47,740 bases of DNA, taken from NCBI GenBank assembly GCA_040182905.1, contig JARQWU010000051.1, positions 1 to 47,740 of the forward strand, in the 5' to 3' direction. The notes beneath the pieces were generated by a model. That model saw only the letters and a list, made by a program, of their open reading frames with translations, searched no databases and was not told the origin of the DNA. A program made the position numbers and the translations under genes. This document shows positions 1 to 47,740 of the stretch, in pieces. Each line of letters starts with the position of its first letter. The stretch's first letter is position 1. The DNA is from Barthelona sp. PAP020. Lineage: Eukaryota.

Positions 1-739
1 TTAGGTGTGGATGGGGCGATTATCTAAATAAAAGTTTAATAATCTTTTCCCTTCTTGCCAATAAATTTTGATTGTTCTTCTCTGGGTTTCCTTGATGAAC
101 GCTTGTAATTCCTTGTTAACCTTCTATACACACTTGTATCCATATTATCATGAATCATATAATTCTTTGCTGTCATTTCACTTTCAACTTTGACATCTAT
201 TAATATCAGAAATTGCAAGAAGAAACCTTAAACACATTTATATTGTTTTTTGCGTGAAATCCGTCCGCTTTGCTACGAACACTTCTTTGTTGATCTGCTT
301 TATTCCCTCATGTCCTTCCCTTATGAATATTACACAAATAAAATTGGATTTTTATAATAAATTAATGTGAGACCCAATGTCAGTAATCATTTAAACTTAC
401 CATGAAGTCAATTAAAATGATTTCAAAACACATTATTCAAAGAAAATTTATCAGAATTGAATCAGGTGATTAAGAAAATAAAAAAAAAAACTAAAAAAAA
501 CTCAAGAAGTTATTGTCAGGTGGGCAAAACTACTTTTCTTTTGATTTCTTTTATATTGAGAGTCAATCGCCCAACAGATGAGTATAGCTACATTCATACG
601 TTCACATTCATCCTTTCAAATGCTCCAAATCTTTTGAAAAAGAACTGCTGAAATAAAAAAAACATCTATTTATAAAAAACCAAAAATACATGGAATAACA
701 AATGAAAACACATCTGTATATAATTGAAAAATAATAAAG

Positions 740-820
740 TATTAATTATATGAATTGAAAACCTCATTTAATTCTCACTGTTTTCAAGCTAACAAATCAA
801 AATCACAGGCATAATTAATA
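740..820 (-). promoter_or_regulatory. Candidate eukaryotic SECIS element (GUGA-type core) in the 3' UTR of ORF 854-1000
   Basis: Minus-strand RNA: UAUUAAUUAUG-CCU-GUGAU-UUUGAUUUGU-UAGCUUGAAAACAGU-GAGAAUUAAA-UGAG-GUUUUCAAUUCA-UAUAAUUAAUA. It has an 11-bp helix I, a UGAN/NGAN quartet (GTGA at 803-806, TGAG at 763-766), an 8-bp continuous helix II and a small apical stem. The canonical apical AAR is replaced by UAG, so it is atypical. Confidence 0.5.
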
Positions 821-853
821 TCTTCCACTTCAAATCAATAATTTAACAAATAA

Positions 854-1000
854 TTAATTGTTAACAACACGATTAGAAGAGGAACCTAATTTTGAACCCT
901 TACCCCAACCAGAAGCAGTGGTTGTTTTGGTATTGGTATTCGTATTTCTATTCTTTGGAGCTACAATCGGAGTCCAAGGTTGTTGCGGACGTCAACCCAT
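854..1000 (-). CDS. Candidate 48-aa selenoprotein, MG(U)RPQQPWTPIVAPKNRNTNTNTKTTTASGWGKGSKLGSSSNRVVNN, with SHP-like p97-binding box
   Basis: AAAA-ATG-GGT-TGA-CGT-CCG... The frame stays open for 45 codons after the TGA (992-994) until TAA (854-856). The stretch is GC-richer than its flanks. WGKGSKLG resembles the Derlin-type SHP box WGxGxxLG. A SECIS-like hairpin begins about 34 nt downstream. Confidence 0.55.
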
Positions 1001-1171
1001 TTTTCTGTTATTAAAAAAAAATAATACTTTTTTGGAGATGTAAAAAAACAAAAAAAAAGCAGATAAACGAAAGATTTATTAAAAATTAATGCAGAAATGA
1101 AATCGAAGATTTAGAATTTTAAAAAATAAAAATAAAAGCAATTGCAAATTCAATCAATTTCATATGCAGAC

Positions 1172-1739
1172 TTAATTCCTTAAAATTTGATCCAAAGCCT
1201 TTTGCAATGTTCTAAATTTCTTTTTATTCCCATTTGATGTTTGTTGTTCTAAATTTGGAATATGTTGAACAGTTTGATAGTTACTTTCCTTTGTAATGAT
1301 AAAATCATCGCCAACAATATCATCTTCTTCCCATTTAAGTTCTTTATAATATTGATGTGCTATATTATTGAAAAGTTCTTGAATTTTTGGATCAACATTT
1401 TCATTAATGGCCAATTCTTCCTTTTTTCTTTGGATAAGTCTTCTGTTTATTTCGTCTTCAGTAACATCTATCAAAGTGTCCTGGAAACTTTTATCAATTC
1501 CTTCGATTTTATATTTAAATTCATCAAAGAATTCTGATGATACGATAGTGTACGTCATTTTACCCTTTTCAGGTCCTTTACCTACAAAATATTAGCCAAC
1601 ATAATAAATAAAAACAATAAATACACAATACAATATTTCCACTATATCCAAAGTCATCAGCATAAACATGATACAATCCGTTTTCTCTATCATTATTGAC
1701 AACAATTACTTGCCCAAATGCCAATGGTCTACTATTCAT
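1172..1739 (-). CDS. LSM12: LSM12-like protein (Lsm N-terminus plus AD domain), 174 aa, two exons (1625-1739, 1172-1581)
   Basis: C-terminal V.P.IQELFNNI....KELKWEEDDIV...IIT..Y pattern resembles the LSM12 AD domain. Removing a 43-nt GTATTT...CTAAT...TAG intron (1582-1624) extends the frame to an ATG at 1739 (MNSRPLAFGQVIVV...). Confidence 0.6.
1582..1624 (-). other. 43-nt spliceosomal intron (phase 1)
   Basis: GTATTT donor, GGCTAAT branch-like site, TTTTGTAG acceptor. Splicing joins two open frames into 525 nt (175 codons including stop). Confidence 0.8.
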
Positions 1740-1783
1740 CAGAAAAAAAAAATCACAAATGGTAATTGTTTATATTTTTAAAA

Positions 1784-4381
1784 ATGTCCACTTTTGATAC
1801 GTTAAAACGAGGATTGAATGATGCGAGTCGAGGAAAACGAAGAAGAGCATTGATAGGATTAGAAAAATCTGTTAATAACAATGAATTATTTAATTTGGAT
1901 GATTTTGAGGAATCTACAACCAATGATAATTTGTTATTGAGGCTATTTTATGATTCTTCAGACACAATAAGAGAAAAAAGTATGACTATTGTTTATAAAA
2001 TTTTGGAAATGAATTATAATGATACTTTACCTGAACACATTAACAAAATAATACGAATTATTCACAGCAAACTCAATATCTCAATTGAACAGATCAATGA
2101 AAATCTGGAACATGAGGAGATTCGTGTAATATTATTGAGACTTTTGCAGTTAATCATTAATAAGAGCAATCATATTATGAGTCTCAACAGTAATTTAATT
2201 TTCGAAGTTATTAAGACAACATTGTTGATTGATAAAAATGATGAATGTGTAAAAATGTGTTGTGATATTATTTTGTTTGTGCATGATGGAAAATTGTTTG
2301 AAGATGGCCGAGCCAGTAAGCTAGCAAAGGTTATTGTTGATAAAGTCATTTGCAGGAAGCCAAAAAAGTCTCTGCTTATTGAGAAAGGAGTACGTTCTTT
2401 AACTAGTTGTTTATTATGTGGTGGTCATGATGCTTTGGAGGAAATCGGAGAACGTTTATTAAATTTACAACTAGGGCAAGGGTTTACCGGACCCAAACCT
2501 GCTGTGTCGAAGGCTTTAATTGATTGTGCCACTAAATGTATTGGTGTAAATGATCAGAGAATGGAGTTGGTTAATATCAGTAAGTATTCTCATGTTTTCT
2601 GGCCATTGATTCTTTTGCAGTTAGACCAAAATGATTCTAGTGTTGTAGATTATGCCTTTGATAATTTACAAGCAATTGGAGCCATATATCAAGAATGGAA
2701 TAGGGATAATAGAGACGTTGCCAATGTTGTGTCTTATGGTTCAACACATCTGTTGTTGGATGTGGAAGGAACACCTGAACAGATATTGGAACGTTTGGAA
2801 TCTCGTTATATTGCTTTCAAAGACATTGATCATCCCTTTACCTTCAGACAAAGTTATTTGGATAGGTTGCATCTGTGCATTCGTTTGGCCTTAAGAGAAA
2901 GAAGCCAGAGTCTTGTGAACTATGCATTGGAAAATTTGTGTCATTTCCAAATTGATAAGAGACGACTTGGTGCTCGACTCATTTGCATATTGTCTCTCTT
3001 ATTAGGACATGAAATTTCTCCAAAAGTACCAGCCTTTATTCTTGCGTTGGCTGATATGCTTGATGAAAATGATTCACATGTTCAAAAGGAAATTAGAACT
3101 GTTCTTAACTGCTTGGGAAGTGTTATTCCATTGGACAGTGTTATTTCAACATTATTTCCAAAGAAATCTCTTGATTTCCATGTTGTTGTTCGTCATTCAC
3201 GGTGCATTTTATATTTAATTCAACACACAAGTTTAAAATCGGTTCAAGATGTTAAAGATCAGTTGTTGTTGACGATGCAAAAAAATGTATTTGAAGTGGC
3301 TGATTCAATGTTGTATGAAGTTGTTCACAACATTTTAGAAGTCATAGAGAGGCACTGTGGTTCTGTTGTGACATCTGAATGTTTACAATTGTTATGTGCC
3401 GGTATATTTCCAAAAACTTTGGCAAATATTCCCCAAATATTCAAGATTTTAGTGAAGAATTTGGTGAAGGATGATGTAAGATTGTCTGCTGTAAAACAAT
3501 TAATTGACGGATTACCTGAGGAATGCTATACCTTTGAATCTGTTTTTCTGGATTTCTTGGTGGGCAAATTCCATGGAAAGGCTAAGGAAGTTGAAATCGC
3601 GAACTTTTTACCATACTTTCTTTCTATATCTAAAATTGGTTTGAGTGGTTCTGTAAATTCGAATTGTATTGATTTGAGGGGGCAATTCCTTGAAACATTG
3701 ATTCCTAATGTGATCTGGCAGTCCAATTCAGAATCTTTTTGGGCGAGAACGTGTATTTTGGAATTTTTTGTCAGTTGTTTTGAAACTGATTATTTCCCAG
3801 ATGTTTTAATTAAGCCTCACATCCAAGAGTTGGTTGAAGCTTTTTGTGTTGCATTGGAACGAGAACCTGCCAACTATATTCAACGAAAGGAAGAAATTGA
3901 AATTAGAGTGAAAGAAATTGTCAGACTTCAACCAATGCTTCTTTCGATTATGCATAAATTTATTCAGCTGTTGAATCAAGACAAAAATCATTTGTCCAAC
4001 ATGCTTCAATACGTGCTATTATCTTTAGATGATCCGCAATTCGAAACGAAAAAGGCGGCTGCAAAATGTTTACAAAAAATTTCAACCTTTTTGGTTCAAA
4101 ATTTGCCTGCTTCTGAATTTGAAAAGAATTTGAATAAAAGTGATGATGCTACTCAAAGATACAACAAGATTCATCGGCCTATTAAACCACCAGGTATTAG
4201 TAATAAAAGTGAAGTGGCTTTTTGGTTAGGTACGCATTTGGAAGATTCATTTGATGAATTATATGTTGTTTTGCAAGATATTAAGGATTGCACGGGAGTA
4301 ATTGAAGGAATAAATGCAATTTTAGAAAAATATCCAGAATTTATTCACAAGGATGCTTTGTTGGAGTTGATAAAAAATTAA
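1784..4381 (+). CDS. DNAAF5: HEAT/ARM-repeat protein, probably dynein axonemal assembly factor 5 (HEATR2)
   Basis: 865-aa helical repeat protein. N-terminal LKRGLNDASRGKRRRALIGL, D.SDTIREKS, EEIRVILLRLL and late LDDP motifs, plus overall size, resemble DNAAF5. First ATG is at 1784 (the ORF track starts at an upstream TTG). Confidence 0.6.
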   Translation: MSTFDTLKRGLNDASRGKRRRALIGLEKSVNNNELFNLDDFEESTTNDNLLLRLFYDSSDTIREKSMTIVYKILEMNYNDTLPEHINKIIRIIHSKLNISIEQINENLEHEEIRVILLRLLQLIINKSNHIMSLNSNLIFEVIKTTLLIDKNDECVKMCCDIILFVHDGKLFEDGRASKLAKVIVDKVICRKPKKSLLIEKGVRSLTSCLLCGGHDALEEIGERLLNLQLGQGFTGPKPAVSKALIDCATKCIGVNDQRMELVNISKYSHVFWPLILLQLDQNDSSVVDYAFDNLQAIGAIYQEWNRDNRDVANVVSYGSTHLLLDVEGTPEQILERLESRYIAFKDIDHPFTFRQSYLDRLHLCIRLALRERSQSLVNYALENLCHFQIDKRRLGARLICILSLLLGHEISPKVPAFILALADMLDENDSHVQKEIRTVLNCLGSVIPLDSVISTLFPKKSLDFHVVVRHSRCILYLIQHTSLKSVQDVKDQLLLTMQKNVFEVADSMLYEVVHNILEVIERHCGSVVTSECLQLLCAGIFPKTLANIPQIFKILVKNLVKDDVRLSAVKQLIDGLPEECYTFESVFLDFLVGKFHGKAKEVEIANFLPYFLSISKIGLSGSVNSNCIDLRGQFLETLIPNVIWQSNSESFWARTCILEFFVSCFETDYFPDVLIKPHIQELVEAFCVALEREPANYIQRKEEIEIRVKEIVRLQPMLLSIMHKFIQLLNQDKNHLSNMLQYVLLSLDDPQFETKKAAAKCLQKISTFLVQNLPASEFEKNLNKSDDATQRYNKIHRPIKPPGISNKSEVAFWLGTHLEDSFDELYVVLQDIKDCTGVIEGINAILEKYPEFIHKDALLELIKN

Positions 4382-4419
4382 AAAAAATATTTGTTTTTTT
4401 TTTTTCTTTATTTGAGCTT

Positions 4420-5485
4420 ATGCCACCAGTATTTATATTTTTTTATACATATTCATTCTAATTTAATATAGAAAAAGAAAAAAGTTAAAAAGGTCAAGAA
4501 ACCAGCACCACCAAAATTTGTATTTGCAGATGGTTTGGAACCCAAACAAAAAATGAAACAAATGCGTGATTTATATCGAAATAATTGTACAGAACTTCAA
4601 ATTGATCCGTTAAAAGTTTTGATGGATCAATTTCGAGATATTATCAATAAAAATGATGAAGAACCTGCTGTTATTGAACAATTAACAATTAATGAAGAAA
4701 TATCTCCTCAACAATTGCAAGCTATTGTGAGTGTCTTTCTAAATTATCAATATCTTAAAAAGTTTTGTTTGTGGAAATCTAATATTTCAGATGAAGGTTG
4801 CGCCATATTGTCTCATTATTTGATTAGAAATAATTATATTGAAGAATTAGATTTAATGCAAAATAACATTGGTTCACGTGGATGTTCAGCACTTGCTGGA
4901 GTTTTGTATAATCAAAACACCTCATTAAAAACATTAATTTTGGATCATAATCAGATTGGGGATGAAGGCGCTATATTATTGGTTAATGGATTGAGAACAA
5001 ATCCTTCGTTAAAAACTTTATCTCTTCAATTTTGTGGTATAGGTATTACTGGTGGTGTTGTTATTGGTCGTGATTTATTGGGTGAGGACAGTCTTTGTCA
5101 TTTGGAAACTTTGTTATTGCAAGGTAATCCAACTTCTTCTCCAACATTTGAAGCGATTGGTTTATCGTTGAAAACAAACACTAACCTTAAAGAGATCAAT
5201 CTTAAAGACACTGCCATTGATGCTAATCTTGAGGCAGCTTCTATTTTTGCTGAAGGAGCAGCAAATTGTCCCACATTAACAACTATTAATTTACATTACA
5301 ATTTGTTGAATAAAGAAGCGGGAATTGCTTTTATTGATATGGTCAAAACAAACAGAAGCATTATTAGTTTATCTGTTCCTCATCATGTTGGTACTGAAGT
5401 GTTAACTGAACTTATTGCTGCTATTGAAGATAATCTTAAGTTGTTGAAACCAGTGAAAAAGAAAAAGAAAAAAAAAACAAAATAG
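4420..5485 (+). CDS. RNI-like leucine-rich repeat protein with lysine-rich termini, two exons (4420-4428, 4472-5485)
   Basis: Repeated LxxLxLxxNxIGxxG units. A 9-nt first exon (ATG CCA CCA) and a 43-nt intron give MPPKKKKVKKVKKPAPPKF... in frame with the tracked ORF. Poly-K C-terminus. Confidence 0.85.
4429..4471 (+). other. 43-nt spliceosomal intron (phase 0)
   Basis: GTATTT donor, TTCTAAT branch-like site, TATAG acceptor. Splicing supplies an ATG start for the LRR ORF. Confidence 0.85.
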
Positions 5486-5790
5486 TGATATATATTGATA
5501 TTAGAGGTGTAAACTTTGTTCTTTTTATTATTTGTTTTTGTTGTTGGTGTGTTTGGTGAATTTTTGACAAAAAATCATTGGTAAAAAATATTAGAAAAAA
5601 AAAATTTCGTTTGATAATCTCAATTTATTGGAATAATTTTTAATTTCCCATTAAGTTACCTTCTATCAGTGTATGACAGATCCTTAAGTGCATTTTTTTG
5701 ATAAAATTATAAATTTCTTGATTGTTCAATGCTCAAATTTATAGCCCCCCGTTTATAGTTTTTTTTTATTAATTATTTGGTTTCTTTTAA

Positions 5791-8700
5791 ATGTCTGGTT
5801 TGGATCCTCCATCAAAATTAACATGGAAGAATGCAAGTGGTTTTTCTAAAATATCCTTTGGGTGGTTATCTCCCTTATTGGATTTTGGAATGAAAAAACC
5901 ATTAGAAATTGAAGATTTATATGATTTAATTGACGATCAGCAACCGGAATATTTGAAAAATAGGTATGATGAATTGAGTTTAAAAAAGGATACAGAAATG
6001 AAACATTGGTCCAAAATGTTTAATATATTGAAAAGGCCTATCATTTATAGTGGTGTTTTTAAGTTATTTGTTGATATTTTTTCTTATATGGCACCATGGA
6101 TTTTGAATATTTTTTTAACTTTCATTGAAACAACTGATCGATCAAATTATATGTACGGAGTCTCATTAGCTGTTGGATTGTTATTGTGTTATGCTTTGAG
6201 TTCTTTATTTACTCAACATTGGTTTTGGTTATGTTCATTGATTGGGGCAGGAATGAGAAGTTTGACAATTTCTGCGGTTACATCGAAGATGCTCAGCCTC
6301 TCTCCCATTCAATTGGGAACTTTTTCATCTGGGAAACTTTTAAACTTAATCAATTCAGATACAGAAAGGTTGGGAGTATTTTGTATTCAAATGCATAGGT
6401 TATGGGCGATTCCCGTTCAAATGATAATGGCAATTTTTCTATTAAGTTCAATGCTTGATATGTGGAGTGCTTTTGCTGGAATTGGGGTTATGATTTTGTT
6501 GATTCCTGTTCAGATGTGGTTTTCCACAAAGATAAAGTTTTTGAGGCGTGAAGCAAATGATCAAAGTGATAGTCGTTTGAAATTTGTTGGTGAGTTAATT
6601 GGAAATATCTTCTCTGTCAAGTTGAATTCTTGGGAAGAAGAATATGTGGAAAAGATTGGAGACATTCGTTCAAAAGAAGTAAGTAAATTGCGAAAATTGG
6701 CCAATGTTAACGCGGTCAATCGTTTTATCTCTAACAGTACCTACTTTATTACAACAGCAGCTTGTCTTTCTGTGTTTGTTATCAGAGGAAATGAATTGAG
6801 TGTCGCTAAGATTTTCTCTTCCTTTTCAGTATTTGCATTATTGCGATTTCCACTGTCATTTTTTCCAACATTACTCAGCAATTATATCGATTTAAAAACT
6901 TCTTTGGCTAGAATAGATGGATTTTTAGATGCAAGTCTTGTTACTCAAAAAAATTTAGTTGAACCTGAAGAAGAAGATGCAATTGTTGTTCAGGGTTTAG
7001 CAGAAGGGTTTGGTTATTCTGAGAGTCAGAATATTGGTTTGAATCAAGGGCCAAATAGTTCTAGCAAGATTGATGAATTAATTATTGATCCTGCTAAAAC
7101 TGATTTTAATAAAGATAAAATAAATGAGTTAGATTCTGGTTTCAAGTTACAATTACCAAATAATTCTATTTCGATCAAAAAAGGAGAGAAAGTAGCAATT
7201 GTTGGTCAAATTGCTAGTGGTAAATCCACTCTTTTGTTATCATTATTAGGAGAAACCACTGGAATAATTGAATATGGTGTTAAAGGATCTATTGCTTATG
7301 TTCCTCAAATTCCTTGGATTACCAACTCAACGTTTCGAGAAAACATTCTCTTTGGGCTAAATCACGATGCTGATTGGTATTTTGATGTCTTAATCAGGTC
7401 AGAATTGATTACCGATTTAGAGTTGATTCATAAAACTCATGGTGTTACTGATTTGATTGAAATTGGTGAAAGAGGTATCAATTTGAGTGGCGGAATGAAG
7501 CAACGTGTGGCTTTGGCAAGAGCTTTATATTCAAAACCTGATATTTTGATTTTGGATGATGTTTTTTCTGCTTTGGACGCAGAAGTTGCCCACAAGATAT
7601 TCCACAATTTGTTTACAAGTGGAAACTATTCCGAAGAATCAATTGTTGTTGCTACACATCAAGTACATCTATTGAAAGATTTTGATCGTATTATTGTATT
7701 GGAAAATGGTCGATTGGTTGATGTAGGTAATTTTTCTGAATTGTTTACTCGTTGTTCTGTCTTTAATAACTTGTTGAAAATGGGTTCGAATGAGTTTGAA
7801 GAAGAACAAGAACAAGAACAACAACAAGAACAAAATGAACAAAATACAACAAATGAGTCAGATGAGACGATTACAATTGAATTTGAAGAGAATTTCGAGA
7901 ACAATTGTGAAGTTTTACTGACCAAAGAAAAAGAACCCATTGATGAAGAAAAGAATGGAAGAAAAAGGGTTGCTTCTTTGCTTGTAAAAACTGGAGAAAA
8001 AAAACTTGTCAACAAGGAAGAACGTCGTATTGGTGGTATTACAAGCAGCACTTTGATTTTCTATTTTAAGCAATTAGGTAGAGTATTAATGGTTATTCTA
8101 GTGATTGTTTTTGTTCTATGTGGTGTTGTTAGCGTTTATCAGTCATATTACTTGAGCGATTGGGTGAGCCAAAAACAAACAAATACAGATAGTATGCATT
8201 CTTTACGTGTCTATTTATTGCTTGGAATTTTGGTTTTGATCACCATTTTGGTTCGTGAATTAACACTAGCTAATATGATTATCAATGGAGCTAAACGAAT
8301 TCATGAGATATTGTTGAAACATATTGTTTATTTGCCTGCAAAATTCTTTGAAACACAACCAACAGGTCGATTATTGAACAGGTTTAGTGAGGATATGAAT
8401 CAAATGGATACAAATATTTTGTGGCAAATTTCATCATTATTCCACACTTTAACGAATGTGATATCGATGATTTTTGTTATTGTATACGTTTTACCTTGGT
8501 TTGTTATAGTCTTAATAATTTTAGCCATTGTATACATTGTTGTTAGTAAACGATTTAGATATTCTGCCAAGGAAATGAAACGAATTGAATTGATATCACG
8601 TAGTCCTCTATTACAACATTTTACTGAATCCAGACAAGGTTTAGTAACAATCAAAGCGTTTAATCGTGTTGATTTTATATTATCTAGGTTATATGGATTG

Positions 8701-9867
8701 ATTGAGAATCGTAATCAAGCAAATGTTACCATTTTTGCTTCTTATCGTTGGGTTGGTTTACGTTTAGAGTTTTTATCAGCTTTATTGGTCTTTTTTATCT
8801 GTGTTAGTACTGTGTTTATTTATATTCCTTCCAGTTTAGTTGGTTTAGTCATTAGTTATTCTTTAACTGCAAATCAAACATTAGCTTGGTTGGTAAGAAT
8901 GTATAGCGATTGTGAAATGACATTAAGTAGTGTGGAAAGGATAGAAGAGTATATCAATGAACCTGCTGAAAAGAATCCTGGAAAAGATAATAAACCCAAT
9001 AATTTTGCCAGATTAGGTCGTGTTGAATTTGAACAATATTCAGCAGGTTATGATGCAAATGCTGAACCAATCATTAAGGATTTGAGTTTCAAAATCAATC
9101 CAGGTGAAAAGATCGGTATTGTTGGCAGAACGGGTAGTGGTAAATCTACCATTATTAATGCTCTTTTTAAAATGTTACATCGTTTTAATGGTCAAATTAT
9201 GATTGACAACTATGACGTTGATACTGTTGATATCTATCACATGAGAAAATCTTTGACCATTTTACCTCAATCTCCATTTTTATTTGATGGTACATTGCAA
9301 CAGAATCTGGACCCCTTCAATGAATATGATGAACAAAAACTTGTTGAAGTTTTAAAACAAGTTAATTTTTGGAATTATGTTCAAGAGCTTCCTGGACAAT
9401 TGCAATTTAAAGTTTCAGAAGCTGGAGGTAATTTATCTGTTGGACAAAAACAGTTGTTATGTTTAGCCAGAGCCCTTTTAAAAGATTCAAAAATTTTGAT
9501 TTTGGATGAAGCAACGGCTAGTTGTGATCTTGATACTGATCAATTAATTCAAAAGACCATTCGAACACATGAATCATTCAGGGATATTACCATTTTAACT
9601 ATTGCACACAGATTAGCTACAATCATTGATTATGATAAGATTTTGTGCTTGCAAAACGGTTACATTGTTGATTTTGATTCACCCAAAGAACTTTTGAATT
9701 ATGACTCTTTGTTTAAATCTTTGGTACATCAACATGAAAGTAGTGAGATTCGTAGATTATACCATCAATTGGATATGCAAGTTCCTAGTTCCATTTCTGT
9801 TTCTCCAAGTCCCAGTTTAACTCCAATGTTGAGTCCCGGTATTACTGTTGATTTGTCGAGTTCATAA
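5791..9867 (+). CDS. ABCC/MRP-family full ABC transporter (TMD-NBD-TMD-NBD)
   Basis: Walker A GQIASGKS and GRTGSGKS, signatures LSGGMKQR and LSVGQKQ, Walker B ILILDD and ILILDEATA, ABCC motifs FFETQPTGRLLNRFSED and SVERIEEY, N-terminal lasso-like FGWLSPLL. Confidence 0.95.
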   Translation: MSGLDPPSKLTWKNASGFSKISFGWLSPLLDFGMKKPLEIEDLYDLIDDQQPEYLKNRYDELSLKKDTEMKHWSKMFNILKRPIIYSGVFKLFVDIFSYMAPWILNIFLTFIETTDRSNYMYGVSLAVGLLLCYALSSLFTQHWFWLCSLIGAGMRSLTISAVTSKMLSLSPIQLGTFSSGKLLNLINSDTERLGVFCIQMHRLWAIPVQMIMAIFLLSSMLDMWSAFAGIGVMILLIPVQMWFSTKIKFLRREANDQSDSRLKFVGELIGNIFSVKLNSWEEEYVEKIGDIRSKEVSKLRKLANVNAVNRFISNSTYFITTAACLSVFVIRGNELSVAKIFSSFSVFALLRFPLSFFPTLLSNYIDLKTSLARIDGFLDASLVTQKNLVEPEEEDAIVVQGLAEGFGYSESQNIGLNQGPNSSSKIDELIIDPAKTDFNKDKINELDSGFKLQLPNNSISIKKGEKVAIVGQIASGKSTLLLSLLGETTGIIEYGVKGSIAYVPQIPWITNSTFRENILFGLNHDADWYFDVLIRSELITDLELIHKTHGVTDLIEIGERGINLSGGMKQRVALARALYSKPDILILDDVFSALDAEVAHKIFHNLFTSGNYSEESIVVATHQVHLLKDFDRIIVLENGRLVDVGNFSELFTRCSVFNNLLKMGSNEFEEEQEQEQQQEQNEQNTTNESDETITIEFEENFENNCEVLLTKEKEPIDEEKNGRKRVASLLVKTGEKKLVNKEERRIGGITSSTLIFYFKQLGRVLMVILVIVFVLCGVVSVYQSYYLSDWVSQKQTNTDSMHSLRVYLLLGILVLITILVRELTLANMIINGAKRIHEILLKHIVYLPAKFFETQPTGRLLNRFSEDMNQMDTNILWQISSLFHTLTNVISMIFVIVYVLPWFVIVLIILAIVYIVVSKRFRYSAKEMKRIELISRSPLLQHFTESRQGLVTIKAFNRVDFILSRLYGLIENRNQANVTIFASYRWVGLRLEFLSALLVFFICVSTVFIYIPSSLVGLVISYSLTANQTLAWLVRMYSDCEMTLSSVERIEEYINEPAEKNPGKDNKPNNFARLGRVEFEQYSAGYDANAEPIIKDLSFKINPGEKIGIVGRTGSGKSTIINALFKMLHRFNGQIMIDNYDVDTVDIYHMRKSLTILPQSPFLFDGTLQQNLDPFNEYDEQKLVEVLKQVNFWNYVQELPGQLQFKVSEAGGNLSVGQKQLLCLARALLKDSKILILDEATASCDLDTDQLIQKTIRTHESFRDITILTIAHRLATIIDYDKILCLQNGYIVDFDSPKELLNYDSLFKSLVHQHESSEIRRLYHQLDMQVPSSISVSPSPSLTPMLSPGITVDLSSS

Positions 9868-10010
9868 GTTTGCAATTCTAGATTGGGGCTTATTTTTTTG
9901 ATTTTAAGAAATTTGTAGAAAAATTTGCAAAATAGACATTCATTTATTGAATGGGTTTGTTTTTGTTCTCAAGTGATAATAGTCATTGTAAGGGTTCATT
10001 GAAGGAAACT

Positions 10011-10643
10011 TTAGTTGAAAGAATCATTTGACACAGATGAAAATGTTGATTTCAAATTCTTTGCTGATTCCAATTCTGAACATATTTCCAAGTGTGGACT
10101 TCGTTTCAATTCAAAATTTACAGTTGGTACACTTACACCTAAATAAAATTCTGTTTGTCTGTTTTCTTCATTCACATTTTCAATAAATACGTTTCTCTTT
10201 ATTATTGGTGTGCTGATATCATTTGAACTTGAATCAAAATCATTTTCATTATCAATTTCGTTGACTTTTATGATATGTGGCAACTCATTCTTTTGTAAAA
10301 CGTAATTAGGAGTAAATTCAGATTCATCAAAAAAATCGTTTAAACTCTCTAATGTACTGTCATTTAATGTGTCATTTGAAGGTGTTGGGGTGTCAAATGA
10401 ACATTCATTTGAATTAAATATATTACTGAACAATGGCAATTTATCTGAATATTTAGTGATACAATTTGCTTCAAAAATAGAATTTAACTTGTCTGCGTCT
10501 TCTTTTTCTTTTTGTATTGAAGAAATTGTTTTTTTTCTTTCAAAAGGACATTTAAAATTAATTGTTTCTCTTTTCATTGCTTTTTTTGATCTTTTTGGCG
10601 ACCTTAAAACACTTATTGGAGTGTTCTTTGAATAAATTTGCAT
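10011..10643 (-). CDS. Hypothetical protein, Ser/Asn/acidic-rich, probably disordered
   Basis: 210-aa ATG-initiated ORF with A-rich start context, filling the gap between genes. No recognisable domain. Confidence 0.6.
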   Translation of the reverse strand: MQIYSKNTPISVLRSPKRSKKAMKRETINFKCPFERKKTISSIQKEKEDADKLNSIFEANCITKYSDKLPLFSNIFNSNECSFDTPTPSNDTLNDSTLESLNDFFDESEFTPNYVLQKNELPHIIKVNEIDNENDFDSSSNDISTPIIKRNVFIENVNEENRQTEFYLGVSVPTVNFELKRSPHLEICSELESAKNLKSTFSSVSNDSFN

Positions 10644-10964
10644 TTCTTTTAAATTTTAAATTTTAAAATAAATTTCTGGTCATATAATACTTGTTGAATC
10701 AACAATATTTCATTTAGTACCTTCAAAAAGAAAGATTAAATAAAAAAAAAACAAAAGATTATCCAGACATTGCCTGCTTTTCCAATTTTTTTTTTCAATG
10801 GAATGCTGTCCTTTTGGAATCAAAAATTCATTTCAAAAAATTTAATTGCTATCGTGTAAACAATGGTAGAAATGAAGTTATTTGATGATCATATGACCAC
10901 CAACTGGAATTGGATACAAGAAAAAAATACAATTTTCAACAATTTATCAAATTTTTCACAAATT

Positions 10965-13138
10965 TTATGAAGAAGGTGATAGTGCAACATCTTTCATATC
11001 ATCTGTAGGAACATCAACAGGTTCAATGGCTCAAAAATCTTGGGCATATTCACAAATGGTACGATCAGCAGAGAATTTGCTCATTCTGGCAACAGACAAA
11101 TACACTTTTTGGCCCATTCTGCTTGATTTCTGTAAGAAGCATCAATTTGATCCCAAATTTCTAAATATGCGGGGAAATTAGCCCTCACAAGATATCTATC
11201 TTCAGCACCAGTTATCACCAACATCCGGGTCAACATTAACGACTTCAGCAATCGAATTAAACAATTCGATTATACGTTTAGCAATATCATAACCTGATGC
11301 AGCTTTATCACCAATGATAGTAACACGAGGAACGACATTTTTCTTTTGTTCAGCAGTCATACCCTTAATAGAAAGATATTGATGAATAGTACCAAGACAA
11401 TTTGAGAGTTGACGCTTGTGTTTGTGAATACGCTTGACTTGAATATCAAAAAAAGATTCAGGATTGACATCAATGTCAATATTAGCTTTAAAAAAAGCAG
11501 CTAAACGATCCTTGTTATTCTTTTTGACCATTCTGAAGATATTTTGAGTTTCAGCATCATCAGTGTGTTTTTATAATATTTTAATTGAAGACAAATCTAT
11601 AATCCATGAGTTACAACTTACAAGTCAAAACAACACTCAATATGGGGTTAGATAGCTCAACCCATCTTCTAAGGAGTAACACCGTTAGTTTTATTTTAGA
11701 ACATTTTAGGATCCATTTGATGGAAACTAGCAAAAACATGAGATTTAACAATTTCAGTGTGAATAGCAGCAACACCATTGATATGAGAAGAACCAACACA
11801 ACTCAAATGTCCCATACGTACATAACGAGGGCCACTTTCATCAATAACAGACAATGAACGCAGTTTTGAAAGATTATCAGAATACAATGCACGAACTTGT
11901 TGAAAATGTTGATGGTTAATTTCGTAACTAATTTCCAAATGTTGAGGTAGGATTTGTTCAAACATAGGAACAGGCCATTTTTCAAGAGCTTTAGGAAGAA
12001 CTGTATGATTTGTGTAATTGACAGTCTTCTTAGTGATATCCCAATCAACAGATCATCCCAAATTCATCTCATCAAGAAGGATACGCATAAGTTCAGGAAC
12101 ACCCAATGCAGGATGAGTATCGTTAAGTTGAATGGTTTGGAACTTATGAAGATCAGTAATAGGAGCGTTAACCTTTTTGAAACGATCAAGAATATCACGA
12201 AGAGTAGCAGAAACAATGAAATATTTTTGTTTCAAACGCAAACACTTACCGGCATATATGTTATGATTGGAATAAAGAACAGAAGTAAGATTTTCAGCAT
12301 CTTGACGTAAAGCTACTCAGCATAGTAGTAGTCTCTTTGAGAGAAATATTGTAAATCAAACTCTTTTACGGGTCTAGCAGCCCAAAGTCGAATATATAAA
12401 CAGCATCCAGTCTTATAACCAGGAACAAGAGTATCATACGCAACACCTGTGACTTGATCAGTTCCTTCCCAACTAAATTTCCACTTTTCAACAGCATTCG
12501 ACGCTTAACTTCCTAAGGATTACCATATGTTAACCAATATTTTCAGGGGTTTCAATTTGATAACCATTTCCAATTTTTTAACGTAACATACCATATGTGT
12601 AACGAACACCATAACCCCAAGCGGGCAAAGAGAGTCTGGTCATATAATCAATGAAACAGGTAGCAAGACGTCCAAGACCACCATTACCCAAATCAGCATC
12701 ATGTTCTTCATCAGCAATTCTTTCCAAATCTCATGAAAAGTACATGATAGTGGTTCTAAATTTAGGTAAAAGTTCAGTGTTTAATTTACAGTTTTGAAGA
12801 GCACGACCCATTGACCATTACAATGATAAAAAATTGATAGTTTTTGCTTTCTTCTTTTCAATGGTCTTTTGGGTTCTATTTCAATCATCAAGTAACCTAG
12901 TACGAACTGCAAAAGCAGTTGCCATAAAAGCAGCCCAATTATCCAATGAATCAGCATTATGATTTAAAATATACTTCAAGTTATAGGTAAATAACTTTTG
13001 AATATCGGATTTCTGTAAAAGAGATTCCTTTTGCATCAATTTTTGGGCAAGGATAGGTGAAGCACTCAGAGAACCGGAAGAAGGTCCTCAAATCTTTGAA
13101 GGAGTAGTAGCCAAACAACCAAAAGAAACACTAGCCAT
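10965..13138 (-). pseudogene. Glycogen/alpha-glucan phosphorylase pseudogene
   Basis: Motifs [80 protein letters not shown] and FSADRTICEYA are spread over several frames. In-frame stops at e.g. 13088-13090, 12881-12883, 12818-12820 and 11031-11033, plus frameshifts and deletions. Confidence 0.93.
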
Positions 13139-13397
13139 TTTAAAATAGGCAAATGGGAAGCTCGCTTTCAATTCACATCAAAATGCAATTTTTTAAGGTC
13201 GATCCTTTTCTTTTGTGGATTCGTTGATAATTCAATTTCAAATTCTTAACATTAGTCCATTTCTTCTTAAAACAAAAAACAGTATTCTTTCAAACTCTGT
13301 GATTCTTTTGTTTCGATCAAAATTATGGATATAAAGTTGTTTATTGGATTGCTTTAAAAAAAAATATCATATATTTCACAACATTTATCACAACTTT

Positions 13398-13805
13398 TTA
13401 CAATTGATTGAATTTGTCAATTCCTCCCATTTGAAGAGCAGAAACAAGATTGTTCATATCTTCGGTTCCATCAGGCTTAATTGAAACTAAAAAGGGAATA
13501 CCACGAACACGGAAAGCTCTACCAATTTCCATGATCTTAGGACCAAAAGGAATTGCAAGCCATGGCATGTGAAGTTCATTCATGTATTGCATTTGTCCTT
13601 CAACAGTCTTGTCCGAACTGACAAAAATAACTTCAAGGTCATCTCTGTTGGCTTGATTGTAAAGATCAACTAATTTGGGAGTAAATGCTCTGCAAGGTGG
13701 GCACCAGTGTGCGCTGAAATAAAAAACAATAGTTTTTCCTTCTAAAGTTTTGGAATCAACGGTGCTGCCATCAGCTCTAATTAAAGTATCGGGTAAAAAG
13801 TTCAT
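13398..13805 (-). CDS. Nucleoredoxin/tryparedoxin-like thioredoxin-fold oxidoreductase
   Basis: YFSAHWCPPCRAFTPKL, EVIFVSSD, MPWLAIPF and VRGIP motifs. Single domain, 135 aa. Confidence 0.93.
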   Translation of the reverse strand: MNFLPDTLIRADGSTVDSKTLEGKTIVFYFSAHWCPPCRAFTPKLVDLYNQANRDDLEVIFVSSDKTVEGQMQYMNELHMPWLAIPFGPKIMEIGRAFRVRGIPFLVSIKPDGTEDMNNLVSALQMGGIDKFNQL

Positions 13806-14601
13806 TTGTTTTTTTGGTTAAAAAAAAAGAATTGAAAAATTTGAAGGTTGTTGAGAAATTTGAAAGGAATGGTGATTTTTTTTTTTACAAAAAAAGAATG
13901 CGAAATTATTTTTTTTCATACACTCCGTTTTTCTGATAAATTTGAAGAATCACGATATTATTTGAACAATAAAGAATAATTCCCTTTTTTTTTTCTTTTT
14001 TTAGTTTTGTTGATATTCACCCATAATTTTAAATTCAATAAATTTATACGATTTTATGTTTTTTGCTGTAATAGCAAATCAAAATAAAAATAAAAACGAA
14101 ATATGATGACCTTGATTAAATTCTTCAGCCTCTAAATTCAATACATTTTTGGCTTTTTATGATGGTTTGAAACAGACAAAATTCAACTTTCCAATCTTCA
14201 AAGACTCAAATTTCCATTTTTCAAGGGGGAAGCATTTTTCTGATATTGTCAGTTTTACTGAGGGTAAAATTAGGTAGATAATTGTACTTGATGAAGATTG
14301 AGATTTACAAGGCTGCAATTTCCATAATATTGCAATTAATTGGTTTTGTTTTTTGTAATTATCATGAATTTTCTATTGCATCGTTTTGTTATTTATTGCA
14401 GTTGTGAAATTAAATAAATTTAGTAGAAATCATCTTTGAATTTTGTGAACACTTTTATTTCTCTGTTGTTTTACTTGTCTTTAGGGAATAGCTTTTTTTA
14501 TGATACTTTGAAAGAGAAAATTATGAAAAGGCATTCTTTTTTAAAGGATGTTGTTTTTGATTTTCACTGTAACATCGAAATTGTTAATATTTTAACAGTA
14601 T

Positions 14602-14629
14602 AGAAACGAATGAAGAAACGAATGAAGAA
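14602..14629 (+). repeat. 12-bp tandem duplication AGAAACGAATGA x2.3
   Basis: Direct tandem copy about 75 bp upstream of the ACSL start. Confidence 0.8.
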
Positions 14630-14702
14630 TATTGCAACATCTTGATTCGCAATCTCAATTTTAATTTTGTGTTTGATTTGATTTTTTTTAAATATTGTTT
14701 AT

Positions 14703-16565
14703 ATGGCAGATATTAGTTTATTGCAGTGTCACACAAGTGATGTTCCCGCAACTGGACAGTGTTTACATTTGTTGAAAACTAGAAACACTTTGTACAAATC
14801 ATTTTCAATTTCATGTCTTGATTTGCTCGATAATCCTTTTATGGGATATAGAATTAAAGAAAGTGAGGATGCAGATTTTGGACCTTACGAATTTCTTACA
14901 TTCAAACAGGTTCTATGTGATGTTGGAAAGTTAAGTATCAGTTTAGAAAGATTGGGACTTTTGAAAGGAGATCGCATTGCTATTTTAAGTACCAATTCTT
15001 ATTATTGGATTGTTGTTGATTTGGCTTGTCAAAGATTGGGTGTTATTACTGTGCCTATTTACACAAATATTGATTTGGATTCTGTACAATACATTTTACA
15101 TGATTCTGGAGCTAGATTTTTGTTCTGTTCTCAAGATAAATTAAAAGATGCAAACACAGTTTTACCTACTTTATCTGAAATGGAGAAAATTTTTGTCATG
15201 GATGTTTACCCTTGGGAGTCACATGTTGCAAACAATTCTGGTTTTGCTTTTGATTCTTGTGTTTCGGAATTATTGAATATTTCTGAATATACTGATGATA
15301 TGATGGCACTTCCAGATTTATCTGATCCTGAAGATATAGCAACTTTGGTTTATACATCGGGAACTACTGGAAATCCAAAGGGAGCCATGTTAACTCATCA
15401 TAACATCATTTCAGCACTGTTCATTTTGAATTCTAGACTCAAACCGTATCCTTCAGATATGAAAAGAGATGTTTACTATTCATATTTGCCTTTAGCACAT
15501 GTTTTTGAGCGAATTGCAATGCATTTACAAATTGCTCATGGTCATTTGGTTGGTTTTTTCTCTGGGTCAATTACAATGTTAGCAGATGATCTTCAAACGC
15601 TGCGTCCTACCTTTATGATAGCTGTCCCTCGAGTTTTGGAAAAGTTTCAATCTTCTGTTTTGGAAACTGTAAAATCTAAGGGTGCTTTGACGAGGTGGTT
15701 GTTCAATTGGGCATCTTCTTCAAAAAATGAGGCAATGGAACATCGTGACACAACTCCTATATGGGATAAGGTTGTTTTTAATAAAATTCGAAATGCCTTT
15801 GGTGGAAGAGTACGGATTTTATTCAGTGGGAGTGCCGCATTGGCACCATCTGTTCGTAAGTTTTGTACTGGTGTTTTGGGTTTTGATATTGCTGAAGGAT
15901 ATGGAATGTCCGAAAATTGTGCCTGTATTTCGGCTCAATATCCTGGTTCATTAGTATCTGGATCCATTGGAAAGGTTTATCAAGAAGTTGAATATGATTT
16001 GAGACCTGTTCCTGAATTTGGATATTTTCCAAGCGATACACCCAATCCTAGGGGAGAGTTGGTTGTTTCGGGTCCTATTGTTTTCAAAGGATACTGGAAT
16101 TTACCTGAAAAAACAAGGGAAGTGTTACATGATGATGGCTGGTTCAAAACTGGAGACATTGTAGAATTGTTACCCAATGAGGAGTTGAAAATTATAGATC
16201 GAAGAAGTGGCATAATAAAGAACTCCCAAGGAGAATTCATTCATCCTGCCTATTTAGAATCCATTTATAAATGTGTTCCTTTGTTAAGTGATATCTGGAT
16301 ATTATCACTTGGTCCTAAATTAGGAGCTTTTGTTTGGTGCATAGGCTCTCCAACTGAAGATGAAATAATGTTTGAGCTGAATAAAATTTGGGAAGAAAAG
16401 AATCTCAAAGGTTTTGAACGTATTAGCACAATACGTATTAAAACAAGGGAGCTAAGTGCTGATAATGGAGAATTAACTGCCACACAAAAGAAGAGAAGAA
16501 GAGTTTTGGAAAGGTTGTACCAAACTGAAATTGAAGAAATGAGAGAAGAATTATGTAATTGTTAA
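14703..16565 (+). CDS. Long-chain fatty acyl-CoA synthetase (ACSL/FAA family)
   Basis: AMP-binding YTSGTTGNPKG, SYLPLAHVFER, EGYGMSE, GWFKTGDI, IIDRR and QGEFI.P..LE. Confidence 0.95.
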   Translation: MADISLLQCHTSDVPATGQCLHLLKTRNTLYKSFSISCLDLLDNPFMGYRIKESEDADFGPYEFLTFKQVLCDVGKLSISLERLGLLKGDRIAILSTNSYYWIVVDLACQRLGVITVPIYTNIDLDSVQYILHDSGARFLFCSQDKLKDANTVLPTLSEMEKIFVMDVYPWESHVANNSGFAFDSCVSELLNISEYTDDMMALPDLSDPEDIATLVYTSGTTGNPKGAMLTHHNIISALFILNSRLKPYPSDMKRDVYYSYLPLAHVFERIAMHLQIAHGHLVGFFSGSITMLADDLQTLRPTFMIAVPRVLEKFQSSVLETVKSKGALTRWLFNWASSSKNEAMEHRDTTPIWDKVVFNKIRNAFGGRVRILFSGSAALAPSVRKFCTGVLGFDIAEGYGMSENCACISAQYPGSLVSGSIGKVYQEVEYDLRPVPEFGYFPSDTPNPRGELVVSGPIVFKGYWNLPEKTREVLHDDGWFKTGDIVELLPNEELKIIDRRSGIIKNSQGEFIHPAYLESIYKCVPLLSDIWILSLGPKLGAFVWCIGSPTEDEIMFELNKIWEEKNLKGFERISTIRIKTRELSADNGELTATQKKRRRVLERLYQTEIEEMREELCNC

Positions 16566-16691
16566 TAGTTTAAATTAGAATTATTGTGTATTTTTAAAAA
16601 ATAAATGACGTTTTTATGGGAAAAAGCAAATTTTTTTTTTTTTCAATTTTTATCAAAAAAAAAAATAATTCAAAGTTTTTTTATTTCTCAG

Positions 16692-17561
16692 ATGCAATTT
16701 TCGACCTCTAATGATTATGGAAAACTTCCAAAATCACGTCCTTATTCAAATGTACAATCTAGAATTGATACAGGCGCATCAATGAAAAATTTTTACGAAA
16801 AAAATCCTCAACATCGTAGACATGTTGTTAAAAAACAAAGTTCCAAATTCAAAATGATAAAGGATTCAACATTAAGTGATTGGATTAATATTGAAGCTGA
16901 AGAACGACCTTTAGATATTTCTCCCCCTTTACCAAAGACGTCTGCTGGTAAAACTCGACAAACTGATGTTGATCCATATGAAGAAGAAAGTCATTATTCT
17001 GAAAGTATGACTCATTATTCAATGAATCAATCTTCAATTTCTTTCAATGATGATGAGCTTATCAATAGGACTTTGAAAACAGATTTGGTTGAAGATTTTA
17101 TGGAACTAGAGAGGCTTAATAAATGTAAATATATTTTGGTTGACATTCGTTCTCCAGCTGAATGGCAATGTTGCCATATTATTAGTTCGAGATGTTTCCC
17201 AAAAAGTAGAATGTCTAGAGCTCAGAACAGTTTGACAGCAGAATTGATCACTTTCAAAGAAAGATGTCAAAACGATGACAGTGCTGTCGTTGTTCTTTAT
17301 GACATTTATAACCAAGATGCCATTCCTATGGCTGAATGGTTTTTTGATCAAGGATTTCCTAAGGTGGCTATTCTAAAAGGTGGTTTGGCTGGATTTTGTC
17401 AATCTCATCCTGAAAATGTTATTGGTGACATTTCTTCTATTCCTGAGTGGACCGAATCAACCATAGGTAATTATAGTGAGTATTCTTTTGTAACAACTAC
17501 TCCTTCTAGGCAGGCAAGAACTTCTAAACGTACATCTTTTTCGACTTTCCGTCGCAGTTAA
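16692..17561 (+). CDS. CEP41: Centrosomal protein 41-like (rhodanese-like domain)
   Basis: N-terminal P...PYSNVQSRIDTGASM motif typical of CEP41 and a C-terminal rhodanese fold (YILVDIR...CHIISS...VVLYD...LKGGL). The ATG at 16692 is preferred because the upstream 29 codons are poly-T/poly-A intergenic sequence. Confidence 0.8.
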   Translation: MQFSTSNDYGKLPKSRPYSNVQSRIDTGASMKNFYEKNPQHRRHVVKKQSSKFKMIKDSTLSDWINIEAEERPLDISPPLPKTSAGKTRQTDVDPYEEESHYSESMTHYSMNQSSISFNDDELINRTLKTDLVEDFMELERLNKCKYILVDIRSPAEWQCCHIISSRCFPKSRMSRAQNSLTAELITFKERCQNDDSAVVVLYDIYNQDAIPMAEWFFDQGFPKVAILKGGLAGFCQSHPENVIGDISSIPEWTESTIGNYSEYSFVTTTPSRQARTSKRTSFSTFRRS

Positions 17562-18086
17562 CAATGTAAATTTTGTTTTTTTATTTTTTGTTGTTGTGGG
17601 TTTTGTGAAACTCAATTGCTTGGTTGTTTGAAAAATTTGAAAAATCTTTAAAAAGTTTTCATTTTCATTAAATTAGTGAGCTTGAAAAATGATGCTAGTT
17701 GATTAATACCTTTATAAACCTAAGTTATTTGTCAAAATCAAAAAGCCATTCTTCTTTGGCAAAACTGAAAATGTACTATTCTTTTGTTTTCACTTTTCTT
17801 AATCCACAAGATGAAAAGAATCTTCTCTATTTGTTGGTTCTTTTTTATTAAAAAAAAACATTTGTTTTTATAACTAAATCAAAGTATTTTACTGAATTTT
17901 CTTCTTTTCAAAAACACATTGGAGATAAATTGAAAGAATGAAACATAATTTTAATCTGGAGTGAAAATTTTGAGACATTGTCTCACTTCTTGTTCTATGC
18001 CTTTTCAAAAATAATTGTTTCGAGGTCAAGAAGCACAAATAAAAAAGAAATAAATTTCATAATTTATTTTTACCGTTAATTCACTA

Positions 18087-21000
18087 TCAATTTTTTTCTG
18101 TGAACAATATTTTTTGTCTCGTGTATTCCCAAATCAAAATAGAGATTGACACATGTGCATTCAAAGATCTAGTAACACCAAATTGAGGAATTTCAATGCA
18201 TAAATCAATTAAAGGTAATAAAGAAGACGGGATTCCTTTTTTCTCGTTGCCAACCAAAAAAACTATTGGTTGATTACTGATAAAGTACGGAGAGAAGTCA
18301 ACTTTTGGCAATAAAACACTATTGGTTGTTTGCTCTAATCCCACAATCAAAACATTTTTCTTGTGCTTCAAATCATTCAAAAACATAAATGTGTTAAACT
18401 CCACAGTGGCTCTAATTGAATGATTTGATTGTTTTTTTACAATTTTAGTGTTGTTCAATTCAATATAATTATTCCATTTATGAGAAGAAACTGCAATGGA
18501 TAAAAATTCTGAATTTTTAAACATTTTCTTTATATTTTCATTCACAACAATTGTTCCACAATTAAAAATTTCACAAGTCCTTGATAATCCTGCAATATTA
18601 GGTACGTTCTGTAGTAATGTTGCACAAATCATCAATTGTTTATCAATAGAATGCTTTCTAACAATACCTTGTCTAGAAGCAAACAAGGAATCAAGAATAA
18701 GCGGGGAAAAAAGCTGAATTTTTCTTTGAAATGTTTCAGTTTCTTTGTTATTTGAAAATAGCGGTGTGAAATCCATTGATTCAAACTGACAACCATTCTG
18801 CAAACGTTTCTCATGGAATGAATAGGCATAATTTGACATATAATCTTTCAAATAACGATTGAAACTTGTCTCAAAATCTCGTGTTTCTTTTGTTAGCAAA
18901 TTGTTGAGAGTTGAACTCTTTTTAAACTTTTCAAGGTCAAAAATTTCCACATAGGAACTTCTAAACTTTGAAAATTCTTTGGAAGTCATAACGTAATTAA
19001 ATTGTACCTTAGTTAACTCACTGCTATTAACATTGTTATTGAACCATTCAAACAGGTCCAAATCTCGTGATTCTATTACACTTTTGAAATGCATCAACAA
19101 ATACAAAACAATGGATCGAACTAAAGACGAATGTGTCACTGTCAAAGGATAAAGAATAGGTAACGTTTGTTTCCACATATTCTTAACATTATTTGCATGG
19201 ATAAGATTATCAGAAGTCTCATTATAGACGTTGATTGAATAAAGAAGAATAAATAAGTATCTCAAAAGCTTATTCATGGGTATATCTTCACTTATTGGTT
19301 CAATAACACTTGAAAAGAATTGTTGAGGGGATACTTTCCATAAATATGCAACGGATTGTTCAACAAAGCTTCGAGAAGAAGTGTCTTGGAATGAATTTGA
19401 ATTTTCCAACAGTTTTTCGATGAAGCGATAAACATTAAATCCAATCAGATCATCACTTTGAATCAAAAAGTCCCAATTCCCATTCTTTAGTAGTATTAAA
19501 AGGGTAACAGATTGTCTCAACAATAAAGCAGATTCACTATATAATTTCTTGATTTCGTCATCAATAAATTCCAAAGAAAATTCAGTTAAACTATCAATAA
19601 CATGTGGAAACAAAAAGGGAATTGAAGACATATGTTTAACTAAAACATGCATGAAAGTATAACGACCATAAGATCTTAAATCTTCAAGAGAAATGAGTTC
19701 TGGCATTTCAATTTCCTTCTTGAGAAAATTCTCTCCAGGCACAAATAAAGGAACAACAGTCTCATTGTCAAAAGCTTTATTATATGCTAATTTTCTAAAA
19801 TAATGAACTACAGTTCTGGTATGTAATTCTTGAGTTCTACCCAAATAAATCAATACATAGAAAGCTTTTAAAAACAAATTTCTATCAGAAATGATCAAAA
19901 AATAACATTCTATGAAGCGTTCAAAAGAACTATTGATTAAATAAGGTTTTAAATGTAAAATGTTTAAAAATTTTAACAAAAATTTTGAGTTAAATTCTTT
20001 AATAAATAAAACACTATTGTTTTTATTCAATAGCATTGAATAAACCCATTCAGCAAAGAATCTTGTTTTTGCAGACGAGACTTTGGACAAAAGTTCAATA
20101 ATTCGCCCAAAAATAGTCAATTTGTCATCAATTGTACATTTTAAAAAATTTTTATAAATAATTTCAAATGTTTTAACAAACAATTTGCCTTGCAATACTT
20201 CAACAAATTTTAAGCATCCTAAACTAATATCAACAGGTTTTAATTTAGAATACTCAACAACAATTGTTAAAAATGGCAAAAATTCCTTGACACATGAAAA
20301 TTGAAGTTCATTGATATCTAAATTAAACAAATCCTTATTATCATCTGTTTCGACCCATGGAATAAAAAAATTCTTTTCACTTGCAATATCGAACAAAGGT
20401 TCACCCAAGATGTAATGATTCAAAAGATTTAGTCTGGATTTTAAAACAATATTGTTTTGTACTTCATCAAAATCAATGAATTTTAAAATATGTTTGAAGA
20501 TTTTTGAAGATTTACTTGAGCATAAAGTTGCCAAATTGATAAGATCGATTGAATTCACATTGTTGAAATTTTTGAAATGTTTTGCAATGTAAAAATTAAA
20601 TTCATCATTATTTTCAACATAAGGAACATCTTCTTCAATAGATTTCATAGAATCATCAATAAAAGTTTCAAAATATTCTAAAATATTTGAAGAAAATGAA
20701 CCATTCAAAAGATCAGCGATTAAATAAATTTTGCTTGAAAAACAAGGTGTTTTATCATGTAATTGAATCAAAAATTCAAAAATTCTGTGATATAAATTGG
20801 CAAATATTTCTGGTTTAATAGAAGAAAAGGTGAGATTTAAAAGTTGAACAAAATCGTCTCCATTGATTGATTTATTATTGGTTGAAGTATTAAATAATAA
20901 TAATAGATACAAAAAAATCCTAGAACTTTGTTTTACTTTGCTAGAAGCAGTCCAAATTGTAAAAAAATCATTGTTTATCAACAAATCATCAATAGCATTT

Positions 21001-22022
21001 GAACATGAAATGTACAAACCGTTTAAACTTTCTTCAGCATTAAATTGACTTGTTGCTATCCCACATACAATTTTTAAAACAATATCAATATCAACATTTT
21101 GAAAATTGAAATTGTTATAATGTTTTAACATAGTAAAAATTTCTAAATTATCACTTGTACTAGCTCTTCTAGTGATAAACAAAGATTTTACCAAAGGATT
21201 CTTGAAATTTGGATGAATCTCACAAAAATCACAAAATTTTTCAAGTATAGGTTCAATAAAATGATTTTTAGCACTGGAAATGCAATCATATATTAAAGCT
21301 AAATCAGAATATTCTTCAAATAATTCAAAAAAACTCTTTGCTATCAAAAAATCACTGTCTAATAAAGAAAAAGCATATTCAATAACCTCAGTTTTGATTT
21401 CATATGAACAATCACCAATGGTCTTTAAAATATGAATTATTGGTATGAAACATGCAATTATTTGTTTATCTAACTTCTCTTTCGATAGCAATTCCAGCAT
21501 AATTATTGAACGCTCACTATTTGTAAAAAAAGTCTCAATGACAACTCTCCATGTATAATTGAAAAATTTATGCCTTCTGTTTGAAATTAAATGAGGTAAT
21601 AAATCAATAGATGGAACATTTTGAATAATAGAAAACAAAAATTCAACATGATTATTGGATATATAATCATAAAACATTGGTATTTCATTTTTCTTGATAG
21701 AATTAACAATAATATTCATTAATTTGTATGACTTGTTCATATCTTGTTTATAAATATTAAATAATCTGCATATTTCTTTACTTTCTTCAAAAGAAATTAA
21801 ATAATCATCCAAAATATATTTCAAAAATACAAACTTTAAATCAATAGTCTCTTCAAGAGTAATCAACTCTTGAAAAATGGTGTTAAAATCACAAAATTTA
21901 AAATTGTTACTCTTCAAGTATAAATAATATATGTTATCCAATTGATTTTTTGTTAATTCTAAGTTATTCGAATTTTTCGACAAGGAATGATAGAAATCAA
22001 TGTGATTTTCATCAATAAACAT
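18087..22022 (-). CDS. TRM3: tRNA G18 2'-O-methyltransferase Trm3/TARBP1 (long helical N-terminus, C-terminal SpoU domain)
   Basis: FQRKI, PNIAGLSRTCEIF, VGLEQT, LVGNEKKGIP and IEIPQFGVTRSLNAHVS...IWEYTRQ at the C-terminus of a 1311-aa protein. Confidence 0.92.
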   Translation of the reverse strand: MFIDENHIDFYHSLSKNSNNLELTKNQLDNIYYLYLKSNNFKFCDFNTIFQELITLEETIDLKFVFLKYILDDYLISFEESKEICRLFNIYKQDMNKSYKLMNIIVNSIKKNEIPMFYDYISNNHVEFLFSIIQNVPSIDLLPHLISNRRHKFFNYTWRVVIETFFTNSERSIIMLELLSKEKLDKQIIACFIPIIHILKTIGDCSYEIKTEVIEYAFSLLDSDFLIAKSFFELFEEYSDLALIYDCISSAKNHFIEPILEKFCDFCEIHPNFKNPLVKSLFITRRASTSDNLEIFTMLKHYNNFNFQNVDIDIVLKIVCGIATSQFNAEESLNGLYISCSNAIDDLLINNDFFTIWTASSKVKQSSRIFLYLLLLFNTSTNNKSINGDDFVQLLNLTFSSIKPEIFANLYHRIFEFLIQLHDKTPCFSSKIYLIADLLNGSFSSNILEYFETFIDDSMKSIEEDVPYVENNDEFNFYIAKHFKNFNNVNSIDLINLATLCSSKSSKIFKHILKFIDFDEVQNNIVLKSRLNLLNHYILGEPLFDIASEKNFFIPWVETDDNKDLFNLDINELQFSCVKEFLPFLTIVVEYSKLKPVDISLGCLKFVEVLQGKLFVKTFEIIYKNFLKCTIDDKLTIFGRIIELLSKVSSAKTRFFAEWVYSMLLNKNNSVLFIKEFNSKFLLKFLNILHLKPYLINSSFERFIECYFLIISDRNLFLKAFYVLIYLGRTQELHTRTVVHYFRKLAYNKAFDNETVVPLFVPGENFLKKEIEMPELISLEDLRSYGRYTFMHVLVKHMSSIPFLFPHVIDSLTEFSLEFIDDEIKKLYSESALLLRQSVTLLILLKNGNWDFLIQSDDLIGFNVYRFIEKLLENSNSFQDTSSRSFVEQSVAYLWKVSPQQFFSSVIEPISEDIPMNKLLRYLFILLYSINVYNETSDNLIHANNVKNMWKQTLPILYPLTVTHSSLVRSIVLYLLMHFKSVIESRDLDLFEWFNNNVNSSELTKVQFNYVMTSKEFSKFRSSYVEIFDLEKFKKSSTLNNLLTKETRDFETSFNRYLKDYMSNYAYSFHEKRLQNGCQFESMDFTPLFSNNKETETFQRKIQLFSPLILDSLFASRQGIVRKHSIDKQLMICATLLQNVPNIAGLSRTCEIFNCGTIVVNENIKKMFKNSEFLSIAVSSHKWNNYIELNNTKIVKKQSNHSIRATVEFNTFMFLNDLKHKKNVLIVGLEQTTNSVLLPKVDFSPYFISNQPIVFLVGNEKKGIPSSLLPLIDLCIEIPQFGVTRSLNAHVSISILIWEYTRQKILFTEKN

Positions 22023-22401
22023 GTTATGTGGTTTATTATTTGATGAAATAAAAAACTATTGAAAAAAAAAGAATTGAATGAGTTTCTTTCCATTCACACA
22101 AATTTTGATTTGTTTAGCCCATGTATATTGAACAAATTTTATTGTGATCAAAAGAAAATTGGTAGTGAAATGAATTTTTTGTTTTTTCGTTGTATGTGTG
22201 TATTTTGTTCAATAAACAATAAATTTAAACCCAATTTTGTATGTTTAAGTCAAAAATAGATTTGAAAACTGCAAAAACATTTCATTTAAAAAAATCTTTG
22301 CATTTTCTCTTTTCTAATATAAAAATAGGCTTTTGTATTTTAAGAAATTGATATTAAACGAAATTTAATAATATTTACAGTTGGACCTCAACATTTAACA
22401 A

Positions 22402-23532
22402 ATGGAGAATGATTTTACTAATTTTGTGTTTTACATGAATCAAACCATAGAATTGTGTGTAAGTCGTGAACCAGGTAAAGCTTGGATGTCCAAACAACCT
22501 GATGAAAATAGAACTGTTCAATGTATGGCTTGTTCTCATTTTTGCAAAATACCAGCTGGAAAATTGGGGAGATGTAATGTTCGTTACAATAATGAGGGAA
22601 CTTTGGAATTGTTAATATATTCCAGAGTTATTGCTGTACATATTGACCCCATTGAAAAGAAACCCTTGTATAATTTCTATCCAGGTCAAACAATATATTC
22701 GATTGGAACAATTGGTTGTAATTTTAGATGTACTTTTTGTCAAAATTGGTCCATTGCACATGTTTTAAATGATAAAGATTTGAGGCAAAGTCGTTTCAAT
22801 GCTGAAAGTGTCACTGATATTGAAGATGCAGATAGTTTTGGCAGATTTCTTTCGCCTGAAGAAGCGGTTAGAAAAACAATTCAAAATGGTTGTTCAATGG
22901 TTGCTACAACATACAATGAACCTACTATTTTTTTTGAATATATGTATGATATTTTTAGATTAGCAAAAGAAAGAGATTTGAAAACTGTGATGGTTACAAA
23001 TGGTTTCATAAGTGAAACAGCTTTACGAACATTATCTCCCTATTTGGATGCAATGAACATCGATCTAAAAGCATATACAGATGATTTTTACAGAAAAACA
23101 TGTGGAGGTCGATTGGAACCCGTAAAACAAACAATTCGTTTGGCTTATGAACTGGGTGTTCATGTTGAAGTTACTACTTTACTTATTGAAGGGCAAAACA
23201 CAAATGAGAATGAGGTTGAGGAATTGGTAACGTTTTTGGCAAGCGTTTCAACTGATATTCCATGGCATATTAGTGCCGCTCATCCAGATTACAAACAATT
23301 GGATATAAAAAGAACCACAGTTCAAACTTTGGAAAAAGCATATGCAATTGGTAGAAAGCACAATATCAAGTATATCTATCTTGGAAATGTTTATACTGAC
23401 ACAGGTAGAGATACCATTTGTCCGGGTTGTGGAAAAGTTTTGGTTAAGAGAAGTGGATTCAATGTACTGAGGAATGAAATGTCTGATAGTTATTGTCCTT
23501 TTTGTAATTATGAAGTCTATGGTCGTTTCTAA
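22402..23532 (+). CDS. amrS: AmmeMemoRadiSam-system radical SAM enzyme (PFL-activase-like family)
   Basis: N-terminal VQCxxCxxxC...GRCNVR, DPIEKKPLYNFYPG, radical SAM GCNFRCTFCQNW, TYNEPTIF, MVTNG, NIDLKA, VEVTTLLI, IPWHIS..HPDY and C-terminal YLGNV..T.CPGC..CPFC. Confidence 0.88.
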   Translation: MENDFTNFVFYMNQTIELCVSREPGKAWMSKQPDENRTVQCMACSHFCKIPAGKLGRCNVRYNNEGTLELLIYSRVIAVHIDPIEKKPLYNFYPGQTIYSIGTIGCNFRCTFCQNWSIAHVLNDKDLRQSRFNAESVTDIEDADSFGRFLSPEEAVRKTIQNGCSMVATTYNEPTIFFEYMYDIFRLAKERDLKTVMVTNGFISETALRTLSPYLDAMNIDLKAYTDDFYRKTCGGRLEPVKQTIRLAYELGVHVEVTTLLIEGQNTNENEVEELVTFLASVSTDIPWHISAAHPDYKQLDIKRTTVQTLEKAYAIGRKHNIKYIYLGNVYTDTGRDTICPGCGKVLVKRSGFNVLRNEMSDSYCPFCNYEVYGRF

Positions 23533-23672
23533 TGCAGTTCGAAAAATAAATCCTTTTGTTGTGTAATTTTTAAATATTTTTTGTTGTTTTGTTATGCTTT
23601 ATGGATTATCCAATATGCTATCAAGCAAATTGTTGTAAAAAAAAAGTTTGGAAAAAATAGTTTTTTGTTAAA

Positions 23673-25052
23673 ATGACATTTCAACATTTAAAAGAAGATG
23701 AGTTTGATAATTATGATGATTTAGAGGAAATTGAAACTTATTTACAAAGAAAAAAAGAGGAATTTTTGGAAAAAAAGGAAAAACACATTGAAGAACAAAA
23801 GAATGTGAGAATTCAAGAGTTGAATGAGATAAAAGCTAAGTTTCTTTCCGGAGATTCATCATTAAATATAAAAAATTTACCTTCTTTACAAAATATTTAC
23901 AATGAAATTATTTATTTGAAGAAATGTTTACCTATTCGAGATGAAATCACACAAGTGAATGGCTACATAAAGGATATTAAAGATAACTTGCCAAATGAAA
24001 AGACTTTTCCAGATTTTATTGAATTATTGGAAAAAGCTAACTCATACAGTGAAGCTACTCAAGATTATTGTAAAACTGCTTTAAAAAATTTGGAAGAGGA
24101 AATTTTTAATGTGACAAAACAGAATTGTATAGAATTGATCTTCAAATATAATTTTGCAATGAATCCAACAAATGAGTTGTTTATTGACACTGATTTTCTT
24201 CAAAATTATGGTATTTTCAAAGAAATTTGTGAATTTTCACAAAAGTCTAAAAATCAGGTATTCAGTTCTATTGTTGACCGATTTTTGTTTCATTTTACTA
24301 ATCAAAAAGATACAAAAGACGTTGTTCCTTCATTTTGGTTGGATTATTTATTCAATCAAATCGAGATATTATCTCATATTTTACCTGTTGAATTGTATGG
24401 ACTTTTCAATGATCTGATCAAAGCTGGACGTTTGAGATTACATGAGGATTTACGAAATAAGAACTTTATTGCTATTGATTTTGCACTTATGTTTGATTAT
24501 CATGTGAGTCAGTTATTCTCAAGAGAAAAATTCAAAGTTTTTGAACCCATTTCGATTCTTAATTCTTTGTTAGATGATAAGGTACTCTTAGAATGGATGG
24601 AAAGCTCATTTTCAACTTTTATCATTGTGGATGTGAATATATTGTTTCGAAAGATTGAAATTTTGCTTGAATCTATTTTGTTATTGGATGATTTGACTGT
24701 TTTAAATGTTTTTGAAAAGTTTGTTGTGAGAATGATTGAAAATTTTTACAATCATGAAAAGTTTAAAACAGAGTTTGAACTGAGTAATTTTCGAAATATT
24801 TGTGAGTGTTTCGCAATGTTTGAAGAAAAGTTTCATATTTTTATTACCAAATTATCATTATATTATCTTCCTTCAAAATTATTGGATGTTGAAACAATGT
24901 TTGATGAATTTGTGAATAAATATTTCAAAAATTTCTTAAAATATCATAAATTTGACTCCTTGAGAACTGATCAAATTCATGAATTGATTGTTCAATTGAA
25001 CATTCCAAAAAGATGGATGTACAAGTTACTCTTTGTGTATAAATGTGTGTGA
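23673..25052 (+). CDS. Divergent RINT1/TIP20-like helical protein (NRZ/Dsl1 tether subunit candidate)
   Basis: N-terminal coiled coil and RFLFHFTNQKDT....PSFWL, resembling the RINT1 motif RFxYHF....T....PEW. Shorter than canonical members. Confidence 0.5.
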   Translation: MTFQHLKEDEFDNYDDLEEIETYLQRKKEEFLEKKEKHIEEQKNVRIQELNEIKAKFLSGDSSLNIKNLPSLQNIYNEIIYLKKCLPIRDEITQVNGYIKDIKDNLPNEKTFPDFIELLEKANSYSEATQDYCKTALKNLEEEIFNVTKQNCIELIFKYNFAMNPTNELFIDTDFLQNYGIFKEICEFSQKSKNQVFSSIVDRFLFHFTNQKDTKDVVPSFWLDYLFNQIEILSHILPVELYGLFNDLIKAGRLRLHEDLRNKNFIAIDFALMFDYHVSQLFSREKFKVFEPISILNSLLDDKVLLEWMESSFSTFIIVDVNILFRKIEILLESILLLDDLTVLNVFEKFVVRMIENFYNHEKFKTEFELSNFRNICECFAMFEEKFHIFITKLSLYYLPSKLLDVETMFDEFVNKYFKNFLKYHKFDSLRTDQIHELIVQLNIPKRWMYKLLFVYKCV

Positions 25053-25295
25053 ACAATTAAAAAAAAAAAAAAAACAAGTTTTATGATATTTTGGCTTTTT
25101 TATTTGTGTAGGTATGGATGAAGTTGTTTATTTGGTTAAATTTTTGGATTTCTTTTGAAAAATTATGTTCAAAATTAAAAAAAGTTTGAATTGCAATAAA
25201 TACCTTTAAAATACACATTCTAAAAGATGAAAGATCATTAAAGATTAAAATACTATTGGATAATGAAGAAAACAATAATAATCACATATATCATG

Positions 25296-26681
25296 CTATA
25301 AAAGTGTTCTGGCAAGTTCTATACATTCTGCTGATGTACAATCTCTATGAATAAATTGATAATTCAAGATTTTTTTTAAAATATTCCCCATATCTTTCCC
25401 TGGTTTGAATCCCATGTCAATCAACATTTTTCCAGTGACCAAAGGTTTGATGTTATAGGCTTCTCTAAGCCTCAACATTTCAACCAATTCCATAAAAAAC
25501 TCAATTTCTTCAATAGCTGCCATTTTTTTGGAAGAGGCCAAAAGAAGTACAGTCTCCCATAATTCTCCACATTGAATTATCCATTCAGCAATGCCAATAA
25601 CGTTTGCTTCACTATGATTTTTACATAATGGAAGAATGTTTAAAAATCCCTCAATTCCATTAAGGAGAATAGTGATGGATTGATTAACGTTGGTGGAATA
25701 TTTCAAAGAAGTCATAGCAAAAGCTGAACACTTTGACATTTTTTTTGAAGTATTTGGAACACTAACAACTTCTAAATAATCATTTATAAATGAATAAATT
25801 AAAGCCAAAATCCCTTTAAATTTATCAATATTTTGAAATTTTTCAGAATAAATTAAAAATTTTTTCAAAGATTCTTGAATTGCTTTAAAATAAGGTGAAA
25901 AATCATAGCAAACTTGTCCATTTTGATAAGCAAATACCTCATTGAATAATTTGAACGATATGATACTATTCATTCCAAAAGAAACATTGTTTTCAAAAAT
26001 TTCTTGTAATTCAACACCAATACGTTCTCTAGAAACATTAGATGTAAACAATAAATGAATACTCGGATCTTGTGCAGCTTTCATCAAATCATAGTCAAAT
26101 CTAAAGGAAAACCTACAAGCAAAACGAATAGCTCTTAAAATTCTCAAAGGATCATCAGTAAACGTTATTTTGGGCTGTAAAGGAGTTCTAATTACACCAA
26201 GAAATAAATCAATTAATCCAAGATTAGTGAAATCTTCCAACTTATTCTGATTAATATTATAAAATAAGCTATTCATCGAAAAATCTCTTTTAAATGCATC
26301 TTCTTCTGGAGTTCCAAATTTATTATCATTAGAATATTCACAGCCTCTTAAATTGCAGAGGTCAATTTCTAAATCCAAAATTTTTACTTTAATAGTTTCT
26401 AAATGTTTACCTTGTTCTGGGTTGTCCTTTATAATGCCAAAATGTATTTCTTTGCCAATATTTGTCATATATTCTTCAAGTAAATAAACAAAATCTTGTC
26501 CAGTCATATTATCTAACACAATATCAATATCGTATTTATTGGGTAATTCTAATAGTTTATCTCTCACCCAACCTCCAGCAACACGAAATGTTGTATCATA
26601 CTTTGTTCCAACATCTAATAATATTTGAAATAATTCATTTTCTTTTGGACACAATGTGATATTCTTTGAATCTGTTAACAT
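25296..26681 (-). CDS. CCA1: CCA-adding tRNA nucleotidyltransferase (class II)
   Basis: RVAGGWVRDKLL, DIDI, KHLET, FGTPEEDAFKRDFSMNSLFYN, DDPLRILRAIRFA and VSRERIGVE. Confidence 0.93.
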   Translation of the reverse strand: MLTDSKNITLCPKENELFQILLDVGTKYDTTFRVAGGWVRDKLLELPNKYDIDIVLDNMTGQDFVYLLEEYMTNIGKEIHFGIIKDNPEQGKHLETIKVKILDLEIDLCNLRGCEYSNDNKFGTPEEDAFKRDFSMNSLFYNINQNKLEDFTNLGLIDLFLGVIRTPLQPKITFTDDPLRILRAIRFACRFSFRFDYDLMKAAQDPSIHLLFTSNVSRERIGVELQEIFENNVSFGMNSIISFKLFNEVFAYQNGQVCYDFSPYFKAIQESLKKFLIYSEKFQNIDKFKGILALIYSFINDYLEVVSVPNTSKKMSKCSAFAMTSLKYSTNVNQSITILLNGIEGFLNILPLCKNHSEANVIGIAEWIIQCGELWETVLLLASSKKMAAIEEIEFFMELVEMLRLREAYNIKPLVTGKMLIDMGFKPGKDMGNILKKILNYQFIHRDCTSAECIELARTLL

Positions 26682-26740
26682 GAATAATTGTGAAAAAAAT
26701 TTTTCCCTTTTTCATTTGACTTTTTTTTTAAATTAAAAAT

Positions 26741-27166
26741 ATGTTAATAGTACCAGATTTTTCTACTTTTAAAATACCTAAGATTCCAAAGCCATCAAAA
26801 CAATTAATTATAGGTTTTGTTTTTCTTACATATTTTATTGTTGTCGCCGGTGTAATTTATGATATTGTTGTTGCTCCTCCTGCAGTTGGTACTGAATACA
26901 ATGAAAAAACCAGATCTTATCAACCTGTAACCGTTGTTAAGTGGAGATTGAATGGTCAGTATATTATTGAGGGTATGACAGCATCATTTTTCATTTCTAT
27001 TGTTGGATTATCTATTTTAGGTTTTCATATTGGTGCTACTGATTCAAATAAGGGACTGTTTGCAAGAAAAGTTTTGATGTCCATTTCATCCATTGGTTTT
27101 TTCATTGGTTTTTTTATTGTGATGAGCTTTTTCAAATTAAAAGTGGGTAATTATCTTAAACGTTAA
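26741..27166 (+). CDS. OSTC: Oligosaccharyltransferase complex subunit OSTC/DC2
   Basis: YFIVVAGVIYDIVVAPPAVG, RLNGQYIIEG, three hydrophobic helices, C-terminal F.KLK..YL. Confidence 0.92.
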   Translation: MLIVPDFSTFKIPKIPKPSKQLIIGFVFLTYFIVVAGVIYDIVVAPPAVGTEYNEKTRSYQPVTVVKWRLNGQYIIEGMTASFFISIVGLSILGFHIGATDSNKGLFARKVLMSISSIGFFIGFFIVMSFFKLKVGNYLKR

Positions 27167-27674
27167 ATATAAAATGCTTTTAACATATATATAAACAATT
27201 TATGTGATTTTTTTTCTTTTGTTGTGTTTTTTTTTGGTTAAAATGTGAAAAATAAGTTAATGTTGAAAGGTATTTGTTGAATAAACCCTTGATTAACTCT
27301 TAACAAAGCAAAGCTGTAAATACAATTTTCCTGCCAAAAGTTCTTTTGCAAGTCAAAACAAAAGACTTAATATTTATGTGATTGAAAAGAATTCCATCTG
27401 GGTTTTCATTGAATTGAACTTTCTTTTATCAAAAGCAAAATTTGCCATGTTTGTCAAAGAAACTTTATGGAAAGACATGCATATATGGATGATATAATTG
27501 TTCCTTTTTCAGAAAAGATTTTGAATTTGAAAACTTGAGCCTGCTAACTAGATAAGCAATTGATAAGACCAAAATAAATTTTTCTTTGGATGAAAAAAAG
27601 AAAATCAAAGACTATTTTATATACAATGTAAATTGTTCAATGTAATTGAGAATTTATGCAACCATTAATGTTGC

Positions 27675-29717
27675 TTAAGCTTCTGAAATCTTTAAACTTA
27701 AATGTTTAATAACAGAATCATCAAAATAAACTAAATTCTTTGTCAAGGCACTAACTAATTCTGGATTTAATCTAAAATCATATTTTAATTGGTTTTTTGA
27801 AATAAAAATACCCTCCAAAATTTCAGTCATCTTCAGTAATTTGAATATATTCAAACATCCATTCTTCATTGTCTGATTACCATCATGTAAAAACGTAATA
27901 TCTTGTAAAACCAATCCGATATGAGGAATGAATGTTTGTTTTGAAGTTGCTACTTGGGATACCAAATTTCGATAAAATCTAGAATTGTCTTTGAATGAAC
28001 AAAGTTCTTTCAACTTTTCCTCCATATTCTTTTTGTTGGTTGATAAACTACTGAAAACATCCTTAAATTTCGAGACAGCATATCCAGATAGTCCTCCATA
28101 AACAGCCATTGCCCCATAAAAGTTATAATTTGATGCTAACAAAGTAGCAACCTTTAAAAAATGGCTAACGATAGCTTTCCTTCTCTTAAATTGAAACTCT
28201 GTCAATACGCCAGTCACAACCCAATTGGTTATTGCATTGCTCCTTTCCAGGAACTCAATTACGTGAGGTGAAAGTCTGTCAATACGTTTATTATGTACAG
28301 GATAAGCGACGATCTCTCTCAAAGGTATATTGCTCCATGTGTTCTGATCAATCATGCACAGATGTTCACATAAAGTGTGTTCATTAATTTCGTCAATAAC
28401 TAGTTTCTTTGATGGTCCAAAATCAAAGTCCATATCCATATCATCAAGAAGCATTTGTGTTGTCTCAACTCCACTTGCTTCACTCTCGTTATCTTCTTCT
28501 AAACTAAACAAAGATGACCCAACTATTTTTCGCTTATTATCTATACTATTAACACTTGAAGCTTTTGAATTAAAACCAGTTGAATTTATTACTGTGTTCA
28601 CAAAGTCAGCATCATGATTATCTACATTCGAAACTTGTCTCAAAAGATTTGCCATTCGTTCAAAATCATTTTCTTCAAAATCCTTAATTAATTGAAATAC
28701 ATATTTTTCTGCATCAGGTTCAAGAAAATCCTTAGGTTCAGTAATCAGCCATTTAGATAAAAATGTAGCAACACCTCTACGAGTTGGTTTCACAACTTCT
28801 TTTTCATAAGCTTCACAATCCACACAATTGTATGGAATATTGATTTGAAGCCTTAAATGAAGCAAATGCAAAACATCTGCAACGGAAAAAATCAAAAATC
28901 TTAATTTTAGAACCATATTTAAAAGATCACTGGGTGCATTTGGCCCCGTAACAACTTCGAATAATTTTAAAGGAGATAAGTAGACATATGGACTGTTGAT
29001 ATCATCTCCAATACGAAATTGATGGGTTTTATCAGCCAATTGTTCAGAACTAGGAAACTCAGTTAGATCTAAATACGACAAATCTTGACATTCTTTGAAC
29101 ATATATTCTCTGTAATGAACAGGACCATTTGGATCAAAAGTGAAAACAGGCGGTTTTCTTTCTATCTTCTTAGATTCTGCCATATCTTTGGAAATCATTT
29201 TTAATATTGAAGTTTTTAATCTTGAATTAGTGACAAATTGTTGCAAAGCATTGTCAATTTTATTAAAACCTGATATATTTGAATAATTATCGGAAATAAT
29301 GTTATTGAATTCAACCTTTTTATTAATCTTTTTATTATCAATATATTCAATTTCTTTTCCAACAATCAAACCATTATGACAAAATCTTGGCAAACTTTTC
29401 TTTTGAATTGAAGTCAACCTGTTTTCCAATTGATATAAATCTAAAAACTGTTCAACATTGTATGTTTCATTGTTTTGTAAAGAAATTAAAGAACTCTGTT
29501 CTTGAACAATTTTTTTTGATCGATACAAAAACGTTTCTGAAGGTGAAGGTAATATAAATCGTTTTCGTAATGATGTTAACTCTTGATTTAGTCTTCTATT
29601 TTCAGTTTCAAGTTGTTCATTGTGCCTAATCAATTCCTTATTCCTTTGTACTTTCTCTTTCAACTCATCTTTGACAAATTCATAGCTTTTCATAACTATT
29701 TTCTTTGAATTTGTCAT
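27675..29717 (-). CDS. RasGEF (N-terminal coiled coil, REM-like region, CDC25 domain)
   Basis: FLSKWL...PKDF (REM), SNAITNWV, NFYGAMAVYGGL, FIPHIGLVLQDITFLHDGN and LNIFKL. Confidence 0.92.
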   Translation of the reverse strand: MTNSKKIVMKSYEFVKDELKEKVQRNKELIRHNEQLETENRRLNQELTSLRKRFILPSPSETFLYRSKKIVQEQSSLISLQNNETYNVEQFLDLYQLENRLTSIQKKSLPRFCHNGLIVGKEIEYIDNKKINKKVEFNNIISDNYSNISGFNKIDNALQQFVTNSRLKTSILKMISKDMAESKKIERKPPVFTFDPNGPVHYREYMFKECQDLSYLDLTEFPSSEQLADKTHQFRIGDDINSPYVYLSPLKLFEVVTGPNAPSDLLNMVLKLRFLIFSVADVLHLLHLRLQINIPYNCVDCEAYEKEVVKPTRRGVATFLSKWLITEPKDFLEPDAEKYVFQLIKDFEENDFERMANLLRQVSNVDNHDADFVNTVINSTGFNSKASSVNSIDNKRKIVGSSLFSLEEDNESEASGVETTQMLLDDMDMDFDFGPSKKLVIDEINEHTLCEHLCMIDQNTWSNIPLREIVAYPVHNKRIDRLSPHVIEFLERSNAITNWVVTGVLTEFQFKRRKAIVSHFLKVATLLASNYNFYGAMAVYGGLSGYAVSKFKDVFSSLSTNKKNMEEKLKELCSFKDNSRFYRNLVSQVATSKQTFIPHIGLVLQDITFLHDGNQTMKNGCLNIFKLLKMTEILEGIFISKNQLKYDFRLNPELVSALTKNLVYFDDSVIKHLSLKISEA

Positions 29718-30122
29718 ATTTTTTTTTGAATTTCAAATGCGAACCAAAATGTAGAAAACATGTTTTTTTTTAATTTTTATTTTTAATTTGATACTTTCTT
29801 TTTTTTTGAATTAAATCTTTCTGTACTTTAAATATTCTTTGGCATTTAACTTTTGTTTTTTATTATTTTGTTATGGTTTGAATATTCTCTTTTTTACTTT
29901 ATTTTAAGCGGTTTAGTATGAAATAGAGTGAATAAATATGCACATTTCAAAACTGTTTGTGTTTTTTATCTTTCTTTCGTTTGAAACAATTTTGATTTAA
30001 TTGTTATTTGTTTTAAAAAATTACCTTCAATTCTAATATTCAAGTTGAAATCCCGTTTTATTCGCTTTCTTTATTGTGAAACAAATATAAACAATTTTTT
30101 TTTTAAATAATCAATACCAAGT

Positions 30123-30447
30123 ATGGATTCAAGTTATATTAAAAAACAACAAGAGCAACAGTGAGACAATTATTTCCAACTAGAAATTAATATTTAGTCA
30201 AAAGAAACAACAGGAAGAAGAGTTTCGTCAACAAGCCATGTTATCGTTGCTTAAACCCGAAGCCATTGAACGTTTATCACGAGTTAGAATGGTCAATCCT
30301 GATTTAGCTGTTAGGGTTGAAAATGAATTGATTGGAAAGGCCCGAAGTGGTAGATTGACAAATCCTTTAACTGATGAAGAGTTACGTCGTGTTTTAGAGG
30401 AAAAAAGTGATGCGAATAGATCTACTGTTACCTTTATTAGAAGATGA
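30123..30447 (+). CDS. PDCD5: Programmed cell death protein 5 / dsDNA-binding protein, two exons (30123-30160, 30198-30447)
   Basis: LL.PEA.ERLSRVRMVNP..A..VEN.LI..ARSG.L...LTDEEL...L and terminal V.F.RR. A 37-nt GTGAGA...TTAATATTTAG intron links it in frame to the ATG at 30123. Confidence 0.9.
30161..30197 (+). other. 37-nt spliceosomal intron (phase 2)
   Basis: GTGAGA donor, ATTAAT branch-like site, TTTAG acceptor. Restores a continuous PDCD5 frame. Confidence 0.8.
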
Positions 30448-30536
30448 TTCTAAAAAAAATGCTGTAAATTGTGTATAAAAAGAATATGTATTTATAACAT
30501 TTATTATTTAAAAAAATTTAGCGCAGATTAAATTCA

Positions 30537-31538
30537 TCAATATAAAGAGCTTCCATTGCCATTCCACAAATTGTTCCTATCCTGACTGTCATCTTTTTTC
30601 CCATTATCTATTAAATCTGTCATATTTCTGTAATTTGTTCTTTTTCTTGTTCTCTGAACATTAGTGTTCCAATCAGCATCTCTTCTTTGATCGGAAGAAT
30701 TGGAGCTGTTGTTTTGATTGAATTCAAACGACTCAGTCATATTTGCTGATGGTTTAAAAGAAAGAATGAATGATTTAAAAAAAGCTAAGAGACAAATATA
30801 CAGAAATACGATTTTTTCCTTTAATTTAGATACAAAAACATTAGCATTTGTTTGTAGTTCTTTTACTTTTTCTTGAATAACATTTGGGTTCGATTCTTCT
30901 GTCTCTATCATTTCTAAAGTGGCAATACAATGTGGAAATAATTCAAAATCATTCACAGTTTTTTTATTAGTTGGATTGTAAATGAATGTCAGGTCTTTTA
31001 TATTTAATAGAAACATATATTTGTCAATATTCCATTCATTTTCAATGAATTCAAATATTTCAAAGATAGGGGTACTCTCAGTCACATCGATAACCATTGT
31101 TTTACCTTCAGGATGTCGAATTAGAATGGTTCCATTCATATTTTCTGCATTTTTTTCTTTCAATTCATTTTTAGTTTCAAAATTTTCCCTTTTTTCCTTT
31201 TTTTCAACTTCAGGAGAAGTTAGATCTAACTTTAATATCATCGGTTTTCTAACTGGCTTTTTTACTTCAAAAATTTCCTCAAAACGACGACATTCTCTTA
31301 AAATAAATTGATGGTTTACAATATCACCTTTTGCAAACATAGGAAGGGAAACAAATGCCTCCTCAATAAAATCATCACTATTCACATCATAATATGCCCA
31401 TAACTTATCACTATTCTCTTTCAAATAATCAGAAATCTGTATTGAAATACTGGGCTCATTTGCATTCAGTATTATCACATGGACGTTCTGTTGGTCTTTT
31501 GATGGGAGTAATTCGGTCAAAGCAATCAATTCATCCAT
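30537..31538 (-). CDS. UBXN4: UBXN4/erasin (Ubx7)-like UBX-domain protein
   Basis: Central UBX-like segment (ILIRHPEG...KTVNDFELFP), hydrophobic hairpin (IVFLYICLLAFF) and the C-terminal N.WNGN.S motif characteristic of UBXN4. Confidence 0.7.
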   Translation of the reverse strand: MDELIALTELLPSKDQQNVHVIILNANEPSISIQISDYLKENSDKLWAYYDVNSDDFIEEAFVSLPMFAKGDIVNHQFILRECRRFEEIFEVKKPVRKPMILKLDLTSPEVEKKEKRENFETKNELKEKNAENMNGTILIRHPEGKTMVIDVTESTPIFEIFEFIENEWNIDKYMFLLNIKDLTFIYNPTNKKTVNDFELFPHCIATLEMIETEESNPNVIQEKVKELQTNANVFVSKLKEKIVFLYICLLAFFKSFILSFKPSANMTESFEFNQNNSSNSSDQRRDADWNTNVQRTRKRTNYRNMTDLIDNGKKDDSQDRNNLWNGNGSSLY

Positions 31539-31833
31539 TTTTGTATTATAAAATAAGAAAAAATAATTTACATTTTTAATCTTTTTGTTTTTATCAGTAT
31601 TTTGATAGCTTAGAAATATTTCATGGGTGTTTTGTAACTCAATCCGGTTTCAATTGTTGAAGTTAAAGTTTCTCTTTGACAACAAATTTATCTGTCTTTA
31701 GGTGTTGATAAACAGAAAATTCTTCGTTAATTTGTGTTCCATACGCTAAATTCTTAACTGAAATTTGAAAAATAAAAAAAACTTGGGAAAATTTATCATT
31801 GAGCAAATATTACAAAAGAAAATTTGATTATAT

Positions 31834-33444
31834 TCAAATATCTTTAACAGAATAATCATAACCATATGAATGTTGTTTACTGTTGGCCAACATTATCATT
31901 ATCAATGAAAAACCTGGTTGATCATTTCGAATTTCTTTTTTTATTTTGTTTTTTTCATTCAATGAAGGATAAAATGAACAATTGGAATGGCGAAATCTCA
32001 TTTCAATTTCAACATTGTTTAGGATTGTGAAAAAAAAAGTTGCGCCATTGCCGCCAAATTTGAACAGATTCTTCGACGTTGTGAATTCTAATTGATTTAA
32101 AGGAATATTGGAGGGATGTATTTTATCAACAGTAAAAGGGACATAACTTCCAATTTGAAGTCGATCTCTTCTTAAACCTGTTGACAATAGATAAATATGT
32201 TCATTTGCTAAAACATCAATGCATATTAATGGTTCTACAGACGGCTTTTGTGGGGTTAAACAATTATTATGAAATTTTAAAATAAACACAACATCATTGG
32301 GAGTTTTAGCAAATGTACTGTTTTCTTGAGCAATGAATAACTTTGAAGAACTGACATTTTGAATGATAAAACAATTGAAATTATCAAAAAGATTACTAGA
32401 AAGACATTCAAATGTTGGTTCCAAATTAACTGTTTTAACATGTTCAGGTGGTTGAATATTAAGATTTGCAATGTGGGAATGTGAAAAAAATTGAAAAAAA
32501 TCAGAAAAACTAAGCTGAATTATTCCTCCATTTTCTGCTTTTATTCCCCAAGGATTTTGTAAAACTACTCTTGGTTTTTTTGATGTGATACACGGTAAAA
32601 TATCCTTCACTGAGAACCAATGTCTTTCATAAATTCCCAAATTTTTCTTACTAATTCTGCCCACTGCCCATATGGATTCACCATTTTCTTTTGCAATTAT
32701 AAATCTTTCTATCAAATCACCAATAAGTAAGTGTTTGTGTTCATAAACAAAAGTGGGCGTTGGAAAAAATAAACTTATTGCATCAGATAATCTTCCACCT
32801 CTCAAAGCTTTATAACCACCAAACACTTTTGCTGCAGCTTTTTCAAGTAACAACGGCCAAACAATATTGTTGCTGGTTGTACAATACTTAATATTCTGTT
32901 TATCTTTTGTCAAAGGAACAAAATCATCAATTGTGCAATAATATGGGGTTAATAAGTCATACATTTTAATTTCTGCTTTGCCTAAAATAGGACTATATTT
33001 AATTTCTGTGACAATGTAAGTGTGATGTTTGTATAACTCATAAAAAAAACTCAGTAACCAACAATCACCTAATTTCCCCTGAATTATAATTTCATTCAAT
33101 TTTGATGATGGAATTGGCAAAGAACTTATGGAATTTTCAAAAAATTCAGAAATTCTTGCATAATTCTCTTCTTTAATTAAAGGAAAAAAAATATCAATAA
33201 ATGGTATTGGATTCTTCTTGAAGTTACATAATATTTCAAAATAAAAATGATCAATTTTGTAAGATTTTTCATATTTAAAATCAATATTATCTGTTCTAAT
33301 TATTGTATGAATGGAATTAGGTAAAAAAACTAAAAATTCATTGTCATTGTAGATAAATAGAATATATTCTTCTGTTTCATTCTTTAAAGTAATTCGGTCT
33401 TCTTTAAAAGAAATACAAACGTAAGCTTCAATATCATTTTTCAT
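31834..33444 (-). CDS. Calpain-family (CysPc) cysteine protease
   Basis: QGKLGDCWLL (catalytic Cys), TIDDFVP, WPLLLEKAAAK..GGY.AL.GG, HWFSV (His) and LQNPWG (Asn). The triad is intact. Confidence 0.9.
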   Translation of the reverse strand: MKNDIEAYVCISFKEDRITLKNETEEYILFIYNDNEFLVFLPNSIHTIIRTDNIDFKYEKSYKIDHFYFEILCNFKKNPIPFIDIFFPLIKEENYARISEFFENSISSLPIPSSKLNEIIIQGKLGDCWLLSFFYELYKHHTYIVTEIKYSPILGKAEIKMYDLLTPYYCTIDDFVPLTKDKQNIKYCTTSNNIVWPLLLEKAAAKVFGGYKALRGGRLSDAISLFFPTPTFVYEHKHLLIGDLIERFIIAKENGESIWAVGRISKKNLGIYERHWFSVKDILPCITSKKPRVVLQNPWGIKAENGGIIQLSFSDFFQFFSHSHIANLNIQPPEHVKTVNLEPTFECLSSNLFDNFNCFIIQNVSSSKLFIAQENSTFAKTPNDVVFILKFHNNCLTPQKPSVEPLICIDVLANEHIYLLSTGLRRDRLQIGSYVPFTVDKIHPSNIPLNQLEFTTSKNLFKFGGNGATFFFTILNNVEIEMRFRHSNCSFYPSLNEKNKIKKEIRNDQPGFSLIMIMLANSKQHSYGYDYSVKDI

Positions 33445-33505
33445 TCATTTAGAAAAAAAAAAAAGGAAAAGAAAATACCCGTATTTTTTATCATTCGACA
33501 ATACT

Positions 33506-34711
33506 TTAATTGGATGCACCAGAATATGCATTAAAAACTTCAGAACCGAATACTTGAACGGTTCTTTTTCCATCATTATCTTCACAAAAACGTAAACCAA
33601 TGGCATGAACAGTTCCTAAACCAGTAGCTTCAACAATATTTTGGAAAGTCAAATCAGAAGACAAATCAACATTAACCAACAAATTCCAATAATCACGATG
33701 AGGTTTATCAGGATGATTTGTATTGACAACAAATTCTTCAACTAATTGATGAGGACGAACTGAAACCTGAACAAATTGATTACCAGAAATGTCATCAATG
33801 AAGATCCTCAAGTTGTGTTCGGCAATAAATTCATCAAATAAATCGATCATTTTGTCTTTGAATTCAGTAACAGCTTCAGTTTTTATACTAGCTGTGAAGG
33901 GAGAATTCATGTAGAATTGCTTGCAACTTAATTGAATAGGAAGCATTTCAGTAGTCTCAACTTCAGAAGAAACCATGTCAGCAGAGAACGAGAAGATCAT
34001 TCCATCCAAAACAGTGGTTAACCTTAACCAAGCAGAAGTGTGATGAGGCCAATTTTGTTTAATCATAAGACCAACAGCAACTCTAAGCAAAAAAGAATCC
34101 TTGATAATCTTTTCGGAATACAATTGATATTGGAAAGCAGATGGTTGAACAGTAACATAAAAACTTTTAGAATTGTTTGCATTGAATAAAACACCTTTTG
34201 CTGTAAATCTTTCTTCATATGAATGTTGGCCTTGAAAGTCAACAATTAATTCTCCAGGATAATATGGGATTTCATCATCAAAAATGGCCTTATATAACAA
34301 GTGATGATATTTGCGCAAACCAAACTCTGCAGCTTGTTCAGACAATCTGTCCAATTCGGTCATTAGGGACTCACAATTTAAGATAACTTCACGAGAATTG
34401 GGAATTAAAAGCATGAAAAAAGCAATGTCATTCAAAATAATAGCAGGTCTAGTTCCAGAATGATCAAAAACAATGGTTTTAAAAAAAGATTCAACAGAAA
34501 TAGGATCAGATAACTTAAAATTGTTTAAATTACGTAATCTGATTCCACCATCTGGACAAATAAAATCTTTGTCCAAACAATCATCTTGAACTTTTTCCAA
34601 AGCTTCAGCGTATGTGAAATTCTGAAGGTCAGATTGATAATTGAACACAGTGTGTTTTGGGCGCTTGCTTCCAGCTTTAAACCAAGATTTCTTCTGTCCA
34701 CCTCTATTCAT
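33506..34711 (-). CDS. Hypothetical protein (401 aa)
   Basis: Long ATG-initiated ORF with globular-protein composition. No family recognised. Confidence 0.75.
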   Translation of the reverse strand: MNRGGQKKSWFKAGSKRPKHTVFNYQSDLQNFTYAEALEKVQDDCLDKDFICPDGGIRLRNLNNFKLSDPISVESFFKTIVFDHSGTRPAIILNDIAFFMLLIPNSREVILNCESLMTELDRLSEQAAEFGLRKYHHLLYKAIFDDEIPYYPGELIVDFQGQHSYEERFTAKGVLFNANNSKSFYVTVQPSAFQYQLYSEKIIKDSFLLRVAVGLMIKQNWPHHTSAWLRLTTVLDGMIFSFSADMVSSEVETTEMLPIQLSCKQFYMNSPFTASIKTEAVTEFKDKMIDLFDEFIAEHNLRIFIDDISGNQFVQVSVRPHQLVEEFVVNTNHPDKPHRDYWNLLVNVDLSSDLTFQNIVEATGLGTVHAIGLRFCEDNDGKRTVQVFGSEVFNAYSGASN

Positions 34712-35004
34712 TTGAATGTTTTAAAAGGAAAAAATTGAAAAAAATTATTTTGATTGAGTTGTTGTCTTTATTCTTCAGAGAAATCGTTTTGACATAATAA
34801 TTTCACATGAAAATTTATATTATTTCTATTAAATGGGAAAAGCACGTTTGTTTTTCTAATTTATTTATTTTTGAAAAAGACCAAAAAACGCTAATAATGA
34901 ATCTTTTGGAAAAGCTCAAATGGAATTGTATAAATTTATAAATAAAAACAAAAGAAAAGCAAAAAAAAATAATATTTGGTCTCATCAAATAAGTTTTCAT
35001 TTAC

Positions 35005-35280
35005 GTTTATAGACGCCCTGATTATCGTAACAGAGAGAGATAATCACATACGTAGACAAAGTTTCCAATATTGGAAGTGATTAGTAACAATCGTTTTGGC
35101 GGTAAAGTGAAATAGATCTACATAAGTTTTATTTTCTGCTCTATACAGCAAGCCCACATTCTAAGATTACGTATTTTTTTTTTTTTAAAAAAGAAGGCTA
35201 CCCTTCGACATCAATTACGCTCAAGACAAGTTCGATCACCCCAATAAAATCCCAAACTCTCAGAAACAAAGTCTATAAAC
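35005..35280. ncRNA. Candidate structured non-coding RNA (class unknown)
   Basis: Perfect terminal inverted repeat GTTTATAGAC (35005-35014) / GTCTATAAAC (35271-35280) encloses a GC-elevated, ORF-free stretch with several hairpins: GATTATC/GATAATC, TTCCAA/TTGGAA, GTAGA/TCTAC, TGCT/AGCA and GAAGG/CCTTC. Confidence 0.45.
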
Positions 35281-35489
35281 AAAAAAATTATAAATGAAAA
35301 ATTGGTCAAGAATGGCAAAACAACAGTATTTATCAAAAACTTGTGGTAAAAAGGTTTTTAAAATTAAAAATTAAGTGCATAAAAACTTTTAGTTGCATAA
35401 ATGAAAGATCTTCAAAAAAGAAAGTAAAGATTTGAAAAGATCAATAATAAATTTGGGAAATAATTCAATAAATAATCAAAAGTACAGTT

Positions 35490-37298
35490 TTATTCTTCCT
35501 TTATGTATATCAATGTTGTTATATGACTAATTTTACCGTTTAACATATTGAAATCAACATTTTCAATGGAAGAATCATTGAAAAGTAACCAACTTGATGT
35601 ATCAATATCTTCACGACAAATAGTCGTATAATGAGCATTGTTCCACATAATCATCCCTCTTAAAACATATTTTTGAGCATCAAGCAAAAATTCTTCAACA
35701 AAATTAATGTTGTTGTTTTCATAATCATTGTGGACTTGCAACCACAGAATTTTACCTCCCTCAAAATTTTCTTTGACTTCAACATTATGATTTAACCCTT
35801 CTTCATTTTCACAGCTTATCTCGTGAAAATAATGTTTTAACGCTCTTTTAACAACATCTTTCGCATTATGTCCATCAAAGTTCTCTTTTATCATTCCAAA
35901 AAAGAGGTTTTCAGCTTTTGATTTCTCAAAACCACACTCACAAATGTAATTATAATGCCATGTTGTCTCAAAAGCATGAGTAAAAGATAACACAGTTTCC
36001 TCAATATCCAGAAGGCTTAATAATTTCAACATAGCTTCATTGCTATCTTCCATTCTTCCTGGAGTAAAACCTAGAATTTCCACGAGTTTAGTCATGTGCT
36101 TGTATTTGACAAGTTCTTTAATTTTTCCTTTTTCTTGTAAGGCATACAATATCAGTAAAATGAATCTTTTAAATTCTAATTTTTTTGTAGTATCAATATC
36201 TTTAAAATCACATTCCATTTTTTCAACCCTATCCAACAGTTTTGTATAATCTTCAATGGAGGTTGGCACTGCCTTTAACATTTCTAAATCTTCTAATATC
36301 AATGATTTTAAATTGGCATGAAACAATAATTGCAAAACAACGTTCAAATAACAAGAATTTCCGAAATTCTTCAATCCAAAATTTCTTTCATTTTGAACCG
36401 TTCCAACATAAGGTTCATCTGCATACATGTTAGAATAATTTTCCCACCTATCATCAAAGTTATTTATGTTTAAAAGTTCTTTCTTCCCTTCTGTCGAACA
36501 AAATTCATTTGTTTCACAATCAATATTCTTTTTGACACTATTAACAACATGTTTTAAATCAAAATTTTTCTTTTGTTTTTCTTTGGCATTCATTTTAATG
36601 ATTGTATCAACAGTCACAGATATATTTTTCTTTTCAATATGTCCAGAGGTAGTTTTGATAAAATTTTCCCTTTCAGTCTTTTCTTCAACTTTTTCAATAT
36701 TTAATGCAGCATCTTCTGGAATTGTGGGTGATCTAAAAACTTCAGTTGCTGCTTTATTTAAATCAGAGTTATTTAAATATCTTCGTCTTGTTTTTCCATC
36801 CATTTTGCTTTCAAAAGTGAAAAAGAAATGAAATTTTTCACTATTTAATTGATTCTCTCCAGTAATAATACCTTCTGGAAATTTTTTATCTCGTAACACT
36901 TTAAGAGTTGTTTGGGTGTCAGAATAATTAACTTCGCCTGCTTTTTTAAAGTTAACATTCGGATTTTCAATATTTTCAATATTTTCAATAATTCTGTACT
37001 TCAATTTATAATCATCTTTTAATTTTTTTAAAAAATATTCTGTTTTACGAATTTTAATCAATAAATATTCATTCTTTACCAAAGAAATGTTTTTTTTAAA
37101 ATCTTTATATTCGTTGATATCCATAAAGACAATTGAGTCTTCCAAATCCTGTATTAAAGTTTTTAAACTTTTTTGATATCTCTTTTCCAGTTTCTGCAAT
37201 GAAAAATTGTTCAACTGAAAAGTTCGTCTTTTCATTTCATGCAGTTGATCATATCTTTGCTTTTCTTCAGCTTCTACACAATAATAATATTCAATCAT
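35490..37298 (-). CDS. Divergent USP-family (peptidase C19) deubiquitinase with long charged N-terminus
   Basis: Cys box GLKNFGNSCYLNVVLQLL, EDSNE (QDxxE-like), His box AHYTT and WLLFNDS, terminal LIY. Confidence 0.85.
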   Translation of the reverse strand: MIEYYYCVEAEEKQRYDQLHEMKRRTFQLNNFSLQKLEKRYQKSLKTLIQDLEDSIVFMDINEYKDFKKNISLVKNEYLLIKIRKTEYFLKKLKDDYKLKYRIIENIENIENPNVNFKKAGEVNYSDTQTTLKVLRDKKFPEGIITGENQLNSEKFHFFFTFESKMDGKTRRRYLNNSDLNKAATEVFRSPTIPEDAALNIEKVEEKTERENFIKTTSGHIEKKNISVTVDTIIKMNAKEKQKKNFDLKHVVNSVKKNIDCETNEFCSTEGKKELLNINNFDDRWENYSNMYADEPYVGTVQNERNFGLKNFGNSCYLNVVLQLLFHANLKSLILEDLEMLKAVPTSIEDYTKLLDRVEKMECDFKDIDTTKKLEFKRFILLILYALQEKGKIKELVKYKHMTKLVEILGFTPGRMEDSNEAMLKLLSLLDIEETVLSFTHAFETTWHYNYICECGFEKSKAENLFFGMIKENFDGHNAKDVVKRALKHYFHEISCENEEGLNHNVEVKENFEGGKILWLQVHNDYENNNINFVEEFLLDAQKYVLRGMIMWNNAHYTTICREDIDTSSWLLFNDSSIENVDFNMLNGKISHITTLIYIKEE

Positions 37299-37588
37299 AT
37301 TTGTTCTAATAAAAAAAAAAGAACAGATTGAAAAAGAAAAATTGTTTTAGCTTTTCAACAATTTTTGTCATATTTTTTTTCTCCTTAAATTATAATGTTC
37401 TTATTTGTTTCTCTTATACATCTGAGGGATTTTAATTCGTTCTGAAAGCATTTTGTGATTCTTAAAATTAATATTTCTTCAAATTTGACTTTTTTTTTGG
37501 TAAGATAAAAAGAAATGGATGAGTTATTCACCAAATGAAAAAACATTGAAGATTGGATGTTTTTCATTTTTTAATTTTTATTTTTAAA

Positions 37589-38008
37589 ATGAAATCAAAA
37601 AATATTCCTGAACGACAACTAATTTCAGGAGTCAAAATTATCAAAAAATATGGAAAATCTTACATGGTAACAAAAAAAAATCCAAATCATTTACCCACTC
37701 CACCTAAAAAATCAACAACATCCACATACCGTTCAAATTTTAAGAAATTTGCAACATATACCTCTCATGATAAACCATTAGAACCATATAGTCATAATTC
37801 TTTGAGAAATTTAATGCAACCCAAGGAAAATAGAAGACGTTCTCGAAACGATTGTTCTTTTAAATTGGAAGATAAAACGTTTAATTCACATTTCCAATTT
37901 TTGACCACTTATGGGCAATCATTTAAAGCACCATTTGAAATTGTTGGTGTGGATAATCCCTCAATATTGCATGAATCTTTGAAATTTTCCCATAGTAAGT
38001 TCCATTAA
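37589..38008 (+). CDS. Small basic hypothetical protein, possibly ciliary microtubule-associated
   Basis: 139 aa from the ATG at 37589 (AAA context). STYRSNF and TTYGQSF repeats resemble the short motifs of microtubule inner proteins. Family assignment is tentative. Confidence 0.6.
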   Translation: MKSKNIPERQLISGVKIIKKYGKSYMVTKKNPNHLPTPPKKSTTSTYRSNFKKFATYTSHDKPLEPYSHNSLRNLMQPKENRRRSRNDCSFKLEDKTFNSHFQFLTTYGQSFKAPFEIVGVDNPSILHESLKFSHSKFH

Positions 38009-38046
38009 TGTTACTAACAAATATAAAAGGTTGTATATATGAATAT

Positions 38047-38439
38047 TTATTCTTGAAAAATAAAGTGTTCTGAAGAAGAAAAGAGGATTTCTTGAAATGT
38101 AGGAAGTTCTTCATCATCAAATTCTGTGCTATTTAAATTGATACTCAACAACCGAGAATGTATTTGTCGAAGTTTATTCAGATACACATCTCTTTCTAAT
38201 CGAATTCCATTTACAACTTGAGTTCTTTTAAATTCCACTTCATTTAAAGCTTTAAATAAATCAATTAATCCAGATAACTCTTCAAGATAAGGTTCTAATT
38301 TCGAAAAAAGGGTTGGGTTTGATTCTTTTAGAGATTCCATTTCATTGGCAATTATTTGGGCAACAGTCCAAATATTCAAATCTTTGGGCGCTTGTTCATC
38401 GTTTTCGAATGATTCTAAAATTCCTTCGGCAGTAGTCAT
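38047..38439 (-). CDS. Small coiled-coil protein with EB1 C-terminal (EBH)-like motif
   Basis: GIRLERDVYLNKLRQI...QEILF resembles EB1 LEKERDFYFxKLRxIE...I..ILY. No CH domain in the ORF. Confidence 0.6.
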   Translation of the reverse strand: MTTAEGILESFENDEQAPKDLNIWTVAQIIANEMESLKESNPTLFSKLEPYLEELSGLIDLFKALNEVEFKRTQVVNGIRLERDVYLNKLRQIHSRLLSINLNSTEFDDEELPTFQEILFSSSEHFIFQE

Positions 38440-39029
38440 AAAAACATGTTTTGATGATTTTTTTTACATCCATATTGGTAAAGTGGATTCGTTAAAGAAG
38501 TAAATTTTTGCACAAAATTACCATGCTGTTGACAATGTTCCATTTTCTTTTTGATTTCGTTTGTTATTATCAAAAGATTCAATTTTCACCAAACTTTCAA
38601 GTGAATTCTTTCCCTTCTCTTTGTTCTTTTGAGTAAACATCCAAACATGATGAAAGAAAGATTTTTATTTCACAAATTGTGTGACAGTTTGAGGAGTTTT
38701 TACACGTAGTTGTGACATTTTTTTGCACTGAAAAGAGAATAATTGTTCAGGTTGAATTGAATTGACACATCTCTTTCATATTTGATGGAAATTTAGAAAT
38801 TACAAGATTTTTATGGTATATTGGTAAAAAAAGCGTTTTTGTCTTGTTTGTGTGACAGAAAATCCATCTATAGATTTTGTCCAAAAAAAAGTTCCATAAA
38901 AATTGCTTTTATTTTTGGCAACTTGTCTCTGTTGTCATAAAACCTAAAATAACAATGTGAAAAGATTCTTTGAACATTGAACATAATTGAGACAAATAAA
39001 ATAAAATTTCTTACTGTTTATTTTTCTTT

Positions 39030-39962
39030 ATGTCTGAAAGGCTTTTTGATTTTTTATCGTCAGATAAGTTGGTTGCTATTCGATTTCCCGGATATTTGTT
39101 GGAATATTCTAGTTGGTCTCGAGAAAAAAAAATTGAAAAACTGCATGATTATTTAAATCAACTAAACGTATTACAAACTGCAGCGCAAACATATATATTG
39201 CCTGAAAATGCAATTAATAATGAACCAATTATTTCTTCTGCTACACCTGTCTTACCTTCAAAAGTTAGTAGATCTCCAAAAACTTCCAATCCTCGTCGTT
39301 CAAGAAGTAGACAAAGACGTAGCCATCCACCTCCATCAACACAACCGAATCCTGTCAAAAAACAACCTAGATTGGCAACTTGGGCTCAAAAATGTCAAGT
39401 AATTACAGAACAGTTGTTGGCAACTCCAAATGGTGTTCTTTTTTCGAGGCCAGTTGATCCAAAACTTGATGGTGCTGTAGATTATTTTGATTTCATCAAA
39501 AATCCCATGGATTTAGGTACTGTTTTAAAAAATCTGAAAGATAATAAGTATTCGTCAGTAACACAGTATTGTTGTGACGTTTTATTAACATTTTATAATG
39601 CAATGGCTTATAACAGTGATGATCATCCTGTTCATAAAGAGGCATCATATTTTACTGAGAATTTTAAATCTAAGATGTATACGGATTATCCCCAACAGTT
39701 TGATGAGGCATATGTGACAATTTTCAAGCAGCAGGTGAAGAAAGAGGAAAAATCACAGCCAAAAGCATGGTCTATGGAACAATTAAGAAGTTTAAAAAAT
39801 GATTTAGGTCCTTTACTGCAAGATGCTGAAAATAAAAAGAAAGTGAAAGCAATTTGTGAGAAATACACATCTTCTGCACAAATAGATTTGACAAAGATAC
39901 CTGTGGATTGTTTGATAGCCATTAATGAATTTGTTCAACAACAAAAAAAAGCAAAGAGTTAA
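39030..39962 (+). CDS. Single-bromodomain protein with C-terminal ET-like domain (GTE/BET-like)
   Basis: FSRPVDP..DGAVDYFDFIKNPMDLGTV, DV.LTFYNAMAYN (conserved Asn) and ET-like WSMEQLRSLKNDL...QIDLTKIP...L..I.EFV. Confidence 0.88.
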   Translation: MSERLFDFLSSDKLVAIRFPGYLLEYSSWSREKKIEKLHDYLNQLNVLQTAAQTYILPENAINNEPIISSATPVLPSKVSRSPKTSNPRRSRSRQRRSHPPPSTQPNPVKKQPRLATWAQKCQVITEQLLATPNGVLFSRPVDPKLDGAVDYFDFIKNPMDLGTVLKNLKDNKYSSVTQYCCDVLLTFYNAMAYNSDDHPVHKEASYFTENFKSKMYTDYPQQFDEAYVTIFKQQVKKEEKSQPKAWSMEQLRSLKNDLGPLLQDAENKKKVKAICEKYTSSAQIDLTKIPVDCLIAINEFVQQQKKAKS

Positions 39963-40123
39963 ATTTTGAAACTTTGTTGTGTAAAACGTTCATTTTTTGT
40001 TTTTTTGCATTGTGTTTTTCTGCAACAAAATTTTTATTCTCTTTCTTCCTTTTTTTCACTGATAATTGTTTATTTATGTTATTGTTTAGTTATTTATGCA
40101 AAATATTTGTTGCTCAATTTCAA

Positions 40124-41547
40124 ATGTAATGGGGATATTGTCTAGCAAATGCATAATCTCACAAAAGAATTGTGTGACAAAGCGACATATGTTCTGTTTA
40201 CCTTGCTCGTTTCCCCCGAAACGGAACAACGTGATTCCATGAGGATAAAGTTGTAAGAGCTCATTCAACACCTTTCAAATTCTTTTAGACATCTTTCAAA
40301 TATCTTATGTTTTAAGCGAAGAATTAATGAAAAATAATATTTAGGAGTTATTTTCTTGGAAAATTAGTGAGAATAGTGTGAGAAGAATTGAAAATGTCAT
40401 CAAAGATTTTGTTGCTGACTGTGTTTTTCTTCCAAATGGCAAACATTTAGTAGTTACCGATGAAATTGCATGTGTTCGTATCATTGATATTGAAACTGGA
40501 AAAGAATTTTGTAATTTCAAAGACTATGGAAGTGCTACCTTTGATATTGTAATTCCACCAGATAAACAACTGTTTGTGACATATTCCGCTGACTTCTGTA
40601 TTAATATATGCAGCATTGAAGTTTCTCCATTTTAAGATGCTTAGTAAATGATTGGCAAATTTTTGGAATTTTCCAGTTGTTTAAATTATATATATATTCT
40701 GGTGATTATGTTGGAGCTATTAAGAAATGGGAAATAAATAGCGGAAATGTTGTTTTTCAAGATTTTTTTTCATTCTACTTGGATTTGGAGATTGAAACTC
40801 TCATTAGAAGGTAAACACCTTTTTAGTGCAAGCAAAGATAAGACTGTTAAGTTAATTGACACTGAAAATCATTCACTTATACATACGTTTTCACATGATG
40901 GTTGTTGTAGAGCTATTTACTTCCATCCTACCCAAAGAATTATTGCTGTTTGTGATGAAGCATATTTCGTTAAGCTCTGGAACATGGATGATGGGTCGTG
41001 CATAGAATCTTTGAGTCTGATGGATTGTATGCTCTAAAATTTTATTCACCCCCCATTCTGATGGCCATGTGTGGTGATGGTTTTCTTATCTATTTTGATG
41101 CTATAAATTATCAAGAAATCCAAAGAATTGCCTGTATGTGCGATCTTTATACGTTTTCATTTGCGTTTTCCCCTAATTTAAAACAATTTTGTTGTGGAAG
41201 ATGTGATGGATCTGTGTTGAATGCCGTGAGTCAAGAGCCGACTTAACCCCTATACATGTATATTCAACTGAACTTGTTCATGCAAGTTGTCTCAATTCAA
41301 GACTTTTTGAACTTGCGAGGAATAACGATGGGCATGTATTATCTATTCTTATTGATATGAATGGTGACACCAGTATTATTTGACAGTTGGTGTTGATATG
41401 TGTTCACATGAATCAACAAGATTTTATAAGATTGTCAATTTGTGTTGTGATTTGATTGACTTCAATAAAAACGATGGAGGTAACATGCATATGTTTATAA
41501 CAGAAAATAGAGATGAAAGTGATGAAAGTGACAAAGATAGTGATTAG
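40124..41547 (+). pseudogene. WD40-repeat protein pseudogene (boundaries approximate)
   Basis: WD40 blades (FLPNGKHLV, LFVTYSAD, LFSASKDKTVKLID, FHPTQRIIA..VKLWNM, FSPNLKQF) are split among ORFs 40378-40635, 40747-41037 and 40998-41246 by frameshifts. An in-frame TAG lies upstream at about 40342, and an acidic tail ends at TAG near 41547. Confidence 0.75.
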
Positions 41548-41962
41548 TTGACTTGCAAATGTTTTCCGTAAAATTTTAATGAATAGCTTTTCAGAGTTAA
41601 TCTCCTTATTTATGTATGTTTATCGTCAATTATTATGATATTTGAATGATGAGTATTGGTTGTTGTAAAGATTATTGAAGTTCATGTCCCTTTTTTTTTA
41701 CACTCTGTTGTTAAAGTTTTCATAAGTTTGGAAGTTTTACATCTGTATTCATTTTGGTCCAAAAAATTGAAACATGTATGTTTGATCAATTAATAAAGAC
41801 AGAACATCATTTATTATGTGAAACATTCTTACTATTACATTGTGTAGAGTTTGAAAAACCTTTGAAAAATGTTGAAATGAAGGTTTCCTTTCTTTGAAAG
41901 AGAATAATTTTTTTGTGGAAAATATGAAAAAACTGAATTAAAGAACCAATTTACTTTAAAAA

Positions 41963-44900
41963 ATGTCAGTTAGAATTAACAGAAATGCATATACAAATTT
42001 ATCTTTGAATAATGATGAACTGCATTTTGAACAGCCAAATAAAGACAGAAATGATAAGTATGAACTACCATGTGAGATTTGTTGTTGTCGTTGTAGAAAT
42101 ATTGAAATTTTGAACTGTGGACATGCATATTGTACAAGTTGTTATGTCGATTTATGTTATACTTGTTCTTATACGTATCTATCATCAAAATTAGCGCGAA
42201 AATATGTTACATCTAGTTTGACTCCACCTTATGTTTCATTATCAGATTTGTCTTTCATCATTAACGATAATTTGACATATGATGGAGGTTATTATCATTC
42301 ATATTGTGTAATGTTTCAAAATAATACTTATATGTTGCATATTATAGAAAAAGATTTTCGTTCAGATTATTTTTATGAAATTCCTTTTGAGTTTGAGAGT
42401 AATTTGTCCTATACCATTTCTCCATGTTATTTGGTTATTGACAAAGAATATCAACTTGTGGGTGTATTGTATGAGAAGCCGTTGACGACACTAGCTTCAA
42501 TTGAATTATCGACTGAACAATGGTATTATGTGTTGATACGAATCTTGAAAGGACTAAAAGCTCTTCACCACACATCTTTAGCTCATGGGCTTCTTACTTT
42601 TTATGACATTGTAGTTTTTGAAAATATTAATGATCAACACTCTTTTAATCATTATATTCCCTTTATAATACATTTTGGACATCGTAACACATTTAGAAAT
42701 GCTGTAAATAGACACTTGGATAAAAATTATTCATCAGTACAGAAGAATTCCATTTTTCATCAAAACACTCAATTTATTCAATCTAATTCAATCAATGCAT
42801 TATATTCTGAAGGATTAAATGCTGTTGCTGGTTCTTCTGAGTCAGATATTAATCCTTATTCCATATCTTTAAGCAACTCCAATTCTAACATTCTTACAGG
42901 TGTTTCTTCAACAAATTGTCGATTTCAAAATACCAATAATAACAGTAGTTTTCAAAATTCCAGTGGAGCTGGTAGTGATTTTGGCAGTGTTAATATAATT
43001 ACTGAAAGCAATTTTCATCCACCAACAATTGAAGAATTGCATAGTCAAACCGAGCAAACTTGGGATGACAGTATGTTATGTCCAAGTGTGCAACCTGGTT
43101 CTATTTCTGTTGATGAATCTTATCAATCCCAATTTAATTCAGTATCGGGAAGTGGAAAGAATATTTTAACTCGAAATAATACCAATACTTTTGTTTCTAA
43201 TGATTTAAATGGGGTAAATTTAGTGAGTAGTCATTTGGATGAATTTGGAGATTTTGAAAGTCAAGTTGCAAGGTCTATGTCTCGATTTATTCCGTTAACA
43301 ACTTCAACTTCAACATTACTTCAAATGGAAGAAAATGTCACACCTTCTTTAATCAATGTAACATTTGGTAATTGTTTATTTCATTGTCCTTTTGAATATT
43401 TACATTTTAAAACAGATAGTAGAGCTTGTGATATGTATTTTTTTGGTCAAATTTTAGCTAAATCACCTTTATGCTACAAATTTCCTTTTTTGATCAACAC
43501 CTTATTAAATTCTCAACCTTGGGAAAGACCTATCCCTGGTACATGTATTACTATTTTAAAAATGGGATTAAAATCAAAGGTATCTCAATTTATTAATGTT
43601 GATCCCACAAAATTGAAGTTAAGTAAACGTGGAAAGGCTGAAGTTTACAGAGGGTATCACTATCAAGAGTTTGATAACATAAAAACCAACATTAATCTGT
43701 TTCCAAAAGAATCCACCAAATATATTTCATTATCTTCAGAATTAACTATGTCAATTGATGGAGAAACCAATTCATCAATTATTAGTCCTTTTACAACTAA
43801 TAAAATTAATAGAATTGGTGTTTTTAATAGATCTTCCACCAAATCAACAAATTTAGCAAGTAAAGATCAAAATACTAGCAATTATACTCAAACACAAAAT
43901 CCTTCTCAATATCATCAATATCATCAAAAACAACAACAACAACAACAACAACAAACATCATCGTTTATTGGGTTTAAAGATACTTCTTCTTTTTGTTTAA
44001 ATCATAACAAATTAATTGAAAAGAAGAAAAGTATTTATAATATAAAAAAGTTCAAAAACCAAGAATTACAAATATTTAGAGAAGGGAAAATTCCTGATTC
44101 ATTCACTGTATTACGTAAATCTGAGAAATTTGCTGGAATTATTGCACTATTATTCTTATATATCATGATTTTCCAAATCATATTTTACTTTTATAATGAA
44201 ACAACTTTTCAAACAGTTTTATGTTTTTTAATTTTTACTTTACCTTTTTTATTATTGATTCAAAGAAAAAAATTTTTTAATTATAACAGAAAACATACTT
44301 TTTATGAAGAAAAAATGTTGAATGAATTATTATTAAATGATAATATGACCAATATAACTATAACTACAACAACAAATAACAATAATAATTCAACAATGAT
44401 ATTCAATGAAGAAATGAAAAAAAAAAATAAAGATGAAAATGAATTAATTGGAAAAGAAAATTATAAAACAATAAAATTTTTTGAAAATTTAGAATTTTTT
44501 GGAAGAATGAGTATTTCTATATTTTTAATATCTTTTTCAATATTTTATAAATTTATATATATATATATAATATTGTTTATAATATTAATAATTACAGCAA
44601 TTAGTTCATTTATTACTGAAGAGAATGAAAAATTAAATAAATTACACATTAAAAAAAACAAAAAAAAAATTTTAAAAACTAAAATCAATCAATTGTTTAG
44701 TAAAAATATTTATGTTCGTAGAATCATTATTTTTTGCTTGATAATCGATGTTTTATTCAAATTATTAATATACTTTAATTATTATTCAAATTCAAATAGT
44801 CTTAATATTACAACCATTTATTATTTGTTTGCTTTATCAATTTTAGAAATATTAATTATCATTTCTTTTCAATCAATTTGTTACCTTGCATTAGGTTTCT

Positions 44901-47245
44901 ATTGTTGTATTTTAACATTAATTAGTCATTCTGATAACGTTTTTACTCCTGAATTATACAAAATCTTTTGGTATAGTTATATTTTTTTGGTTTTTTTATT
45001 CATTATTGCATTCATTTTTACTTTATATTCTATTAATGATTACATAATGTACGAAATAGAAAATAGAATGGATACTATTTTCCCTTTAATGATCAAATTA
45101 TTTTATATTGCGTTTAAATGTTTAAATATGTTTGGTTTGTTTTTAAGTGGAAAATATGATCAATATTGTAATTATTTGGCAAATATTTCAACTCAAAGTC
45201 ATAATTTTTCCGCAGACAACTTTAACAAATCTCAATTTTTTGAACATAGTTTGTTATTGTTACGTGAAAAAGCTATGTTTGTAGGGAATGTTGTTATTAT
45301 TATTTTATTATTAGTTGTTACAATTTTATATCAAATTATTCAACCTTTCTTTTTCCTTTTTGAATTTCCTTTGATAAAATTAACAATAAATATAATTTAT
45401 TGTACATTATTGATAATTTTTATCTTTTTTATCAATATTTTAGTAATTAAAATGTTGTTTTATAAAAATTTTTATAATTTAGATGAAAAACTTTTCCATT
45501 TTCATGAAGTCTATTTACATACTTTTTGGAAAGTTTATAATATTATTTCAGTTATTTGTATGTATATCGCTAATGTAACAGCAATGATTAATGCGGATAT
45601 TATTGGTTTAATTCTATTTTTGAATTTTTTCATTTGGCAATTTAGCATTATTCAAAAAGCCTTTTTTAAAAAATTCTTTTGCAATCGTATTTTAAAATAT
45701 GATCTGTTTATAACTTTACTTGTGGCTATTGACATCTTTATTATTATTTTAAGAATTAAACATTTTGATAAGCAAGCTTCAATTTTTTATTTTATCTATT
45801 TATTGGTCATTTTTATATTTTTTGAAAGACCTTTACCTTTTAAGCCTAATTTTAATGTCTTGGCTTTAGTTTCATTGTTGTTTCCAATTGTTTTATTAGG
45901 AAATAATATCATTCAAGATATTCAATGTTCAATAATATTGTCTGCTTCTTTAATTAGTTTTTATTTCATTATTTTTTTTATTGATCGTAGATCTTTATTA
46001 CCAACTACCATTGACATTGGTTCAAGCATTATTGAAGTATCTTGTGAATTGTTTGGAAGAGATTTCAATCTTATTTATAAGATTTTGAAAAAATGTCAAT
46101 TATTTAAGCAGTTAAAGATTGGCAGCTTAGTTTTATCAACTGACAAAGTTGATGATTTGGTTTTTTTATTTAAATATCTTCATAAGAATGAACCTGAATG
46201 GTTTATTTCTGTTGATGGTAATATTCCTTCTTTAGCCATTACTGGAATCAATCCTGATGATCATAATTCGAATTTAACGCTGAATGTAGATGCTGCTTTA
46301 ACGAATACACAATTTTCTTTGTTGTTCTTAATGTTGAAATCGAATTTGTATGATGCTTCCATGTTTGATCAAATTATTTTAAGATCTAACAGATTTACAA
46401 AACATTTGACCAAAATATTCAAACATTTCTTGGATTCTCAAAAGAATTTAAGAAAATTAGTCATTATAGATAGTGAATTAACCAATGAATATGTTCAAAT
46501 GTTAAATTTTGACCATTTAAAGTTCTTAGAAGTATTGAATTTAAATTCAAATCTCATTGCCAATTCTGGGTTTAAATATTTGACAAAATCTTTGAAAGGT
46601 TATGCTTTACGTTCGGTAGATTTTGGTTTTAATGATTTATCCGATGTTTATTGTATTTCTGATCTATTTCAAAATCATTTCAGACAATTGACTTATGTTG
46701 ATATTGGTAATAACGAACTAATGATTCCAATGTTTGCCACTGATGTTTTAACTTTTTTGCCTGTTTTAAAATATTTGGATTTTTCTCATGGAAGTTTTAC
46801 TGCAAAAACTGTTCCAGTGTTTTGTTTTATGTTAAGTCAATCATTTTCTTTGGAGCAATTGATTTTTGATGGAAATCATGTTAGAGATAAAGGAATGAAT
46901 AAAGTTTTGGATTTGTTGTCTTCGTTTGTTTCATTAAAATATTTATCAATTGCAGACACACAAATTGGTCGTTCAACAGCCAAAGTTTTATATGAAAAAT
47001 TTAAAACTTCCAAATTAAAATCATTAGATGTGTCTAATAATATGATTAATGATTCAGGAATGATTTATTTGTACAATTTAATTTCGGAAAATGATAATTT
47101 AAAATATTTAAATTGTAGCTATAATTTTTATTCTCGTGGTAGTATCAGTCTTATGGAAACCGTAAATTCTGCAGGAGATAAAATTGTGAGATATACAGTG
47201 CCCAAAAGCACAAGAAGATTGGCAAAGAAAATTGATCGAAGTTAG
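41963..47245 (+). CDS. 1760-aa multidomain protein: RING-like finger, pseudokinase, polytopic membrane region, C-terminal RNI-like LRRs
   Basis: CEIC...LNCGHAYCTSC (RING-like). Kinase-like ILKGLKALH...HGLL, IIHFG, CPFE and CDMYFFG. Many hydrophobic segments at about 44130-45980. LxxLxLxxNxI repeats at about 46370-47140. Confidence 0.8.
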   Translation: MSVRINRNAYTNLSLNNDELHFEQPNKDRNDKYELPCEICCCRCRNIEILNCGHAYCTSCYVDLCYTCSYTYLSSKLARKYVTSSLTPPYVSLSDLSFIINDNLTYDGGYYHSYCVMFQNNTYMLHIIEKDFRSDYFYEIPFEFESNLSYTISPCYLVIDKEYQLVGVLYEKPLTTLASIELSTEQWYYVLIRILKGLKALHHTSLAHGLLTFYDIVVFENINDQHSFNHYIPFIIHFGHRNTFRNAVNRHLDKNYSSVQKNSIFHQNTQFIQSNSINALYSEGLNAVAGSSESDINPYSISLSNSNSNILTGVSSTNCRFQNTNNNSSFQNSSGAGSDFGSVNIITESNFHPPTIEELHSQTEQTWDDSMLCPSVQPGSISVDESYQSQFNSVSGSGKNILTRNNTNTFVSNDLNGVNLVSSHLDEFGDFESQVARSMSRFIPLTTSTSTLLQMEENVTPSLINVTFGNCLFHCPFEYLHFKTDSRACDMYFFGQILAKSPLCYKFPFLINTLLNSQPWERPIPGTCITILKMGLKSKVSQFINVDPTKLKLSKRGKAEVYRGYHYQEFDNIKTNINLFPKESTKYISLSSELTMSIDGETNSSIISPFTTNKINRIGVFNRSSTKSTNLASKDQNTSNYTQTQNPSQYHQYHQKQQQQQQQQTSSFIGFKDTSSFCLNHNKLIEKKKSIYNIKKFKNQELQIFREGKIPDSFTVLRKSEKFAGIIALLFLYIMIFQIIFYFYNETTFQTVLCFLIFTLPFLLLIQRKKFFNYNRKHTFYEEKMLNELLLNDNMTNITITTTTNNNNNSTMIFNEEMKKKNKDENELIGKENYKTIKFFENLEFFGRMSISIFLISFSIFYKFIYIYIILFIILIITAISSFITEENEKLNKLHIKKNKKKILKTKINQLFSKNIYVRRIIIFCLIIDVLFKLLIYFNYYSNSNSLNITTIYYLFALSILEILIIISFQSICYLALGFYCCILTLISHSDNVFTPELYKIFWYSYIFLVFLFIIAFIFTLYSINDYIMYEIENRMDTIFPLMIKLFYIAFKCLNMFGLFLSGKYDQYCNYLANISTQSHNFSADNFNKSQFFEHSLLLLREKAMFVGNVVIIILLLVVTILYQIIQPFFFLFEFPLIKLTINIIYCTLLIIFIFFINILVIKMLFYKNFYNLDEKLFHFHEVYLHTFWKVYNIISVICMYIANVTAMINADIIGLILFLNFFIWQFSIIQKAFFKKFFCNRILKYDLFITLLVAIDIFIIILRIKHFDKQASIFYFIYLLVIFIFFERPLPFKPNFNVLALVSLLFPIVLLGNNIIQDIQCSIILSASLISFYFIIFFIDRRSLLPTTIDIGSSIIEVSCELFGRDFNLIYKILKKCQLFKQLKIGSLVLSTDKVDDLVFLFKYLHKNEPEWFISVDGNIPSLAITGINPDDHNSNLTLNVDAALTNTQFSLLFLMLKSNLYDASMFDQIILRSNRFTKHLTKIFKHFLDSQKNLRKLVIIDSELTNEYVQMLNFDHLKFLEVLNLNSNLIANSGFKYLTKSLKGYALRSVDFGFNDLSDVYCISDLFQNHFRQLTYVDIGNNELMIPMFATDVLTFLPVLKYLDFSHGSFTAKTVPVFCFMLSQSFSLEQLIFDGNHVRDKGMNKVLDLLSSFVSLKYLSIADTQIGRSTAKVLYEKFKTSKLKSLDVSNNMINDSGMIYLYNLISENDNLKYLNCSYNFYSRGSISLMETVNSAGDKIVRYTVPKSTRRLAKKIDRS
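43931..43953 (+). repeat. (CAA)n microsatellite encoding poly-Gln
   Basis: Uninterrupted CAA run inside the 1760-aa ORF. Confidence 0.85.
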
Positions 47246-47740
47246 TTTTATGGTTTTTTATTTTCTTCCGAAAGAGGATTTGATCAAATCCCTCATTAAT
47301 TTATGACTACAAAATGGTAAAGCAGAAACAAAGAATTTCGAAGAAAAGCAAATAAATACTTATTTTTTCCTTTTACAAGAAAATTTTGGCATGTATAAAC
47401 ACATAGACAATTCTTTTTTTTTTTTTTTGAGATATTTTTTGCGATGACAAACTTTGTAAAAGATTTCTCTTCAAACAATTCACATATGATTTAATTTGAA
47501 TATACACGGAAAGATTATGTAAACAAACTTGCAAAATTCCTTGTTTTTCAAAACTCAAAGCTACACAATTTTTTCCCTTCAAATGCAGCTCGTTCATATC
47601 TTAATTGTGCTATTAATATGTTTTATTGCAATAGCTTTGTGTGATGTTCAAACGATGAGTTTAAAAAAAGATTCTAATGGTCATTGGTATTACAGTTTCA
47701 TTGAAACTTCAGAATATGTTGCTTTGGGCAAATTTTCAAA

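Follow-up and report, generated by a model that had tools for sequence, protein, structure and literature searches.

Does the UGA at the third codon of a very small open reading frame (ORF) in Barthelona sp. PAP020 encode selenocysteine (Sec), or is it the mark of a broken gene? The frame lies on the minus strand of contig JARQWU010000051.1, and a sequence-only reading had taken it for a micro-selenoprotein with a p97-binding box and a SECIS element in its 3' flank. UGA codon 3 is probably read as Sec with the help of a downstream hairpin of k-turn geometry (rough probability 0.55), which would make the gene an orphan micro-selenoprotein.

The window, that is, the whole stretch of DNA analysed (47,740 nt), is 29% GC, gene-dense, intron-poor, eukaryotic and written in the standard code. 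Its 22 long genes stop at TAA (15), TGA (4) or TAG (3). Genome-wide reassignment of TGA was rejected, since four of the 22 genes stop at TGA and long ORFs exist without need for readthrough. Genes recognized by Pfam or NCBIfam encode a dynein assembly factor 5-like protein, an LSM12-like protein, an OST subunit, a RasGEF and a prokaryote-type AmmeMemoRadiSam enzyme. The encoded proteins are highly divergent; the OST subunit matched itself alone among 5.8 billion clusters. Gene content, intron style and this divergence would suit a sparsely sampled flagellated protist, perhaps an anaerobe. No tRNA genes were found within the window. The AmmeMemoRadiSam system radical SAM enzyme (22402-23532, plus strand; TIGR04337, 310 bits against a cut-off of 220) is intact, and its presence in a eukaryote may possibly reflect lateral transfer from prokaryotes.

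The micro-ORF and its coding signal

The features around the micro-ORF are as follows.

854..1000, minus strand: micro-ORF of 48 codons, ATG to TAA, with one in-frame TGA; unannotated
992..994, minus strand: in-frame TGA, codon 3, candidate Sec
1001..1030, minus strand: start context, a T-run and then AAAA before the ATG
1172..1739, minus strand: upstream neighbour of the micro-ORF, a complete LSM12-like gene (Pfam AD) that ends at a TAA of its own and is interrupted by a 43-nt intron (1624-1582)
858..1043, plus strand: opposite-strand open frame of 61 codons with a hydrophobic stretch; a rival reading, judged a shadow
4429-4471 (plus), 1582-1624 (minus) and 30161-30197 (plus): introns of 43, 43 and 37 nt

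The start proposed from the sequence alone, AAAA-ATG-GGT-TGA, is present at 1004-992 (minus). As had also been claimed, 45 further sense codons follow the TGA before a TAA at 856-854, giving 48 residues if the TGA encodes Sec, and the ORF forms a GC-richer island (GC 0.42 compared with 0.24 in the non-coding DNA of the window). The start context outscores those of 17 of the 22 likely true starts and is equalled by 23 of 1,839 other ATGs (top 1.3%). No in-frame ATG was found upstream of position 1000 on the minus strand. The micro-ORF was rejected as an extra exon of the LSM12-like gene, which ends at its own TAA, with no in-frame ATG upstream of 1000. A possible 23-nt intron in the 5' UTR (1027-1005, minus) would leave the ORF unaffected. 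The base after the codon-3 TGA is C, and after the four true TGA stops of the 22 genes it is T or A; UGA followed by C is a leaky stop context. A hairpin immediately 3' of the UGA that could assist its redefinition as Sec was unsupported (z about 0).

An open frame of this length is unremarkable in itself, as some frame has one in 7,470 of 20,000 shuffles of the island. Codon use was scored with a model trained on the 22 window genes, and the contrast is favoured by the presence of the non-coding frame-windows in the training set. With 19.1 bits the micro-ORF exceeds every one of 2,244 non-coding frame-windows, the best of which reaches 16.4, and it also outscores 68% of 247 coding windows. 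Among 26 micro-ORFs in non-coding DNA that start with ATG and contain a TGA, it alone scores positive, and in a composition-matched test no equally scoring open frame arose in 20,000 dinucleotide shuffles. Its lead over the next-best frame, on the opposite strand, is only 1.7 bits (19.1 vs 17.4), smaller than the lead of 98% of coding windows, and codons 4-15, which include two rare CCG codons, show no frame preference.

This small lead bears on a very unlikely reading, in which the plus-strand frame at 858-1043 is the source of the coding signal, with the micro-ORF as its shadow, or the island is non-coding. The plus-strand frame would encode a small membrane-like peptide resembling a single-pass membrane segment. 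However, its only in-frame ATG is its last codon, inspection by eye yielded no fitting exon or intron upstream, it has no Pfam match, and in a composition-independent test it scored 8.9 vs 13.0 for the micro-ORF. The minus-strand frame, in contrast, has start, stop and hairpin in the correct order. The minus-strand gene is judged to be real, or recently real.

A UGA could also be removed by splicing. The three introns of the window are AT-rich (GC 0.12-0.24) and each lies near the gene start, within the first 40 codons. Their donors are GTATTT, GTATTT and GTGAGA; the two that have GTATTT in common also have CTAAT exactly 6 nt 5' of the TAG, and a TAAT or TAAC branch-like word is present in all three. 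The 37-nt intron accounts for the absence of a PDCD5-like gene (Pfam dsDNA_bind; 30123-30447, plus strand) from the ORF list. The sole candidate intron spanning the micro-ORF TGA is a 36-nt GT-AG segment at 996-961, whose removal would leave a Sec-free peptide of 36 residues with the same C-terminal motif. It has GT...TAG ends, a length that is a multiple of three and close to 37-43 nt, and a position like that of the window introns, which lie a few codons past the ATG; the absent frame preference and the rare CCG codons of codons 4-15 would also fit. Against this, its GC content is 0.53, its donor GTTGAC is unlike the others and it has no TAAT or TAAC, the intron model consisting of three examples; in addition, splicing leaves the hairpin unexplained. 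Such an intron is a poor candidate and very improbable, and no candidate of the window's own kind (37-43 nt, GC 0.12-0.24, TAAT near the 3' end) spans the UGA. One mark of a eukaryotic selenoprotein gene, a coding-like ORF with an in-frame UGA and a different terminal stop, is present at this locus.

The hairpin in the 3' flank

Three features lie downstream of the TAA.

740..821, minus strand: SECIS-like element in the 3' flank of the micro-ORF
760..810, minus strand: k-turn geometry within the hairpin, with a GCC/GGU C-stem, 3-nt bulge UGU, tandem G.A/A.G, U.U and an 8-pair helix
566..611, minus strand: second, more distal SECIS-pattern match, AUGA...AA...CGAU, which passes the strict pattern

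A hairpin had been placed about 34 nt after the TAA, and it was confirmed there, the lower helix beginning at 820. This helix (820-811/749-740) is an inverted repeat whose 10-nt arms are 100% complementary. The core consists of GUGAU (806-802) and UGAG (766-763), with the quartet U.G, G.A, A.G and U.U, and above it stand the eight contiguous pairs of helix II (801-794/774-767) and an apical mini-stem. The conserved apical position (790-789) is AG, not AA, and the 3' core is closed by G, not by A or U. The core lies 186 nt from the UGA; the range of minimum UGA-SECIS distances starts at 51 nt (PMC3753652, in excerpt).

The locus has much in common with genes carrying type II SECIS elements (PMC3753652 and PMC2375036, both in excerpt): an in-frame UGA, a non-UGA stop and a 3' stem-loop whose UGAN/NGAN core lies 11-12 nt from the unpaired apical position and which ends in a mini-stem. 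A G before the core is shared with the SECIS elements of Ostreococcus (PMC2375036, in excerpt). It differs from type II elements in having AG for AA(A), UGAG for KGAW, weaker folding and a C-stem that can adjoin the bulge, and from known selenoprotein families in that the micro-ORF has no homology to any of them and no redox motif.

How often such a hairpin arises by chance depends on how it is described. Eight contiguous pairs on the core were found in one of 24 gene 3' flanks, that of the micro-ORF, the other flanks having three or fewer; in the window as a whole four RUGA sites carry such an 8-pair helix, the other three inside genes. Simulated 200-nt flanks contained an 8-pair core in 33 of 10,000 cases, and a lower helix too in 7, while shuffles of the real flank yielded such a hairpin in 18 of 20,000. 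These tight criteria were chosen after the element had been seen. A looser criterion (8 of the first 10 pairs, any core base) accepted 706 of 10,000 simulated flanks and the flanks of two other genes, and looser criteria overall give a chance rate of 1.8-7%. The k-turn geometry with at least five helix pairs occurs at this site alone in 95 kb (both strands), and at 3-5 sites per 5 Mb of simulated non-coding DNA. Overall, chance would account for such a hairpin in about 0.1-4% of flanks, according to the criterion chosen; the hairpin exceeds chance moderately.

By the published descriptions of SECIS elements the hairpin is an atypical case. The filter limits of SECISearch3 (a tandem G.A/A.G core whose 5' side is UGAN, helix II of 7-15 pairs, apical loop of 8-30 nt, energy ≤ -4 kcal/mol; PMC3753652, in excerpt) were checked by hand, and the hairpin falls within them (stem 8, loop 19 nt, energy -6.9). 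Four published SECISearch1 patterns (strict, default, loose and loose+; PMC3753652, in excerpt) were re-coded; the first three reject the hairpin at 821-740 and loose+ alone accepts it, a pattern with 214 hits in the window that also accepts 6,919 of 54,796 simulated 150-nt flanks (12.6%). The strict or default pattern is passed by 3.8% of simulated 330-nt flanks. An unpaired AA (or CC) 11-13 nt after the core is absent, with AG in its place. The 3' core is UGAG where KGAW is described (PMC3753652, in excerpt), while the SECISearch1 patterns require NGAN only. The upper stem (-3.1 vs -3.7 kcal/mol) and the whole element (-11.7 vs -12.6 kcal/mol) fall short of the cut-offs in the excerpted text of PMC2375036. 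The SECIS register (-11.4) lies 0.3 kcal/mol from the minimum-energy fold (-11.7), folding z-scores are weak (-0.55 to -0.93), and the pair probability of helix II is 0.10-0.12, or 0.001 with the ORF included. No SECIS family of Rfam matched at E up to 10. Non-metazoan SECIS elements are the hardest to predict (PMC3753652, in excerpt).

An alternative helix of eight pairs, UUGAAAAC with GUUUUCAA, was seen by eye at 787-754 (minus). It could close a second GUGA/UGA pair via the same 3' GA, so that two mutually exclusive folds are possible.

The second SECIS-pattern match (611-566) is poorly paired beside its core and is one of 14 strict-pattern matches in the window; it is possibly due to chance. 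It lies in a GC-richer island (490-650, minus) that has a TATA-like word before it, at about 675-668, and long runs of T after it, and that has no Rfam or Pfam match; a small RNA, a distal SECIS element and a decayed gene are all possible identities of this island. Another GC-richer island, at about 34950-35220 between two genes, was without a match in Rfam and, in all six frames, in Pfam.

The hairpin could be a real k-turn with some other role, as a small box C/D-like RNA or a site for an L7Ae-family protein, the UGA then being leaky or the ORF untranslated. In the standard k-turn layout the C-stem directly adjoins the 3-nt bulge, as it does here, unlike the long internal loop usual in SECIS elements. 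A C/D snoRNA is among the weak matches in Rfam (E 2.9), and the UGA-C context would fit leaky readthrough. However, the boxes are 35 nt apart and mostly paired, which leaves no guide, the Rfam match (13.8 bits) is far under its threshold of 45, and the coincidence with an upstream in-frame UGA is unexplained. A role of this kind is very unlikely; U4 snRNA or a snoRNA, having no Rfam support, was rejected.

Selenocysteine or a broken gene

The main rival is that a small gene has lately been broken, or that the sequence shows a null allele or an assembly error. In this reading a single change turned a sense codon at position 3, such as one for Cys, Gly, Arg or Trp, into TGA, and the hairpin arose by chance. 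When intact, the gene would have encoded an unexceptional MG-x peptide of small size that carried an SHP-like motif. Decaying genes do occur in the window. A carbohydrate (glycogen/starch) phosphorylase pseudogene at about 13138-10870 (minus), with otherwise intact genes around it and a Pfam match that spans all three frames, carries about 17 lesions in 2,269 nt (5 TGA, 4 TAA and 8 frameshifts), and a WD40-repeat pseudogene at about 40290-41100 (plus) carries four in 810 nt (about 1 stop and 3 frameshifts); these counts come from a crude path search, which gave 0 for five intact controls. At the pseudogene lesion rate a 147-nt gene carries about 1.1 lesions, and the probability of exactly one, a TGA, is about 0.11. 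In addition, DNA at 1-650 looks decayed or non-coding, and the hairpin is non-canonical and unstable. Against a broken gene, the remaining ORF, the start context and the stop are all intact. Furthermore, a GA/GA-core hairpin would have to be present by chance (0.07-0.4% when the criteria are tight, 4% when a SECIS-like element of either kind within 330 nt is counted), and no such hairpin is found in the 23 other gene flanks.

The two readings can be compared by rough odds, using our own estimates. For a pseudogene, a prior of 0.1, the factor of 0.11 and a chance hairpin at 0.001-0.04 give 1e-5 to 4e-4. For Sec, a prior of about 5e-4 (half of such lineages use Sec, one gene in 1,000) and a factor of 0.3 for an atypical SECIS element give 1.5e-4. 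The ranges overlap, and the central value roughly favours Sec two- to threefold. A broken gene is somewhat unlikely yet a serious alternative; if that is what the locus holds, it is an ordinary decaying micro-gene.

Sec insertion would proceed in two steps. The elements of the first are seen in the sequence: a good start, UGA at codon 3, coding-like codons, a TAA and a hairpin with a GA/GA core. By the known eukaryotic pathway, SBP2 would then bind the k-turn, eEFSec would bring Sec-tRNA and the ribosome would pass codon 3. As the UGA comes so early, failure would yield only the dipeptide Met-Gly, and output would be all-or-none with selenium supply.

Sec use is patchy among anaerobic flagellates, so the lineage decides nothing. 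It is reported from Monocercomonoides, Paratrimastix, Trimastix and Spironucleus and absent from Giardia intestinalis and Trichomonas vaginalis (PMC6759080, PMC1805757, PMC10703272 and PMC3916229, in excerpt); in Spironucleus only three SelW-type proteins were found, according to these excerpts.

No relative of the 48-mer was recovered. There was no homologue at similar length, longer proteins gave three candidates, none of them at E up to 10, and no homologue was found in 1.84 billion representatives. A tblastn search of metagenome, viral and prokaryote contigs gave no relative with either Cys or Sec. Pfam and NCBIfam gave no relative (the single Pfam match had E 0.15), and in the PDB the sole match, to a designed PPR protein, was an artefact of summing over repeats. 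Contigs were also scanned for MG-[Sec/Cys]...GxGxxLG, with the shortest-gap match per ATG considered. In metagenomes this pattern occurs at at least 118 loci; among the matches listed 15 are in frame and open, three of them with TGA, and none is similar or has the hairpin. Viral contigs have 114 such loci, 12 in frame and three with TGA, none similar, and the hairpin pattern was found 0 times in them. The lack of relatives is weak evidence, since the collections include few such protists, gene callers halt at TGA, and the peptide is short and of low complexity. In the literature compared there is no selenoprotein with an N-terminal Gly-Sec or an SHP box, and the 186 new candidates of PMC3753652 could include a similar case. 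Selenium terms were not found in the available part of the PMC11316075 supplement, 'seleno' is absent from the main text of PMC6934886, and no earlier findings on this genome or sequence were found.

To pass the Seblastian filter, Sec must be flanked on either side by three conserved residues (PMC3753652, in excerpt). With two residues only before Sec, this gene would be missed by homology-based finders by design, a sign that such finders may be blind to the micro-selenoproteins of protists.

The peptide and its putative link to p97

The motif to which a role in p97 binding had been assigned is the following.

884..907, minus strand: SHP-like motif W-G-x-G-x-x-L-G (WGKGSKLG), residues 32-39 of the peptide

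The peptide is basic (7 K/R, no D/E) and Asn/Thr-rich, with no Cys and no hydrophobic segment. Single-sequence AlphaFold2 gave no secondary structure (pLDDT 66.7, pTM 0.15), and the peptide is predicted to be disordered. A CxxU-type redox motif is absent from it. If the UGA encodes Sec, this would be among the smallest selenoproteins; Sec would occupy position 2 of the mature chain, which would have neither a redox fold nor CxxU.

The box claimed by the sequence-only reading stands in part. The Trp and G-x-G-x-x-L are present and rare by chance: the pattern aromatic-x(0,1)-G-x-G-x-x-L-G, a motif chosen post hoc, occurs 0 times in 11,472 residues (21 window proteins) and in 11 of 200,000 shuffles of the peptide. 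A spacer residue and a second aromatic are missing. An SHP variant without the spacer is found in Derlin-1. The published SHP consensus is aromatic-X-G-X-G-X-X-L, with binding driven by two aromatics and the Leu; SHP is an auxiliary motif, and no cofactor is known to depend on it alone according to the excerpted text (PMC5559722). The peptide resembles the SHP regions of Derlin-1, UFD1 and p47 in having an aromatic residue, G-x-G-x-x-L and then G in a disordered stretch. It differs from them in that Trp directly precedes the first Gly, a second aromatic is lacking, and SHP would be the sole motif rather than an auxiliary one (PMC5559722, in excerpt).

SelK and SelS/VIMP are small, single-pass membrane selenoproteins linked to p97 and ERAD, with Sec at or near the C-terminus. 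Like them, the peptide is small, basic, Gly-containing, largely disordered and poorly conserved, its own p97 link being a candidate only. Unlike them, it lacks a hydrophobic segment and would carry Sec at residue 3, and there is no SelK or SelS Pfam match (E up to 1). Homology among SelK proteins is itself poor (PMC3753652, in excerpt).

With SVIP the peptide shares a Met-Gly start, a Cys-like residue near the N-terminus, a short p97 motif (putative in the peptide) and the lack of a catalytic domain. SVIP differs in being a 77-aa, VIM-binding protein, myristoylated at Gly2 and palmitoylated at Cys4 and Cys7, without Sec (PMC11310202 and PMC10641518, in excerpt); a VIM is absent from the peptide, which Pfam does not match to SVIP. 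As judged from sequence comparison, membership of SVIP, SelK or SelS is excluded. The N-terminus, G-U-R-P-Q, does not match the myristoylation consensus G-X-X-X-[S/T/C] with no Pro, and SVIP is myristoylated despite similar departures from it (PMC11310202, in excerpt).

If the UGA is read as Sec, removal of Met would expose an N-terminal Gly-Sec, the sole reactive residue of the peptide, at the place where small membrane-targeted proteins have an acylated Cys. In the last and weakest step, the N-domain of p97 might be extended by a strand formed from W-G-x-G-x-x-L-G; the peptide would then act as a minimal cofactor of p97, an analogue of SVIP with no relation to it. Given Sec insertion, a Gly-Sec N-terminus and docking on the p97 N-domain are together possible but short of probable. 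Taken over all steps, a role of the peptide as a minimal p97 adaptor is a plausible guess, though unlikely. The fullest proposal is also unlikely as a whole: a new lineage-restricted family comprising a 47-residue p97 cofactor with Gly-Sec replacing a Gly-Cys acylation site, a selenium switch at codon 3, a selenol or selenoester that might control p97 tethering, and an AG-type SECIS element with a perfect k-turn. Were the UGA read as Sec, selenium and p97 would be connected independently for a third time, SelK and SelS being the other two cases. The gene would also show how Sec behaves where an acylated residue is expected, and its AG-apex variant of SECIS could help to tune protist models.

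A p97 cofactor is likely to be encoded elsewhere in the window, to judge from a weak UBX-domain match (E 0.007) in the protein of 30537-31538 (minus). Eukaryote-like p97/CDC48 proteins are also encoded by giant-virus contigs (L119-L122), and that of L120 has a long insertion in its first ATPase domain which resembles an intein with a homing endonuclease.
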